Part shown: one piece after another, positions 1 through 64,000 of the stretch
Layout: the number at the start of each line of letters is the position of its first letter
Numbering within the stretch: the first letter of the stretch is position 1
Assembly: GCA_019058295.1 (NCBI GenBank)
Contig: JAHPZI010000001.1
Coordinates: 32,001-96,000 of the forward strand
Direction: 5' to 3'
Length of the DNA: 64,000 bases
Source: Promethearchaeota archaeon
Lineage (GTDB): Archaea > Asgardarchaeota > Lokiarchaeia > Sigyniarchaeales > SOKP01
The notes under the pieces: generated by a model
Told to the model about the DNA's origin: nothing
The model's database searches: none
Seen by the model: only the letters and a program-made list of their open reading frames with translations
Translations under genes and position numbers: made by a program

Positions 1-573
1 GCCATATGAGCCAGGAACAGAATGATCCACGTGAATAGGTATAATCTCTAAGCCTTTAATATCAATGATATTGCCAGTTCTAAAAAGTTTCCATTTTAAA
101 CCCGTATAAAAATTGTCCATTCGGAATCCCCTTGTGTCATAATGAGACAGTATTATTTTTTTAGTAGTTACACCGGTATAAATCGGGATATTACGATTTA
201 GTAACGTTATACCATAGTAATGATCTCTATGAGCATGAGAGATTAACAATCCATGGATTTTAGTTGGAGGATCAGTTTTATTTTTACACTCACCTACTTT
301 TTGCCCATGTCTCTGCTTTTTATGATTAAAGATATAATATTTTGAATAGAGATTTCTTAGTACTTCTCCTTTAGGGCGAGGAATCAATTTAGCTTTGAAA
401 AGGCTTTCTATATTCGAAGGAGCATCATAATTAAAAGATGGGTTGTATCGTTCAAAATTTATTCCAAAATCAATTAGTAAATTTACATCAAATCCTAAAT
501 CTTCTAAAAGAACACAATTTCCTCCGATCTCGTTGATTCCCCCCAATAAAGTTATTTTTAGTGTAGATTTCAT
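1..573 (-). CDS. MBL-fold metallo-hydrolase, RNase J-like (3' end runs off the window)
   Basis: Not in the ORF track. Hand translation from ATG at 573 gives MKSTLKITLLGGINEIGGNCVLLED...LIDFG...LISHAHRDHY...VDHSVPGSYG, with GGxxEIGGN, HxHxDH and DHS motifs. Confidence 0.8.
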   Translation of the reverse strand, partial: MKSTLKITLLGGINEIGGNCVLLEDLGFDVNLLIDFGINFERYNPSFNYDAPSNIESLFKAKLIPRPKGEVLRNLYSKYYIFNHKKQRHGQKVGECKNKTDPPTKIHGLLISHAHRDHYYGITLLNRNIPIYTGVTTKKIILSHYDTRGFRMDNFYTGLKWKLFRTGNIIDIKGLEIIPIHVDHSVPGSYG

Positions 574-738
574 TTTAAAATCTCCCTATCTCAATAAAAT
601 CTTAAAATAAATAATTAAAAATATTTTATATCAGACATATAGGTCAAAATTTTTTTTATAATATAATAGTCTGAATAGTTCTTAATAAAATTTTTATATC
701 ACAATTAAGAGGAGTCCTGAAAGTTATCCTTCAATATA

Positions 739-781
739 AATTTGGGAACTAAAAAAGCAGAAGAATGGAGGAATGCCTTGA
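739..781 (+). repeat. Left copy of 43-bp imperfect direct repeat (remnant of methyltransferase 5' end)
   Basis: aatttgggaactaaaaaagcagaagaatggaggaatgccttga matches 13337-13379 at 38/43 nt, with a 19-nt exact core aaaaaagcagaagaatgga. Confidence 0.85.
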
Positions 782-783
782 TA

Positions 784-3700
784 TTAGTTAACAATAGGTT
801 GAATTTTATCAAAAATTACGAGTGTTTTATTTAAGGATTTGAAGATCTCAGTAATGTTTTCCATAAATGCTTTATTATCTATGATTGGTCCATGACTTCC
901 AGGATTTCGGATTGGTGATGATAAAAAAGTAAAATATTGAATTTCTTCTATATCGGGCTTAGAAATTATTGATAATAATAATTTTTTTAATCTAAGAATA
1001 AAAGGATCTTGTTTTGGGTTTAAAATATCCTTTAATAAATAATTTATACTCCCCAAAGTCATATAATCTCCCTTCCATATTTCTTTAATTCCCCTTGGTA
1101 ATCTAATCCACTCATTCTTAGGAATCCTCGAATTTGGTGGATAAATCTTATATAATTCATCAAGAAAGTAAAGTGAAATTTTGGAGTGAAAAAGAGAAGC
1201 AAATCCATTAGTCAATTCTAAGAATATGATCCCTGTATTATCATTTAAACTATTAAAATTTTTAAGGTTTTTAATTAAATCATTAGCTAATATGAAATGT
1301 TTCAATGCATCTTTATCATGAACAATATTTAGATTTATTATCCCACTTATTTGGATATCCATAAAATCTCGTTTAGCTTTCATATATAAAGCAATTTCCA
1401 TATCTATATCTTTAAAGTATTTATAAGCTTCGTCATATATTTCTTGAGCTCTAATAAAATTTAACTTCAGTTCATACATTCTTGCTAAATTAGTTCTAAA
1501 AATTGAATTATTAGGGCTAAGAGAAATTGCTTGTTCAAATATAGGAATTGCTTTTTCAATCTCTTGAATATCACCATATATAGTTCCTATATTATTTAAT
1601 ATAGACCCTTTAAACTCTATTTTTTTTGTAATCCTAAATGCTTTATAAAAATATTTTATAGCGTCTCTAAAATATCCTAGATCAGCAATGGCTAAACCTA
1701 TATCACAATAAATCTTGGATTTCTTCTCATTATGTAATTCATTTATTTTTAAATCTTTAAAAAGATCATTAATCCTACGATTAAATTCCTCACCTTCAAA
1801 CCATATTCTTAAATTTTGAAAACATGACTTGATTATTGAATTAATTTTAAGATAACCTCCATTAGATTCCTCTTCATAAATTCTAAGAAGATTTGAACAT
1901 GCATCAGAGATTTTTCCTAAAATTAAATTGATAAGGACTAAATAATTACAATAATACAAATCATTTGGTCTAAAAAATAATGCATTCTTAAGATATTTAG
2001 AAGCTGATTTATAATCTTGATTATAAAAATATGGAAATGCAATAATCTCCATTGTGAGTCCTAGAAATTTTCTATCAATTGTCCATTCTGTAGAAAACTC
2101 GATTGTTTTTGATATTTCAATAGCTTTTTCAAAACTTGCCATTAATTGGATAAATAATATTTGATTTCCTTTTCTTTTTAAAAAATAGAAAAATTCCTTT
2201 TCTAGATAATCATCAATGCTCTGAAAATTATTTAAGATAAATTTTCTAATATCAAAATAAAATAAATAACTTTCATACAATGAAGGAATTAAAGGTTCTC
2301 TTTCAAAAACTTCAAGTGTCTCAAACTCAAACAAAGTTTTCTTAATTCTTCTTTCTTCATCATAATCTTCAGAAAATAACGAGTTGAGAGGCATCAAATA
2401 ATGTAATACTTCAAAAGGATTAATTAATTTATTCTTGAATAATTCGTCTCTGTTAAAATTTAATTTATTGATAGTCTCTTTTTCTTGTTGAAAATTTTTA
2501 TTAAACCTATAAATAATGCTCTTAATTACTTCTAATTTAACTTTAAAATATATGTTCTCTTCAGTCTCAACTAGTAAATTGAAAATTTCTATCGTAAAAT
2601 CAACATTTTCATTATCTCGCATTTTAGAACTAATTTCTCCAAATAAAAATAATAATTCTATTAAAATTCGATTCTGATGATTAAGCATAGATTTTAATTC
2701 TTCTTTTTTTTCTTTTAATTTAATTTTTAGATTTTGTAGAAAAGGATATTTAAGAATTAATATTTCTAATGCATTTGCGTAATCCTCAATGTTTATATAA
2801 GTTTTGCATAAATATTTGATTAAAATGAGATTATTGATGTTCTCATCACTATAGTTTGGAACTTCAACAAATATTTCGTTGTTTGATTCTTTTATTAACT
2901 TTTCAATTAAACCTTTAATTTCAGACAATAAGTCATATTTATGCCAGATGGGAAGATCTGATATAAAATCCTTTTTCTCATATAAGTTAGGATTAGAATT
3001 TAAGAATTCACATAGAGGCTCAACACCATAAAATTTATTTAAATAATCGATTTTATCTTGAACATTTAGAAAATTAAAATAGATGTAAGCAGCAATATTC
3101 ATAATTTTGCTTCTGATAAAGCTAATATCTATAAATGTTAATTTTTCTTTAATTAAATCTTGAAAATGTTCTAAATACTCTGAAATCTTCGAATGCAAAT
3201 GAGGATATTTTAAGTTATCTACAGTAAACTGTAAATCGTCACATAATGTAATATTTTTCCTCTCAGCTTCAATATAATCTAAAAAATATGGTTTTATATT
3301 CTTTATTACTTCTCTTGTTGCATTTAACAGATAATATTGAGCCTTTCGATTTTCTTTATAGGGGGAGGACCCCCAGAAAAGGAAATATCCTTGATTATAC
3401 CCAGATATAAATTCAAGAAGCATTGATTCTACAGCAACAGCTTCTTGAATTTTACCTTGCTCCATGAATTTCCTCCATATACGATAAACCCAAATGTTTT
3501 TTTGCTCACTTTCTCTAAAAACTGTATTAAAAAAGTAGTTTAATCGTCTCTCATTGATCAAATTAAATTTAATTTCACTTAAGTATAGATCATAATCCTC
3601 TCTTTGTTTAGACTTGATCTCCGAAAATTTAGTGAAAATTACCTTATCTTCAAAAAATTTTAAAATTTCTCTAGTTATTTTTCTCAGATATTCTGATTTT

Positions 3701-4104
3701 TCATTTAGTTCCTTATAAATAGTTAATCTAAAACCAGGATCTAATCGAAATTTCTTTAGAAAAAGATTTTTTAATAAGAAATCTATTGCTATATGATTAT
3801 AATCTACATTTTTTTGGTTTTCTATTTCCTTAATATATTCAATCCTCTGTTTTAAAACAAACCTCTCTAATAAAAAGAATTTATCTTTTATACTAAAAGG
3901 GCTCGCTTTATTATCTTCCAAAAACGGATCAAGAAGTTTATGTGATAATTTTGAGATCGATGGAGACTTCTTCTTCTTTCTTGCCTTCTTATGTGTATTC
4001 TGCTCTTTATTGAATTTCTGGGATTCATGTGAACCCAAATTATGTTTTTGAAATTTATAACCTCTGCTTTTGGTAGGTATTTTAATTTTTTCTTTTTTTG
4101 CCAT
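784..4104 (-). CDS. Large TPR protein with C-terminal HEPN-like domain
   Basis: TPR motifs (GLAIADLGYFRDAIKYFYKAF, LNNIGTIYGDIQEIEKAIPIFEQAISLSPNN); C-terminus MTLGSINYLL...IRNPGSH (RxxxxH). Confidence 0.7.
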   Translation of the reverse strand: MAKKEKIKIPTKSRGYKFQKHNLGSHESQKFNKEQNTHKKARKKKKSPSISKLSHKLLDPFLEDNKASPFSIKDKFFLLERFVLKQRIEYIKEIENQKNVDYNHIAIDFLLKNLFLKKFRLDPGFRLTIYKELNEKSEYLRKITREILKFFEDKVIFTKFSEIKSKQREDYDLYLSEIKFNLINERRLNYFFNTVFRESEQKNIWVYRIWRKFMEQGKIQEAVAVESMLLEFISGYNQGYFLFWGSSPYKENRKAQYYLLNATREVIKNIKPYFLDYIEAERKNITLCDDLQFTVDNLKYPHLHSKISEYLEHFQDLIKEKLTFIDISFIRSKIMNIAAYIYFNFLNVQDKIDYLNKFYGVEPLCEFLNSNPNLYEKKDFISDLPIWHKYDLLSEIKGLIEKLIKESNNEIFVEVPNYSDENINNLILIKYLCKTYINIEDYANALEILILKYPFLQNLKIKLKEKKEELKSMLNHQNRILIELLFLFGEISSKMRDNENVDFTIEIFNLLVETEENIYFKVKLEVIKSIIYRFNKNFQQEKETINKLNFNRDELFKNKLINPFEVLHYLMPLNSLFSEDYDEERRIKKTLFEFETLEVFEREPLIPSLYESYLFYFDIRKFILNNFQSIDDYLEKEFFYFLKRKGNQILFIQLMASFEKAIEISKTIEFSTEWTIDRKFLGLTMEIIAFPYFYNQDYKSASKYLKNALFFRPNDLYYCNYLVLINLILGKISDACSNLLRIYEEESNGGYLKINSIIKSCFQNLRIWFEGEEFNRRINDLFKDLKINELHNEKKSKIYCDIGLAIADLGYFRDAIKYFYKAFRITKKIEFKGSILNNIGTIYGDIQEIEKAIPIFEQAISLSPNNSIFRTNLARMYELKLNFIRAQEIYDEAYKYFKDIDMEIALYMKAKRDFMDIQISGIINLNIVHDKDALKHFILANDLIKNLKNFNSLNDNTGIIFLELTNGFASLFHSKISLYFLDELYKIYPPNSRIPKNEWIRLPRGIKEIWKGDYMTLGSINYLLKDILNPKQDPFILRLKKLLLSIISKPDIEEIQYFTFLSSPIRNPGSHGPIIDNKAFMENITEIFKSLNKTLVIFDKIQPIVN

Positions 4105-4162
4105 TATATATTATTTCTTTTTTTCTTTGATAAATTCTTTTAATTCCATATTTATTTCACTT

Positions 4163-4684
4163 TTATTTATCTAGTTTTAACATCGTTTTTAGCAAATTCT
4201 CATTCGACTTAATATCGTCTAAGCCTTCCATAAATACTTCAGCAAATCTGAATTTATTCGAGATCCAAAACTTTGAGCATATATCTTGTTTAATATTATC
4301 TTCAATATATAAAATGTGTTCATTTATATCTATATTAAAAGGATTACCATAATCAAACGCCTTTTTTTCAATCCTCTCTCTTAGGGTTGATAATAATTTA
4401 GTTTTACAGAGAAAAATCAAAACAGAATCCCCTGTTAGTTCTAAAGCTCTTTTTATAGCAAATTTATGACATCCGGCACCTGTAAATTCCAATATAACGT
4501 TATTATTATCCTCAATATTTTTAAGAAATTCTTGAAGACAAAAATACTCTTCAGAAATCTTTTCTTTAAGATATTTTCTACGAATTTCATCAATTTGAAT
4601 GAATTTAAATCCAGTAAGCTCTTGAATTATCTTACCTAAAGTGGTTTTCCCACTCCCAATATTCCCGATAATTAAAATTCTCAT
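4163..4684 (-). CDS. P-loop nucleotide/shikimate kinase-like protein
   Basis: N-terminal ILIIGNIGSGKTT Walker A followed by IQIDEIRR; size and layout of the NMP-kinase fold. Confidence 0.75.
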   Translation of the reverse strand: MRILIIGNIGSGKTTLGKIIQELTGFKFIQIDEIRRKYLKEKISEEYFCLQEFLKNIEDNNNVILEFTGAGCHKFAIKRALELTGDSVLIFLCKTKLLSTLRERIEKKAFDYGNPFNIDINEHILYIEDNIKQDICSKFWISNKFRFAEVFMEGLDDIKSNENLLKTMLKLDK

Positions 4685-6168
4685 TTATTAAACACCAAAA
4701 CCTTCTTTATATTTTGAATTGCCTTTTCTGAAACATTGCATTGATTTCTCAAAAATTCTTCAGTTCCTATATATTCATTATCTATTATTTCAAAGATAAA
4801 TTCAATATATTTTCTATTAGTATCACTATAAGATAATAGATAATCTTGTAGTATTAATTCACGGTCTACACCAAGAAGGTCCAATAATAATGCAATTATA
4901 ACGCCTGTACGATCTTTTCCACCCTCGCAATGAATAATTAATCTATTCTTAGAAGCATTACTAAAGTATTTTTCAAAAATTAATCCTAATTCATCTCTAA
5001 AATCTTTCAAAAAAGCATAGTAAAAATTTTCATAAGGTTTATCAGGAATATAAGTGTTAACTTCTATCTTAAATGGAATATTAATTACATAATTCTCTTT
5101 TAACTCATCATCATAAAAATTATTGTATTTAATATAATTCTCAAGTTCATCCTTGCAGCGAATATCCAATATGTGTTTAATTTTCTTTTCCTTTAGAAAT
5201 TCCAATATCATTCCACTATTATTTTTAGATAATGAGGCACTTCTAAATATTAAACCTTCTTTAATTTTTATTTCATCTGAAAAATTGTTCGGGATTAAAG
5301 CAATATCTCTTAAATTTTTAAAAAGGAGATATTTTTCATCAACTTTTTTAAAGAAATTTTGAATATCCGAGAAGATGGCTTTTCCTAAATTAAATTTATC
5401 CATTCCTTTCTTTAAAACACCTAAAAACAAATTTTTTAAATTGTCTCTCTGATCAATCATATCATATTTTCTTAATCCTGCGGAGGCTCTGTAATATTTA
5501 TTTCGCAAATCCCAGTTATCAATAATATCTGTAGTAAATCGACTTGGTTGGTACAAATTATAATGTTTATCCTCTACCATAGCTTTTAATTCTGCTAGTT
5601 TGTAAAAAGAAAGGGAATAATTCATGTAAGCTCGATATTCATCATCTTTAGCAAGATTAGCAAGACACCTTTCAAAATAGTAAATAAATTTATAGATTTT
5701 TTCCTTAAACAGGGCTTTTAATCTATTAATATCGCTAAGATCAATCCAGTTTTCTAGATATATCTGTTTTACTCTGTTATTTTTATCATATCCAATTGCT
5801 TCTATAGGATTTGTTATCATGGATTCTGCTATATAAATGATATCTTCTTTTGCTTCTTCGATCTTCTTAATTCCTATTTCTATTTTAATAAATGTTTTTT
5901 CTGTGAATATTATCCATTTATTATATATTTCAAACTGATTTGAAATTCCCTCATCATCATTATTTAATATTTCAATTACAATTTGCTTAATTTCTTTTTC
6001 TATATTCTCATTAGAGAACTCGTTCAGATAGATGAAGAGATCGAGGTCTGAATAGTAATCATGAGATTTTCGAGCAAAACCCCCATATAATACAATTCCT
6101 TCTATAAATTCCAAACTTTTTATTCCTTCTTCGATCTTATACGCAATTCTATCAATAATCGGGTTCAC
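4681..6168 (-). CDS. Fusion of Pol-beta-type nucleotidyltransferase, helical domain and PTP-like Cys phosphatase
   Basis: LYGGFARKSHDYYSDLDL (NTase DxD); NLRDI...IFRSA...ILDIR and HCEGGKDRTG (CX5R). Confidence 0.8.
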   Translation of the reverse strand: MNPIIDRIAYKIEEGIKSLEFIEGIVLYGGFARKSHDYYSDLDLFIYLNEFSNENIEKEIKQIVIEILNNDDEGISNQFEIYNKWIIFTEKTFIKIEIGIKKIEEAKEDIIYIAESMITNPIEAIGYDKNNRVKQIYLENWIDLSDINRLKALFKEKIYKFIYYFERCLANLAKDDEYRAYMNYSLSFYKLAELKAMVEDKHYNLYQPSRFTTDIIDNWDLRNKYYRASAGLRKYDMIDQRDNLKNLFLGVLKKGMDKFNLGKAIFSDIQNFFKKVDEKYLLFKNLRDIALIPNNFSDEIKIKEGLIFRSASLSKNNSGMILEFLKEKKIKHILDIRCKDELENYIKYNNFYDDELKENYVINIPFKIEVNTYIPDKPYENFYYAFLKDFRDELGLIFEKYFSNASKNRLIIHCEGGKDRTGVIIALLLDLLGVDRELILQDYLLSYSDTNRKYIEFIFEIIDNEYIGTEEFLRNQCNVSEKAIQNIKKVLVFNK

Positions 6169-6169
6169 T

Positions 6170-7945
6170 TTACACGTTCCTCTCTAATTTTTCGTCTTTT
6201 ATTTTTTCAGCAATAATCAATGAGATTATTCCTTCATTTTTCTTTATGGTATTTATTTTAAATCCCGATTTTTGGAGTAGATCTTTGAATTCTCTATAAT
6301 TTCTTTCTTTACTTCCCACATTTACAAGTAAATTAAAATTCAATGAAACTCCAATATCAAAATTAGGATCTTCAGGAATAATCATTTCAAACAATAACAA
6401 TTTTCCATTTTGCTCTAAAGCACTATGGACTGTTTTCAAAATAGTGACTGCCTTTCCATCATCCCAATCATGGATTACTCTACTCATTATGATAATATCT
6501 GTTTTAAAGGGTATATTTCTAAAAAAATCTCCTGGGATATATTCAATTTTCTTTCTAATTGAATCTATATGAGCGAAATTCTTAACACTTTCAATTACCG
6601 ATGCTCTTTCAAACAAAATTCCTTTTTGAATATTTTGATTTTTAAGTAGTATCTTTTCTAATAGGTGCCCTATTCCTCCACCTATATCAGCAATTACTTT
6701 CGCATTGGTGAAATCATATAGATCGATAATTTTGTCATAATCTGAGGAGTACGCCTTCATCGATTTATTAAAAACTAACCCTTTATCTTCATATGTATCA
6801 AAATAATCAAATATTTCTTTTCCGAAAATTTCCTTAAATTGAGGTTTATTTGTCTTTAAAGCTTCTGTCAATTTACTCATTGCAAGATAATGTTCTTCTC
6901 CCCACATCTTAGCAGCATATTTAAGAGTTTCTGGATATTCTTCAGTAAGTAGATTTCCGAGATATTTTAATTTATATACACCATGAATCTCTTCGATAAA
7001 ATCCCAGATCTTTAACACTTGAATAATCAATTTTAATGATGAATAAGGGAGGTTTGTTGTTTCTAATAAATTTTTAAAATTATACTTATTATTTCTAATA
7101 TGATCTAAAATTTCCAATTCAACTATTGAATGAATAATTTGAGTTTTCCAATAGCCAACTAACATCTTCATTAATTTTTTTCTTAAGAACGATTGGATAT
7201 TATGTGAATTTTGATTATCAATCTTTTGAATGGTTTTTCCTTTTTCATCAATAATTAATTTTTCTCTATTGTGCTTACAAACAAGTGCAAATCCATTATA
7301 GAAAGGTTCAATCCATTTATATCGCTCTTGATAAAGTGCTTCTCCATTCTTATTTATATGAAAAGCCCCTCGATTATCTTTTGCAGTCGCAAAACCTTTA
7401 TGGAAAACTCCTAACTCAATAAATTTCTTTTCATGTAAAAAGTTGCCAAATTTATCAATATGTTGAGCAAATCCATCATATCCATAAACAACCGCAATAC
7501 CATATTTGTAATCCCCAACATATTTATATTTTTCATTATAAGCTAATGATCCATCTTTCTTAATATGAAAAAAATCACCACCTATATCTCTAACAGGACA
7601 CCTACCCTCTTGAAAATTACCTACCCATTCATATCTTTTTTCATACTTTGGTTTACCATTTAAACCAATGTGATACCATCCTGAATTATCAACAACAGCA
7701 GCGATTCCCTCATAGAATCCGAATGATTTGATGAATCTTTCTCCATATTGTGGATCCCCTTCAAAAGTGATGTGATATGCCCCAGTATTATCTATCACTG
7801 CGGCAACACCAGGAGGATGGAAACTCAAAACACAATCAAATGTTTTTTCATATAACGGCATTCCCTTATAGAGATGATGAGTCTCATCTTTTGAAATTTC
7901 TATTTTTTCTAAACTAATTTTTTCCTTCTCAGTTATACTACTCAT
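6170..7945 (-). CDS. WG-repeat (beta-propeller) / O-methyltransferase fusion
   Basis: About six repeats of type FxEGxAxVxDxxGxxHIxxxG; C-terminal dimerisation domain, IADIGGGIG, GDFF and SRVIHDWDD of the COMT-like family. Confidence 0.85.
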   Translation of the reverse strand: MSSITEKEKISLEKIEISKDETHHLYKGMPLYEKTFDCVLSFHPPGVAAVIDNTGAYHITFEGDPQYGERFIKSFGFYEGIAAVVDNSGWYHIGLNGKPKYEKRYEWVGNFQEGRCPVRDIGGDFFHIKKDGSLAYNEKYKYVGDYKYGIAVVYGYDGFAQHIDKFGNFLHEKKFIELGVFHKGFATAKDNRGAFHINKNGEALYQERYKWIEPFYNGFALVCKHNREKLIIDEKGKTIQKIDNQNSHNIQSFLRKKLMKMLVGYWKTQIIHSIVELEILDHIRNNKYNFKNLLETTNLPYSSLKLIIQVLKIWDFIEEIHGVYKLKYLGNLLTEEYPETLKYAAKMWGEEHYLAMSKLTEALKTNKPQFKEIFGKEIFDYFDTYEDKGLVFNKSMKAYSSDYDKIIDLYDFTNAKVIADIGGGIGHLLEKILLKNQNIQKGILFERASVIESVKNFAHIDSIRKKIEYIPGDFFRNIPFKTDIIIMSRVIHDWDDGKAVTILKTVHSALEQNGKLLLFEMIIPEDPNFDIGVSLNFNLLVNVGSKERNYREFKDLLQKSGFKINTIKKNEGIISLIIAEKIKDEKLERNV

Positions 7946-8987
7946 TTAAACACTCTCCAAGATTTTTTAATGGTCTTCTCATGTTGCATTGTTTACAAAC
8001 CTGATAAGTACCCCAATTGTTTATTAAATGTCTGTAGCTATCACTATTCCATAGTTCCATGAAATTCATTTCTTTTACATTACCAAAGTATCCCAGTGTC
8101 CTTCTTAAATAGTCTGGAGCACAACATACGTTAAAGGTTCCATCCCAGGCTATCCAAGCTTCCCTCCCTAAGAATGGACATATAAAATTTTCTGGAAATA
8201 TATTATTTTTAGAGTTATTTGAAATAGAATATATATTATCGAGTTTAATTTTTTTACCATTTTTTAAAATGGAAGTATCAGCGATTCTTTTCATTTTTTC
8301 AACGGTTTTATTCCATTTTTTTATAGATTCTTTGTCTTTCAATAATGATTGATTTTCTAATTCAGGATGAGTAATCCATAGATGATGCCCCTTAAAGCGA
8401 TCAATATTCAATTCTATTGCCAATTTAAGGAGTCCTAGTATCTCATCTAAATTCTTTTCCATAAATGTTGCCTGAAAAGTTATAGTTGGAAAATTTATCG
8501 CCTTCTGTCTAATATCGTCTCTAATATTAATAAATTTTTTAATATTAGAGATCTCTTTTTCAAAATTTATTCCTTCCATAATTTGTTCATTGATACATTT
8601 TGAGGCACCATTAATAGAAATTTTAATATCGCTAATAATTGGTAAAATTAATTTTCCCCATTTTTCAGCACCTAATCTTGGAAAAGTACCGTTTGTAGTT
8701 AAATTCATTTTAAGATTATAACTTTTTACTAGATTTATTAGATCTATAAATTTGTCATAAAGGAGTGGCTCGCCCATAGTACTGGGTATTATTTCCTTTA
8801 AGCCATAATTTACTAAATCTTGAACGACCTCTTTAATAGTTTTAAATTCCATTACTCTAAAATCCTTATGCTTATTAAAATTATATTTACTATGCTCCTC
8901 ACACATCATACAATGAAGATTACACTGATCAGGATTTGTATCGAATGTAATTCTCCAGGGTACCTTTAATTTTTCTTTAATGAACAA
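7938..8987 (-). CDS. Radical SAM protein with SPASM/twitch domain
   Basis: CNLHCMMC (CX3CX2C), MGEPLL, TTNGT; C-terminal CP...DGTFNVCC...GNV...WNS...CKQC. Confidence 0.9.
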   Translation of the reverse strand: MFIKEKLKVPWRITFDTNPDQCNLHCMMCEEHSKYNFNKHKDFRVMEFKTIKEVVQDLVNYGLKEIIPSTMGEPLLYDKFIDLINLVKSYNLKMNLTTNGTFPRLGAEKWGKLILPIISDIKISINGASKCINEQIMEGINFEKEISNIKKFINIRDDIRQKAINFPTITFQATFMEKNLDEILGLLKLAIELNIDRFKGHHLWITHPELENQSLLKDKESIKKWNKTVEKMKRIADTSILKNGKKIKLDNIYSISNNSKNNIFPENFICPFLGREAWIAWDGTFNVCCAPDYLRRTLGYFGNVKEMNFMELWNSDSYRHLINNWGTYQVCKQCNMRRPLKNLGECLNE

Positions 8988-10254
8988 CGAATCGAACCTC
9001 CTCTCTTTTTAGAAGTTTATAATATAATTCCTCGATTTCTTTGACATCTTCTTGAATTGAGCGCACATAAGTTTTTTGTGAATATATATCAATGAGTTCT
9101 GCATTTTCAATGAAAATATTCATCTTTTCTATTAAATCTTCTACATTCCCGGGCTCAAATAATAACCCATTCTTTTTATGTGAAACTAGTTCTGCCATCC
9201 CTCCTAAGTTGCTCGTAATTACTGGAATCTTAGCTAAAAAGGCTTCATGAATTACTAAAGGTGAATTTTCATACCAAATTGACGGAACTACTAAAATATC
9301 AATATTAGATAGAATTTTTGAAATTTCTTTATAATGATAACCACCCATAAAATGAATCGCGTTATTTTTACACCGATTTTTAAGATAAATTGATGAGCTT
9401 GGCATTTTCCCATAAATATTAAGCTCTGATTTAGAATGATCAACATTATTGAAGGCTTCAATTAATTGAGCAAGTCCTTTAACAGGAATAATTCTCCCTA
9501 AAAATCCGAACCGAATTTTTCCATTGGGTTGTTTTTTTACTCCATTAATTATTTGTTTATCAAAACCGTAATCCATATAGATAATTTTATCTTCTGGAAT
9601 TCCGTAATTAATATATGTATTGCGAAGGAATCTGGAAGGAGCGATAAATAAATCGATCTGGTTATTTATTTTAGAAAATGAAGTTAACCATCTCTTAATC
9701 TCAAGTTTTGCTTGTAACTCTGATGTGAAGTATTTCATATTACAATTTATACATTTTTCGAAGCTTGGTCCTGAACAGAGTGAATAATCATCTTGAATTA
9801 ACTGGCCTCTAATGCAGAGCATCCAAAAATCATGAAGCGTGAAAATAATGGGAATCCCATTTTTTTTTATGATTTTTATGATTTGAATAGTAAGATGGCT
9901 TAAATGGTCTATATGAACAATATCGGGGCTAATTTCCTTCAATTTTTCTCTAAATACATCTGCCATTTTAAAATCGATATATTTACTACGAAAAGTATAA
10001 ACTCTTCCAGGTTTATTAACCCGAATTATCGTTAAACCATCTTCAATCGTCTCAGTTATTTCATAAGGTTTTTGATATTCATCTTCTATACGAGTAAAAA
10101 TAATAACATTATGCTTTTTTGCAAGCTCACGGCATTTGTTCCAAGCATAAACTTCAGAACCTGCCATATAATAAGGGGGGAATCCGTGAATGATAATTAA
10201 GATTTTTAATCTTTTTTTCTTATTATTTATCTTTTGGTAGTTTTTATAATTCAA
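8977..10254 (-). CDS. Glycosyltransferase family 4 (GT-B)
   Basis: HGFPPYYMAGSE, TLHDFW, GRIIPVKG, VVPSIWYENSPLVIHEA. Confidence 0.9.
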   Translation of the reverse strand: MNYKNYQKINNKKKRLKILIIIHGFPPYYMAGSEVYAWNKCRELAKKHNVIIFTRIEDEYQKPYEITETIEDGLTIIRVNKPGRVYTFRSKYIDFKMADVFREKLKEISPDIVHIDHLSHLTIQIIKIIKKNGIPIIFTLHDFWMLCIRGQLIQDDYSLCSGPSFEKCINCNMKYFTSELQAKLEIKRWLTSFSKINNQIDLFIAPSRFLRNTYINYGIPEDKIIYMDYGFDKQIINGVKKQPNGKIRFGFLGRIIPVKGLAQLIEAFNNVDHSKSELNIYGKMPSSSIYLKNRCKNNAIHFMGGYHYKEISKILSNIDILVVPSIWYENSPLVIHEAFLAKIPVITSNLGGMAELVSHKKNGLLFEPGNVEDLIEKMNIFIENAELIDIYSQKTYVRSIQEDVKEIEELYYKLLKREEVRFVVH

Positions 10255-10260
10255 TTCTTA

Positions 10261-10331
10261 TCATCTCCTTGAAAACTTACTCAACATTTAATCGGTTGAG
10301 GGTAAGGAGGTGCCCTCCTTGGAGTAAGTTT
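10261..10331 (-). promoter_or_regulatory. Putative structured 5' leader (three-helix junction) next to the ribosome-binding site
   Basis: Inverted repeats aaacttactc/gagtaagttt (10273-10282/10322-10331), aaggagg/cctcctt (10304-10310/10314-10320) and ctcaac/gttgag (10280-10285/10295-10300). GC-rich patch in AT-rich surroundings. Confidence 0.5.
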
Positions 10332-10386
10332 ATCTTGTTATTTTACACTTATTACTAGAATTAAGCAACAATTTATATTTATATTT

Positions 10387-10454
10387 AACTTTTTTTTTCA
10401 TATTTGAATAAAAAAGTTTATTAAGAAAATTTACCATTTTTTATTTGGTAAATT
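10387..10454. promoter_or_regulatory. Two operator-like palindromes in the divergent promoter
   Basis: 14-bp arms at 10387-10400/10405-10418 (1 mismatch); perfect 9-bp arms aatttacca/tggtaaatt at 10428-10436/10446-10454, abutting the ATG. Confidence 0.4.
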
Positions 10455-11105
10455 ATGAAAACATGTCAAATTGCTACAGTTGGGGAAAATATCGAATGGA
10501 TTTTGAAAGGTTTATTGATATTTAATGCAAATAAGCTTATACTTATTTCCACATCAAATCCAGAATTTTTAAAAAAAATAATTGATATAAAGAATAGATT
10601 AATAGATCCTGAGTTTGAATTTAAACCTTTAGAGATTGAAGAGATTATAATTGAAAGCGAGAACCCATTTGAATTTATAAAAATACTAAAAAAAATAATC
10701 TTGGAAAATGGTAGAAAAGGATTCCAAATTGAAGTGAATTCTACAGCGGGTCTTACTATTTGGCAAACTTTAAGCTATTTTATTGCTATTCAATTAAGAG
10801 AATTTGTAAGAAACTATTTTATTATTAATAAACAAAAGGGTGATGCATTTTCACTACCCTTATTAATTCTAAATAAAACTGAACAGACTTTTTTAGACTT
10901 ATTAGGAGAAAAGACTCTAAATATAGAAGATTTAAAAACAGAATATGAGAATTTTAAAAAAAAGGAAGTATCAGTTGGATTAATTTCAAAATATTTAACA
11001 AAATTAAAAGAAAAGAAATTAATTCAAGAATCTAAAGTTGAGAGATTTAAATTTTTTAGATTAACAGAACTAGGAAGGATTTATAATCTTAATGTAATAA
11101 TATAA
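10455..11105 (+). CDS. CARF-like + winged-HTH transcriptional regulator (Csa3/DUF6293-like)
   Basis: IATVG...KLILIS...IEVNSTAG Rossmann-like N-terminus; C-terminal SVGLISKYLTKLKEKKLI...FRLTELG wHTH. Confidence 0.7.
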   Translation: MKTCQIATVGENIEWILKGLLIFNANKLILISTSNPEFLKKIIDIKNRLIDPEFEFKPLEIEEIIIESENPFEFIKILKKIILENGRKGFQIEVNSTAGLTIWQTLSYFIAIQLREFVRNYFIINKQKGDAFSLPLLILNKTEQTFLDLLGEKTLNIEDLKTEYENFKKKEVSVGLISKYLTKLKEKKLIQESKVERFKFFRLTELGRIYNLNVII

Positions 11106-11134
11106 ATGAATATGATTAATATTTTATAAAAAAA

Positions 11135-13045
11135 CTAAGGTTCTAAAGTACAAAGATTTAATAACAGATTGGTATCTTCATTAATTAATTTATTCTCAAT
11201 ACTCTTTATTGTTTCTTCACTTAGATCTATTTTATTTCCTCTTATTATATCTTGTATTTTATTCTTACCTCCATGAGAACAGCTATTTCTAATTGCAACA
11301 AAATTATATGATTTTGCCCCACATTTAAATCTACACTCTAAGAAATTTAAAATTTCTTTAATATGTTTTAGATTTTTTTTTCCAATTAAGACTCTGAATA
11401 ATTTAAATGGTTTGAGATATGTTTCAGGAATATGATGAAACGAATTAATGTTATATATTGACGAAAGGATATAATAAATTTTACCTAATGTAGGTAATAC
11501 TCTAAATTTAATATATCTTTTTAGGTGTTTGAGTGTTTTATTAAATTCCCTGTCAATTTTCCATAAACCATAAGTATTTATATCATCATTAAGCTCATTT
11601 AATATTTTTTCATGGTAGTTAACAAAAAATTTAATACGTAATTCGCATTCAATGGCATCAGAAATTTTATTAATACAGGATCGATAATCATTAGGCATTT
11701 TATCTAATGTTTCTTTAAACATAATTAAATGATCTTGCGTTTCTTCATCAAAATTAGTAAAGCATTCGTCATTTAGAGTTTTTAACCATACTCCTCTATA
11801 ATATTCTCTCTCTTTTTTTATTTCTTCTCCTGTTTTTTTTTCTTGTTTTGTAGATTCTAAAGTAGCATTAGCAATATTTTCACTTATATCTGAATTATGT
11901 AGTTTTTTACAAATTTCTACAACATTTTCAGAAGTTTTTTCAACTTCCTTAAGTTTAATTTCAAAAGGTCTATTTTCTAAAATATCATTGATTCTTCTTA
12001 TTGTCTCTGGTAAATCGATGAACTTTTTTTTATAATATTCTTTCATTTTGGGATTTTTAATTGAATTCAGAATTAATTCATAAGCGGTTAAAGAATTTGA
12101 ATAATTACGAAAGGCTTCTGAATATGATTCAGCATCATGGTATAGTTCGCCTAGAGCTTTATAAGTTTCAGCCATTCCATGATAATATTTGATTTTGATG
12201 GCGATTTTTAATGATTCGTCAAAATTTTTATAAGATTTATTAAGTTGATTAATTTTTTGATATATTTGACCAATTAATCTTAAAATTTCAGATTTCATTT
12301 TTAAATTCTCAATTTTATCTTTTATTTTTAGAAGCTCTTCAAGATGTTTATAAGATTCTTCATATTTCTCTTGAAGATATAATGCTCTGATTTTATTTCT
12401 CAAGGCATAAGCCTTATTACTTAAATCTCTATTTTTTATAGATAAATTATAAGCCTTTTCACTATATTCAATTGCTTTCTTAAATATATTTTTCTTTGTT
12501 AAAACTGAAGAAATCATATTATAAATTCCTGAAAATATATAATTTGGTGCTCCAACTTCTTCATATAATTTGAGAGCAGTTTCCAAATAACTTAATGACC
12601 TATCATAATCTCCTAAAACTTCATAATAAACTCCAGTAGAATTCTTAATTTTAGCAATTAAATATTGATCTTTTAATTTTTCAGCTATATCCAATGCACT
12701 CATTAAACATTCATAATACTCATCAAACTCTAATAAATATTGGTGTACATTTGCTAAATGATTTAAATATCGAGGCATCTTATTATATAGCTTTAATTTC
12801 TTAATCATTTTTAGAGCATTAATATATTTTTCCTTTGCTTCTTCATATTTACCCATTCTATGAAGTATTCTTCCTATATTTTTAGTTGATTCAGCTATCA
12901 ATTCAGGATCATTGATTTTAATTGCCAACTGTTCGCATTTTAAAAAGATTTTATATGCATCAGAAATTTCTCCATCAAAATACTTTTTTTCTGCTGTTTT
13001 TGTACACTTATCAAATTCTTTATTTATATCCATTTCAATCAACAA
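11135..13045 (-). CDS. TPR protein with C-terminal HEPN-like domain
   Basis: About eight MalT-like TPRs; C-terminal DYRSCINKISDAIECELR...TLGKIYYIL...IRNSCSH. Confidence 0.75.
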   Translation of the reverse strand: MLIEMDINKEFDKCTKTAEKKYFDGEISDAYKIFLKCEQLAIKINDPELIAESTKNIGRILHRMGKYEEAKEKYINALKMIKKLKLYNKMPRYLNHLANVHQYLLEFDEYYECLMSALDIAEKLKDQYLIAKIKNSTGVYYEVLGDYDRSLSYLETALKLYEEVGAPNYIFSGIYNMISSVLTKKNIFKKAIEYSEKAYNLSIKNRDLSNKAYALRNKIRALYLQEKYEESYKHLEELLKIKDKIENLKMKSEILRLIGQIYQKINQLNKSYKNFDESLKIAIKIKYYHGMAETYKALGELYHDAESYSEAFRNYSNSLTAYELILNSIKNPKMKEYYKKKFIDLPETIRRINDILENRPFEIKLKEVEKTSENVVEICKKLHNSDISENIANATLESTKQEKKTGEEIKKEREYYRGVWLKTLNDECFTNFDEETQDHLIMFKETLDKMPNDYRSCINKISDAIECELRIKFFVNYHEKILNELNDDINTYGLWKIDREFNKTLKHLKRYIKFRVLPTLGKIYYILSSIYNINSFHHIPETYLKPFKLFRVLIGKKNLKHIKEILNFLECRFKCGAKSYNFVAIRNSCSHGGKNKIQDIIRGNKIDLSEETIKSIENKLINEDTNLLLNLCTLEP

Positions 13046-13336
13046 AAAAGGGATAAATTATTGAATTTTTTTCATTGATAAATTAAAATATACATATTTG
13101 TAATTTAATATTTCGTAGATATATTTAGTTCTACAAAACAAGTGTTCTTTAAGAGCTGAATTTATTTATATATCCATAATTTATCAAAGGTAAATTTTTT
13201 TTAGAATAATTAGATTACGGATTATTACTAATAAATTCTATGATAAGTTTATCTTTTCTATTTAATTTGATGGAATCTTATTTATGAAATAAAGAAATAG
13301 TGCGCAAGATTTTATAAATTAAGAGAAAAAAACATT

Positions 13337-13379
13337 AATTTCGGGACCAAAAAAGCAGAAGAATGGAAGAATGGCTTGA
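13337..13379 (+). repeat. Right copy of 43-bp direct repeat, overlapping the methyltransferase start
   Basis: aatttcgggaccaaaaaagcagaagaatggaagaatggcttga; 38/43 identical to 739-781. Confidence 0.85.
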
Positions 13380-13905
13380 AACAGAGGGCAAGTTAGTACT
13401 TAGAGAAATTGGAATTAAAGAAGGGATGACAGTATTAGATTTTGGAAGTGGTTCGGGGGTTTATACGATGATAAGTTCAAAAATAGTAGGGATAAAGGGA
13501 GAGGTCTATGCGCTTGATAGTGATAAGGCGTCCTTGAACAAACTAAGCAACGAGCTCGAAGCCTCAAAAATTAAAAATGTAAAGATTATCAAGGGTCCCA
13601 AGCAGATTGCCCTTCCATTTGAGAAGGAATATTTTGACTTTTTTTTATTATATGATGTATTTCATTTATTAGACAAGGATAATCGGGATACTGTGTTAAG
13701 AGAGGCATATCGAGTGTTGAAAAGAGAGGGGATATTATCGTATCACGCAACGCATATAGGCAGCTATGATACGAATTTAGAAGACGTGCAACAGCAAATT
13801 AAACTGCACGGATTTCGATTAAAGGAAGAGTTTCGGAGACCTATGTTTCATTGGAGATGGATTGCGGAGGGCTTAGTCTTTAATTATGGAAAACAAATAG
13901 GTTAA
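13363..13905 (+). CDS. Class I SAM-dependent methyltransferase
   Basis: VLDFGSGSG, VYALD, RVLKREG. Confidence 0.85.
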   Translation: MEEWLETEGKLVLREIGIKEGMTVLDFGSGSGVYTMISSKIVGIKGEVYALDSDKASLNKLSNELEASKIKNVKIIKGPKQIALPFEKEYFDFFLLYDVFHLLDKDNRDTVLREAYRVLKREGILSYHATHIGSYDTNLEDVQQQIKLHGFRLKEEFRRPMFHWRWIAEGLVFNYGKQIG

Positions 13906-14357
13906 AATTTACCTTTTATCCAGCCGATCTTTTCAGTATCTCGATTGTCGATTGAGGGAATAAAGGGTTTTATATCTAATACAGGAGTTCCCTCGACAAA
14001 GTCCAAATTTTTCACATATAATTTGTTATCTTCAATTTTCAGTAATTTTAGGACAGATAAACCTATTGGATTGGGGCGTCTCGGGGATCTAATAGCGAAT
14101 ACTCCGTAGAGATCAGAATCCCAATGAGTAGGGGATTGGAGTGGTACGGGTTGTTTTACAAGATGTAGATAGACGATGCATAGGATGTATTCAAATCCCT
14201 CTAAATCTTTTAAGCCGTCTTTATATTCGGGGAAGAGTTCAATAATTCCCTCGACCTTTGAGAATTTGGGCTGAACAGGGACTTTAACGTATTTTTTTAG
14301 AGAGGAATGAATAACTCCAATTGGTTTCAGCTCAATTTTTGAAATAGATGGGTTCAT
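13902..14357 (-). CDS. tsaA: tRNA (N6-threonylcarbamoyl-A37) methyltransferase TrmO/TsaA family
   Basis: LKPIGVIHS, GVFAIRSPRRPNPIGLS, GTPVLDIKP. Confidence 0.9.
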   Translation of the reverse strand: MNPSISKIELKPIGVIHSSLKKYVKVPVQPKFSKVEGIIELFPEYKDGLKDLEGFEYILCIVYLHLVKQPVPLQSPTHWDSDLYGVFAIRSPRRPNPIGLSVLKLLKIEDNKLYVKNLDFVEGTPVLDIKPFIPSIDNRDTEKIGWIKGKF

Positions 14358-14404
14358 GTTTCACTCACAGTATTAATAATTTCTTTTTTTAGTAAATATA
14401 CAAA

Positions 14405-14596
14405 TTAAGCTCTAACCATTTTAGAGCCACATTTTGGGCATGTTTGATTATAACAAGGAACTCCTCTCTGATGGGACACTCTATATCCACAATTAGGGCA
14501 TACACAATCTCCTCCAAGTCCTGCGGCGTATGGTCCGCCCATCCTTCCTTTACCACCACTTCTGCCACTCCCTCTGCCATCACCTCTTCCGCTCAT
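14405..14596 (-). CDS. Small Gly/Arg-rich Cys-ribbon metal-binding protein
   Basis: GR-rich N-terminus, CVCPNCG...PC...CPKCG; GGAGG RBS upstream. Confidence 0.75.
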   Translation of the reverse strand: MSGRGDGRGSGRSGGKGRMGGPYAAGLGGDCVCPNCGYRVSHQRGVPCYNQTCPKCGSKMVRA

Positions 14597-14678
14597 AGAT
14601 CAACCTCCATTCGATTATTTAAAATTTAATTTTATCTTGAGATTTGAGTAATTTCAAAAATAAAAGTGCTCAAGAATT

Positions 14679-15347
14679 TTAAGAAAGCTTCCATGCACCA
14701 TATGTTAAGACAGAAAAGCTAACTAATATAGAAAATCTGCCGATTTTTTGTCCTATTGTAAGTAATGCACGAATACCTAAAGTCAGTGAGGCAAGTGCCA
14801 TCATCAAGAATATAAAGAAAAGCACTGTAAAGAGCATAAAAAGATATGTTACCCCCTTAGAAAACTTCTCACTCCGATATAGTATAATACTATAGAAAAA
14901 CATTGTAGAAAAGATCGCAATATAGGCTACTAAAGCAAATATCATATGGGGGATATAAAGAATGTCTGCAGGTGTAGCGACTGCTCCAATAAAACCAATA
15001 GACGAAATAGCGCCAAAACAACCCCCAAATTTTGCTAGCTTCCTTTCAAGCGAATCGTCGTCAAATAAGCGTGGAACCACTAAATAAAAAGGTATCATTG
15101 CTAACCCAAAGGTACAATAGGCAATAGAAAAAAACACCATAGAGATTAGATTAAGTTCTCCATTATGTGCGTATACTCTACCTGAATCGCTAAATGTATT
15201 GAACCAGAAAGTATATCCCGGAGCGTTAGGATTATCTTGAGTCCCTCCTGGATAAAATAACATAGCCAAGGTGATAAAAACTACATATATTACAATTCCT
15301 ATAATCTCAATCATATAGGCTTTCTTATTTGAAATTTTTAATTCCAT
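14679..15347 (-). CDS. Integral membrane protein (DUF998-like)
   Basis: 5-6 TM segments; YPGG...GY.FW.N..SD.G motif. Confidence 0.6.
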   Translation of the reverse strand: MELKISNKKAYMIEIIGIVIYVVFITLAMLFYPGGTQDNPNAPGYTFWFNTFSDSGRVYAHNGELNLISMVFFSIAYCTFGLAMIPFYLVVPRLFDDDSLERKLAKFGGCFGAISSIGFIGAVATPADILYIPHMIFALVAYIAIFSTMFFYSIILYRSEKFSKGVTYLFMLFTVLFFIFLMMALASLTLGIRALLTIGQKIGRFSILVSFSVLTYGAWKLS

Positions 15348-15668
15348 AATTTAAAATAAACTCTTGGAACGATTTAAGTATTTTTAATATTTTCTTTAAA
15401 GTAGTAATTTAATCGTTTAAAAAATTGATTATAAATTTATCATAATAAAATGAAAATATAATTAATTTTTAGGGTCACATTTTAATTTTATGATATCGTT
15501 CTGTCAAGTAGATAAAATTAAAACGCATATTTACCATGATAGAAAAAACTTTTTGTTTTTAAATGGTAAATTTAAAACCTTAAATTAATATTAATTACGT
15601 AAGATCATATGGAATTTTTAATTGAAAATCTCTTTCAAACGATTCTAAAGTTATCGAGGTAAAAGGAA

Positions 15669-15950
15669 ATAAAGCACTTCAAACTTCAGGTTTTACTGAA
15701 CGTCGATGAGACTTACTGCGCAAAATGCTGTAGAACGAGAAATATTATTGAAAGGATGCTTGAAGAAGTCCCTAGAATAAAGGAAAGAATTGAAGTTATA
15801 TTTGAAGATATTGCGACACAAGGAATTAAAGAGAAATACGGCTCGCTTACTCCTCCTGTCATTATAATGAATGATTCGATATACTTAGAAGGCCATGTTC
15901 CAGTTATAAAGAAATTAAGTAGGGAAATATTAGACCAGCTTAATTCTTAA
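15669..15950 (+). CDS. Thioredoxin/glutaredoxin-fold protein (CAKC); start probably upstream of the ORF-track ATG
   Basis: In-frame upstream extension IKHFKLQVLLNVDETYCAKCCRTRNIIER holds the CxxC; TPPVIIMND..LEGHVP cis-Pro motif; GAGGT at 15656-15660. Confidence 0.65.
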   Translation: MKHFKLQVLLNVDETYCAKCCRTRNIIERMLEEVPRIKERIEVIFEDIATQGIKEKYGSLTPPVIIMNDSIYLEGHVPVIKKLSREILDQLNS

Positions 15951-15981
15951 GAAGAATCTGGCCAACTTACAGTAGTTAAAT

Positions 15982-16536
15982 TTATACTTCCATTGATTGA
16001 TTTGCTGTGGTTATTTTTCTATAATCTATGATGGTGCTTACTAATGATTCAAATACTTCATTGACGTTATATCCTGTTTTCGAGGAGACTTTTAAATATC
16101 CGCTTATATTATTGTTTTCGACAAACTGACGAACGTATTCATCATCAACCATGATAGACTCTATTAAATCATATTTAGATCCCAGAAGAAGAATAGGGAG
16201 TGTGGGATCATCTTTACGGATAAGATTTATCCATTTAGGTAAATTCATAAAACTTTTGAAGATTGTTAAATCAAACATTAAAAATGCACCTGCGGCACCT
16301 TTTACAAAATCATCGAGCATGAATCTGAACCTTTCTTGTCCGCCAAAGTCCCATAATTGTAATGAGCAGACGGGACCCTCTTTTAAAGTAAGGACTTTAT
16401 GAAGAATATCAGTACCGATGGTCATCTTCGCTTCATATAAGAATTCCCCTTCAATATAGCGGTGTAGAATAGTAGTTTTCCCTACACCACCATCACCAGC
16501 AATAATAATTTTAAAGACTAGACTGGGATTAATCAT
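15982..16536 (-). CDS. Rab-like small GTPase (paralog 1)
   Basis: GDGGVGKT, TIG, WDFGGQERF, SKYD, SSKTG. Confidence 0.9.
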   Translation of the reverse strand: MINPSLVFKIIIAGDGGVGKTTILHRYIEGEFLYEAKMTIGTDILHKVLTLKEGPVCSLQLWDFGGQERFRFMLDDFVKGAAGAFLMFDLTIFKSFMNLPKWINLIRKDDPTLPILLLGSKYDLIESIMVDDEYVRQFVENNNISGYLKVSSKTGYNVNEVFESLVSTIIDYRKITTANQSMEV

Positions 16537-16703
16537 TAAATTTCAATAATTTAATTTGATTTTTAAAATTTCCATTTATACAACATTAGAATTATATGTA
16601 TAAAAATTATGAATAATTTAAATAAGTTTTAGATTTGTTTATTTATTAAAAAAAGCTAAAGTTCTTATTAAAGATCTTATAGCTTCCTTTAGGGAGGAGT
16701 AGT

Positions 16704-17258
16704 TCAAACTTCCATTGATTGATCTGCTGTGATTAAATGTCTATATTCTATGATAGTGTTTACTAAAGATTCAAATACTTCATTGACGTTATATCCCGTT
16801 TTCGAGGAGACTTTCAAATATCCGCTAATATGATTGTTTTCGACAAACTCGAGAACTTCTTCATCATCCACACAGATAGAATCTAATAAATCATATTTAG
16901 AACCTAGAAGAAGAATAGGGAGGGTTGGATCATCCTTACGGACAATTTTTATCCATTTAGGTAAATTAAAAAAACTTACAGGGTTAGTTAAATCAAACAT
17001 TAAAAATGCCCCCGCAGCGCCGTTTACAAAACTATCGAACATGAATCTGAACCTTTCTTGTCCACCAAAGTCCCATAATTGTAATGAGCAGATGGGTCCT
17101 TCTTTTAAGCTAAGGACTTTATGAAAAATATCAGCACCGATGGTCATCTTCGAATCAAATAAGAATGTACCATTAACATAGCGGTGGAGCATAGTAGTTT
17201 TTCCTACACCACCATCCCCACCAATAATAATTTTAAAGATAAGACTAGGATTAATCAT
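16704..17258 (-). CDS. Rab-like small GTPase (paralog 2)
   Basis: Same G1-G5 motifs; tandem copy offset 722 nt from paralog 1. Confidence 0.9.
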   Translation of the reverse strand: MINPSLIFKIIIGGDGGVGKTTMLHRYVNGTFLFDSKMTIGADIFHKVLSLKEGPICSLQLWDFGGQERFRFMFDSFVNGAAGAFLMFDLTNPVSFFNLPKWIKIVRKDDPTLPILLLGSKYDLLDSICVDDEEVLEFVENNHISGYLKVSSKTGYNVNEVFESLVNTIIEYRHLITADQSMEV

Positions 17259-17445
17259 TACATTTCAACAATATAATTTAATTTTTTAAATTTCCATTTA
17301 CACAACATTAGAATTATACTAACAATAATTAGAGTAAACTACATATTTTAAAGTTTCGGTTATATTTTTAAAAAGAGCTAAAGTTCTTATTTGAGCTCCA
17401 ATTCTTATATAAATAGAATTTGATAAATCATGAGGGAATATAAGT

Positions 17446-18288
17446 ATGATTGAAGTATATATAGGTTTTTTAATGATATTTTTAATCGGATGTATGAGTT
17501 TAATTGGTATTGTGATGATTTCGCTAAGAGAAAAAACCTTAGATAAGATATTATTAATTCTTGTTGCATTTGGGACTGGAGCGATTTTGGCAACCGCATT
17601 ATTTAGCCTTATTCCAGAGGCTATACATCATATGGAAGAATTAAGGTCTGAAGGAGTAAATTTCAATGAGAATTTCCTTTATTTATATATTATTTCGGGA
17701 TTTATCATATTCTTTTTTATAGAGCGTTTTATTTATTGGTTTCATGGGCATGGGCACGAGACAGAAGATAAGATGGTATGTTATTCTAATAAAAGTGGTA
17801 TGGCTGATGAACTTATGGAAAAGGGGGGGAAAATTAAAAGTTATGTATATCTAAATCTCTTAGGGGATGGGCTTCATAATTTTTTAGATGGAGTGGTAAT
17901 CATGGTTTCTTTTTTAACCGGTATTGGGTATGGGATAATTGTATCACTTGCAGTATTATTCCATGAATTACCTCAGGAGGTCGGAGATTACGGAATATTA
18001 GTATATGGCGGGTTTACTAAAAAGAGAGCAATTGAATACAACTTTTTAAGCGCAATGGTTGCCATGCTCGGTGGGATAATAGGATTTATTTTATCCGGTC
18101 AAGTGAAGATATTTAACATATTCATCTTAGCGTTTTCAGGGGGAGGCTTTTTATATATTGCCTGTACAGAACTCATGCCGGAATTCACTAAGCAAAAAGA
18201 CTTAAAGAAATCCATAATTCAAGCCCTAATCTTCTTGATCGGTTTAGTACTTATCATCTTATTAGTCATTATATTACCGCATGAGTAA
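17446..18288 (+). CDS. ZIP family zinc transporter
   Basis: HGHGH loop, GDGLHNFLDG, HELPQEVGDYG. Confidence 0.9.
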   Translation: MIEVYIGFLMIFLIGCMSLIGIVMISLREKTLDKILLILVAFGTGAILATALFSLIPEAIHHMEELRSEGVNFNENFLYLYIISGFIIFFFIERFIYWFHGHGHETEDKMVCYSNKSGMADELMEKGGKIKSYVYLNLLGDGLHNFLDGVVIMVSFLTGIGYGIIVSLAVLFHELPQEVGDYGILVYGGFTKKRAIEYNFLSAMVAMLGGIIGFILSGQVKIFNIFILAFSGGGFLYIACTELMPEFTKQKDLKKSIIQALIFLIGLVLIILLVIILPHE

Positions 18289-18380
18289 TCTTATCTTTTA
18301 TAAAAATTGAGAACTAAACATAATTATTGTAATTTTTAAATATTTTCGTATCGAAAATAAATTAACAATTAAATAATAAA

Positions 18381-19571
18381 TTGAATGATGAAATTATGGT
18401 AACAAACCAAGGAAAATTTTCGATGTTAAATTTCATTAAGGAGGTGTGTGACGAGATTGGCCCTCGATTTGGCACGACCGAGTTAGAGCTAAAGGCCGGT
18501 TTGAAGATTAAAGGCATCCTGGAAAGCAAGACCGACGAGGTGGTCATGGAGGATTTCGAGTGTCATCCAAGAGCATTTTTAGATTTTACCCGCGTTGCGT
18601 TTGTCGTTGCGCTGATTGGCACAATACTATTTATCTGGTTTCCTCTAATCAGTTTTCTGTTGTATCTTTACGCGTTATCCATATATGCTTTGGAGCAAAT
18701 GTTTCTGAAGGAGTATGTCGATTTTTTCTTTCCAAAAAGGACGGGTTCAAACGTGATTGGCAAGTTAAAGCCTGTAAAAGAGTCGAAGCAAATAGTTATT
18801 GTTAGTGGTCACCACGATAGCGCTTGGGAATTTCCGCTATTCGAGAAGTTCAAATCAAATTTTCGTTATATTGCATTTTCAACGGCTGGCTTAATCTTCT
18901 TAGCGGCAATAATATCGCTGGTAAAGTTCATTTTTGATATCTTAGGCACCACGACGTTAATGATGACATTAATCTTGCTAATTATTCCTATTCTGGCGCT
19001 TATTATGATGGCTTATTTAGCTCTCAAAATTCATTCTAAGAATGTAATTCTTGGCGCAAACGACAATTTATCGGCTGTTGCGGTTGTTTTAGCCCTTGCT
19101 GAGCATTTCTCAACCCGAAAGCTCCAAAATATTGAACTTTGGTGTATTTCATTCTCGTGTGAGGAATGCATGAGAGGCTCGAAGCGATTCGTTAAGAGGC
19201 ATCTGGACGAATTAAAGGATTCTAAGACGATTAATATGGATATGATTGGTGAGGGAACGCTTTCTATTATTTCTTCAGAACCTTATTTCACGGCGAGGCA
19301 TTCTAAGGAATTAGCAAAGGACTTTCAAGAATCCACAAAACGGGCGAATGTCGAAATGCCGATTAAAGTCTTAAAATTTGGGGGAAGTGATGCTGCAAAC
19401 TTTTCAAAAAAGAAGCTCGAGGCCATTTCTATTTTCGGCTTGACTTCACAAGATCATCCGAGTACATGGCATGAAATGGGAGATACCCCTGAAATCATTG
19501 ATGAGAAGCTTCTCGAAAACACGTTAAAAGCAATTATTCAATATTTAGAAGATCTTGACGCTAGAGTATGA
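18381..19571 (+). CDS. Membrane-bound M28 family peptidase
   Basis: SGHHDS, GANDNLSA, CEE, NMDMIG, SDA, WH...D. Confidence 0.85.
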   Translation: MNDEIMVTNQGKFSMLNFIKEVCDEIGPRFGTTELELKAGLKIKGILESKTDEVVMEDFECHPRAFLDFTRVAFVVALIGTILFIWFPLISFLLYLYALSIYALEQMFLKEYVDFFFPKRTGSNVIGKLKPVKESKQIVIVSGHHDSAWEFPLFEKFKSNFRYIAFSTAGLIFLAAIISLVKFIFDILGTTTLMMTLILLIIPILALIMMAYLALKIHSKNVILGANDNLSAVAVVLALAEHFSTRKLQNIELWCISFSCEECMRGSKRFVKRHLDELKDSKTINMDMIGEGTLSIISSEPYFTARHSKELAKDFQESTKRANVEMPIKVLKFGGSDAANFSKKKLEAISIFGLTSQDHPSTWHEMGDTPEIIDEKLLENTLKAIIQYLEDLDARV

Positions 19572-20308
19572 AAATGTCAGAAAAAGTATTATATATAGAA
19601 TTAACACCTGAGGAATTTAAAGAACGGTTATCAAAGGCTCCGATTGCCTATTTACCTTTAGGAACTCTTGAATGGCATGGTCGGCATATGCCATTGGGAG
19701 CAGATGGATTGATATCTTCTGGCTTTTTTAGGGAGCTTGCGAAAAAAGTGGGGGGCATTGTTCTTCCAATGCTATTTTTAGGCCCTGACAAATCGAGAGA
19801 TGTGGATGGAAAAGAATATTATGGGATGGATATTCATAGTTATCCTAATCAACACCCTCAAAAACTTTTGGGTAGCGCTTATTGGATAAAAAAAAAGCTT
19901 TTTAGGGATGTTCTTGAAGAAATCTTAAAACAGCTTAAAAGAGCAGGGTTTAAAATTGTTGTAGCACATGGTCATGGTCCCTCTACCATGGCTTTTTATT
20001 CGGGTATTACGAAGTGGAGAAGTGAATTAGGTCTTGAGCTGTTTACATGCTGGCGAGATAAAGAATCAGATGGTCTTGGAATACAAACGGATCATGCTGC
20101 GGCAAATGAAACATCCCTTATGATGGCTTTGAGACCAGATCTCGTCAAAATAGAAAATCTTCCAAAAGATAAGGATAAAAAGCCACTTGGGCTTCTGGGC
20201 AAAGATCCCCGCAAATTCGCAAGCTCTGAGGAGGGAAAGAAAATAATCTCGTTACAAGTAGATCGAATGGCAGAAATTCTTAAAGAAACATTAAATAAAA
20301 TTAATTAA
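19568..20308 (+). CDS. Creatininase/creatinine amidohydrolase family
   Basis: PLGTLEWHGRHMPLGAD, HGHG, HAAANETS. Confidence 0.9.
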   Translation: MKMSEKVLYIELTPEEFKERLSKAPIAYLPLGTLEWHGRHMPLGADGLISSGFFRELAKKVGGIVLPMLFLGPDKSRDVDGKEYYGMDIHSYPNQHPQKLLGSAYWIKKKLFRDVLEEILKQLKRAGFKIVVAHGHGPSTMAFYSGITKWRSELGLELFTCWRDKESDGLGIQTDHAAANETSLMMALRPDLVKIENLPKDKDKKPLGLLGKDPRKFASSEEGKKIISLQVDRMAEILKETLNKIN

Positions 20309-20368
20309 ATCTTTTTGGATTTAATATTTATGATAACAATGATATAAAAATGAGGATAATTTAAAGGT

Positions 20369-20812
20369 GTGGATAAATTGAGTGAGGAGGAAGAACAGTC
20401 TTTAACGATGTGTTGGTTTGGTATGTACCAACCTTATGCAACTTCAATAGTTCATGTTCCTGAACAGGAAATTAGCCCTGATGAGGTGGATAAGAAAGAT
20501 CTAGTGTTTATTTGGGATAAATATATGAAGGCAGATATATTAAGTGATCTTTTAGGGACACCTGTGCCATGGTCTCCTGCTTTAATTAAGGGGTATTCTC
20601 GTAAATGGAAAAAAGAAGATAGAAGTTTTACTTGCGAATTGGTTCAAAAGGAGGGTGGCGAATGTCTTGGAGCAGTGTTATTGATATCGAGATTAAGTGA
20701 AGGCCAATTAAATCCCCTTATTGAGAGTTATAAAGTTCGAGGTTATTCTTTAAAAAAAGCTAAAGTTCTTATTGGAGATTTAACACGAGAGATATTGGCG
20801 TTTTTGCCATGA
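20369..20812 (+). CDS. Hypothetical protein
   Basis: 147-aa ORF with plausible composition; no motif recognised. Confidence 0.6.
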   Translation: MDKLSEEEEQSLTMCWFGMYQPYATSIVHVPEQEISPDEVDKKDLVFIWDKYMKADILSDLLGTPVPWSPALIKGYSRKWKKEDRSFTCELVQKEGGECLGAVLLISRLSEGQLNPLIESYKVRGYSLKKAKVLIGDLTREILAFLP

Positions 20813-20864
20813 TTACGACTTTTCACAAATAAAAAAATGGTAGGAAACTTTGAATATAACTAAT

Positions 20865-21263
20865 TTATTTCATAATAAACAGACGTTCATGATAACTAGT
20901 AAATTGATTTGATAATATACGATATTTACAATCGTCCCATTTTTTTCTAAAATAATAAAAATATTCTGAAATTTCCAGTGGATCGCCAAAAATAACTTTA
21001 TAGTTTCTAATAATTGAAATTTGTATGTCAATTGGAAACAATTCAAAAACTCGGATATCAAATTTTAGGGGAAATTTACCTAAAAGTGATTTCTGTAATT
21101 CAATATTCTGCTTCTCATTTTTATTTCGGGTAATAATGGCAATATCAATATCAGATTCAGGACGCATACCACCTTCTACAACCGACCCAAATAAAATTAT
21201 TTCATATTTTTCTTTTAAAGGCTCTAAAATCTCTTTCATTTCTTCAATCTTTGGTAATTTCAT
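20865..21263 (-). CDS. Minimal nucleotidyltransferase (MNT) antitoxin
   Basis: ILFGSVVEG..RPESDIDI; overlaps the upstream HEPN gene. Confidence 0.85.
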   Translation of the reverse strand: MKLPKIEEMKEILEPLKEKYEIILFGSVVEGGMRPESDIDIAIITRNKNEKQNIELQKSLLGKFPLKFDIRVFELFPIDIQISIIRNYKVIFGDPLEISEYFYYFRKKWDDCKYRILSNQFTSYHERLFIMK

Positions 21264-21654
21264 TTAATGTTACCTCCACAACATCTAACCATTGATACAA
21301 TAACTCTTTAATTTCATCAACAGAGTCTAATATAATTTGTTCATCAATCTCATTATAACGATGGACTAAGATATTCCGTAATCCATTGGCTTTTTTTAAC
21401 TTAACTCCTAATTCAGGATTTAAATTTCTTTTTTTTACTATAGTGGTAATATTTATCTCATCATCTTTTACTTGAATACCTAAATCTTTAATTAGCATTG
21501 CTATTAAATCAACGATAGATTCAATTGCCGTCTGAATCGAATAAAAAATGCCACGCTTTTCAAATTTATTTTTTATATCTATTGGCAAATCCTCGATATT
21601 GTCAACAATGTAATTTATTTTATCATGATAACGCTTTAGTCTCAGCTCATCCAT
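21244..21654 (-). CDS. HEPN/DUF86 (HepT-like) RNase toxin
   Basis: GLRNILVHRY (RX4HXY); YSIQTAIE. Confidence 0.9.
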   Translation of the reverse strand: MDELRLKRYHDKINYIVDNIEDLPIDIKNKFEKRGIFYSIQTAIESIVDLIAMLIKDLGIQVKDDEINITTIVKKRNLNPELGVKLKKANGLRNILVHRYNEIDEQIILDSVDEIKELLYQWLDVVEVTLNEITKD

Positions 21655-21808
21655 TTAAATTTCTCATTAAAATTTATATATCGGTCTTATAAGTTATATA
21701 ATGTATCTTTCTTATTAATTTTCAGACTCCACTAGATTATTTTAATTTTTAGTTAACCTATTCAGTAAAATCGTAATCTATTTATGAGAATAAACGTTTA
21801 AATATATA

Positions 21809-22513
21809 ATGAAGACAGAAAAAAAGAATCACGACGGTGAGTCGTGCCAATCCACTAATAATCCCAGCGAGTGGAAGGGAAGAACAATAGAAATTGACGA
21901 TGCTGGGACGGGGGATTTAGTCGGAGATGCCTTCATCGGCTTTCGAGACACAGAGAGCGAGAAGATAATCTTTAGATCAATTCCCGTAGGGCTCTATAAT
22001 GAAGAGAATAAGGGCGAGGATAAGGTAAAAAAGCACATTGTAAAGATAACTATCGACGCTCTTAGAGCACTTAAACATACTAAAGGAGATCGTATCCTTC
22101 TATGTAGGGGTAATTGTTTCGATCCTGTGAGGGAATATTTTAACGAGAACGATATATATTACGAACCCGCAATTGTAGAAGGGAAACTTCAGGATGCGGT
22201 GGAAGGTAAATTGATTCAGCATCTCAGAAAATTAGGAGTATCTTCAAAGAATCTGACCAAAGAGGCAGGTATACAAAGATATTTCGTCTTGTTTGATTGG
22301 GTGTGCCGAGACTTTCCAAATCGTGAGAGGTTTGTTAAGACAGGATTTCCCGCATGGAAAAAGAAATGGAGAAATATCGCAATCAAGCGATATAAAAAGG
22401 ATCAGAGAAAAGTGTTTCAAAAAAAGAGTGACATCGAGCGAAGGGCAAAAGAGATAAATAAAAATATGTTAGAGAAGCCCATTTCCGTGAGAGACGCCTT
22501 CTCTGATAATTAA
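21809..22513 (+). CDS. Hypothetical protein, possible RNase H-like fold
   Basis: IEIDDAGTGDLVG resembles the RNase HII N-terminal GIDEAGRG motif. Confidence 0.45.
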   Translation: MKTEKKNHDGESCQSTNNPSEWKGRTIEIDDAGTGDLVGDAFIGFRDTESEKIIFRSIPVGLYNEENKGEDKVKKHIVKITIDALRALKHTKGDRILLCRGNCFDPVREYFNENDIYYEPAIVEGKLQDAVEGKLIQHLRKLGVSSKNLTKEAGIQRYFVLFDWVCRDFPNRERFVKTGFPAWKKKWRNIAIKRYKKDQRKVFQKKSDIERRAKEINKNMLEKPISVRDAFSDN

Positions 22514-22576
22514 AAGTTTTACTTTTGATGTTAAAATAACTGCTCAAGGAAAAACCTTCCTTTAGGGAGGAGTGGT

Positions 22577-23131
22577 TCAAACTTCCATTGATTGATCCAC
22601 AATGGTTAAGTCTCTATAATTTATGATTTTGCTTATTAATGACTCAAATACCACGTTGATGTTATATCCCGTTTTCGAGGAGACTTTACAATATCCGCTT
22701 ATATTATTGTCTTCGATAAACTCACGAACGTATTCATCATCAACTGTGATAGAATCTACTAAATCATATTTAGATCCTAGAAGTAGAATAGGGAGTGTGG
22801 GATCATCTTTACGGACAATCTTTATCCAATTAGGTAAATTATGAAAACTCATATAGTTTGTTAAATCAAACATTAAAAATGCCCCCGCAGCACCCTTTAC
22901 AAAACTATCGAGGATGAATCGGAACCTATCTTGTCCGCCAAAGTCCCATAATTGTAATGAGCAGACTGCCCCCTCTTTTAATGTGATTACTTTGTGAAAA
23001 ATATCAGCACCGATCGTCATCTTCGAATCAAACAAGAATGTACCATTAACATAGCGGTGTAGCATAGTAGTTTTTCCTACACCACCATCCCCACCAATAA
23101 TGATTTTAAAGATTAAACTAGGTTGAATCAT
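22577..23131 (-). CDS. Rab-like small GTPase (paralog 3)
   Basis: Same motifs; start set at ATG 23131 (MIQPSL) by alignment with the paralogs. Confidence 0.9.
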   Translation of the reverse strand: MIQPSLIFKIIIGGDGGVGKTTMLHRYVNGTFLFDSKMTIGADIFHKVITLKEGAVCSLQLWDFGGQDRFRFILDSFVKGAAGAFLMFDLTNYMSFHNLPNWIKIVRKDDPTLPILLLGSKYDLVDSITVDDEYVREFIEDNNISGYCKVSSKTGYNINVVFESLISKIINYRDLTIVDQSMEV

Positions 23132-23273
23132 TAAACTTGTGCAGTTCAATCTGATTATTAAAATTTACTTTTATAAAAAATTAGTTTTGTTTTTTATTTA
23201 TGTCTCGGGAGTTTTGCTGCGTTTCTCATATTTCTAAGGGTTCAGATTGATTTTCTAATATATATTATCTTAT

Positions 23274-23846
23274 TTATTTCCATTCCAACCCGCATTCGCC
23301 GCATATATATTTCTTACCATACATTCTTGGGGATTCCATGATAATTCTTGTTTTATCAACTTTTTCATGAATTGAGGCAGGATTAGAATTGCCACAATTA
23401 GGGCATTTTCTCCTGATTCCGGCGGAGGGTTCTGAGACTCCTAACACTTGCTCTTTGATTACTTCAGACGGTTTTTTTGGCGCAATATCAGAAGCTTTAG
23501 GAACTGAGGCAACCTTTTCTGATTTTGCCTTTTCAGCAACATATCTATCTTGATTTTTCTTGTAGTCTTCGATTTCTCTTTCTAATTCAGCAATTTTCAT
23601 TTTATACATTTCTTTATCTTTTGTTAATTCACTTACATTAATTCCTCTAGTTTCCATATCCCTATTTTCTTCTCTTAACTTTTTATTTTCTTCTCTTAGC
23701 GTTTTAATTTCTTCTTCAGCATCTTTTAATTTCTTAGTTAAGGCGGAAATTGTTTTTTCCAGAGTCTTAATAGTGTTTGTTAATGTTTGTATAAATTCTT
23801 GTGGATCATCGGATTCCTTTCCATTATTTTGATTGAATTCGTTCAT
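23274..23846 (-). CDS. Coiled-coil protein with C-terminal Zn ribbon
   Basis: Heptad region; CPNCGN...YGKKYICGECGLEWK. Confidence 0.7.
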   Translation of the reverse strand: MNEFNQNNGKESDDPQEFIQTLTNTIKTLEKTISALTKKLKDAEEEIKTLREENKKLREENRDMETRGINVSELTKDKEMYKMKIAELEREIEDYKKNQDRYVAEKAKSEKVASVPKASDIAPKKPSEVIKEQVLGVSEPSAGIRRKCPNCGNSNPASIHEKVDKTRIIMESPRMYGKKYICGECGLEWK

Positions 23847-23937
23847 TTTTCTTTACTACTTCATTTTTAATATTCAAATAAAGTATTAGGTTTAAAAAGC
23901 TTTTCATAATTATAAAATATGAAGGTGAATAGATAAC

Positions 23938-24936
23938 ATGTTAGAAAAAGAAGCACAATTGAGAATTCCTCCCGAATTGGCGAAGTTAATAGCAATAAAA
24001 AACTCAATGAACGAGAAAGCATTAGAGGAGTTTACAGAGAAGAAAAGGAGTGAAGGCATATCTGTGAGTGAAGCTCTGAAAAATAACGATTTTAATCTAA
24101 TAATGGAACTTGCACGTTATCAAAATCAATATATTGCTTTAAATATGTATGAACCCCTTCCCGAAGATGTTAAGTGCGAATTGATTGATGCCGATGGAGT
24201 AGCAGCAGAGTGGATTAGTAACCCTAATATCATAAATAACCAAATACTTTTTCATTTATTTGGAGGTGGCTATGTTATGGGAAGTCTTGAAACCAGAAGG
24301 AGGATCCCTTTTCTTCTAGGGCGAATATCAAAATTACGCTCTTTAAATATCGGATATCGTCTCGCTCCGGAACATCCTTTTCCAGCGGCATTGGAGGATT
24401 CCATTAAAGCTTATCGTTGGTTACTTTCTACTGGAATTGCCCCGGAAAATATTGTGTTCTCGGGGGCCTCTGCGGGTGGAGGTTTAGTCATTGCTACGCT
24501 TTTGAGATTACGAGAATTAGGAGTTGCTTTGCCTGCAGCAACGGTCCTACTTTCACCATGGGTTGATTTAGCGCTAACTGGAGATTTATTAAAAATAAAT
24601 GCTAAATTTGAACCAAATATAACGGTGCCGATGCTTAGAGGATTGGCAATGGCGTATTTACGGGGGAAAGATCCAAAAAATCCTTTAGCATCTCCTCTTT
24701 ATGCAGATTTGAAAGGGCTCCCTCCGATGCTGATTCAAGCAGGGGGCATTGAAGTGCTATTGGATGATTCAGTTAGGCTAGCTGAGCATGCTAAAGCGTC
24801 TGGAGTTGAGGTAAACTTAGAAGTATGGGATGGTATGACTCATGTATTCCAGAATTATGGCGATTCTTTAACACATAGTCGACAAGCAATTGAAAATGTC
24901 GGCAAGTTTATTCAAAAAACTTTAAGGCAAGAATAA
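23938..24936 (+). CDS. Alpha/beta hydrolase, HSL-like esterase
   Basis: FGGGY, YRLAPEHPFPAALED, GASAGG, HVF. Confidence 0.9.
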   Translation: MLEKEAQLRIPPELAKLIAIKNSMNEKALEEFTEKKRSEGISVSEALKNNDFNLIMELARYQNQYIALNMYEPLPEDVKCELIDADGVAAEWISNPNIINNQILFHLFGGGYVMGSLETRRRIPFLLGRISKLRSLNIGYRLAPEHPFPAALEDSIKAYRWLLSTGIAPENIVFSGASAGGGLVIATLLRLRELGVALPAATVLLSPWVDLALTGDLLKINAKFEPNITVPMLRGLAMAYLRGKDPKNPLASPLYADLKGLPPMLIQAGGIEVLLDDSVRLAEHAKASGVEVNLEVWDGMTHVFQNYGDSLTHSRQAIENVGKFIQKTLRQE

Positions 24937-24959
24937 TTTAAACTAACAGATTTAAATCT

Positions 24960-25163
24960 CTAACTTTTTTTATATCTCCTCTTAAATTTTATCTTTTTTC
25001 TAGGTTTTCTGCGTCCGAAAATACTAAAACGAGCATGAGTAGTTAGCATTCTCTCATGTGCTCTCTTGCCAGAGTATACCTCTCGCCGGTCTTTTTCTAA
25101 TGCTCCTTGAGTACTTTTTATTTTTTCTATTGTGGTTTTATGAGTTTTTCTTTTAGATCCCAT
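24960..25163 (-). CDS. Small highly basic protein
   Basis: 67 aa, K/R-rich; fills an intergenic gap. Confidence 0.55.
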   Translation of the reverse strand: MGSKRKTHKTTIEKIKSTQGALEKDRREVYSGKRAHERMLTTHARFSIFGRRKPRKKIKFKRRYKKS

Positions 25164-25289
25164 TTTTTTTCTTTCTTTATCAGAAATAATAATCTCTAAT
25201 TATTATAAATTCATAATCCCCCACTCTTTATAAGGTGCATATCTAATTATTGACTTATACAGCGTCTAAAGGAAAACTATTTACTAGAG

Positions 25290-26639
25290 TTGATTAATAA
25301 ATTGCCGTCTACTTTAGAAAAGATACGGATCTTAGGAAGGAATTCAAAATATGATATTTGTGCTAGTACTGCGTCCAGTCGTACGAAAAAATATCCAACG
25401 CTTTTTGGAGATTCGAAAGATTGGGTTGGAGCTACAGCTAGTGCTGGGATATGCCATAGTTATACGCCTGATGGTCGCTGCATGAGTCTTTTTAAAACTC
25501 TATATACTAATAAGTGCATATACAATTGTAGCTATTGTTTTTCTCGTATTTGTAAGCAAAAGGTGAGTTTCACGCCTGAAGAATATGCACGCACCTTTAT
25601 GAAACTCTATTCGATGAATGTAGTGGAAGGAATATTCATAAGTTCGGGAGTTTGTGGTAGTGCTGATGAAACAACCGAGGAAATGCTGGAAGCGGTTAGA
25701 TTACTTCGATATAAATATCATTTTCAAGGGTATATTCATTTTAAGTGTTTACCTGGAGTAAGTCAGCATCTCCTTAAAGAGGCGATAGCTCTTTCCGATC
25801 GTATCTCAGTTAATACAGAAGCTTCCACTAAAGGATATCTCGCTGAAATCGCAGAACAGAAAGATTTTAAAAATGATATTATTACACGTCAACGTTGGTT
25901 AAAGCAGATTCGCCTTAACCACAATGAAGAAGTCCTGAAAATCATGAAAGATTTGAGACAAGATAATCAGTTGGAATTCCGAGAAAAAATGATAAAGGAT
26001 CGAAGAGAGAATGGATATAAAAAATTTCGATGGGATGGGGCTCCAATTCTCAATAGTGGTCAAACCACCCAATTTGTAGTAGGCGCTGCTGAAAATGAAA
26101 CTGATTGGGATCTTCTTAATAGAATCGATTGGCAATATAAAGCAGTCGATTTACGCCGCGCATATTTTTCTTCTTTCACTCCAATCGAAGGAACACCATT
26201 TGCAAATAAAAAGGCAGAATCATTGGCAAGAGAACATCGGTTATATCAAAGTGATTGGCTATTGCGAATTTATCATTATAAATTAAGAGATTTAAAAGAA
26301 GTCTTAACAGAGGAAGGCAATTTGCCCATGGGAGACCCGAAGATCCATTTTGCCAGACATTATTTTAAAGAGCATGGCCTTGTTGATCCTAAACATGCAT
26401 CTTACCAAGAATTAATCAGAGTTCCTGGCATTGGTCCTATTTCAGCTAAACGAATAATTAATTTGCAATCACAAAAAATTAAGTTTAACCGTCGAGAGGA
26501 TCTAAAATCTGTCGGTGTCGTGTTAAAAAGGGCTGATCCTTTCTTAAAAATAAATGGTCGAAATCAAACAACTCTTTCTACTTTTTTCGATCTTGATGAA
26601 GGCAAAAGTCCACAGAAGAATATTGGGGGTATTATATGA
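25290..26639 (+). CDS. Putative DNA modification/repair radical SAM protein with HhH (TIGR03916-like)
   Basis: SKYDIC, GICHSYTPDGRC, CIYNCSYC, REHRLYQSDWLLR, LIRVPGIG. Confidence 0.9.
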   Translation: MINKLPSTLEKIRILGRNSKYDICASTASSRTKKYPTLFGDSKDWVGATASAGICHSYTPDGRCMSLFKTLYTNKCIYNCSYCFSRICKQKVSFTPEEYARTFMKLYSMNVVEGIFISSGVCGSADETTEEMLEAVRLLRYKYHFQGYIHFKCLPGVSQHLLKEAIALSDRISVNTEASTKGYLAEIAEQKDFKNDIITRQRWLKQIRLNHNEEVLKIMKDLRQDNQLEFREKMIKDRRENGYKKFRWDGAPILNSGQTTQFVVGAAENETDWDLLNRIDWQYKAVDLRRAYFSSFTPIEGTPFANKKAESLAREHRLYQSDWLLRIYHYKLRDLKEVLTEEGNLPMGDPKIHFARHYFKEHGLVDPKHASYQELIRVPGIGPISAKRIINLQSQKIKFNRREDLKSVGVVLKRADPFLKINGRNQTTLSTFFDLDEGKSPQKNIGGII

Positions 26640-27304
26640 ACAAGAAAAACCATTGCCACGATCCATTAAAAGTTATTGGTCGTGCTAAAGGATTTTCACG
26701 AATGGAATTGATCCGTAAGCTACCCCGCCATAGCAAATTTACTCCAAATATTATACAACAAATTGAAAAGCTACCAGAGGTTCTCCTACGCAATTCGGGT
26801 TCTCCAATGGCCAAGAAATTGATCCGAATGATGCGAGAAGTTAATACTGAAGTATATAGAGCAATACAATTTACACGGACAGAAATAAATAATCGAGGTG
26901 TATTATACGGAGTCGTCTTACTCAAACATCATGTAATTGATCTTGTCTTGAGGTATTTTCATAAAAGATGGCCACAATGTGTCATCTGCTTGTATAATGA
27001 ACATACTCGTAAAACGGGGATTATTAATGAAAAAGCGACCATTAAAGAATTGAAATTACCTCTTAAAGATGCGGTTAAAAAAATTAGTAAAAATCGCCCC
27101 CTTATCCCATACTTTGATGATATCCAATTTTCTGGAAAGGAAATATTCGAAACCCTTTACCAGTCTCAAAATATTGTTGAACGAGAGAATCCTCGCTACT
27201 TCAAGCAAATGATCCCTGACAAATGTTATGAATTACCAGGGATGAGAAACGGTATAGAAAAACGGTATTTCTCTCGAAACAAGAAGCTAAATGAATTTCT
27301 TTAA
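26636..27304 (+). CDS. DUF4130/TIGR03915-like partner protein
   Basis: Overlaps the rSAM gene; EVYRAIQFTR, YFHKRWP, YQSQNIVEREN. Confidence 0.75.
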   Translation: MNKKNHCHDPLKVIGRAKGFSRMELIRKLPRHSKFTPNIIQQIEKLPEVLLRNSGSPMAKKLIRMMREVNTEVYRAIQFTRTEINNRGVLYGVVLLKHHVIDLVLRYFHKRWPQCVICLYNEHTRKTGIINEKATIKELKLPLKDAVKKISKNRPLIPYFDDIQFSGKEIFETLYQSQNIVERENPRYFKQMIPDKCYELPGMRNGIEKRYFSRNKKLNEFL

Positions 27305-27386
27305 TAATAATACATTTAAAATCTTTTTTTAAAAAATTAATTTATAGGAGATTTAATAAATCACCTATTAATTCAATTAGATTTCA

Positions 27387-27794
27387 TTAATCTGATTTTT
27401 TTGCAATGAGATCTGAAAAAGGCAATACAATTATATCTCCAATAATAAAGGTTCCAAAGATTACGACGTGCAATATTGCGTACAAAGGAAATTGTCCTAT
27501 AATTAAAAGAGGTAGAAAAACAGCAATGAACCATATCACCTTGTAGCAGAGTTGCATTAACAAAATAGGCATAAACTTAATAGGGTTTCGTAAGCCCAAT
27601 ATGGATAAAAGTGTGAATGATAGATAAATACTGCCAGTAATACCCAATACTATTGGATCTTGTTTAGGCCATCCAAACATAGATATCATCATGTAGGGAG
27701 CAATTAGAATTCCTAATCCAAAGATTACGGTAATAATAATTGTATATATGTACATGATTTTCAATTTCAGCTCAAGATCAATTTTTTCCAACAT
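27387..27794 (-). CDS. Small 4-TM membrane protein
   Basis: Four hydrophobic segments. Confidence 0.65.
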   Translation of the reverse strand: MLEKIDLELKLKIMYIYTIIITVIFGLGILIAPYMMISMFGWPKQDPIVLGITGSIYLSFTLLSILGLRNPIKFMPILLMQLCYKVIWFIAVFLPLLIIGQFPLYAILHVVIFGTFIIGDIIVLPFSDLIAKKSD

Positions 27795-27993
27795 TTATTT
27801 TTCACCTTTTCTGATAATTTTTTGAATAAAAATTTAGAAATTTTTTTAATTATTTAATTAATATAAATATTTGGAAAAAAAAGTCAAACATTTTTCCTTT
27901 TCTCATATTTGTCGGTAAGATTTTTATTTAAAACAATTAAGAGATAAATTATACTTTATTTAATAACATCATTTATGATTTGAGAAGAAAAAC

Positions 27994-29823
27994 ATGACAA
28001 TGAATCAAAATCAAGATGCAAATCCATTTAAGCAGAGAGATGAGTATTATTTTCAACAGCGGTTTGAAGATTATTCAGTCAGTTCTACTTATATACCAAT
28101 GCGAGATGGTGTGAAAATTGCCGTAACTATTTGTTTACCAAAAGGTTTATCACTGGGAGAAAAGATACCCGCATTACTTTATCAGACCCGCTATCATAGG
28201 GCTCACCATCTTCGATTACCTTTTAGATGGATATGGAATGAGATTGTGGATTATTATCCAAAAACGGAGTTATTTACTGCCGGTGGATATGCAGTTATAT
28301 ATGTTGATGTAAGAGGTTGTGGTGCTTCATATGGCTATAGGATAGGGCCTTTTTCTGAAGAAGAAGTTAAAGACGGGTGTGATGTTGCTGATTGGATTAT
28401 CAAGCAACCATGGTCAGATGGCAATGTGATATCTAATGGCATTTCTTATACAGGATTTACAGCAGAATGGTTAGCAACTAATAATCACCCCTCAGTGAAA
28501 AGTGTAATGCCTGGTCATAGTGGTTGGGATCCGTTTGTTGATATGATTTTACCTGGAGGGTGTTTTAACACGGCATTTATCCAATTATGGTCGTTTTATG
28601 GGAAACAACTAGATCAAAACACACAAAAACAAATGAAGATCCTCGTCCCATTTCGTTGGCTGCTAATGAGGGGGGTAAAACATGTCCATTCAGATATCAA
28701 TTTTACTGAATTAAAAAAAGCTATACAGGATCATAATATTAATGAAGCTGTTTTTGACAATATTTATGAGGTAAATTATCGCGATGATGTGGTTAAAATT
28801 GGAGATGTAGTGAGTTCGTTTGGAGACCGAAGTATTTTCACACATCAGCAGGATTTACAAAAATTAAATATCCCGATCTATAGCTGGGCTTCATGGTTAG
28901 ATGCGAATTTTGCGGATGTTGTTATCGAACGTTTTTTGAATTTGACAAATCCCCAGATTGCTATTATTGGTGATTGGAATCATGGCGCCCATCTTCCAGC
29001 TAATCCATTTGATCCATCACGAGCAGCGGTAGTCCCTTCTCCGCATGAGCGTATTAAAACTGAAATTAGCTTTTTCAATAAAGTTCTAAAAGGAAATTTT
29101 TCCGAAAAAACCTTATACTACTATACGATGGGTGAAGAGAGGTGGAAAAAATCAGAAATTTGGCCTCCATTAGGTCAGACTTTGCAGAGATGGTATTTAC
29201 AAGAGAATAATGGTTTTTCTAAAGAGGAACCTGAAGCAAATGAAGGAGCAGACGATTATAAGGTCAATTATAGAGCAACCACCGGTTTTTTTAATCGTTG
29301 GATGGGACCTGCTGGTACGCCTATTAGATATACCACTAGAACAAAAGACGATGAAAAATTACTTTTATATACGAGCCTTCCTTTAGAAAATGATTTAGAA
29401 ATAACCGGAAATCCAATAATTACTTTATATCTTTCTTCAACACATGAAGATGGAGCAGTATTCGTCTACTTAGAAGATGTTGATGAAGAGGGTAATGTAA
29501 CTTATTTTACTGATGGAAACTTGCGATTAATCCATAGAAAAATATCATCAGAGAAACCCCCCTATAAAACACTTATCCCCTATCATACATTTTTGAAAAA
29601 AGATGCTCTTCCACTAGTTCCGAATGAGGTTTCAGAAATAAAATTTGGCTTACATGCAACTTCTGTTTTAGTTAAGAAAGGTCATAGAATTCGTTTAGCA
29701 ATTGCAGGGGCAGATAAAGAGGTTTTTAAACGCTATCCTGCTAAAGGAAAACCCATAATTACCATTGAACGGAATAAAAAAAATCCGTCTTTTATTGATA
29801 TTCCAATTATAAATAGAGAGTAA
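27994..29823 (+). CDS. CocE/NonD family serine hydrolase
   Basis: IPMRDGVKIA, DVRGCGAS, QPWSDG, GISY.G, W.HG. Confidence 0.9.
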   Translation: MTMNQNQDANPFKQRDEYYFQQRFEDYSVSSTYIPMRDGVKIAVTICLPKGLSLGEKIPALLYQTRYHRAHHLRLPFRWIWNEIVDYYPKTELFTAGGYAVIYVDVRGCGASYGYRIGPFSEEEVKDGCDVADWIIKQPWSDGNVISNGISYTGFTAEWLATNNHPSVKSVMPGHSGWDPFVDMILPGGCFNTAFIQLWSFYGKQLDQNTQKQMKILVPFRWLLMRGVKHVHSDINFTELKKAIQDHNINEAVFDNIYEVNYRDDVVKIGDVVSSFGDRSIFTHQQDLQKLNIPIYSWASWLDANFADVVIERFLNLTNPQIAIIGDWNHGAHLPANPFDPSRAAVVPSPHERIKTEISFFNKVLKGNFSEKTLYYYTMGEERWKKSEIWPPLGQTLQRWYLQENNGFSKEEPEANEGADDYKVNYRATTGFFNRWMGPAGTPIRYTTRTKDDEKLLLYTSLPLENDLEITGNPIITLYLSSTHEDGAVFVYLEDVDEEGNVTYFTDGNLRLIHRKISSEKPPYKTLIPYHTFLKKDALPLVPNEVSEIKFGLHATSVLVKKGHRIRLAIAGADKEVFKRYPAKGKPIITIERNKKNPSFIDIPIINRE

Positions 29824-29854
29824 AAAATAAAAATTTAATAATTAAAAAGAAGAG

Positions 29855-30241
29855 ATGATTAAAATGGAAGAGTTTTTTCCAAAATTGAGTGATATATTCA
29901 ATGAAAAAATAGAAATCAGAGAAAATAAAGAACAATTATTAATTGAATTGAAAATAAATAAAGAAGATCTTATTCCTGGAGATTTAGGGAAACCTAATGA
30001 GGTAAAAGAAATGATAAGAAAGTTTGGTGGAGTTAAAGAAGATATATCGATGGACGTTGCCGTTGATGAAAAAGCCAATATCATTACTATAAAATTGCAA
30101 AATAATGAAGATTTTGAAACAATAAGTACTGCTATGAAAAATCTGTGGGAACGAGCATCCAATCTTTTAATAGAAGCCTTTAGTGTGGAACCAGGAACAG
30201 TTGGAAAATTTAAAGATCTTGGAGACTTTGATGAGAATTAA
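29855..30241 (+). CDS. Hypothetical protein
   Basis: 128-aa acidic ORF co-oriented with the upstream gene. Confidence 0.6.
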   Translation: MIKMEEFFPKLSDIFNEKIEIRENKEQLLIELKINKEDLIPGDLGKPNEVKEMIRKFGGVKEDISMDVAVDEKANIITIKLQNNEDFETISTAMKNLWERASNLLIEAFSVEPGTVGKFKDLGDFDEN

Positions 30242-30283
30242 TAAAGCACTAGTCAAGATTCCCGTTCGAAAGTAAATTAAATA

Positions 30284-31243
30284 TTAATTATTCAAAATCC
30301 ATTGATTAGTGCCAACTTCAACAATTTTTTCTTTTTTTACAAGTTCAGCAATATGACTCATAATCATATTATGTTCGAAAAAATAAATTATACTTCTACG
30401 GTTATCTTTAAAGGGTTTAATATAATTTTCACTAAAAAACAACCCTTTAAAAATCAAATCATCTAATCCTTTAGGGGTGTTCGTATCAAACATATTAAGT
30501 AGTTTATTTTCATATTCATTTATTTTTATTAGAAGCTTGTTAAAGATTTCGGGTTGTTTTTCGAAAATAGTAGGGCCGTGTCCGCTTGCGATGATATAAT
30601 CATCATTTAGATAAATATTCTCGATCTTTTTAATGGATTCTCTTACAGTTTTTATATCACTATATTTAAAGCCATACCAAGCACCCATTTTTGTTAGGCC
30701 AATATCAGCAACGAATAAGATTTTTCTTTTTTTTTCACGTTTATCCTCTATGGAGAACGCTGTGTGACCGGGGGAATGTCCTGGAGTATGTATTGTTTTC
30801 AGATGTATACTATCAAATTCATATTCCGTTCCAGGGTTAAACCCTATTACAGAGTTTAATTCTTTAAAATTTAATTCTTTAAAGGCAAACTTCTTAAAAT
30901 CCTCTCCAATTCCATAATCGAATGTCCCATTATCCCTAACAAAGTTATTAAAATCTAATAAATACTTATCTTCTGGAATTGGACAATAAAACTTAATGTT
31001 AGGATTATTTTCTTCATAAAAATGCAAATTATAAACATGATCTAGATGTACATGAGAGACAAAATATGCTTCTATTGGATCTTTTAGTAATTTTTTAATT
31101 TCCTTTTCATAAAAGCAATTGCAATCAATTAATATGCTTCCCAAATTCTTATTTTTAATTAAAATGCCTTGACATTTAAACCAAAATGGAGTATTTGAAT
31201 ACACAAGAAATATATCATCGACTAGTTTTTCATAAATCAACAT
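30284..31243 (-). CDS. MBL-fold metallo-hydrolase
   Basis: SHVHLDH, HTPGHSPGH, SGHG. Confidence 0.85.
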   Translation of the reverse strand: MLIYEKLVDDIFLVYSNTPFWFKCQGILIKNKNLGSILIDCNCFYEKEIKKLLKDPIEAYFVSHVHLDHVYNLHFYEENNPNIKFYCPIPEDKYLLDFNNFVRDNGTFDYGIGEDFKKFAFKELNFKELNSVIGFNPGTEYEFDSIHLKTIHTPGHSPGHTAFSIEDKREKKRKILFVADIGLTKMGAWYGFKYSDIKTVRESIKKIENIYLNDDYIIASGHGPTIFEKQPEIFNKLLIKINEYENKLLNMFDTNTPKGLDDLIFKGLFFSENYIKPFKDNRRSIIYFFEHNMIMSHIAELVKKEKIVEVGTNQWILNN

Positions 31244-31571
31244 ATAATAAAAGAAAGGGTTAAATCCAAATTAAATTAATTATTATGCTCAAAAAATTTA
31301 TTGAATTCTTCTTAAATATTATATTCTTGAACAAATTATATCAAGCTATAAATCTCATTAGAAATAATTATGAATTAATTCCGTAAAATTAATAAAAAAT
31401 CGATAGTAAATGCTTTAATAAAAGAATGAAAAGGGGGAAAAAAAGGAGAAATAACCAAATATATAAATATCTTTATATCTTAAGAGTAAAATGTAGATAT
31501 AAACAATTAATTACTATTAAAAAACCAATTAAAAAACATTAGTATATTTGGTTTTGAGGGATTGTGATAGA

Positions 31572-31859
31572 ATGGCTTTATATTGTTATTATTGTGGTTC
31601 AGAGATCACCTGGAAAAGAAGGAGAATTGTCCATGTTAATATTTGCCAAAAAACACCTATTACTCACTTCTGTAACCAAGATTGCAAATTAAATTGGATT
31701 TTTAATAGACCCAATATAAAGCCTGATAAAAATAGCACTGGTAATTGGGTTAACCAAAAAGTTGAATCTATTTTTGATATGGAAGGAATAGAGGATGAAT
31801 CAGACGAAGTAGTGAAGTATCTAAAAGATAATAATTTAAGAATCCTTAGGGAAGCTTGA
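31572..31859 (+). CDS. TRASH/MYM-type Zn-finger protein
   Basis: CYYCG...FCNQDC; ATG at 31572 preferred over TTG at 31548. Confidence 0.6.
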   Translation: MALYCYYCGSEITWKRRRIVHVNICQKTPITHFCNQDCKLNWIFNRPNIKPDKNSTGNWVNQKVESIFDMEGIEDESDEVVKYLKDNNLRILREA

Positions 31860-31872
31860 ATAATAGAATTAA

Positions 31873-32766
31873 TTATGGATTATTTTTCATAAACTCTATG
31901 ATAACCTTCGCCAGCTCAGGACCTTTATCCTCCTGTACAAAATGGGAGGCGTCTTTAATCGTTGGGTGTTTTAGTCCTTGAGTACCTGGAACAAGTTTTT
32001 GCCAAAGTATATACCCCCCTGCAGTGATCGGATCTTTATCTGAAAACGCTGTTAAAAACGGTTTTTCCCATTTTTTAAATTGTTCCCATGCGCTTGTATT
32101 TGCTTCGAACTCTGGATCATCCTTACTAATTGGGACTAAAGATGGCATGATTCGTGCGCCTGCTTTGTAAGTATCATCAGGAAATGGAGCATCGTATCCT
32201 TTTAAAATATCCTTTGATAATTTGGTGAATGTCCCCCCTTGGATGATACGTTTAATGTCAAGTTTAGTAACCACCCTAGAAAATTCCCGCCATCGAAGAA
32301 ATGGCTTAGGCATGCTTTGCGCACCTGTGGGTAATCCTCCATTTGATAATACAATTCTATTAAATCGTTCCTGATTTTCAATAGCAACTCTTAATCCTAT
32401 TAAAGATCCCCAATCTTGACAAAATAACGTAATATTTTGAAGATCAAGAGATTTTACTAATTTTGTCATCCATTCTACATGTTTGCGGTAAGTATGGTCG
32501 CTTTGTTCACTAGGTTTATCAGAACGACCGAATCCTACCAAATCTGGTGCCACGGTTCTATAGCCAGCTTTCACGAAAATAGGTATCATATGTCTGTATA
32601 AGAAGGACCACGAAGGCTCACCATGCATTAGTAAAACAACTTCGGCGTCTTTCGGTCCTTCATCCACATAGTGAATTCGGATATCATCCACTTCTAAATA
32701 GCGGGGTTCATAGGGAAAATCGGGGAGATTTTCAAACCTTTCGTCGGGTGTTCGTAATAATTTCAT
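31873..32766 (-). CDS. Haloalkane dehalogenase (HLD-I, DhmA/DhlA-like)
   Basis: LRTPDERFENLP, HGEPSWS, QDWG nucleophile elbow, HFVQED. Confidence 0.9.
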   Translation of the reverse strand: MKLLRTPDERFENLPDFPYEPRYLEVDDIRIHYVDEGPKDAEVVLLMHGEPSWSFLYRHMIPIFVKAGYRTVAPDLVGFGRSDKPSEQSDHTYRKHVEWMTKLVKSLDLQNITLFCQDWGSLIGLRVAIENQERFNRIVLSNGGLPTGAQSMPKPFLRWREFSRVVTKLDIKRIIQGGTFTKLSKDILKGYDAPFPDDTYKAGARIMPSLVPISKDDPEFEANTSAWEQFKKWEKPFLTAFSDKDPITAGGYILWQKLVPGTQGLKHPTIKDASHFVQEDKGPELAKVIIEFMKNNP

Positions 32767-32954
32767 TTTTTTTCTTCTCTATTTGATTATTAACTTTTTC
32801 TTTATATGTTAAGTTATTAAAATACTATATTATCATATAAATCCAATAGGTATTTATCTAACTTTGTTTTGGGGAGTTAATGCTTCGATTGCTACCCATC
32901 TCAAAATAATAAATAATTAAAAAGAAAAAAATTTGATTTAATTTTAATTTTATT

Positions 32955-35045
32955 TTACCGTTTGATTTTTAACCGTCTTTTAATCAATATAGCGGAAATC
33001 ACAGAAACTGCACCGATTGCAGATATCGCAGAGATAAGACCTACAACTAATAGTAAATTTTCTTCAGGTTTTCCATCATCATCATCGTCATCACCAATAC
33101 CCGGTTGAGGTGAGGGCTGAGGTTGAGGCTTAGTTTTATCCACAGTTTCAGGATCTACTGTGATAAAAATTTCGAAATCTTTTTGGTCAAAACCAAGTGC
33201 AGTGATGTTCCCCATTAATATTATATGATCTTCGCCAGGTTCGACAGTTATAGGGATTAAAGATATACTATAATTTCCATCTCCAATGGGAACAATGTCT
33301 CCCGAAACATCAGTTCCGTTCCAATTAAGCGACCAAACTGCACCCTCAATTCCTTGAGTAGGGTCACTCGCATCAAACACGTAAAATGTCATATTAAAAT
33401 AATTATCCGAATAAAATTGGTCTACAATATCCATACATAATTTGGAAACTTCTGCTTCTACTGCTAGTTCCATTTCGAAATATTTATCTCCATAATATTT
33501 TGCGGTGACTGTCATATTAAATAAGATTGGATCTTCGCCAGGGGCAACAAGTTCCGGTGTTAGCGATACCTTATATAAACCAATTCCAAGTTTCTCGATG
33601 TCATTTGAAGGTACATCCTCTCCGTTCCACCACATTTGCATAGAGTCGATGTTAAAATCAATATCCCAATCATAAAAAATATCAAACCCACTACTAATCT
33701 TGATATAAATAACAAATTCTGTTGTCGAAAACGATTGGTTAACAACTTCTACACAAATGCTAGGTGCTGAAGTCAGTTTAAGGTTAAGATCAAAAGTATT
33801 AAGAGTTCCATCGTCATTCATAAAATCTCCACCCCTTACTATTATATTTCTTTCAACTATATTATTGTCAGCGGAAAAAACTAGTTCTATTCCATACCAA
33901 TCATTAAAATATAAATAATTTCCCGTAATTTCATTGTCATCATGACCTATCACTATCCCATCTTGAAGATTATTGTTAATGATGTTTCCCAAAATTTTAT
34001 TATTATCTCCTCCAATTACCATCCCAAAATTTTGGTCATTTGTATTGGTATTACTTGCGGTGTTTCCCGAAATTATGTTGTTGTCGCAAGTGCTTACCGT
34101 TTCTATCCCGTTTTCCCCATTATCGTTTGCAGAATTTTCTGAAATTGTGTTGTTGTCGCAATAATCATCTAAAAATATCCCATCTAAAAGATTATTATTA
34201 GCTGTGTTCCCCGAAATTGTGTTGTTGTCGCAATAATAGAGATAGATTCCGTATTGAACATTATAGTTTGCGGTGTTTCCCGAAATTGTGTTGTTGTCGC
34301 AATAATCATATAATACGATTCCATATCGCTTGTTATTATTTACGGTATTATTAGCAATTGTGTTGTTATCACATCCACTCTCTATTTGAATTCCATCATT
34401 GCCTACAGCAGCATCAGAATAGCTAAAATTATTTTTTGTAATGATATTAAAATCACAATCATCTTGTAATCTTAATCCAGAATCCAAATTACCCGTTCCA
34501 TTATTTTTTGTTATGGTATTATTACGGCATCCAACGCTCAAACAAATTCCATTATTGATGTTGTTTGAGACATTATTCCCAATAATCGTACCATTACATG
34601 TATTTTCCAGTTTAATACCCCCATCATAACCACTATAACCACCACCCCTACCCGCATTGTACACCGTACAATTTCTAATCTTAAATAAGATATTTTTAGA
34701 ATTATTTATAAAAATTCCTGAATCCCGTCCCGTTGCGTCAACGGTTACATTCTCGATTATATAATATCCATCTTCAAAATAACACCAATCATAAGTACTA
34801 TTTGTTAGCGACCAGTTATTAGGGATGCTCCCGTCAATATGAATAAAGGTTTCCGTCCAAGAACCCGAGTTTTTCGGTCTTTTTTCACTAATCTCGTCTC
34901 TAATTTCCACCTTATTGTCAATATTCTCTTGGTAATTGCTTAAATTATGAGTACTAAGCGTCAAATTAATAGTGCTAATAGTTGATATGGCAAAAATTAT
35001 TCCTAAAACTAATAGAGTTTTCATTGCTTTTTGTTTAGATTTCAT
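32955..35045 (-). CDS. Cell-surface right-handed beta-helix (NosD/CASH) protein with C-terminal TM anchor
   Basis: Signal peptide, repeated CDNNTISGNTAN, PQ-rich and poly-D linker, TM and basic tail; AGGTGA RBS before ATG 35045. Confidence 0.85.
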   Translation of the reverse strand: MKSKQKAMKTLLVLGIIFAISTISTINLTLSTHNLSNYQENIDNKVEIRDEISEKRPKNSGSWTETFIHIDGSIPNNWSLTNSTYDWCYFEDGYYIIENVTVDATGRDSGIFINNSKNILFKIRNCTVYNAGRGGGYSGYDGGIKLENTCNGTIIGNNVSNNINNGICLSVGCRNNTITKNNGTGNLDSGLRLQDDCDFNIITKNNFSYSDAAVGNDGIQIESGCDNNTIANNTVNNNKRYGIVLYDYCDNNTISGNTANYNVQYGIYLYYCDNNTISGNTANNNLLDGIFLDDYCDNNTISENSANDNGENGIETVSTCDNNIISGNTASNTNTNDQNFGMVIGGDNNKILGNIINNNLQDGIVIGHDDNEITGNYLYFNDWYGIELVFSADNNIVERNIIVRGGDFMNDDGTLNTFDLNLKLTSAPSICVEVVNQSFSTTEFVIYIKISSGFDIFYDWDIDFNIDSMQMWWNGEDVPSNDIEKLGIGLYKVSLTPELVAPGEDPILFNMTVTAKYYGDKYFEMELAVEAEVSKLCMDIVDQFYSDNYFNMTFYVFDASDPTQGIEGAVWSLNWNGTDVSGDIVPIGDGNYSISLIPITVEPGEDHIILMGNITALGFDQKDFEIFITVDPETVDKTKPQPQPSPQPGIGDDDDDDGKPEENLLLVVGLISAISAIGAVSVISAILIKRRLKIKR
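34056..34370 (-). repeat. Intragenic tandem beta-helix repeats
   Basis: aaattgtgttgttgtcgcaataa recurs at ~70-nt spacing. Confidence 0.7.
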
Positions 35046-35176
35046 TTTTAATTTCACCTATAAATTTTATAGATTAAATATAAATTGACAAAGATGTATT
35101 TAATATTTTTGTAATAGGTGATTTAGAATTAAAATCAAGAAATTATATAAAAAAAGAGAGGTATAAAAAAAGAGAT

Positions 35177-36280
35177 TTAGAGCGTTTTTAATCTTGGAGG
35201 TGGTACAAAGACATTTCTAGGGTCAGTTCTTTCTAATGTTATTGCCTCTTCAGGGCAATGATAAGCACAAACGCCACATCCTATGCACCTATCCACGTCC
35301 ACCTCTGCTTTATCATCATCATTTAATTCAATTGCTTCTGCATTACATTTTTCCACACATGTACCGCATCCAACGCAATCTTCTTCACTAATTTTTGCTA
35401 AATGAGTCGACCTGCTCATTAAAGGAATACCTCCGGCATAGTGATTATCGAAGGTACCACAACAACACTTACAACATTGGCACATGCCTTCGATTTCTCT
35501 CATAGGATCTAATGCATTATGAAAAGCTTTATGGACTAATCCCGCTTCTTCACTCTCTTTCATAATTTTTAAAGCATCTTCTTTAGATATTTCTTCTGCA
35601 AAATTTTCTCTTATGAGATATTCAGCACCCTTACCAAAACCAAAGCAATTTTTACGTAGATCAGTAGTTTTGCACGGGTCATCAATCAGATCCTTACGAT
35701 GTCGGCAATAACAAGTCATTAAAGCAATTTTTTCCGTTTCTTCTAAAATCTTTGAAACTTCCTCTGTGGGGATAATTTTCTCTTGTTTAATATCAATCTC
35801 TTCCTCGACAGGTACAACTCTATCAATTGTTACACCAGCATCTTTAAGAGTTTTCATCATAAAATCATAATTCTCTTGAGTTCCTTTTACCATCTCACCG
35901 AAGAATTTTTGCCATAAGCTTGCGATTTTTTTAGTAGTGTCATTTGTTTCTCCACGCATAAGAGTAAATTCTAACATCCCCGGGAAAAATGGCGGGATAC
36001 GATAAACCATAACACCCGTGCTTCTACTGGGGATTGCAGTGAGTCCTCCGCTGTGATTAAGATCTTTAATTATATTGTTTAAGGTCTCATCATCCAAATC
36101 TGTTATTTCTTTGATTTGATCGATGTTATAAGATGGTTTTTTTAATAAAAGAAGAAATTTAGCTTGTTCTTCAGTGATAACCATTTTTAAAATTTCAATA
36201 ACAGTGTCATTTACCGGCATCGGAAAAGTACCAGCTTTTATAAATCTTCTCGCAACTTTATACCATAATTTTTCTGACAT
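35177..36280 (-). CDS. 4Fe-4S dicluster domain protein
   Basis: CYCR, CQCCKCCC, two CxxCxxCxxxC motifs. Confidence 0.85.
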   Translation of the reverse strand: MSEKLWYKVARRFIKAGTFPMPVNDTVIEILKMVITEEQAKFLLLLKKPSYNIDQIKEITDLDDETLNNIIKDLNHSGGLTAIPSRSTGVMVYRIPPFFPGMLEFTLMRGETNDTTKKIASLWQKFFGEMVKGTQENYDFMMKTLKDAGVTIDRVVPVEEEIDIKQEKIIPTEEVSKILEETEKIALMTCYCRHRKDLIDDPCKTTDLRKNCFGFGKGAEYLIRENFAEEISKEDALKIMKESEEAGLVHKAFHNALDPMREIEGMCQCCKCCCGTFDNHYAGGIPLMSRSTHLAKISEEDCVGCGTCVEKCNAEAIELNDDDKAEVDVDRCIGCGVCAYHCPEEAITLERTDPRNVFVPPPRLKTL

Positions 36281-36335
36281 TTTTTTCTTATTCCTGATTT
36301 TTTTTTATTAAACTATATTAAAGCTATTTTATGTT

Positions 36336-36827
36336 TCAAAATAATTTAGGAATCCATTTTGGTACTTTTTTCTTGTATTCTAGAAACTCATTGCCAAACA
36401 TTTTTTCAAGCTTTTTTTCCTCGTAATTAACCATCCTATTATAAACAAAGAAAATGATTATGAAGAAAACAATGCTAATTATAGAAATTGATAATAAGAG
36501 AACTGCAACGTAAATTAAAAGAATACTAAGATATAATGGATTTCTAACACGACCCATTATTCCACTAGTTATAAGAGTATCTGAAGGTTCATTATGATCA
36601 AATAAAGTTTTGTGTGATAAATACATTATTATTAATGCTAAACCCAATACAGTTATGAATAAGATTATTCTGAGTATTAGTGGAACAAAATTATTTAAGC
36701 AAACTGAAATCAGAAAAATCCAAGAATCTAAGACCCAAATTACAATAAAAATAATTGGTAATGATATTTGTAATAAATGCGAGTGCGGGATTTCTCGACT
36801 ATCGTGATTATTATGTTTATCATTCAT
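36336..36827 (-). CDS. Isoprenylcysteine carboxyl-/phospholipid methyltransferase family
   Basis: LITSG....RNPLY, EEKKL...FG.E...YKKKVPKWIP. Confidence 0.85.
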   Translation of the reverse strand: MNDKHNNHDSREIPHSHLLQISLPIIFIVIWVLDSWIFLISVCLNNFVPLILRIILFITVLGLALIIMYLSHKTLFDHNEPSDTLITSGIMGRVRNPLYLSILLIYVAVLLLSISIISIVFFIIIFFVYNRMVNYEEKKLEKMFGNEFLEYKKKVPKWIPKLF

Positions 36828-36979
36828 TTTTTATGGATCATCCTTTTTTATTTAAAATATTTACATATAGTACTGTGTGAATGAATATTAGATCTTATAA
36901 AAATAATGATTTCTATCTAATTCTTATACATTCAAATATTATATCTATTAATTATTCATGAAAATTAGTAAAAGAAAAG

Positions 36980-37138
36980 ATGAATGATAGAAAAAACCAC
37001 GCTGACAATTGCGGTTGCGAACATCATTCGCATGAGGATCATGCCTCCCATCACATAGATGGTAAATGTCCTAGCGACTTATTTGTTGATAATCTAATAG
37101 AAATATTAAAAAAGGATTTTGAAAAAGATTCTGAATAA
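36980..37138 (+). CDS. Small His/Cys-rich putative metal-binding protein (52 aa)
   Basis: Hand translation MNDRKNHADNCGCEHHSHEDHASHHIDGKCPSDLFVDNLIEILKKDFEKDSE; below the ORF-track cut-off. Confidence 0.6.
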   Translation: MNDRKNHADNCGCEHHSHEDHASHHIDGKCPSDLFVDNLIEILKKDFEKDSE

Positions 37139-37323
37139 AAATAATAACTTTAAACGACTTCTATTTAAATTAGAAACAATATTTTTTTACAATAATTTTC
37201 CTATTTATTAATCATTGGAAACATACAAATATATAATTAGCATTAATTTATTTTTTATTAGTAAAATAAAGGCTAACTATTGATAATATTTTAGAGAGCT
37301 TCTTTTTTTTAGGTTACAGACCT

Positions 37324-38484
37324 ATGTCTGAAAATATACCCAAAGAAATCATTGGAATCGCTAAAGCGTCAGAATGGATTCATATAAAACAATTTATAAA
37401 AGCTCTCTTAGAATTGACGCTTGATACCAAAGAAGAATATTCCTTTCTTGCCCTCAATGCCTCAATTAATAATAAAAAGCATGAAGAATATGATGCTCAA
37501 ATTAAAAATAAAGATCAAATTGAATTACTAACATCTATTACTGATTTTGAAAAAATTTCATTATATCAATATTCTGAGTATAAAAGAAATATCATTAACC
37601 TCTCCAAAGATAAGCAAGTAATAGTTCTTACTGCTCAATATATGGGACCTGAGATTGATCACACTAACTATTTCGATTTTACCATCTATTTAGATAGTTT
37701 TGATCTTCCCTATTTCAGCGATAATAAAGGAAATATCTTTGATTGCCACGAGTTAATGGAAATCATTAGTAAATTCAAACCTGGTGCGAGAAAAAAAGTA
37801 ATAAAACGAGAGAAGCCTAAAAAACCAGTAACCTCCAAATCTGAAATTGATACCTATGAGAGATTAACTGAGAAAAATGCTATATGGAGCGATCATGAAA
37901 CGAAATCTTTTCAAAAGTGGAAAATGAGAATCCAAAAAAGATTTAGGGAGGAAACAGGGGGAGTTCCTTATTTTAAAGGAAAAATTACTCAAAAATATAA
38001 ACTATACTTAAATAATCTCGTTAAAAAACCAAAAGGAAAAAAGCCAGTAAAAAAGAAATCCGTTACTAAAGAAAGAACGGTAAAAAAACCAGCTGTGATG
38101 AAAAAAGTAAAAAAACGAGAGAAGCCTAAAAAAACAGTAACCTTCAAACCTGAAATTGATACCTATGAGAGATTAACTGAGAAAAATGCTATATGGAGCG
38201 ATCATGAAACGAATGCTTTTCAAAAGTGGAAAATGAGAATCCAAAAAAGATTTAGGGAGGAAACTGGGGGGCTTACTTCTTATAAAGGAAAAATTACTCA
38301 AAAATATAAACTATACTTAAATAGTCTTGTTAAAAAACCTAAAGCTGAAAAATCAACAATAAAAAAGCCTGCTAAAAAGAAACCAGTAGCAAAAAAGAAA
38401 CCTGTTGCTAAAAAAATAACGGTAAAAAAGCCTGCTAAAAAGAAACCCGTTGCTAAAAAGAAACCAGTAGCTAAAAAGAAATGA
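37324..38484 (+). CDS. Lys-rich protein with duplicated ~80-aa module and H1-like KKPA/KKPV tail
   Basis: Internal duplication plus C-terminal KKPAKKKPVAKKK repeats. Confidence 0.75.
   Translation: MSENIPKEIIGIAKASEWIHIKQFIKALLELTLDTKEEYSFLALNASINNKKHEEYDAQIKNKDQIELLTSITDFEKISLYQYSEYKRNIINLSKDKQVIVLTAQYMGPEIDHTNYFDFTIYLDSFDLPYFSDNKGNIFDCHELMEIISKFKPGARKKVIKREKPKKPVTSKSEIDTYERLTEKNAIWSDHETKSFQKWKMRIQKRFREETGGVPYFKGKITQKYKLYLNNLVKKPKGKKPVKKKSVTKERTVKKPAVMKKVKKREKPKKTVTFKPEIDTYERLTEKNAIWSDHETNAFQKWKMRIQKRFREETGGLTSYKGKITQKYKLYLNSLVKKPKAEKSTIKKPAKKKPVAKKKPVAKKITVKKPAKKKPVAKKKPVAKKK
37792..38343 (+). repeat. Intragenic direct repeat (~243 nt, offset 309)
   Basis: 37792-38034 and 38101-38343 are near-identical. 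Confidence 0.9.
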
Positions 38485-38497
38485 GTTAAATTAGAAA

Positions 38498-40399
38498 TTA
38501 TAGATATTTTTCTAACCCAAGTTCTTTTACTTTATCTTGAGTAGGTAGACCATTCTCTTTATCCCAACCTCGTTCGTCATAATAATCGTCGAGTAGTTGG
38601 TTTGCGATGTCATGAGTAATCTTAGTTTCACCAAAAAAATCTATAAACTCTAGCTCATTAACCCCAAATTTTAATGGTTTGAACCATCCTTTAGGAAACT
38701 TGTCGTCTTTTCGTGAAAATCCTTCCTTCATATTCATTATTTTCATTAAATTCCACGTACGTTCAGCAGCCATTCTCAAATCCTCCGAACTCCTCTCGAA
38801 CCCCGTTACAGCGTTATAGAATTCTGATGCAGATTCCAGCCCCCAAAAGCGATTCATTTGAGCTCTCGCACACAGCCCTAAAGATGTTAACACAGTATAC
38901 CAATCTTCAGAATAGCGCGTTAATCTGCCCACATTTACAATCATTTCAGGAAAAGGCGGAGAAAAAAGCCTTTTTATAGCAGATTCAGGGATGCCCATTC
39001 GCTTGAAATGAGCTATAAATTTATCCTTGGAAGAACCAGCACCAACATAAGTGGGAGACCCTCCAGAAGCTACATGAGCACCTTTAGGGTTTACAACCTG
39101 TTCAAATTCCATTGTGCCAAGATGTAAAAATCGAGGCTCGAAAATTACATCTAGACCTTTAACAACCAGCATTTCCTCACCAATATCATCGTAAGTTTCA
39201 GCTAATTTATTCCATCCATCCGCCAAGATGTCTCCAAATCCTTTTCTATGTGTAATCATTTCAATTAATTGAATAAATGTATTGTAATCCGCACTCCACT
39301 CTATTTTCGTGTTTTCCTTAGTAAAAATTCCTTCCTTATACAATTTATTACAAAATTCTAAAAGTGAAACCATGGTTAACGAATCCAAACCATATCTATT
39401 TATCAAATCAAACGTTTTAATTGCTTCAGTATAAGATTTTAATCCTTCGAACATAAACATCAAAAATGGATTAATAACCGAAGAAGTATAATTAATTAGC
39501 CCTGCAAAGTCGCCCTCTTTAAGTTCAAGAATATCTTTATCACCCATTGGACATGAAGGACATGCGATACGTCGCTTTTTTAATTTTTTAAGATAGAATC
39601 TATCTGTACATTGTCGAGCCTTTTTGTTTTGCCCAGACGCTTTTAACATCATTCCGACAGGCAGACTTCTTAACATTCCTAGCTCGTGCCAAGATTCTCG
39701 ATGAGGATAGGTTCGGATGCGCTCAAAAAGATTTTTATATAGTTTGTTGAATTCTTTGGGTTGTGCGATAGAAATGCCTTTAGATCCTTTTGCTACGATT
39801 GCTTTTAGGTTTTTGGATCCCATAATCGCAGCCAACCCTCCACGACCGAAAGTAGAAGTTCTATCGATTAAAGTCAATGAGGAAAAAACTAAATTTTCGC
39901 CCGCTTGACCGATTGCGATAGTGCCGCAGGATTCATATTTTTTTATAAGAGCATCGTGCGTTTCTACGATATCATTACCCCACAATTGTCTGGCATCGCA
40001 AATTTCGACATGGTCGTCCCAAATTAGTAAATATACAGGTTTATCCGACTTTCCAGAGATTATAACATGGTCAAATCCAGCGTGTTTCAATTGAAAACCA
40101 AAGCTCATACTTCCGCAGGAATTAGCAATTGCGCCGGTTGCGGGAAATCTCGAGATAGCAACAGTCCGCGAGGCACCTGGCGTAGCAGTCCCGACTAAAG
40201 GTCCAGTGCCAATAATAATTAGGTTTTCAGCAGATAAAGGGTCGATATTAGGCTTAAACCGTTCAGCAAAAAGTTTGCAATTTATTCCTATTCCACCTAT
40301 AAATTGTTTTAGGTCCTCTAGATTTTCTTTAGTAAGCGAAATTTTGTTGTCCGTTAAATTTACATTAAGAATATTGCCTGTGTAGCCGTGCCATTCCAT
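38498..40399 (-). CDS. aor: Aldehyde:ferredoxin oxidoreductase family (W/Mo-pterin)
   Basis: MEWHGYTGNILNVNLT, GRGGLAAIMGSKNLKAI, CPSCPMG, YYDERGWD; start at ATG 40399 overlapping the upstream stop (TAATG). Confidence 0.9.
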   Translation of the reverse strand: MEWHGYTGNILNVNLTDNKISLTKENLEDLKQFIGGIGINCKLFAERFKPNIDPLSAENLIIIGTGPLVGTATPGASRTVAISRFPATGAIANSCGSMSFGFQLKHAGFDHVIISGKSDKPVYLLIWDDHVEICDARQLWGNDIVETHDALIKKYESCGTIAIGQAGENLVFSSLTLIDRTSTFGRGGLAAIMGSKNLKAIVAKGSKGISIAQPKEFNKLYKNLFERIRTYPHRESWHELGMLRSLPVGMMLKASGQNKKARQCTDRFYLKKLKKRRIACPSCPMGDKDILELKEGDFAGLINYTSSVINPFLMFMFEGLKSYTEAIKTFDLINRYGLDSLTMVSLLEFCNKLYKEGIFTKENTKIEWSADYNTFIQLIEMITHRKGFGDILADGWNKLAETYDDIGEEMLVVKGLDVIFEPRFLHLGTMEFEQVVNPKGAHVASGGSPTYVGAGSSKDKFIAHFKRMGIPESAIKRLFSPPFPEMIVNVGRLTRYSEDWYTVLTSLGLCARAQMNRFWGLESASEFYNAVTGFERSSEDLRMAAERTWNLMKIMNMKEGFSRKDDKFPKGWFKPLKFGVNELEFIDFFGETKITHDIANQLLDDYYDERGWDKENGLPTQDKVKELGLEKYL

Positions 40400-40644
40400 T
40401 ATTGCTCCACCTCCTTTAGTTCTAACGCTCCATAAAGGCAGTGTTGAGCACATTGATTACAGTGAGTGCACCCCTCTAAAAATAAAATTTTTGGCGTTAA
40501 GCTATATTGATTCGAAATCTGAATAAACGCTTCTGAGGGAGAAAATATTTGTTTATGAACATAGGAACAATTTAGTTGGCAAATAAGGCATCCAGTACAT
40601 TTTTCCTCATGGACGATGATTTCATAGAGAATTTTATTAACCAT
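40399..40644 (-). CDS. 4Fe-4S ferredoxin subunit of AOR
   Basis: CTGCLICQLNC and CTHCNQCAQHC. Confidence 0.9.
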   Translation of the reverse strand: MVNKILYEIIVHEEKCTGCLICQLNCSYVHKQIFSPSEAFIQISNQYSLTPKILFLEGCTHCNQCAQHCLYGALELKEVEQ

Positions 40645-40739
40645 AATAATACCTTATTATTTCAATTAAAATATAAAACCATCGATACTTATATAATAAA
40701 ATATTTTAATGCGCTTTTGCATAAAATCGAGATTGAATT

Positions 40740-41507
40740 TCAACTTGTTGGTGTTGGTTTTTCTTTTATCTCTAGTTTTAGCATTTTTTGTACCCAATCG
40801 GGCATTACAAATCCCATGTAGAAAAAGAGAGCTGTCAATAATAAAATTATTCTAATTAGCACTAAAAATATTGGATCAGGTGTAAATAAAGCATCTATAG
40901 GAGCCCCAATCATAAAACATATTAATGATATTAATATAAATCTACCTCTCCATTGAATCTTTGGATCATCCTTTGTTCTTATTGACGCGATAGCAAAATG
41001 TAAAAATGTAGGAGCGCCAATAAGCAGAAGAACTGCTATAAAAATTAGGACAAAACCTCTATATTCAATATCTAACTCTGTTTTTTTAATTCCAATCATA
41101 TAATCTATTGGTGCACCTGGGGCAAAAAACAAAAAATAAAACACATATACATAAAAGATTATTGAAGCTATCCCAGTAATGATTAAAACATATTTTTTCC
41201 AATTTGGATATAATAAAGAAGTGTAAATATAGAACCACATTAAAAATGCAATAGGGATGCCCATTGTGCCTAATAATATATAAATTTCATAAGCAATTAT
41301 TTTTCCAGTGATGAGCCAATATAAATATCCAAATCCGCTTGGCATCCAAGGTGTATTTATAAATAACATAAATAAACAGAATGCATAAAGTAGCTTATTT
41401 TTTCGCCTTATCGCAATACTTAAAACGAAAATAGCTAAAATGAGTGTAAAGCATATTGAAATTAAAATAAGTAACCCAGCAAGTTGAGTTGATTGGTCCA
41501 TTTTCAC
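40740..41507 (-). CDS. 7-TM membrane protein of unknown function
   Basis: Seven hydrophobic segments; no cytoplasmic output domain. Confidence 0.65.
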   Translation of the reverse strand: MKMDQSTQLAGLLILISICFTLILAIFVLSIAIRRKNKLLYAFCLFMLFINTPWMPSGFGYLYWLITGKIIAYEIYILLGTMGIPIAFLMWFYIYTSLLYPNWKKYVLIITGIASIIFYVYVFYFLFFAPGAPIDYMIGIKKTELDIEYRGFVLIFIAVLLLIGAPTFLHFAIASIRTKDDPKIQWRGRFILISLICFMIGAPIDALFTPDPIFLVLIRIILLLTALFFYMGFVMPDWVQKMLKLEIKEKPTPTS

Positions 41508-41618
41508 AACAACATTGAAATATAACTAAGTTCGCAAGGATTAATTATTATTTATGTTACTTTTTAATATAAATTATACTATTTTGTGATAAGTATTTAA
41601 TATGGCGAAAAACGAAAT

Positions 41619-43289
41619 TTATCGCCATTCAGCTCCACACATGCCACATTTATATTTCTTACCGTATAATCCTGCCACAGCTGAAATAATTTTGGTCTTG
41701 TCAGGCATTTCTCGAATGAGCAGTTTATTAGTATTTCCGCATTTCGGACATAATCTTCTCCCAGTAGACGATTCAAGAATTACTTCTTCTTGTTCTTGAG
41801 TTGAGGTAGGTTCACTCGTTTCTGATAATTTTTCTGATTCCACAAGTTCCACAGGTTCCAAAAGTTCGCTTGGTTCGCTTATTTCACTTGGTTCGCTTAT
41901 TTCACTTGGTTCGCTTATTTCACTTGGTTCACTTGGTTCAAATTTGGGCGGAGGTGAGATTTCGGGCTCACTTGTTGGCTCTTCAATCCATTCGCTTATT
42001 TCAGTTTCTTCGCTTTTTTCAGGCTCTTCGCTTAGTTCACTTGCTTCATCATAGGAAAGAGGTAAGGTTTCGGGCTCAATCGCTTGCTCTTCAATCCATT
42101 CGCTTATTTCAGTTTCTTCGCTTTTTTCACTTACTTCTTGCTGTGGAATTTGGCCAGATTCTTCAATTGAATCTATAACTTGATCTCGTGCTTTTATTCT
42201 CTCTTGTACAATTCCTTTAGGAATTGAGATAACATTTTGATCCTCCATTACATTAGTTTCGGGAGCCACATGTTTCGATTCTACATCAACATGTAATAAA
42301 AGTGCTGCTTTTAACATCTTATTTTTTTCATCTAGATTTTTGTTTTCATTCTCTAATTCAGCAACTTTTTTTTCCAATTCAATAATATTATTTTCATAAT
42401 TAGTAATAGTTGATTGGTCAATTGCAGGAGTTTGTTCGATTTCACGTAAAGCTTTGTTTTTCTCTTCTAAATCGGAAATTGTTTCAAGTAATCCATCAAT
42501 TTTATCCTGCAGGTCAGCAACGATTGCCTCTCGTTCAGATTTCATTTTTTCTATATTTTTGCTATGTGTTTCATTGACTTCTTCTAAGGAGGAAATTTGA
42601 TCCACATATTCAATAATTTTAAGATTCATATTATCAATAACTTCTTGGTTGATTTCTACACTATCGATAACTTCTTGAAGTTTTTCTTTTTCCTCTTCTA
42701 AATCAGCAATTTTTTTATTTAAGCCAGCAATTTCATTTTCAAAATTTGATTTTTCTTCCTTTAGGGCGTCCACTGAATCCAAGTCATTTTCTACTACTGA
42801 AGTATCTTTTGCCGTATCCATATTTTGTAGAAGTATTTCATTTTTCTCCTCCAAATCAGCAATTTTTTTATTTAAGCCAGCAATTTCATTTTCAAAATTT
42901 GATTTTTCTTCCTTTAGGGCGTCGATTAAATTCAGGGCATTCTCAAAATTTGAATTTTCTTTTAACTCATCAATGATTTTTCTAGATTTTTCAAGTTCCG
43001 ATTTTAATTCATCAATTTTAGATTCCAACGCTTTAATATTACTCTCTTTTTTGCCTATTTCATCTCTTTGCGACGTAACCATATCCTTTAAGATTTTGAC
43101 GTCTTCCGCATCAACGCTCATACTTTTAGAACTAATATCGTTTTCTATAATTAATGATTTCTGCTCCGGTATTTGCCCCCCCAAACTTATAATCTCGTCT
43201 TGTAATTGTTTAATAGTGTTTTCTAATTCTAAACGATGTTTCAGTTCTCGTTCTGCTGATTCAATAAAATCTTTTACCTCTTTACTCAT
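41619..43289 (-). CDS. Long coiled-coil protein with acidic E/P/S linker and C-terminal Zn ribbon
   Basis: Heptads, EPSEIS repeats, CPKCGN...YGKKYKCGMCGAEWR. Confidence 0.75.
   Translation of the reverse strand: MSKEVKDFIESAERELKHRLELENTIKQLQDEIISLGGQIPEQKSLIIENDISSKSMSVDAEDVKILKDMVTSQRDEIGKKESNIKALESKIDELKSELEKSRKIIDELKENSNFENALNLIDALKEEKSNFENEIAGLNKKIADLEEKNEILLQNMDTAKDTSVVENDLDSVDALKEEKSNFENEIAGLNKKIADLEEEKEKLQEVIDSVEINQEVIDNMNLKIIEYVDQISSLEEVNETHSKNIEKMKSEREAIVADLQDKIDGLLETISDLEEKNKALREIEQTPAIDQSTITNYENNIIELEKKVAELENENKNLDEKNKMLKAALLLHVDVESKHVAPETNVMEDQNVISIPKGIVQERIKARDQVIDSIEESGQIPQQEVSEKSEETEISEWIEEQAIEPETLPLSYDEASELSEEPEKSEETEISEWIEEPTSEPEISPPPKFEPSEPSEISEPSEISEPSEISEPSELLEPVELVESEKLSETSEPTSTQEQEEVILESSTGRRLCPKCGNTNKLLIREMPDKTKIISAVAGLYGKKYKCGMCGAEWR
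41865..42923. repeat. Nested intragenic repeats
   Basis: 18-nt tandem at ~41865-41940; 44-nt exact pair 41978-42021/42086-42129; 71-nt exact pair 42700-42770/42853-42923. Confidence 0.85.
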
Positions 43290-43436
43290 TTTATAAAACT
43301 CTTGATTTTTTTTACAAAAAAAAGATTAATTTAATAAAAAATAAGAAAATCATTATTAAAAAATTTAAGGAAATAGTAATGATAAATTATGAATTTAGAT
43401 ATTTTAAAGAATAAACGTAGGATTTTAAAAACTATG

Positions 43437-44612
43437 TTATTTTTTTAGCATTTCTTTCTCTTTTCTGAATTTTCTTTTCTCTATTCTTTTTTTGACAACG
43501 CAAAATACTTCGCCTCTCATCATTGTGGTAAAACAAGAATTACAGCTTTTACAAAGTGCGGGAGATAAATCACCACTCTTCCAACGATTTGGTAGGTCTG
43601 GTTCATAAAGCAATGCTCTACACATAGATATAAAATCAGCGTGATTCTCTTTTAGAATTTTTTCTGCAGATATGGGATTTTTAATACCGCCTACAAGAAT
43701 TAATTGACAATTATTCATGATTGGTTTTAATTTTTTAGCAGTAGATAAAAAATAATTCTCATCCTCCGGAGTTTTAATCACATTGCTGGGGTACGCCTTT
43801 TTTAATTCTCTCATTGATTCTAGCATTGACTCTCCACCACCTCCGCTAGTTTCAATTGCGTCATATCCCACATCTACAAGAATTTTCGTAATTTCTTTTG
43901 CTTCATTTACGGTGAGACCCCCTGAAATAAAATCTTGTGTTTGTAATTTAATAATTATCGGAAAATTTTTCCCAATCTCATCCCTAAGTTGATTGTAAAT
44001 ATCGACTAAAATTTTAGTCCGTTTTTGAGTATCACCTCCATACTCATCATTACGCTTATTTGCGAAGGTAGAAATAAAATCGCTAAGTAAATAACCATGA
44101 GCAGCATGCACTTGTACCATATCATAACCGATCTCATAGGCTCTACGACCTGCATCTACAAATCTTTCAATAATAGCTCTAATTTCTTCTACAGTTAATT
44201 CTCGAGGTATTAACTTTGTATATTTATTAGGAATTGGGGAAGGTCCAACAGGGGGATATCTTGGATCAATCAATTGACGACCAATATGAACAAATTGTGG
44301 AGCAATTCTAACCTCAGAATAATCGTGAACCGCTTTAACTAATTTTTTTTGTCCTGGTATAAAAGAATCGTCGTATAAATTGGTTTGGTCTGGGGATCCA
44401 GAACTTTTAGGATCAACAGCAATAGCCCCTGTGATTATTAATCCTGTTCCCCCTTGGGCTAAATCTGTGTATAATTTTATAAGTCGGTCAGTTACATACC
44501 CATCTTTGGTTGCCCTTCTTTCATAGGTCCCAGATCGGACAATTCTATTTTTAATTTGGACGTTTCTAATTTTTCCAGAACTAAAAAGGTATTTTAATTC
44601 TATTTTAATCAC
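43437..44612 (-). CDS. NADH:flavin oxidoreductase (Old Yellow Enzyme family)
   Basis: KNRIVRS, GGTGLIITG, HAAHGYLL, N.R.DEYGG, C-terminal CxxCxxC. Confidence 0.9.
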   Translation of the reverse strand: MIKIELKYLFSSGKIRNVQIKNRIVRSGTYERRATKDGYVTDRLIKLYTDLAQGGTGLIITGAIAVDPKSSGSPDQTNLYDDSFIPGQKKLVKAVHDYSEVRIAPQFVHIGRQLIDPRYPPVGPSPIPNKYTKLIPRELTVEEIRAIIERFVDAGRRAYEIGYDMVQVHAAHGYLLSDFISTFANKRNDEYGGDTQKRTKILVDIYNQLRDEIGKNFPIIIKLQTQDFISGGLTVNEAKEITKILVDVGYDAIETSGGGGESMLESMRELKKAYPSNVIKTPEDENYFLSTAKKLKPIMNNCQLILVGGIKNPISAEKILKENHADFISMCRALLYEPDLPNRWKSGDLSPALCKSCNSCFTTMMRGEVFCVVKKRIEKRKFRKEKEMLKK

Positions 44613-44676
44613 CCATAGTTAGAAAAAGTTCTATAAATAATTCAAATTTATTCTAAAAAAGTATTAAATGATTTAT

Positions 44677-45561
44677 TTATTTCATTTTAGCGATTTCTTC
44701 GTTTATTTGTCGCATACGCTCCTCTATACTTTCAATACCCAATTTTTGCGCAAATTCTTCAAGTTTTTCTGTATCTTGGTCTAAAATTCTTCTCCATATT
44801 AACCCGCCATCAACGACGAGAGCATGCCCAGAAACAAAATTAGAATCCTCACTAGCTAACCAGAGAGCAGCTTTGGCGATGTCTTCCGGGAGACCAGCTC
44901 GTTTAATTGGTTGTATCTCATTTAAAAGGATTTTTGCCAATACTGCTAACCGTTCTGCCTTATCTTGTGGCAATCCGATTCCTTTTCCAAAGATTGGTGT
45001 TGCAATTCCTCCAGGACAAATAGAATTCACACGAATATTATGTTCACCTACTTCCTCAGCAACTGTACGAGTTAGATGGATGATTGCTGCCTTGGCAGCG
45101 CTGTAAACATGAGGTGCCATGCCAGTTCTGAGTCCTGCCACACTGGCAGTGCTAATTATACAACCCGATCCTTGTTTTTTCATCACTGGAATTGCATTTT
45201 TCATTCCGAGAAATACGCTGCGGAACATTACTTCCATAGTCACATCGAATGCATCTGTAGGTATATCTTCAATCGGCCCTCCAGCACCTCCAAAACCTGC
45301 GTTATTAAACATAACATCAAGGCGTCCGAATTTTTCCACAGCAAAATCGATGGCAGCCTTGATTTCAGATTCATTACGTACATTCGTATGAAGATATATC
45401 GCATTTGATCCGAGCTCTTCGGCAAGGGCTTTACCTCTCTCATCTTGTATATCGCCAAATATAACACGAGCTCCCTCTTCAATAAATAGACGAACAGAGG
45501 CCTTACCTATACCACTTGCTCCACCTGTTATTATAACTACCTTATCATCAAGTCTACCCAT
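44677..45561 (-). CDS. SDR family oxidoreductase
   Basis: TGGASGIG, NNAG, YSAAK. Confidence 0.95.
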   Translation of the reverse strand: MGRLDDKVVIITGGASGIGKASVRLFIEEGARVIFGDIQDERGKALAEELGSNAIYLHTNVRNESEIKAAIDFAVEKFGRLDVMFNNAGFGGAGGPIEDIPTDAFDVTMEVMFRSVFLGMKNAIPVMKKQGSGCIISTASVAGLRTGMAPHVYSAAKAAIIHLTRTVAEEVGEHNIRVNSICPGGIATPIFGKGIGLPQDKAERLAVLAKILLNEIQPIKRAGLPEDIAKAALWLASEDSNFVSGHALVVDGGLIWRRILDQDTEKLEEFAQKLGIESIEERMRQINEEIAKMK

Positions 45562-45741
45562 TTTAACACATCATTTTTTCTAATAAAATTTATTTAAATT
45601 TGATTTTCTAAATATTCCTTAAATTAAAATTGTAATGTATGATGGATTTTGGATATCTTATTTTTTATATTTAATTATTTAATTATTTATATTTCTTCTC
45701 CTTATTATTTATATTAATTATTGATTTTACGACTGATTATT

Positions 45742-46683
45742 ATGAAGAAATTAAAGGGTAAGAATTGTCTTATTACGGGTGCTGCCTCTGGAATAGGGCG
45801 TCAATTAGCACTCCAATTGGCAAAAGAGGGAATGAATCTTTTTCTTTCTGATATTGTTATGGATAAGTTAGAAGAAGTCAAGGAAGAAATTGAAAAAATG
45901 GGAAATAAGGTATTTATTTGTAAATGTGATGTTTCTAAGTTCGATGAGATGCAACACTTAGCTGATGTATTTTTCAAGAAATATGAAGACTTAGACTTAT
46001 TAATTAATAATGTTGGCATTGCAGGTGGTGGATTTATTGAAGCAATTGAATTAAGCGAATGGAAAAGGGTTTTTGAGGTGAATTTTTGGTCTATTGTTTA
46101 TGCAATTAAGATCTTTTTACCAAAAATGCTTGAAAGAGGTTCAGGTCATTTTGTGAGTACAGGTTCTGGTGCTGGGATTGTGGGATTACCAGCACATCCT
46201 CATTACGTAGCATCGAAATTTGCCGTTGTTGGGCTTACTGAAGCTTTATATAGCGAATTGTATAATTCTGGGATCAATTTTTCTGTAATCTGTCCAATTC
46301 GTGTGAATACAAACATAGGTATGACAAGTCCAATAACTATAGATCCTAGTTTATTAACAGAAACAGATCCAGAAGAAATTAAAAAGAAATTTCAGACTTT
46401 TAGGGAGATCTGGTGGGAGGATTATTTTTCTATGGCGATAGAACCAGAGTATGCGGCTAAAAAGTATATAAAAGGGATAAAAAAAAACAAGTTATATATT
46501 TTTGATAAACGACGTGTTAGATTGGCTATGTTTATTAAAGCTGTGGGTCTTAAACATGTGTATAAAGCTGTTTTAAGAAAACTAAGTGAAGAGGATATTT
46601 CTGCCATTGAAAAGGGACTCGTTGAATCTGGATTATCTACAAGAGACCATCTATTAAAAGAATTAGGCAATAGGATTATGTAA
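45742..46683 (+). CDS. SDR family oxidoreductase
   Basis: TGAASGIG, NNVG, YVASK; ATG 45742 preferred. Confidence 0.9.
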   Translation: MKKLKGKNCLITGAASGIGRQLALQLAKEGMNLFLSDIVMDKLEEVKEEIEKMGNKVFICKCDVSKFDEMQHLADVFFKKYEDLDLLINNVGIAGGGFIEAIELSEWKRVFEVNFWSIVYAIKIFLPKMLERGSGHFVSTGSGAGIVGLPAHPHYVASKFAVVGLTEALYSELYNSGINFSVICPIRVNTNIGMTSPITIDPSLLTETDPEEIKKKFQTFREIWWEDYFSMAIEPEYAAKKYIKGIKKNKLYIFDKRRVRLAMFIKAVGLKHVYKAVLRKLSEEDISAIEKGLVESGLSTRDHLLKELGNRIM

Positions 46684-46761
46684 ATCCTATATCATTTTTT
46701 TCCCTTCCATACTCTCCTTGTAATGAATATCTTTTCCCCAAAATTTTTAGATCTTTTATAA

Positions 46762-47223
46762 TTATTCTAATTCTTCTTCCAATAATTTATCATAATCTAT
46801 ACCAAGGTGTAGCATTGCCTTTATATCACTTTTGAATCTCTCAAAATACACTCTCTTATCTTCAACCGGTAATTTCATTTTATCAGCATAATTACTCGTG
46901 AATCTATTTGTAATTTTAGTTGAGAATTGAATTATTTCATCAGAACTTGCTTCAATATCACATTTTATAATAATGAGATAATTTATTTTTTCAATTCTTT
47001 TAATAAAAAATCTACCAGAACCTAACATTACTTCTTTCACTTCATTGTCCTGGACTTGAGTCGCAATGGTTTTTAAACCTTGAAGGAAATGGGATAACAG
47101 AGCAACATTGTTTTGTTTAGCACCTTGAATATAGCTTTCAAAGATGAAAATGGGCACTCCATTATCGTCAATAATGTAAATCCAATTAATCTGATTCGAT
47201 AAATATGTTAATTTCGTTGAAAT
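46762..47223 (-). CDS. Longin-like domain protein (N-terminus extends beyond the ORF-track start)
   Basis: In-frame extension ...QINWIYIIDDNGVPIF supplies longin strands 1-2; LLSHFLQGL..IA helix. Confidence 0.65.
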   Translation of the reverse strand: MSTKLTYLSNQINWIYIIDDNGVPIFIFESYIQGAKQNNVALLSHFLQGLKTIATQVQDNEVKEVMLGSGRFFIKRIEKINYLIIIKCDIEASSDEIIQFSTKITNRFTSNYADKMKLPVEDKRVYFERFKSDIKAMLHLGIDYDKLLEEELE

Positions 47224-47230
47224 TTTACAC

Positions 47231-47788
47231 CTACTTCATTTGGATTAGATATTTATCAAACACGGTATAAATTGAAGTTTTAAACAATTTATAATCAAAT
47301 TCAGGAGGAATAATACCTATCAATTCGTCAATTAATTTTGATTCAACGATTTCATCAATTTTTTCAAATTTTTCCTTCTTGTTTAAATTAGGATCATACT
47401 TATGAAGGAAAATCGATAATTCTATGGGATGTCCCCATTCTTTAAGTAAATTGATGATCTTTTCACAATATTCCAATGCTAATTCATATCTTTTAATGTC
47501 CTGGACATCAATCACAAAAATTATTTTTTTCGCGCCTTCTAAATAGTTCTTAAAATTAGTTAAATACTCTTCTCGGAACTTTTCCTGGCCTCCAAAATCC
47601 CAAATACTCATTAAGGACTCCTCCGTTTCGAATGTTTTAATATCACAACCAATAGTTGGCTTAAGTGAGCAATAGGATAAAATATTGCTATCTTTACTTA
47701 AACTAATAAGAATAGAAGTTTTACCACTATTATCGAGCCCCATTATTAAAATTTTATATTGTTTCGGTTTAGGAGATACGCTACTCAT
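47231..47788 (-). CDS. Small GTPase, Arf/Rag(Gtr1)-like
   Basis: GLDNSGKTS, PTIG, WDFGGQ, HKYD, TSIY. Confidence 0.9.
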   Translation of the reverse strand: MSSVSPKPKQYKILIMGLDNSGKTSILISLSKDSNILSYCSLKPTIGCDIKTFETEESLMSIWDFGGQEKFREEYLTNFKNYLEGAKKIIFVIDVQDIKRYELALEYCEKIINLLKEWGHPIELSIFLHKYDPNLNKKEKFEKIDEIVESKLIDELIGIIPPEFDYKLFKTSIYTVFDKYLIQMK

Positions 47789-47887
47789 TTTTGAATTCCT
47801 CTTATTTTTTTAGATAATATATGCTGATAAATTATTTGTTATTAACTCATTTAATTACTTCTTATTTAAAATTTAATGTTAAGAAAA

Positions 47888-50263
47888 TTAAATATCAGTT
47901 GGTTGGAAGACTTTTTTCTCTATCAAGTCGAAAATTAACTGGGTTCTTTTTGGATCATATGCTTGTTCCGGCATTAGAAAAGTTGTGAAAAAGTAGTCTA
48001 ACTTATTTTGCTTCATGATTGATTTTGTCTTCTGAATTAAAGATATCTCAGCGGCACTCAGTTCTATACCTTCGATGTCTACAATCTTTAAAGGAGATAT
48101 AAAAGAAGTATTTAAATGACGCTCAATTAATCCCTTTATTCCCGCAAAAGGTTCAAGGTTTCCAGCAAATTTTTCGAGTAATTCACCATATTCGCGGTCG
48201 ATATCGTATGATAATGCCGTAACTGATTTTAAGAACTCTTCTGAGGGACGATCTTTTAAAATAAAGATTAGCCTGAAGTCTTTAAATTCAGACATTAAAA
48301 TCTTTGAATCTTTATACTCTAAAGATATTGATTGGGATTGTTCATAGGAACTTGTAAGTTCAATTCCAAACGCCCGAATTGCATCTAAAAATCCCGAAAT
48401 TAGAGTTGCATCCAATTTTTTCCCCGCAAAAAATTGTTCATACACATTTAATGCTGATTTTTTGTTAATCACTATTACGTAATTGAGATTAAAAGCATCT
48501 AAAAATTTATTATAAAGCCTTTCTTTCTTTAATTCTCGACTTTTCATAACCTTTTTATAAGCTGTTAAAGATGCAAAGCCCCCTGCTATAACTAAACCTG
48601 TTATTATAACAGCAATTATGACTAACGAATAATCTACTTCTGTTGTAGTTTTAGAATCGTCATCATCGCCACTAGGAGGTAAGAGTGTTGTAACACCCCC
48701 TCCACCTGTAATTTCAAACTTCTGAGTTTGAACACCTGCATCTGTCTCATTATTCCAAAATACCAACGCAGTCCATTCACCAGATATCGCACTTGGGAGG
48801 ATAGTATGATTTAAGGGAAACTCGTTTGATGATGTAACAACAACTAATTTTTCTGCTTGTTTCGATCCTATTGTATTCAATAGAATAAAAGTGTAATTAC
48901 CCAATTTTGCGGGATCATGAACAAAAAATTCCAAGTTTTCCCCAACTTTAAAAGTGGTTAATGGAACGCGTAATTCAACATCCAAATTTGTTGAATTTGC
49001 GATAATATTCAAATCAGTATTTGGGTTTATAGTATTGTTTAAGATGTATACAGAATTTCCATTTATATTAACATCTAAACTATCCGTTATGTTATTAGTT
49101 CCGTTGAAAACACTTACATATTTCCAATTATCAGGATATTTATATTTAATTGAATAGTTATATCCAAATCTATCAAGAGTTGGATCTACAGTCCAAAGAT
49201 TATCTATGTTCTTCTTAATTAATATGGAACCCCCAGAAGTTAGAGTATTGTTTAACCTTATGTAATAACTTATATTGAAATAAAGAGCATTAGAAATATT
49301 ATTCTTAACTGGAATATTCAAAATTGATGTATTTGGGAAATATTGATCTAATGACACACTCAAGTTACCTTTTCCAGCTTCATTTCCATCAATAATTGAA
49401 TGATCAATTCCATTAATTTCAGCAGTCAAATCGATTTCACTTGGATAGAATGTTGTATTTATTTGCCGGATTAATCTATAAGTAAAGGGTTGACCTGGAG
49501 ATCTATAATCACTCGACCATCCTAAAGTCCTAGAATATCTAGAGCTATTTAAATTAGGATTATTAGCATCATAACTCTTATAATACCATTGATAACTCAT
49601 TTGGGTGGGGGGGGTTAAAGCTATTGATGTTCCATTCATTACAAAATAATAATATCCATTAGAGAGGTCAATCGGAGTGGAAAATGTTTGTCTATGCCAG
49701 CCTATTCCAGCGGCTTTTGACATATTGAGTAATATTGGATTTCCATATTCAGTATTTTCATCAGGTGCTCCCACTGGATCAGAACCGAATACATGGAAAT
49801 ACATATCTGTCGGTTGTAGAGAACTATTAAAACCATAAATATCTACACCATAAAGAATAGTAGGAACGTCGATTTTGAATTGAGCACCTAACATGGGAAA
49901 ATTTTTATCCAATGTATGTGAAGGATCGAGTTGTTCGAAATCTATAACTGTTTTTGTCTCATTTTCAAAATCTATGTCAGTTATATTAAACTCAATATTA
50001 GTGGCATTCCATCTTGATGTACCTAAATTTATATCGATTGAACTGATATTTGTCATTGTACCTTTATTTTCAGCAGTTTCAAGCATCGTGAAATTTTGAT
50101 AAACTGTCAAAGTTTTATCATAATATTCATAGCTAGATGCTTTTAAACTTTCCTCACTATCTCGAGCGTAAGAACTATTAACATTACTATAAAAAGCTGA
50201 AGCGATTATTGAATAAATTAAAACACTTAAAAAAATAATTCTTTTATTCATTGAACTCTTCAA
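47888..50263 (-). CDS. Single-pass membrane protein: large extracellular beta-rich region plus cytoplasmic longin-like domain
   Basis: Signal peptide, many NxS/T sequons, DDDD linker, TM, then LNYVIVINKKSALNVY...DATLISGFLDAIRAFG. Confidence 0.75.
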   Translation of the reverse strand: MKSSMNKRIIFLSVLIYSIIASAFYSNVNSSYARDSEESLKASSYEYYDKTLTVYQNFTMLETAENKGTMTNISSIDINLGTSRWNATNIEFNITDIDFENETKTVIDFEQLDPSHTLDKNFPMLGAQFKIDVPTILYGVDIYGFNSSLQPTDMYFHVFGSDPVGAPDENTEYGNPILLNMSKAAGIGWHRQTFSTPIDLSNGYYYFVMNGTSIALTPPTQMSYQWYYKSYDANNPNLNSSRYSRTLGWSSDYRSPGQPFTYRLIRQINTTFYPSEIDLTAEINGIDHSIIDGNEAGKGNLSVSLDQYFPNTSILNIPVKNNISNALYFNISYYIRLNNTLTSGGSILIKKNIDNLWTVDPTLDRFGYNYSIKYKYPDNWKYVSVFNGTNNITDSLDVNINGNSVYILNNTINPNTDLNIIANSTNLDVELRVPLTTFKVGENLEFFVHDPAKLGNYTFILLNTIGSKQAEKLVVVTSSNEFPLNHTILPSAISGEWTALVFWNNETDAGVQTQKFEITGGGGVTTLLPPSGDDDDSKTTTEVDYSLVIIAVIITGLVIAGGFASLTAYKKVMKSRELKKERLYNKFLDAFNLNYVIVINKKSALNVYEQFFAGKKLDATLISGFLDAIRAFGIELTSSYEQSQSISLEYKDSKILMSEFKDFRLIFILKDRPSEEFLKSVTALSYDIDREYGELLEKFAGNLEPFAGIKGLIERHLNTSFISPLKIVDIEGIELSAAEISLIQKTKSIMKQNKLDYFFTTFLMPEQAYDPKRTQLIFDLIEKKVFQPTDI

Positions 50264-50414
50264 ATATCTATTAATTGATAACTAGTCAAACTAATAATCA
50301 TAATTATTTAAATGTTAATTTAATAATTCAAAAATTATCTCATTATAATTATTAAGAAAATGAAAAATCACTCTGATTGATGATTGATTTTGAATAAAAA
50401 AAGAAAAAAATAAT

Positions 50415-51017
50415 TTAGCTCTTAAGTTTTTGGAGCAAGAAAGCAAAATTTTTTCCTAAATTTTTAAAAGTTTCAATTCCTTCCTTGTCTTTCTTGAAAG
50501 CATCTGGAACCATTACATTCGGATTTACGCCTAAATTCCAATAGCTAGAACCGACAACAAACATTTCATTAATTAAGAAGAAGTAATTTATACTCGAGAA
50601 AACATGAGTTGCTCCTGCTCGCCTTACAGCGACTACTGCTGCGCCAACTTTATGTTTGAGAAGGTCCCCATTAACTTTACTTACAAGCCCCGCTCTTTCA
50701 ATTAATGCTTTTATTGTAGTACACGTATCTGCAAAAAATGTGGGAGAGCCTAGTATTATACCATCCGCTTCAAGTATTTTTTCAATATAGTCATTCATTT
50801 TATCAGTTTTGACGGCACATCTCTTGTTTTTATTTTGTAAACATTGATAACAAGAGTTACATCCTTGGAGTTTATCCATACCAATCCAATTATAATCCAC
50901 TTCAACTCCAGCAGCCTTCAATTCATCCATTACAATATTTAAACATTGGTAGGTAACACCTTCCTTCCTAGGACTTCCATTAAATACAACAACATTCATT
51001 TCTAATATTCTCTCCAT
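50415..51017 (-). CDS. Iron-sulfur flavoprotein / flavodoxin family
   Basis: NGSPRKEG, CNSCYQC.....C, ADGIILGSP. Confidence 0.9.
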   Translation of the reverse strand: MERILEMNVVVFNGSPRKEGVTYQCLNIVMDELKAAGVEVDYNWIGMDKLQGCNSCYQCLQNKNKRCAVKTDKMNDYIEKILEADGIILGSPTFFADTCTTIKALIERAGLVSKVNGDLLKHKVGAAVVAVRRAGATHVFSSINYFFLINEMFVVGSSYWNLGVNPNVMVPDAFKKDKEGIETFKNLGKNFAFLLQKLKS

Positions 51018-51097
51018 TGTTTTAGGGTTTAATTTATAAAAACAATTTTATTGTTTATAAGCTTTTTTTTTATATATAAAGATTTTAATCAAGATTT

Positions 51098-52348
51098 ATG
51101 GGAAATAATAGCAAAAATCAACCAGAACTACTTGCTCCAGCGCAAGATTGGAATACTTTAAAAATTGTAAGAGGTTTAACGGACGCGGTTTATTTTGGAG
51201 TAGAAAATTATAATATGCGAGCAAAGGCTAGAAATTTTAAACAAGAAGAATTATTTGAAATTTCTGAATATTGTCATGACTCAAAACCAAGAATTAATGC
51301 TTATTTATGTACTAATATTTTAATTTATGACTCAGAATTACAAGATTTAGAATCTTTAATCGCAGATGCTAAAGATGCTAATATCGATGCTATTATTACC
51401 CACGATCTTGCATCGATTAAAATTGCAAAAAGAAATAATATGAACTTTCACGTATCTACGCAAGCAAATATCTCTAATATTGAATCTGCTAAATTTTACG
51501 AAGATTTAGGAGCTGAAAGAATAGTTCTTGCTCGGGAGTTATCTCTCAAACAAATTGCCGAAATAAAGGCGCACTTAAAAAAAATAAAGATTGAATGTTT
51601 TGTCCACGGTTCAATGTGTACCTCCATTTCCGGAAGATGTTATTTTTCGGCCACAATTACCGATTCTGAGGAATATTCTGCTAATCGAGGGAATTGTGTT
51701 CAGCCATGTAGAAGAGAATGGAGGCTAGTTGATGAAGAAGATAATGAATTTATTTACAACGGACAGCTATTTTTAAACGCAAAGGATCTCTGTATGATTG
51801 AATATATTCCGGAGTTAATTAATGCCAATATCGACTCATTTAAAATCGAAGGTCGGATGAAAGATCCTTTATATGTTAAGACTGTGACAGAATGTTATCG
51901 GGAAGCGATAGATTGTTATTTTAATGGAACCTACTCTAAAGACAAAGTTAAAAAGTGGTTAGAACGTTTATCAAAAGTTTTTAATCGAGGGTTTCATACT
52001 GGTTTCTTTTTTCACAGACCTAACGTGGAAGATATTGAATTAGAGAAAAGAGGCAATATTTCTCCTTATAAAAAAAATTATATTGGGAAGATTTTATCTT
52101 TTCATAAAAAAAGCATGTCAGCCAATATTCTGGTTGAAAAAAGGGAATTCTTTTTAAAAGTAGGCGACCAAATTATAATTAGTGGAAAAGAATCATATAA
52201 TATTGAAAACGTAAAAAAAATAATTTTTAGAGGAGAAAAAGTTAAAAAAGTGATCAGGAGAGAAAAAGATAATCCTATTAGAATTAATCTCCCTCTAAAT
52301 AAGGAGTATTCAACAAACGATAAAATTTATATCGTTTCCAAGGTTTAA
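51098..52348 (+). CDS. Peptidase U32 family (TrhP-like Fe-S RNA hydroxylation protein)
   Basis: PELLAPA, HVSTQ, LARELS, HGSMC...SGRC, NRGNCVQPCR, KIEGRMK. Confidence 0.9.
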   Translation: MGNNSKNQPELLAPAQDWNTLKIVRGLTDAVYFGVENYNMRAKARNFKQEELFEISEYCHDSKPRINAYLCTNILIYDSELQDLESLIADAKDANIDAIITHDLASIKIAKRNNMNFHVSTQANISNIESAKFYEDLGAERIVLARELSLKQIAEIKAHLKKIKIECFVHGSMCTSISGRCYFSATITDSEEYSANRGNCVQPCRREWRLVDEEDNEFIYNGQLFLNAKDLCMIEYIPELINANIDSFKIEGRMKDPLYVKTVTECYREAIDCYFNGTYSKDKVKKWLERLSKVFNRGFHTGFFFHRPNVEDIELEKRGNISPYKKNYIGKILSFHKKSMSANILVEKREFFLKVGDQIIISGKESYNIENVKKIIFRGEKVKKVIRREKDNPIRINLPLNKEYSTNDKIYIVSKV

Positions 52349-52401
52349 GTCTAAAAATTTTAAACTAGAATGTTTTAATTAGGTATAATTAAAGATCAAC
52401 C

Positions 52402-53076
52402 ATGAGTTTTAAGGAAAAACGAAAGGAATTAGTTGAAAGCCTAATTAAAAGGAAAATTTTAACTAAAACAAAAGTAATTGATGCAATGCTAAAGGTACCA
52501 AGAGAGAAATTTTTAGCTGAAAAAGCGCAATCTTCAGCTTATTTGGACACTCCCTTATCAATCGGATTAGGACAAACAATTAGCGCCCCTCATATGAACG
52601 CCATGATGTGTGAATATCTTGAGCTTAAAGAAGGAGATAAAGTTTTAGAAATAGGAACGGGTTCAGGATATCATGCTGCTCTATGTGCTGAATTAGTAGC
52701 TCCAGAGAATTCTCAAAATCCGGGTCACGTTTTTACTATTGAAAGGCACAAAGAATTAGTAGAAAGAGCAAAAATAAGTCTTAAGGAAACTGGCTACAAT
52801 AGCTCTGTTACAGTTATCCACGGAGATGGGACTTTAGGATACGGGGAAGCTGCTCCTTATGATAAGATATTAGTTACTGCTGCGTCACCAGAAAAAGTAC
52901 CTCCCCCTTTGAAAAAGCAATTAAAAGATGGGGGCATTCTTTGTATACCTGCAGGTTCTAAAAGTTTTGGTCAAAATTTATATATAGTAAGAAGGAAAGG
53001 AGAACAATTTAAAAGCAAAAAGATTACAGGTGTTCGGTTTGTCCCTTTACTAGGCCGACATGGATTTAAAGAATAA
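52402..53076 (+). CDS. pcm: Protein-L-isoaspartate O-methyltransferase
   Basis: VPREKF, GQTISAPHM, VLEIGTGSGY, APYDKILVTAA, RFVPL. Confidence 0.95.
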   Translation: MSFKEKRKELVESLIKRKILTKTKVIDAMLKVPREKFLAEKAQSSAYLDTPLSIGLGQTISAPHMNAMMCEYLELKEGDKVLEIGTGSGYHAALCAELVAPENSQNPGHVFTIERHKELVERAKISLKETGYNSSVTVIHGDGTLGYGEAAPYDKILVTAASPEKVPPPLKKQLKDGGILCIPAGSKSFGQNLYIVRRKGEQFKSKKITGVRFVPLLGRHGFKE

Positions 53077-53379
53077 ATTTTTCTAATCTATTGAATCGAA
53101 ATCAGAAAGTTTATAAATCAGAAGGTTTGTTATTTTTTCGTTTAATTAATTTCGCTCGCAGATTCCTTATGGTTTCGTTTTTTTGAATGGTTTCACGGAC
53201 ATTTTTATTTGCAATAGGCCAGGAAACGCGTTTTTCGAAATTATTGTTTCTCATGAGATTTAATATTTTCATGTTTTATTATTACTTTAATAATATTTTA
53301 GATTCAGTATTTATAAAGATAGTTAAATCCGACAAAATTACATTATTGTGAAAAAATATATTAGTAAAAACTGAGAAAA

Positions 53380-55557
53380 TTATCCAATTTTAAGTATAAG
53401 ATTAATTGCAAATTCTTTATCAAGTTTAAAAATAGGAGCTATATTTATTCCTTGATATATGCTTTGATATCCTTCATCAGTGTGAACGTAAGCTATAATT
53501 GGGAATTTATTAATATTGATTAAATCTTTACTACCTGAAAGTAATATTTCAAAGTTTAAATCATAGGTTTCATCGTATGCTTTAAAATGTGAACATTTAA
53601 ATTGATATGGTTCTAATAGTTCTTTTTCTTTTTCACTTTTAAGATTTAATTCCATGCTTTCCCATTGGAAATTCTCTGTATTACCATTAAAGAAAATTGG
53701 AAGATCGAACGCAATTCGTATGTAATTTATGATATTTTCCAATATTTCACCCTTACCAGGAATCTCCTCAAATTTACCCTTAATAGCTATTAAAATTTTA
53801 TTTTCTTCGATACCAATTTTTTTAGTGATGATACAGGGAATTCTTTCATCAGAATTAGGATCCTTTATGCTTCCAACCTTTTCAAGCTCAATATGAGCTG
53901 AAGTTTTAATTTTTTCGTTTTTGGTAACTCTAAATTCACCGTTAACAAAATCACCAAATTCATAAAACTTATCCTCTTGAAGTTGTTCAAAAGTCACGTC
54001 ATCGTGTAAAAATCTTAAGCGGAACATAGTTTTTCTATATCTATCTACCATAATCTCATTTGACTCAATCTTCTCGTCTTTATGATAAGCTTCATACCAT
54101 CGCGTTAACGTACTCAACAAATTATAAGATTTTGGTTTGAAATCTAATTCAAACAATGTTCCCCCATCAGAAGGGTCAAAATATGCGTTAAGAACATCTG
54201 ATTCAATTAGGATGTCTAATTTACTATTCTTATTAAAATCTAGAGGAGTTATTGAGATATAAGAAGAACTTATGTTTGGATAAATCACGGGCATTACCTC
54301 ATCGATTATTTTTTCAGCATTTATTAAATGCGTATATACAGAAAATCTTAGGAACTGTAAATAAATTCCTCCAAACATTCCGTGCCAATAACAATCGTTG
54401 CATTGTGCTTTATAAATTTCATCCCATGCCTTGTCTATTTTTCCTTTAATTTCTGAGTCAAGTGCTTTATCTGAGTTTTCTTTTAACCGTTCTTCAATTT
54501 GAATTAATTTTTCTCTTACATAAAGCATTTTTTTGTGCATATTATTTGATTCTGGATATTTTACGAGAAAATATCGCCAAAATCCCCCCGATAAAAATTG
54601 ATATGCTTCCTTCCAATCTTCATCTTTTTTAATATTTTTTCTAATTTTTTTATACTTCTTCCTGATATGCGTTGGCAATACCCATTCTTCCATCTTATCA
54701 TAGCTTGCTGTAGGAATATACAATAAACTTTTCGCAGGATGTTGCCTCATATATTCTGATAAGGTTATTGATTTAATCCAGTTGTTATTTACGATTTGTT
54801 CAAAAAAAGCTGGAATAAATGGTTTTTTTCCATCTCCATCATGATGACCAAATCCGTCCACATAACAGATTTCATGTGTGGTCCCCCATACACCCATTTT
54901 TTCCGCATCAGATATTAAAAGAGCAATTCTATCTCCATTTTCATCAGCCGCTTTTCTTAAGTAATCAATTGATAAATAGGTTGGTTTCCATGGTGTTAAA
55001 TATCGCAGTTCTTCATTTATTGGAAATATTCTCAAAGTCTTTCCTTCATCTTCGGTAACATAAGTATAGAACGTATCATCTTCAGCAAGACCGCAAGATC
55101 TTAGATGATTATCATCAACAATAATGTATTTTAATCCAACCTCATTCAAAAATGATGGATAACTCGGTTCCCATACTCTTTCAGATAACCAAGCACCTTT
55201 TACTTCTAAGCCGAATTCCTTATTGATTAGGTTAGATAATTTTTTCATTTGAGCGATTCGATCTCTATGTGGAATAATCGCAAACATAGGTTCGTAATAT
55301 CCACCACCGATTATCTCAATTTGACCTCGTTTTGCCATGGTTTTTAGTTTTTCAATGAATTCTGGTTTATTTTCTAAAAACCACTCAAGTAAATTTCCGG
55401 AAAAATGAAGTGTAACTTTAACTTCTGGAAACTTATATATATTATTTATTAAAGGTCCATATGCTTTTTTAAAACAATCTTCAAACACCCATTGAAAATT
55501 ATCGACGGGTTGATGAAAATGAAAAACCATGGGTAAGTATATAGTTTTTTCAACCAT
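53380..55557 (-). CDS. GH57 alpha-amylase / 4-alpha-glucanotransferase
   Basis: HFHQP, GGGYYEP, WLSERVW, DAEK, QCND.YWHG; ATG MVEK preferred as start. Confidence 0.92.
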   Translation of the reverse strand: MVEKTIYLPMVFHFHQPVDNFQWVFEDCFKKAYGPLINNIYKFPEVKVTLHFSGNLLEWFLENKPEFIEKLKTMAKRGQIEIIGGGYYEPMFAIIPHRDRIAQMKKLSNLINKEFGLEVKGAWLSERVWEPSYPSFLNEVGLKYIIVDDNHLRSCGLAEDDTFYTYVTEDEGKTLRIFPINEELRYLTPWKPTYLSIDYLRKAADENGDRIALLISDAEKMGVWGTTHEICYVDGFGHHDGDGKKPFIPAFFEQIVNNNWIKSITLSEYMRQHPAKSLLYIPTASYDKMEEWVLPTHIRKKYKKIRKNIKKDEDWKEAYQFLSGGFWRYFLVKYPESNNMHKKMLYVREKLIQIEERLKENSDKALDSEIKGKIDKAWDEIYKAQCNDCYWHGMFGGIYLQFLRFSVYTHLINAEKIIDEVMPVIYPNISSSYISITPLDFNKNSKLDILIESDVLNAYFDPSDGGTLFELDFKPKSYNLLSTLTRWYEAYHKDEKIESNEIMVDRYRKTMFRLRFLHDDVTFEQLQEDKFYEFGDFVNGEFRVTKNEKIKTSAHIELEKVGSIKDPNSDERIPCIITKKIGIEENKILIAIKGKFEEIPGKGEILENIINYIRIAFDLPIFFNGNTENFQWESMELNLKSEKEKELLEPYQFKCSHFKAYDETYDLNFEILLSGSKDLININKFPIIAYVHTDEGYQSIYQGINIAPIFKLDKEFAINLILKIG

Positions 55558-55717
55558 TAGATAGGACACCAATTATTTAAGTGTATAAACATCATTAAGA
55601 TTTGGTAGAATTTAAGATTATAAATTATTCTTGATCTTAAAATTTATTTTAAGAATTGGAAAAATAAAAAATAATATGGATTAAAAATATAAAAAATAAT
55701 CTAATTCTTTAGATTAC

Positions 55718-56206
55718 TTAATATCTTGTTCTTGTAGCTTGTATACGTATCTTGGCCTTAGTGTCTTCATCTTTGTCTTGTACAATTACATATCTTGTTT
55801 TCTCGGGTAGTTGGATTTCAATTGTTTCTTTAGCTATTTCTTGATCTTTCTTTAAATGGTCTTTTTCTCGCAAAATGACATCTAAATTAATAGTAAGAGA
55901 TTTTCCCTTTCTCACTGTTTTAAATTCACTCCAAATAGTCATATCTGCCTTACTTGTGAAGACCTGATTTTTAGCTAATTTTATAACTCCTTTATGAGGG
56001 TATCTGGACTTGAGCATCTTATCGCCATCGACTCTAAGATAAAACTCTCCTACTCGACCAAGTGCATCATAATCTTTTCTAGTCTTTAATGAAAGTAAAT
56101 CTAAGCTAACTTGAAACCTCTCCTTTTCCTTTCCCACATTATCTTGACTGAAGCTTTCATCTGTTGCATGAGTTTTTTTACCTTTTACATACATTCGACG
56201 TGGAAT
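55718..56206 (-). CDS. Hypothetical beta-rich (C2-like?) protein
   Basis: 158+ aa ORF; AGGTGA RBS lies 6 nt before an in-frame ATT at 56206. Confidence 0.55.
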   Translation of the reverse strand: MPRRMYVKGKKTHATDESFSQDNVGKEKERFQVSLDLLSLKTRKDYDALGRVGEFYLRVDGDKMLKSRYPHKGVIKLAKNQVFTSKADMTIWSEFKTVRKGKSLTINLDVILREKDHLKKDQEIAKETIEIQLPEKTRYVIVQDKDEDTKAKIRIQATRTRY

Positions 56207-56330
56207 TTTATATCACCTTTTTTTTTATAATTCTAATAAAGTTTACAAATATATAGTTTAACAAAATTTAAGTATTTTTAATAACAACACCATATATTAA
56301 ATAAAGAATACTATAATTAGGGGATACATT

Positions 56331-57797
56331 ATAGTAGAAAATCAAAGTTTTAATAACGAAAACGATTTAATACCGCTCAAGGAAAAGCTATCCTATTCCT
56401 TTGCGAACATGCCGGGTATCTTTTTCGGGGCCATGATGGGCGTGATTCAGTCGTTTTATTACGCTTGGATGGGTTTGCAATGGATATGGATTACCATTGC
56501 TCAAATCATTTACGCTATTTGGAACGTCGTAAATGATCCTCTCTTTGGCAACCGTATTAACAACACAAAATATGTGAATAAAAAGGGAGAACTTCAAAGA
56601 TACATTCCCTACATAAAGTTTGGGGCTCCGATTTTTAGTCTTGCTTTTGCGTTAGTGTTTTTTCCACCCGATACGCTTCGGGGTAAATCCGATTTTTCTT
56701 TTCAGTTTTGGCTTTTTGTTTGGTATTTAGTGTCACAATTAGCTTATGATACGATGTTTACCATAGTGCTCTGTGCGTGGGTTGCATTGTTACCACAAAT
56801 GAGCTTAAATCAGAGAGAGCGTGAAAAAGTCCAGCTTTTATGTTCCATATTTGGATTCCCCGCAATAATAATTGGATTTGCGGTTCCAGTTGCTCTATTA
56901 TCGAATCCAACGCCTAATTCCATTTTTATATTTCAAGTACTTGTAGTAATTATTGCTATGTTCGGAGTTATTCCTTATTTGATCATTGCAAAATATGTAT
57001 ATGAACGCCCTGAATTTAATCCAGAAAAATCGGTTGGGATCTTTAAATCCTTTAAATTGGCTTTTAAAAATCGATCCTATCTCGTTTATGTTATTTATGA
57101 TGGGATTTCCGTTTTTATAATCAACATTAACATGGTTGCGCTTCCATTTTTTCTTTATTGGGTGCTCGGAAACTCACCTGGATTTAATGCACTTCTATTT
57201 TGGATTGGTCCTATAATCTGTCTAGTTATCGGTATAGTATTATCCTTAAAAATTGCGGAAAAGACATCCACAAAATTTGCTATAACATTCTATCTTTCTA
57301 TAATTTCAATTGGATTTTTGCTTGTGTTCTTGTTGGCATTAACAGGTAATTGGATTCTAATTTCTATAGGATTTTGTATCATCTTTTTAGGATATCCCGG
57401 GGATTTTATACATCATAATCCTATGCGGGCTGATACAATTGATTATGATCAATGGAAAGTTTCCGGCGAAAGACGGGAGGGTCTTTATGCGGGTATCGGG
57501 GCTATACTTTCAAAACCAATGATTAGCGTTGCTCTAGCAGTTCCTCCCATTATAATGACAGCATACGGTCTGATTTATGTTAAGGATAGCTTACAACCGA
57601 CAATGGGGCTCGAAATGGCACAATTAGCCTTGATTATTTCGATGGGGTTAATACCCGGTATTGTTGCTCTCATCGGTTTAATTATTTGGGTGCTGTTTTA
57701 TCCCTTAAAAAAAGATCTCGTAATCGAGATGAAAACGGAATTAGCTAAAATTAACGAAGAAATGAAAAAGAAGTATCAAGAAAAACAAAAAGTATAA
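56331..57797 (+). CDS. MFS glycoside-pentoside-hexuronide (MelB-like) transporter
   Basis: PLKEKLSYSF (upstream of the ORF-track ATG), WNVVNDPLFG, ADTIDYD...GERREGLY. Confidence 0.9.
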   Translation: MVENQSFNNENDLIPLKEKLSYSFANMPGIFFGAMMGVIQSFYYAWMGLQWIWITIAQIIYAIWNVVNDPLFGNRINNTKYVNKKGELQRYIPYIKFGAPIFSLAFALVFFPPDTLRGKSDFSFQFWLFVWYLVSQLAYDTMFTIVLCAWVALLPQMSLNQREREKVQLLCSIFGFPAIIIGFAVPVALLSNPTPNSIFIFQVLVVIIAMFGVIPYLIIAKYVYERPEFNPEKSVGIFKSFKLAFKNRSYLVYVIYDGISVFIININMVALPFFLYWVLGNSPGFNALLFWIGPIICLVIGIVLSLKIAEKTSTKFAITFYLSIISIGFLLVFLLALTGNWILISIGFCIIFLGYPGDFIHHNPMRADTIDYDQWKVSGERREGLYAGIGAILSKPMISVALAVPPIIMTAYGLIYVKDSLQPTMGLEMAQLALIISMGLIPGIVALIGLIIWVLFYPLKKDLVIEMKTELAKINEEMKKKYQEKQKV

Positions 57798-57904
57798 TCT
57801 TATGTTCTCTTTTTTTCCATTTTTTTTTTAAAAAAGTTCTATAATAGAGATAACCTATAATTATTAGGATAAATTTACTAATTATTAATAATACGCAGTA
57901 ATGA

Positions 57905-59635
57905 ATGGTTAAAATGTTAAAAAATTTAGATAGAAGTATGTTGCAGAATATTTACAACTCTAATGAATTTAAAGGATGGCTTCTTTCGAGGAGATGGTTC
58001 GGAGATAAGTCTGCCTTATCTAACTTAGAGTTCAACGTGAATATTGAATATTTTACCATTCTTTCAGAAAGGATTTTTCTTAATATTATAAAAATTGAAA
58101 CTCCTGTTTACTCAAAATCATATTTTCTGCCTGTCATTTATTATAAAAAAATTCAAGAGATTCTTGAACAAAGTGAAAATAACAAGGATAATATTGTAAG
58201 ACTAACTGAAATTACATTTAGTAAGAAACTTGCGCTTACTATAGGAAATGAGCATAAAATTTTTACACTCAATTTGTTGGAAGCAGAATATTGTATTTTT
58301 TTCTGGAAAAAGATTTTATTTGACAAAGATATTATTGAGGAATTTCCTTCACTTTCTTTGGATCTTTCCCTCTACACTGAACAATTTCAAGATGATATCA
58401 GTAAGAAAGAAGTGCAAAACTTAATAGAGGCAAGTTTATTTCCTAATCGATATAATTACTCACTTCAGCAGCTAGGAGCTGGGAATACTACTAATACCCT
58501 ATTCTTACTAATTCTAGACAAAAAAACCCCTGACCAAAATCCAGTTTCCTTTGTTTTAAAATCGTACAAGGTATATGCGGAAAGTTTAGAACCTTCTATA
58601 TTATATGTTTTAGTGAGAAATAACTTTCCAAATGCGCCTAAAATCTATGGAACGATAAAAATAAAAGGAATCGAAACCCTTGGAATAATTGAAAGTGTCC
58701 AAAATGTTGGGAATATAGGAGCTATAGTCTGGAATGAACTCAACGATATGATCTATGATGTTTTCAAAAAGATAGATGCAGACTATTCTCATCTTTCCGA
58801 AAAAAGCGATATTTCTAATTTTATCAAAAAATATTTCGTTGAGACTCTAAAAATTTCAGAACAAATGGGTATATATATTAATAAACTGCATGAATCACTG
58901 ATATTGCCAGACGAAAAAGATTTTAATGTAGAGATAGTTGATAGCGAAAATTATTTGAGAAATTACACGGAAAAGCTGAATTCTGTAATCTCCGAATTAC
59001 AGAATAATATCAGTCAGAAATCGGAAAAAACCTTTTATAATTTACCAAAAATAAAATCTATCTTACTTGACATATCTATTATTATTGAGAAATTCCGTTC
59101 ACAGTTCGAAGACTCCCAAATAAAAATCCAACCTGTCCATCAAGATCTACATATGGAACAAATCCTCTATAATAAAAGCAATGAAGGGGATTTTGATTTC
59201 TGTTTTATCGATTTTGAGGGGGATCCTCAACTTACAACAGAAGAAAAGAAAAAAAAATATCCAGTTGAAAAAGATTTAGCGTCTCTTTTAAGGTCTCTTA
59301 GTTATATTAAATTCAACACTTTACTTAATTTTATTGAGAAAAAAATAATCCAAAAATACCTTATAGAAGTGCCTGAAGAAATTCTATATAGCCTCTACTT
59401 CCGAAAAGCTGTAATAGGTAAAGGAAAAGTCTTAGAGACTGTCTTAAAAGTACTTAACGTTTGGGAAGAAAAAATAATGAGAAAATTCATAAAAACTCTT
59501 AACCCAAACATCACTTTAACAAATTATTTCACTATAGAGCGCGCTTTACATGAGCTTAACTACGAACTCTTATTTAGACCAAATAAGACAATTGTACCAA
59601 TTTTAGGGTTAAAAGAAATTATCGAAAAATATTGA
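57905..59635 (+). CDS. Maltokinase-like (Mak/Pep2) aminoglycoside-phosphotransferase-fold kinase
   Basis: WLLSRRWFGDK, HQDLHMEQIL, IDFEG, DLASLLRSLSY, ERA.HEL.YE. Confidence 0.8.
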   Translation: MVKMLKNLDRSMLQNIYNSNEFKGWLLSRRWFGDKSALSNLEFNVNIEYFTILSERIFLNIIKIETPVYSKSYFLPVIYYKKIQEILEQSENNKDNIVRLTEITFSKKLALTIGNEHKIFTLNLLEAEYCIFFWKKILFDKDIIEEFPSLSLDLSLYTEQFQDDISKKEVQNLIEASLFPNRYNYSLQQLGAGNTTNTLFLLILDKKTPDQNPVSFVLKSYKVYAESLEPSILYVLVRNNFPNAPKIYGTIKIKGIETLGIIESVQNVGNIGAIVWNELNDMIYDVFKKIDADYSHLSEKSDISNFIKKYFVETLKISEQMGIYINKLHESLILPDEKDFNVEIVDSENYLRNYTEKLNSVISELQNNISQKSEKTFYNLPKIKSILLDISIIIEKFRSQFEDSQIKIQPVHQDLHMEQILYNKSNEGDFDFCFIDFEGDPQLTTEEKKKKYPVEKDLASLLRSLSYIKFNTLLNFIEKKIIQKYLIEVPEEILYSLYFRKAVIGKGKVLETVLKVLNVWEEKIMRKFIKTLNPNITLTNYFTIERALHELNYELLFRPNKTIVPILGLKEIIEKY

Positions 59636-59656
59636 AAATCATGTAAATAAAAAAGA

Positions 59657-60286
59657 TTATTCTTCTTCTAATCTCGCAAACTCGTACGCATAATAGGATT
59701 TAGCTCTCTCAATAGGGCCAATTTTTTTAATGTAATCTTTTTTTTTCTTACTGTCTTTTTCAATCACAGCTGTAGTAAAATCCATCTCGAATTCATCTTC
59801 AGGGGAATAATTAAAGATTTTATAGACAAAAGCCTCAATAAACTTTTCTGGACCGAATTTATTTGAAAATAAAATATAATTCTCTTTATCTATAAATTTA
59901 TTGAAAAAGCCTAGATGCATGCATAGATCAAGTTTATAATCAATATTTTCCAATTGACCTTGCAACCTTGCTAAATCGTTAATAAATCGAGCAAATTTTA
60001 GCCCATATTCTATTTGCGTTTCTTCTTCAAGAGTATGGAGTAATTTTCTAAATGTAGACTTCTTTATACAAATTAAATCCCTATCATCTATCGATCTATT
60101 CGAGTCTTGGTCAATGATTATGTATTTTGCGATCTCTAAATAGTTTCTAATCACATTAGCTTTAGTAATACCCTTAGTATTTTTAATATCTTCTAAAATT
60201 TGATCTAATTCTTTACTGATTCTAACTGTTAAAACGCTCGTTTCTTCTTTTTTTCGATCTATTAATCCAGTTTTACTATCACTCAT
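59657..60286 (-). CDS. Ribbon-helix-helix (CopG-like) domain protein
   Basis: VLTVRISKELDQILEDI....GITKANVIRNYL. Confidence 0.7.
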   Translation of the reverse strand: MSDSKTGLIDRKKEETSVLTVRISKELDQILEDIKNTKGITKANVIRNYLEIAKYIIIDQDSNRSIDDRDLICIKKSTFRKLLHTLEEETQIEYGLKFARFINDLARLQGQLENIDYKLDLCMHLGFFNKFIDKENYILFSNKFGPEKFIEAFVYKIFNYSPEDEFEMDFTTAVIEKDSKKKKDYIKKIGPIERAKSYYAYEFARLEEE

Positions 60287-60876
60287 TTAATAACCTCTAT
60301 AATTAAATTTAATATTAAAAATTTTAAGATTTTAATTTAAATAACTCAAATTTTTAAAGTAATAATTGTATACATTTTTATTTATATAAATATAATAGTG
60401 ACAAAAGAATTTAAATTCTCCATTTGTTTTATTATGTTTTGGTATTTTTTTTATTATTTTATAGTAATTAGCTTCATACTCTTAAATTTTAAAAAAGAGT
60501 TAATTAACCTTCCTTCTTATTAATGATTAAATATAATTCTTGAATAAAAATTAATAATGCTACAATTATTTGTAATAAGAATTGATTCTCAATTTAGGTT
60601 TTTAACTAAATATATATTGAAATCTTCTTAGATATTACATAATTTTTAATATTTTCAAAAATCGGGGCATTTTTAATATAAATAATGTTTCATAAATATA
60701 AATGATCTTCTAAGAGAAACAAAAATTTAAAAAAATATCAAGGAATTTATACTACAAATGCATACAAAGTAATTTTATAATAACTATATTTACAAACGAA
60801 TATATATATTTGTTTTTTATATTTATTTTTCTTTCTTATATTTGTAAAGAAAAACGAAAGAAGGGAAAAAAATATT

Positions 60877-61200
60877 ATGGAAATTTCAGAAAATCAAATT
60901 TTGGCAGTCGAATTAATAAACAAGAGTCATTCTGTTGTAGTTGAATCCGATGACCAAATAGAAGAAATTGTAAAAGCGTTATCTAGTCAAACTAGGCGCA
61001 AAATTTTACGACAGATTCAAACTGAGCCTATGGATGTAAGTAAAATTGCGGCGAACTTAGAGATGACTGAGGCAAATATATCTGCCCAAATAAAAAAATT
61101 GGAGAAAGCAAAATTAGTTTCATGTGAATACAAATCAGGGCAGCACGGAGTAAGAAAAATTAGTCAATTACAATATGATGAAATTAAAATTAGATTTTAA
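60877..61200 (+). CDS. ArsR-family HTH regulator
   Basis: KALSSQTRRKIL...ANISAQIKKLEKAKLV...GVRK. Confidence 0.85.
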   Translation: MEISENQILAVELINKSHSVVVESDDQIEEIVKALSSQTRRKILRQIQTEPMDVSKIAANLEMTEANISAQIKKLEKAKLVSCEYKSGQHGVRKISQLQYDEIKIRF

Positions 61201-61294
61201 TCTATCAATATTCTCGATTATAATAAATTAACAAATATTAATTAAATTTAACTTCCTAAGAATACTCAAAAGGCAAAATTAGTTAAAATTTTGT

Positions 61295-61666
61295 TTAATC
61301 TTTACTTAATTTTGAGGTAATTTCTTTCAAATATAGTTTCATCAAGTGCCTTTCATTAGAACAAAATTCTATTTTAAGCTTATTGGACAAATTATTGGAG
61401 TTTAAGTAGATAAAACGATTTTTATTGAGTAATTCAAGATAAGTATTTTTATCTTTTTTAAGTTGTTCATTGATGAAGTTTTTATACTCCTTCTTAAAAA
61501 AACTGGGAGTTAAGGTTGATTGTGGATTGCTCTCTAAAATAGCGGTATAATTTTCCTTAAGTACGCCTGAACTCATAAAAACTTTTAAGCTTTTTTTTTT
61601 ATAAAATAATACATAGGAATTTATTAAAAAAAGAGGGGGCTTTTGGTTTAGTATTTTTCTGAGCAA
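61295..61666 (-). CDS. Hypothetical protein (start uncertain)
   Basis: ORF only. Confidence 0.35.
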   Translation of the reverse strand: MLRKILNQKPPLFLINSYVLFYKKKSLKVFMSSGVLKENYTAILESNPQSTLTPSFFKKEYKNFINEQLKKDKNTYLELLNKNRFIYLNSNNLSNKLKIEFCSNERHLMKLYLKEITSKLSKD

Positions 61667-61723
61667 AATAGGCTTAATCTAATATAACGAAAAGAAAAAG
61701 ATAATATATATACAATTCAAATA

Positions 61724-63277
61724 TTATTTTTCTGAAGTCACAATAAGATCTTCCTGAGGTGGGGTGAATATTGGAGTACCATTAACAACTTTTTCGATAT
61801 TTTTTTGTCCATCCATTTGTTTTAATTCGTCAGAAATGACGTGGTGTGACATTCCCATAGTATGGAGCATCGAAAGACCCCCTTTAATTCCTTGTGTACC
61901 CAATCGAAATATACATTTAAGCATCCAATTGAACTTACCGAATGGATTGAGATACTCCTTTGCTCTTCTTTTCATCCAAGCTCCGTCTAAATAATAATAA
62001 GAATAGGCTTCTGCAACTAAACGATACATTTCTATATTTGTTAGTTGTTCAGTACGCATCATAGGATGAAATAGGTCGTAGTTTTTATAATTATGGGTAG
62101 TAATCATTCCTTTTAATTTCATCTCGTCGTAAAAAGGAGTTCCGGGGAAGGCAGTTATTGGAGTAAATTGCACGCAATCCATATCAAGTGATTTAGCATA
62201 TTGGATATTTTGTCGTACCATTGTCTTAGTTTCACCTGGAAAGCCAATTATTACTCCTCCAAAAATCGATATACCTCTATCTCTTAGCATTTTTATTACT
62301 TTTCTTACCATGGTAGGAGTTAAGTTTTTCTTATTCATCGCATTAAGACTTTTTTGATGAACAGATTCAACTCCAAGGAAAACTTGCCCAAAATTTGCTT
62401 TATCTAAAAGATCTATTAACCATTGGTTGTGATATAAGGTGTCGACGCGAGATTGACAACTAAATTGCATTTTATTATTAACTCCTGACCGTATGATCGC
62501 ATCTAATATTTTTTTGGTACGTTTAACATTAATAGTAAAATTATCCTCACAGAAGAATATAAAATTATTTCGCCAATCCACATCGTAGACTTCTCTCATA
62601 ATTCTTAGTAAGCTTTTAGTTCGATATACAATATGTTGAGTTGGATCCTTCCACATTTTAATAATACAGCAAAACTTACAGTTATGCGGACAACCCCTTG
62701 AAGTTTCTACTTGTTGAGTAGTTGTACCTATATAAGAGTAAACTTTACCCTTTAGAAGATCTCGGCGTGGTAAGGGAAAATTGTCTAAATCACATTCTAA
62801 TTTTCTCTCGTTGTTATGAATTACATTCCCTTCTTTATTTTTATAAGAGAGACCATCAATATCTTTTAAGGAAATATTATTTCTATTGCCATCAATATAA
62901 TCTATAATTTCTTTAAATGTATGCTCTCCTTCTCCTCTAACGGTATAATCTACAGCAGGATGTTGAGCTACATACTCTGGAACTAATGTTGGGTGATATC
63001 CTCCAAGAATTGTAGTACAGCCATGTTCTTTAGCCATTTCAGCTACCTCAAAAGCATGATAAATTTGAGGAGTCATACTAGTTATAGCAACTACATCATA
63101 TCGATTTAATTCGCGACGGAATCGTTTTTCTCGGTATTTATCAACTTTGAAATCAAATAATTTTGCGTCATGTTCAGGAACCATAGCCGCAATTGAAATA
63201 AGACTTAATGGGGCTCCTTTAATTATTGAATCAAGTCCAGATTCTAATTTCGCCGGATTAACATATAAAATTTTCAT
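61724..63277 (-). CDS. Cobalamin-binding radical SAM protein
   Basis: GGYHPT, RGEGE, TSRGCPHNCKFC, GVES, IIGFPGET. Confidence 0.92.
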   Translation of the reverse strand: MKILYVNPAKLESGLDSIIKGAPLSLISIAAMVPEHDAKLFDFKVDKYREKRFRRELNRYDVVAITSMTPQIYHAFEVAEMAKEHGCTTILGGYHPTLVPEYVAQHPAVDYTVRGEGEHTFKEIIDYIDGNRNNISLKDIDGLSYKNKEGNVIHNNERKLECDLDNFPLPRRDLLKGKVYSYIGTTTQQVETSRGCPHNCKFCCIIKMWKDPTQHIVYRTKSLLRIMREVYDVDWRNNFIFFCEDNFTINVKRTKKILDAIIRSGVNNKMQFSCQSRVDTLYHNQWLIDLLDKANFGQVFLGVESVHQKSLNAMNKKNLTPTMVRKVIKMLRDRGISIFGGVIIGFPGETKTMVRQNIQYAKSLDMDCVQFTPITAFPGTPFYDEMKLKGMITTHNYKNYDLFHPMMRTEQLTNIEMYRLVAEAYSYYYLDGAWMKRRAKEYLNPFGKFNWMLKCIFRLGTQGIKGGLSMLHTMGMSHHVISDELKQMDGQKNIEKVVNGTPIFTPPQEDLIVTSEK

Positions 63278-63424
63278 TTAAATACTCATTCAATCAATGA
63301 AAAATTTTTAGGATTAATTTTATTTATCGGAGGAATTAATTGATAAAAAATTAAGAAATCTCTTATTTTCATTGTTAAGTTTATTGAATTTAAATTGATT
63401 TATAAACTTACACATAATAAATCT

Positions 63425-64000
63425 TTATTTTTCCAAGAAATAAGATACTAAAATATTTTTAATTTCTTCGAAATGACCTAAATGTACCTTTAAAAGATCA
63501 GCTAAAGATTCACGAAGACCTACTTTTTCCATTCTTTCTGTAATCTTAAAATATGGTGTTTCTTTTAATTTTTTGACTAATAATTTGTGTTTTTCACTCC
63601 CTTCTAAAAGGAATTCAATCGGATTTATTTCTTCAACCCCTAACATTTTTTGAATGAATGACAACAACATTGTATCAAATGTTAATCTCATTATCACTTC
63701 TTTATCGAAATCGGCTTTTTTAGAGAATAAATAATTCTTAAGAAGGGAAATTGACTGTTTAAACATTTCTATTGAGTCAAAACCAAGTTCTTTAATTTTT
63801 TCGTTGAAGGCTCGATTTTCTGTAACTCTTAAGCATACTGCCGCAAATGTTTGATATTCCGCTACAAAATGAATAAATCGAGCTTTAGCATTAAGCATCG
63901 TATCTTTTGATTTTTCCTCGTCTATTAATTCTCCTAAATTATCAAGAGATTTTCTGAAATAAGTCGCAATATCGTTAAATTTGTTTGCTGCAGCTTCATA
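63425..64000 (-). CDS. Helical hypothetical protein (5' end beyond the window)
   Basis: Frame stays open from 63898 to the window end (YEAAANKFNDIATY...). Confidence 0.65.
   Translation of the reverse strand, partial: YEAAANKFNDIATYFRKSLDNLGELIDEEKSKDTMLNAKARFIHFVAEYQTFAAVCLRVTENRAFNEKIKELGFDSIEMFKQSISLLKNYLFSKKADFDKEVIMRLTFDTMLLSFIQKMLGVEEINPIEFLLEGSEKHKLLVKKLKETPYFKITERMEKVGLRESLADLLKVHLGHFEEIKNILVSYFLEK

What the first reader, a model, noticed from the sequence alone, without database searches (positions are those of the whole stretch)
739..13379. Repeat-bounded island: CARF-regulated biosynthetic operon bracketed by two TPR-HEPN proteins (candidate new Asgard defence system)
Seen in sequence: a direct repeat enclosing TPR-HEPN, kinase, NTase-phosphatase, WG-methyltransferase, rSAM-SPASM, GT4, a divergent CARF-wHTH and a second TPR-HEPN. 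Established: CARF domains sense cyclic or oligo-nucleotide messengers; RxxxxH HEPN domains are typical abortive-infection RNases; TPRs act as viral-protein sensors in Avs-type systems; prokaryotic viperin loci pair a radical SAM enzyme with nucleotide kinases. Inference: an inducible system that makes a glycosylated or methylated nucleotide-like molecule (antiviral or signalling), backed up by sensor-RNases. I do not recognise this combination as a named system.
Basis: partly seen in the sequence, partly recalled or inferred. Interest (0 to 1): 0.9.

Follow-up and report, generated by a model that had tools for sequence, protein, structure and literature searches.

The report
Riboswitch-led sugar-modifying cassette in Asgard defences
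An Asgard archaeon carries, at the edge of a cluster of antiviral genes, a mobile set of sugar-modifying enzymes related to an unexplained Wolbachia phage gene cluster, controlled here by a nucleotide-sensor-type regulator and an undescribed switch-like RNA, which suggests an inducible chemical defence whose product is still unknown.

Summary
The genes, domains and 49-nt repeat are real. The invariant core (GT4, BtrN-like twitch radical SAM, WG-repeat domain) is not new. It is the UC3/UC4 core of the Wolbachia phage WO Undecim Cluster, seen in about 100 loci here and noted before by this scan on other DNA. It is not a viperin.

In one Lokiarchaeia subclade the core is joined by a divergent Csa3-fold CARF-wHTH (9 of 10 loci) and a convergent TPR-HEPN (TPR2, 6 of 10), among defence genes. 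TPR1 is exchangeable cargo, so 'bracketed by two TPR-HEPN' is local. The repeat does not delimit the conserved unit.

The finding missed a structured leader RNA (10262-10333, minus strand). It is a three-way junction whose loop pairs with the ribosome-binding site. It occurs in 14 loci, has 12 of 19 stem pairs covarying, has no Rfam match, and was found only at the head of this operon.

Best reading: a doubly gated pathway making a decorated sugar or nucleoside-like small molecule for defence, backed by a HEPN RNase (confidence 0.45). Product, ligands and antiviral activity are inferred, not shown.

The parts
733..781 (+). Left copy of 49-nt direct repeat; decayed duplicate of the 5' end of the methyltransferase gene at 13363 (att-like scar, inferred)
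   Evidence: only the first ~16 nt are kept in close relative L049
784..4104 (-). TPR1: 1106-aa helical/TPR protein with C-terminal Rx4H (HEPN-like); exchangeable defence cargo
   Evidence: slot holds other effectors in L049, L050, L155, L156, L157
4163..4684 (-). P-loop small-molecule kinase; accessory
4681..6168 (-). Pol-beta/MNT nucleotidyltransferase fused to a Cx5R phosphatase; replaced by a histidine phosphatase in other loci
6170..7945 (-). WG-repeat domain (near-invariant) fused to a natural-product-type O-methyltransferase; UC4 homologue
7938..8987 (-). Radical SAM with four-Cys twitch domain (C270, C288, C331, C334), BtrN-like; UC3 C-terminal homologue
8977..10254 (-). GT4 glycosyltransferase; UC3 N-terminal homologue
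10262..10333 (-). Leader RNA: three-way junction (P1 10322-10331 with 10273-10282), P2 loop anti-SD 10304-10309 pairing with SD 10265-10270; candidate translational riboswitch
10380..10425 (.). Conserved back-to-back BRE/TATA-like elements, possible wHTH operator (inferred)
10455..11105 (+). Csa3-fold CARF-wHTH regulator; motif-2 Arg replaced by Thr in this copy
11135..13045 (-). TPR2: TPR array plus C-terminal domain with invariant RNxxSH (HEPN-like); conserved companion of the CARF gene
13331..13379 (+). Right copy of the repeat; holds the start of the intact class I methyltransferase gene (13363-13905)

Best explanation
A mobile biosynthetic cassette that makes a decorated sugar or nucleoside-like small molecule used in defence. 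GT4 joins an NDP-sugar to a phosphorylated acceptor. The twitch radical SAM oxidises, epimerises or decarboxylates the sugar. The phosphatase unmasks the product and the O-methyltransferase caps a hydroxyl. The kinase and nucleotidyltransferase most likely give self-protection or on/off tagging. In this Lokiarchaeia subclade output has two gates: the CARF-wHTH controls transcription in response to a nucleotide signal, and the leader RNA hides or frees the ribosome-binding site, probably on binding a pathway metabolite. TPR2-HEPN is a linked sensor-RNase back-up; TPR1 is interchangeable cargo. Shown: anatomy, homology, co-occurrence, RNA structure by covariation, defence neighbours. Inferred: all chemistry, both ligands, RNase activity, antiviral role.
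For: GT4 in 104 and WG in 100 of 110 rSAM loci. Accessory slots swap like tailoring enzymes: O-methyltransferase and carbamoyltransferase were never found together, and histidine phosphatase (30 loci) and NTase-phosphatase (28) share one locus. Epimerase, UDP-glucose dehydrogenase and NTP-transferase are frequent. Nearest solved relatives: BtrN and natural-product O-methyltransferases. CARF fold. Leader RNA 94.7% paired, 12 of 19 pairs with double changes. The 32 kb upstream encodes DrmMI/DrmD-like, McrB-like, GmrSD-like and Tiamat-like genes. Relatives lie beside PglZ, Schlafen, HEPN_AbiV, NYN, OLD, TIR, sacsin/NOV and toxin-antitoxin genes. Precedent: lanthiphage clusters in defence islands (10.1101/2024.06.26.600839).
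Against: No product or activity is known for any homologue. Many non-Asgard copies sit among housekeeping genes, on plasmids or in prophages, and defence enrichment was not measured against a background. CARF is missing at all five other intact loci of the same family found by genome search. No Cas10 or SMODS cyclase was found in the 79%-complete genome. No exporter is present. An invariant WG repeat domain and a Cx5R phosphatase would also fit a protein substrate.
Confidence: 0.45

Rival explanations
1. The cassette modifies a protein or peptide. The WG repeats bind the target; GT4, rSAM and methyltransferase build a modified glycan on it; the NTase and phosphatase switch it reversibly.
For: WG domain near-invariant. 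Small repeat-rich peptide genes precede GT4 in L035, L036, L184, L185, L186. The phosphatase resembles PtpB.
Against: No peptide gene between CARF and GT4 in the window, nor called in the other type-1 loci. The same peptide type occurs beside CARF genes without the core. The methyltransferase is of the small-molecule class and the rSAM is BtrN-like.
Confidence: 0.2
2. The cassette makes an antimicrobial or host-acting metabolite for competition or symbiosis and sits in defence islands only because these are insertion hotspots; CARF and TPR2 form a separate hitch-hiking module.
For: Undecim copies in endosymbionts carry an ABC transporter, PhyH and threonine aldolases. Many loci lack defence neighbours. 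CARF homologues occur without the core.
Against: CARF shares a conserved divergent promoter with GT4 in 9 loci with 57-76% GT4-level divergence range. The Lokiarchaeia form has no exporter.
Confidence: 0.2
3. The cassette alters a surface glycan or lipid and so blocks virus adsorption.
For: GT4, epimerase and UDP-glucose dehydrogenase are glycan-type genes, and LPS/EPS roles were proposed for Undecim (PMC9203015).
Against: No flippase, polymerase or GT arrays around the inspected loci. The same core occurs across Asgard archaea, Bacteroidota-like loci and Wolbachia, whose envelopes differ (own knowledge).
Confidence: 0.1

Closest known systems
Undecim Cluster of Wolbachia phage WO (WD0611-WD0621; UC3 = GT-rSAM fusion, UC4 = WG-methyltransferase) and its Rickettsia/Arsenophonus plasmid copies; PMC9203015
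   Same: rSAM 47-51% identical, GT4 35-39%, WG-methyltransferase 30-35%, same gene order; product unknown in both
   Different: GT4 and rSAM unfused; no epimerase, PhyH, ABC transporter, aldolases or UDP-glucose dehydrogenase; adds NTase-phosphatase, kinase, CARF-wHTH, leader RNA and TPR-HEPN
Csa3/CasR CARF-wHTH regulators (PMC8844856)
   Same: Fold and domain order (top Foldseek hit 2wte, E 2.4e-8); N-x-T-x3-R motif kept in 26 of 29 close homologues
   Different: No cas genes nearby; Phe10-equivalent is Glu; motif Arg is Thr in this copy; ligand unknown
BtrN (butirosin) and BlsE (blasticidin S; PMC3715490) twitch radical SAM sugar-modifying enzymes
   Same: Four-Cys twitch spacing; best PDB hit BtrN (E 3e-5); weak BlsE model hit (E 2e-6)
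   Different: Distant only; no aminocyclitol synthase or aminotransferase in the operon
Prokaryotic viperin plus kinase loci
   Same: rSAM beside a P-loop kinase in a defence island
   Different: The rSAM is not a viperin; it has a twitch domain and works with a GT4
Translational riboswitches with a Shine-Dalgarno-sequestering pseudoknot (e.g. preQ1-II/III, SAM-II, cobalamin-II; own knowledge)
   Same: 5' leader, loop pairing with the ribosome-binding site, near-isoenergetic alternative folds
   Different: No Rfam 15 match; different junction; archaeal; ligand untested

Membership tests
Undecim Cluster | Homologues of UC3 (GT4, rSAM) and UC4 (WG-methyltransferase) in order | tested here: met
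Undecim Cluster | Eleven-gene set (epimerase, PhyH, ABC, aldolases, UDP-glucose dehydrogenase) within phage WO | tested here: not met
Prokaryotic viperin | Strong full-length match to pVip models, no twitch domain | tested here: not met
   E 1e-10 partial against 1e-86 for L180 viperin
Csa3-like CARF-wHTH | CARF Rossmann fold plus C-terminal wHTH | tested here: met
Csa3-like CARF-wHTH | cA4-binding motifs 1 and 2 | tested here: inconclusive
   motif 2 Arg kept in most homologues, lost here; motif 1 partly kept
Csa3-like CARF-wHTH | Ligand binding and promoter control | not testable with these tools
   needs biochemistry
HEPN RNase (TPR2) | Conserved Rx4H motif | tested here: met
   R586, N587, S590, H591 invariant in six homologues at 25-43% identity
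HEPN RNase (TPR1, TPR2) | HEPN fold or profile match | tested here: inconclusive
   no Pfam hit; Atlas leads only; fold lists filled by TPRs
Avs/AVAST | STAND NTPase between effector and TPR sensor | tested here: not met
   no NTPase domain or PADLOC Avs hit in TPR1 or TPR2
Riboswitch | Conserved covarying structure in the 5' leader, tied to one gene set | tested here: met
Riboswitch | Expression platform (SD sequestration) | tested here: met
   loop-tail pairing kept with G-U and double changes; alternative folds; computational only
Riboswitch | Direct, protein-free ligand binding | not testable with these tools
   needs in-line probing
Integrative element with att sites | Terminal direct repeat overlapping a target gene | tested here: met
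Integrative element with att sites | Own recombinase, or an empty site in relatives | tested here: inconclusive

The most novel reading that the evidence does not exclude
An inducible chemical antiviral system of Asgard archaea. A nucleotide alarm read by the CARF regulator turns on synthesis of a new sugar or nucleoside-like antiviral, a new class of archaeal riboswitch senses the product or a precursor, and a TPR-HEPN RNase provides abortive back-up. Its product would also reveal what the Wolbachia Undecim Cluster makes.
Probability: 0.3. Interest if true: 0.92.

Novelty: new variant of a known kind. Interest (0 to 1): 0.72.

Why it matters
The leader RNA is a concrete, testable riboswitch candidate in archaea, where few are known (own knowledge), and its ligand would point to the pathway's product. 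The compact Lokiarchaeia operon is a tractable stand-in for the unexplained Undecim core of phage WO. A defence role would add a chemical arm to Asgard immunity and give a non-CRISPR function to a Csa3-like regulator.

Tried and rejected
Viperin identity: rejected. Avs membership: rejected, no STAND domain. TPR1 as a fixed member: rejected. Repeat as the boundary of the conserved unit: rejected; the MBL and Smr genes outside it recur beside the core in L049 and L156. Empty-site search in 40 relatives: nothing found. No RNA holder listed. Complex prediction of rSAM with the WG domain: no verdict. Fold searches of TPR2 did not test its C-terminal domain. Rfam scan: chance hits only. Weak RNA-model hits near 30 bits fall in or across coding sequence and were treated as chance. 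The genome-contig scan with one protein found no true relative. The rSAM tree is a quick tree only; no donor is claimed. The CARF classification paper was not held.

Full report
Observation. The eight ORFs and their domains are as described, with intact catalytic motifs. The region is GC-poor (0.262, against 0.321 to the right and 0.307 for the genome), but so are the 32 kb upstream (0.275). The host is Lokiarchaeia-like by inference: named close homologues are Asgard, and two same-family genomes carry contigs whose lengths match those of Lokiarchaeia records.

The repeat. It is real and unique in the genome. The right copy contains the start of an intact methyltransferase gene and the left copy is a decayed duplicate, as expected of an old insertion scar (inference). 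No recombinase lies near it and no empty site was found. A close relative at the same site (L049, flanks 93-100% identical) keeps only about 16 nt of the left copy and has a 1603-aa STAND-like gene where TPR1 lies. MBL and Smr genes outside the repeat recur with the core elsewhere. So the repeat marks history, not the functional unit.

The core. The rSAM finds relatives at 47-51% identity on Rickettsia and Arsenophonus plasmids and in Wolbachia phage WO. These are UC3/UC4 of the Undecim Cluster, whose functions are only predicted (PMC9203015). Across 110 loci, GT4 is in 104 and the WG domain in 100 (some loci are near duplicates). The rest is modular: O-methyltransferase or carbamoyltransferase, histidine phosphatase or NTase-phosphatase, with optional sugar-supply genes. 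The rSAM has invariant twitch cysteines and BtrN as nearest solved relative. The methyltransferase is of the natural-product class. This pattern fits small-molecule tailoring better than glycan assembly. The core is patchy: 13 of 301 genomes of the phylum and 9 of 154 of the order.

CARF and TPR genes. Ten closely related loci were examined (window, L049, L050, L053, L155, L156, L157, L162, L163, L166). Nine have the divergent CARF-wHTH and six have TPR2 convergent on it. These loci were reached through close homologues of the core or the regulator, so the counts describe one subclade. Five other intact loci of the family, found by genome search, lack an adjacent CARF. The regulator folds like Csa3, but this copy has lost the motif-2 arginine needed for cA4 binding in Csa3, and neither Cas10 nor a SMODS cyclase was found in the incomplete genome. 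TPR2 keeps an invariant RNxxSH and was not found full-length in 153 other genomes of the order. TPR1 homologues (39-45%) in four genomes lie away from the core, beside a type III CRISPR locus, a true viperin or CARF regulators. The slot downstream of the kinase is filled in relatives by a STAND-like protein, Schlafen proteins, an AbiV-type HEPN fused to the kinase, or another Rx4H protein.

Defence context. Upstream of the window lie DrmMI/DrmD-like, McrB-like, GmrSD-like and Tiamat-like genes. Among non-Asgard loci, six of ten hand-picked neighbours hit PADLOC at E below 1e-20 (type I RM, BrxC, BrxL, GmrSD-like, PDC-S02, RdrA). This sample is biased, and many loci sit among housekeeping genes. 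None of those inspected looks like a surface-polysaccharide locus.

The leader RNA. Between the promoter and GT4 lies a three-way junction whose P2 loop is complementary to the Shine-Dalgarno sequence just after P1. A model from seven loci recovered two unseen loci and, blind, a hit in genome G330 that proved to lie directly before GT4 with no CARF beside it. In ten sequences 97% of cells pair, nine pairs change on both sides, and loop-SD pairing is complete through G-U changes. A second subtype precedes small ORFs upstream of GT4. With 14 sequences, 12 of 19 stem pairs change on both sides, far above shuffled and slid controls (alignment fitted to the model, sequences related). The loop-tail helix shows double changes at two positions, though it shrinks to four pairs in two sequences. 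In 150 genomes of the order, strong hits occurred only in six genomes, each at the head of this operon. None were found in the non-Asgard loci tested or in other Asgard families. Open and SD-hidden folds are close in energy in several copies. Rfam has no match.

Verdict. This is a new variant of a known but unexplained cassette, not a self-contained repeat-bounded system with two fixed TPR-HEPN members. The additions that matter are the CARF/TPR2 module, the defence setting and a well-supported riboswitch-like leader. A defensive small-molecule pathway is the best reading (0.45). Earlier notes of this scan reached the Undecim link on other DNA; I reached it before reading them.

Noticed in passing
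G000:C1:1-32000 (L183, L047), just left of the window: A defence island: two DrmMI/type IIG-like methyltransferases, two DrmD-like helicases, McrB-like, GmrSD-like and a 2497-aa Tiamat-like gene.
   Followed up: partly
window 1-573 (gene runs off the left end), L156, L166, L182: An MBL-fold hydrolase gene, often with a small Smr gene, recurs beside the core or beside TPR1 in unrelated loci.
   Followed up: partly
L180:4494-9478: TPR1 homologue directly downstream of a true viperin, with a divergent wHTH-CARF regulator.
   Followed up: partly
L179:1-12970: TPR1 homologue and wHTH-CARF regulator beside a type III-A CRISPR-Cas locus with Csx1 and an array.
   Followed up: partly
L035, L184, L185, L186 upstream of GT4: Subtype-2 leader RNA is followed by a 70-90-codon ORF and then a ~40-aa peptide gene with NRSNQxNPNN repeats and a terminator-like hairpin.
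   Followed up: partly
L160:3754-3882, L036 near 7980-8100: A different 41-42-aa basic peptide gene lies beside CARF-wHTH genes, with or without the core.
   Followed up: no
L157:6376-7932: The operon's kinase is fused to an AbiV-type HEPN domain.
   Followed up: no
L036, L056, L156, L162: A ~265-aa protein without Pfam match, possibly a further glycosyltransferase, accompanies the core.
   Followed up: partly
L057, L124, L127, L129, L133, L139: In low-GC bacterial-type loci a divergent sigma-54 activator occupies the position of the CARF regulator.
   Followed up: partly
window 15982-17258: Tandem duplicated 184-aa small GTPase genes (86% identical over 300 nt).
   Followed up: no
L048:4790-5323 (G009): The same-genus homologue of the 13363 methyltransferase contains two stop codons.
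   Followed up: no

Follow-up and report, generated by a model that had tools for sequence, protein, structure and literature searches.

An apparently undescribed structured leader RNA of Lokiarchaeia with a predicted loop–Shine–Dalgarno pseudoknot: an orphan riboswitch candidate

The analysed window is a 64,000-nucleotide stretch of a Promethearchaeota archaeon contig (JAHPZI010000001.1, positions 32,001 to 96,000). A first-pass annotation had singled out 71 nt of this window as a riboswitch-like leader (10261–10331, minus strand), and the mRNA-strand sequence it gave matches the window exactly. The 3' end of this sequence lies 6 nt upstream of a TTG codon (10254), which is the start of a 425-aa GT4 gene; this start is supported by close homologs from Promethearchaeota/Lokiarchaeota, which are also 425 aa long. 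The leader heads a GT4–radical SAM–methyltransferase operon in Lokiarchaeia, which here comprises five abutting or overlapping genes on the minus strand, namely the GT4 glycosyltransferase (8977–10254, Pfam PF00534/PF13439), a radical SAM/SPASM protein (7938–8987), a WG-repeat protein with an O-methyltransferase (6170–7945), a fusion of a nucleotidyltransferase with a tyrosine-phosphatase-family protein (4681–6168) and a P-loop small-molecule kinase-like protein (4163–4684), the last staying below family cut-offs except for a marginal shikimate-kinase Pfam match. The cassette (4163–10254 of the window) is patchy, occurring in 6 of 135 genomes of the family, and recurs in more than 100 bacterial or archaeal loci (L035–L177), mostly Bacteroidota among the named genomes. 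The cassette is common in bacteria, where the loci searched are without the leader RNA. Neither NCBIfam nor PADLOC holds a family name for the GT4–radical SAM–WG/methyltransferase–NTase/phosphatase cassette, and no description of it was found in literature searches of incomplete coverage.

A 38/43 direct repeat (739–781 and 13337–13379) brackets the cassette and duplicates the start of a methyltransferase gene, which suggests an island boundary. No recombinase was recognised among the listed ORFs inside the interval. The interval may plausibly be an island of defence or secondary-metabolite genes, and PADLOC returned generic matches only. On either side of the cassette lies a gene for a TPR protein whose C-terminus has an RNxxSH (HEPN-like) motif (784–4104 and 11135–13045); the 636-aa one of these two proteins accompanies the CARF–HTH gene described below in several type-A loci. 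In addition, two tandem, closely similar genes for Rab/Ras-like small GTPases of 184 aa each, typical of Lokiarchaeia, are located at 15982–17258.

To compare the leader across relatives, GT4 homologs were gathered from genomes and metagenomes, the initial search for related loci with a single protein as query having returned nothing. Loci with the leader directly before GT4 were designated type A. A covariance model built from type A alone found a diverged form, type B, about 450–700 nt upstream of GT4 in loci outside the training set, and a second covariance model, R2, brought type B to 14 loci. In total, 28 distinct related loci carry the element (14 type A and 14 type B). Two close GT4 loci are without it: the upstream region is replaced in L186, and L028 has an insertion between a peptide gene and GT4. 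Among the 135 family genomes, all matches with E < 1e-7 fell in the six genomes that have a close GT4 homolog, each of which holds the element once, at the head of the cassette operon. Weaker family matches (E 5e-4 to 0.04) were treated as chance, and two of them, L191 and L192, are without the arrangement of P2 and anti-Shine–Dalgarno (anti-SD) sequence described below. BLAST, nhmmer and both models detected no extra copies in the source genome, where the element is single-copy. Moreover, R2 gave no credible match when run on some 140 cassette loci, bacterial and other, that included flanks of at most 5 kb, and did not find the element in 83 genomes of another Asgard class, in 41 mixed Asgard genomes or in five named cassette carriers from other families, many of these genomes being incomplete. 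Pattern scans of viral contigs yielded chance matches only, all of which failed R2. Across the genomes, cassette loci and viral contigs searched, the RNA was found in one family and one gene context only, and therefore no second context points to a ligand.

A TATA box (TATAAATA; TTTAAATA in homologs) occupies a conserved position at 10376–10383 on the minus strand. It lies 48–55 nt before P1, the outer helix of the element, in most type-A leaders and 37–41 nt before it in most type-B leaders. Archaeal promoters have a standard TATA-to-TSS spacing, from which the TSS is predicted about 20 nt (type A) or 7–10 nt (type B) before P1, near 10353 in this copy. The predicted TSS lies upstream of P1 and not downstream of the structure, the position that the first-pass annotation had named as refuting. 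Between this promoter and a divergent one lies an AT-rich palindrome (10387–10418), which may represent an operator or back-to-back BREs and has a mean identity of 83% vs. 65% for the adjacent spacer in 12 type-A loci. The palindrome occurs in nearly all type-A loci with the CARF–HTH gene and has a TATA-like box on either side. The divergent gene (10455–11105, plus strand) encodes a Csa3/CasR-like CARF–HTH regulator (PADLOC CARF/CasR, E 1e-10 to 1e-8; TIGR01884, E 0.006), which was found at type-A loci only, and the palindrome is a candidate operator of this Csa3-like regulator outside CRISPR. A perfect 9-bp inverted repeat (10428–10454, AATTTACCA/TGGTAAATT) adjoins the start codon of the CARF–HTH gene, and homologs keep one half of it only (TGGTAGATT-like). 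By sequence, no solved relatives were found for either the radical SAM or the CARF–HTH protein.

Comparison of the leaders indicated that the element is very probably a conserved, covarying and strand-specific RNA in which P1, P2 and P3 form a three-way junction. From 5' to 3', P1 is followed by a J1/2 strand of 4–5 nt, by P2, by P3, which abuts both P2 and P1, and, after a further 0–2 nt, by the Shine–Dalgarno (SD) sequence; the junction has no J2/3 or J3/1, leaving J1/2 as its sole unpaired strand. In this copy (minus strand), the P1 5' strand (AAACUUACUC, 10322–10331) and 3' strand (GAGUAAGUUU, 10273–10282) form a perfect 10-bp inverted repeat that also covaries among homologs, with 97.7% pairing in 13 type-A leaders. 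J1/2 (CAAG, 10318–10321) is a candidate pocket. P2, which covaries on the tree, consists of GAGGG (10313–10317) and CCCUC (10298–10302), and its 5' strand has the anti-SD as a possible alternative partner. The L2 loop (10303–10312) contains the anti-SD CUCCUU (10304–10309) and would provide the 5' side of a pseudoknot. The P3 hairpin (10283–10297), 5–8 bp long in most homologs, has decayed here to an AAC/GUU pairing.

The first-pass annotation had drawn the 10-bp outer stem around two hairpins, AAGGAGG/CCUCCUU and CUCAAC/GUUGAG. Both the 10-bp inverted repeat and the AAGGAGG/CCUCCUU complementarity are present, but the drawing is inconsistent, because GAG belongs both to the 6-bp CUCAAC/GUUGAG hairpin and to the outer stem, so that these two cannot coexist as drawn. 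The drawing also overlooked P2, which is 96.9% paired with double changes at four of its five pairs and has the consensus AAGGG/CCCUU in the 13 type-A leaders, where P3 is 90.8% and the loop–SD helix 95.6% paired. RNAalifold recovered P1 plus P2 from the type-A leaders. In contrast, AAGGAGG/CCUCCUU is 72.5% paired in homologs, with two of its seven pairs broken in 10–11 of 13, so that its role as the conserved fold is largely refuted. This hairpin, which has no covariation support, would at best be one register of an alternative state.

Folding of the single sequence was barely beyond shuffles (z = −1.8 to −2.75), and the anatomy is rare in the genome, occurring at 2 of 9,894 SD-like sites with the present site included. 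Comparison with homologs places the element far beyond chance. Covariation among homologous GT4 leaders had been suggested as a check in the first-pass annotation, and the leaders proved to be both conserved and covarying. Co-changes were counted as branches on which both partners of a pair changed, using the 28 leaders on the tree of their GT4 proteins. P1 showed 6 co-changes vs. 1.4 expected (p ~ 0.002), P2 10 vs. 2.0 (0 of 20,000 draws) and P3 12 vs. 4.4 (0 of 20,000 draws), p values that are optimistic because the null is heuristic and home-made and the segmentation favours pairing. Slide and shuffle controls agreed with the tree-based covariation. Furthermore, the 532 helix cells included 30 G·U pairs but not a single A·C pair, which argues that the element acts as RNA on the mRNA strand and not as a DNA palindrome. 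Two features of P1 are near-invariant, a C–G pair (28/28) and an A–U pair (27/28). Conservation of the J1/2 pattern C-x-A-G is 82–89% (C 25/28, A 23/28, G 23/28), and no unpaired nucleotide is invariant, the best being the J1/2 C and an A in L2 (25/28 each). The mean identity of the type-A element is 78%, compared with 65% for the adjacent spacer (56% shuffled) and 42% for fourfold-degenerate codon sites in type A.

In this alignment the anti-SD sits in the P2 loop and not in the AAGGAGG/CCUCCUU hairpin. The L2 loop is complementary to the SD sequence just 3' of P1 (AAGGAGAUGA, 10261–10270, minus strand), a pairing with the topology of a pseudoknot. The complementarity of CUCCUU to AAGGAG reported in the first-pass annotation is retained; the hairpin of CUCCUU with its own arm is not part of the conserved fold. 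The 4-bp core UCCU/AGGA is paired in 28 of 28 leaders, and all changes in it preserve pairing (three C>U wobbles and one double change from U–A to C–G). The flanking pair next to the core is C–G in type A and U–A or U·G in most type-B leaders. The loop–SD helix showed 7 co-changes vs. 3.8 expected on the same tree (p ~ 0.056), a marginal value attributed to the constraint on the SD side. GGAG begins 14 nt upstream of the start codon, the genome-wide peak being 13–14 nt, and the spacing from SD to start is conserved in homologs. In type A the element lies 16–17 nt from the GT4 start and directly covers the GT4 SD. Complementarity of loop and SD in every leader, together with a functional-looking SD, is the pattern of an expression platform, and it is likely that the P2 loop occludes the SD through a pseudoknot, the formation of which we infer. 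SD spacing also bears on one gene start: the database start of the 420-aa P0002 in L178 (5989–6001) has probably been placed four codons too far downstream, as the conserved spacing favours an ATG 12 nt upstream.

Downstream of the covered SD, each of the 14 type-B loci has a start codon and an open frame that runs for 43–93 codons (for example, L025:2635–2806). Each of these leader ORFs has P ≤ 0.03 by shuffling; their sequence is not conserved, and their frame and length differ. In 12 of the 14 loci the frame closes between −20 and +34 nt relative to the start of the following gene, with the peptide start of L033 possibly misplaced. The next gene encodes a short NPNN-repeat peptide and lies upstream of GT4. 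Open frames that end at the peptide gene argue that translation from the covered SD has been selected and is relayed downstream. In addition, the leader ORF contains a second anti-SD (UUCACUUCCU) that is complementary to the SD of the peptide gene, with little covariation in the seven loci aligned. Leader-ORF relays are known from IncI repY–repZ and the aac/aad leader. The type-B loci resemble these systems in that the leader ORF stops at a second SD for which there is a further complementary anti-SD. They differ in that the pseudoknot covers the leader ORF's own SD, and neither an antisense RNA nor a resistance gene was identified. A TATA-like, frame-independent motif, TGGTAAAGTNAATTTTNAT, is conserved about 50–60 nt before the type-B peptide start and may be an internal promoter or an RNA element. 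The peptide itself, about 40–50 aa with the motif DNRSNQLNPNN, was observed in type-B loci (L025:2628–2960, L006, L007, L002, L020, L023, L024, L027, L030, L033, L034, L054 and L183) and near some bacterial cassettes (L096, L124 and L173). It has no NCBIfam match and was found neither in type-A loci nor in the source genome (79% complete). A modified-peptide substrate or a regulator is possible.

Rfam 15, searched in gathering and E-value modes, gave no matches in the window and nothing near threshold in the window or one homolog, in agreement with the first-pass annotation, which had recognised no known family. No match was obtained on 14 cassette loci, mostly bacterial, either. Translational riboswitches use RBS-containing pseudoknots (PMC10907184). 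The SAM-II/V, SAM-SAH and preQ1-I/II riboswitches resemble the leader in placing the RBS in the 3' helix of a hairpin-loop pseudoknot (PMC10907184), in being compact and in lying right before the start codon. However, they are H-type, whereas the leader's loop belongs to the inner helix of a three-way junction that is closed by a 10-bp P1, with the SD outside P1; moreover, there is no Rfam similarity, and the leader's genes belong to neither SAM nor queuosine metabolism. The SAM-III (SMK box) and SAM-VI riboswitches share the three-way junction, SD occlusion and similar size, but the SAM-III junction itself hosts the RBS (PMC10907184), whereas the leader's SD lies 3' of P1, its partner being a loop. 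In one homolog, the SAM-VI model reached 13.9 bits in a different segment, the cut-off being 57.5, and SAM-III gave no match. PreQ1-III likewise combines a multi-helix junction with a distal loop–RBS pairing, but it differs in topology and size, without an Rfam match or relevant genes here. In the cobalamin-II riboswitch, too, a loop docks on the RBS. The fluoride (crcB) riboswitch was the only experimentally shown natural archaeal riboswitch as of 2021 (PMC8241225) and the only native archaeal one listed in 2024 (PMC11549558); it is an archaeal leader with presumed translational control, as here, but it matches the leader in neither sequence nor structure, and no fluoride-export genes are present. 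In the uS4 alpha-operon and uS15 rpsO operators, a pseudoknot or three-way junction over the RBS represses translation (PMC10931766). These operators resemble the leader in layout, but the leader has no ribosomal-protein gene or identified binding protein. In literature searches of incomplete coverage, no published description was found of the motif itself or of riboswitches in Asgard archaea, and the main text of a 2026 preprint atlas of intergenic motifs mentions no Asgard, glycosyltransferase or radical SAM.

These features suggested a translational switch by direct occlusion, a proposal that, taken whole and with a small-molecule ligand included, is tentative and somewhat below even odds. 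In the OFF state, the loop–SD pseudoknot would stack on P1 and block the 30S subunit. In the ON state, the SD would be freed by opening of the pseudoknot or by slipping of the P2 5' strand onto the anti-SD, which is feasible because the anti-SD is almost a copy of the P2 3' strand (UCCUU/CCCUU; UUCCU/UUCCG, in both types). Relative to the P2 fold, the alternative fold lies higher by 1.8 ± 2.5 kcal/mol on average and lower by 1.5 kcal/mol in this copy, where it corresponds to the AAGGAGG/CCUCCUU hairpin; the loop–SD duplex averages −8.2 kcal/mol. Since the energies are near balance, a ligand, a protein or conditions could tip the states. The alternative ON helix shifts register between sequences and has no covariation support. 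The targets of the switch would be GT4 and the enzyme genes adjoining it in type A and the leader ORF in type B, where translation would be relayed to the peptide gene and GT4. Most speculatively, a small molecule would tip the balance, either at the junction or at the interface of P1 and the pseudoknot. The most plausible ligand would be a compound made by the sugar/nucleoside-tailoring cassette, either its product or an intermediate (feedback OFF), or else a nucleotide signal. A small molecule is the best guess because of the fixed junction geometry, the J1/2 C-x-A-G pattern and the exclusively metabolic nature of the shared genes. Metabolite aptamers usually keep invariant pocket bases, and the missing invariant unpaired base speaks against such a ligand, as does the single gene context.

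The boldest reading, to which we assign a probability of roughly 0.35, would make the element a riboswitch class of its own, restricted to Asgard archaea, with a three-way-junction/loop–SD pseudoknot architecture that Rfam does not contain. Such a riboswitch would sense a cassette product or a nucleotide signal related to defence, and its control of translation would be direct in type A and by way of the leader-ORF relay in type B. A doubtful but serious alternative is that the pseudoknot is a ligand-independent gate, which would either prevent the translation of transcripts that leak from a costly island operon or have temperature, Mg2+, transcription speed or a helicase as its sole input, with control of transcription left to the CARF–HTH regulator. 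Conservation concentrated in helices and not in unpaired bases, a rough energy estimate that favours the pseudoknot state, and the patchy island with its HEPN-like TPR genes and direct repeat at the ends are consistent with such a gate; however, a plain anti-SD hairpin would suffice for it, and the fixed junction, the J1/2 pattern and the near-invariant P1 pairs exceed what masking needs. Translational repression by a protein bound to the junction or pseudoknot is unlikely, whether that protein is a host factor or one of the cassette enzymes shared by both types (GT4, radical SAM or WG-repeat methyltransferase). Pseudoknots and three-way junctions over an RBS have known precedents as protein operators (PMC10931766), and the moderate conservation of unpaired bases and the strict linkage to one operon would fit autoregulation. 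Nevertheless, the obvious candidates are not shared: the CARF–HTH protein and the NPNN peptide are each confined to one type, so that neither is a universal partner, and the shared enzymes have no recognised RNA-binding domain.

The remaining explanations carry little weight. The switch implied by the first-pass annotation, in which the AAGGAGG/CCUCCUU hairpin alternates with nested anti-SD/SD pairing and P2 is dispensable, draws on the fact that this hairpin is the lowest-energy nested fold with a free SD in this copy (−16.8 vs. −15.3 kcal/mol), but it is very improbable given the far higher pairing of P2 (97%), whose repeated compensatory changes include this copy. It is equally hard to maintain that the element does not regulate the enzyme genes but is a stand-alone small RNA, or a small toxin or leader transcript. 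The TGGTAAAGTNAATTTTNAT motif could indeed be an internal promoter just before the type-B peptide gene; however, the type-A element directly covers the GT4 SD, and the type-B ORFs vary in frame, length and sequence yet end at the next SD. Scarcely credible is a feature at the DNA level, such as a transcription-factor operator, a cruciform or a MITE remnant. The outer repeat is perfect here and a regulator gene adjoins it, but the element has a single genomic copy where a MITE or IS end would be multi-copy, its G·U pairs lie on the mRNA strand, it is kept in type-B loci that have no regulator, and the separate palindrome at 10387–10418 makes the better operator.

The leader thus appears to represent an apparently undescribed family of structured cis-regulatory RNA of Lokiarchaeia and a candidate orphan riboswitch. 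The family is about 75 nt long and has a clear expression platform, so that it is open to in vitro tests for which the host need not be grown. Binding of a small molecule would make it a lineage-specific archaeal riboswitch class, and the ligand would point to the product of the GT4–radical SAM–methyltransferase cassette. If it binds none, the leaders would still provide direct comparative evidence for SD-based, structure-mediated translational control in Lokiarchaeia, and comparison would likewise evidence the coupling of leader ORFs to downstream translation in this lineage.
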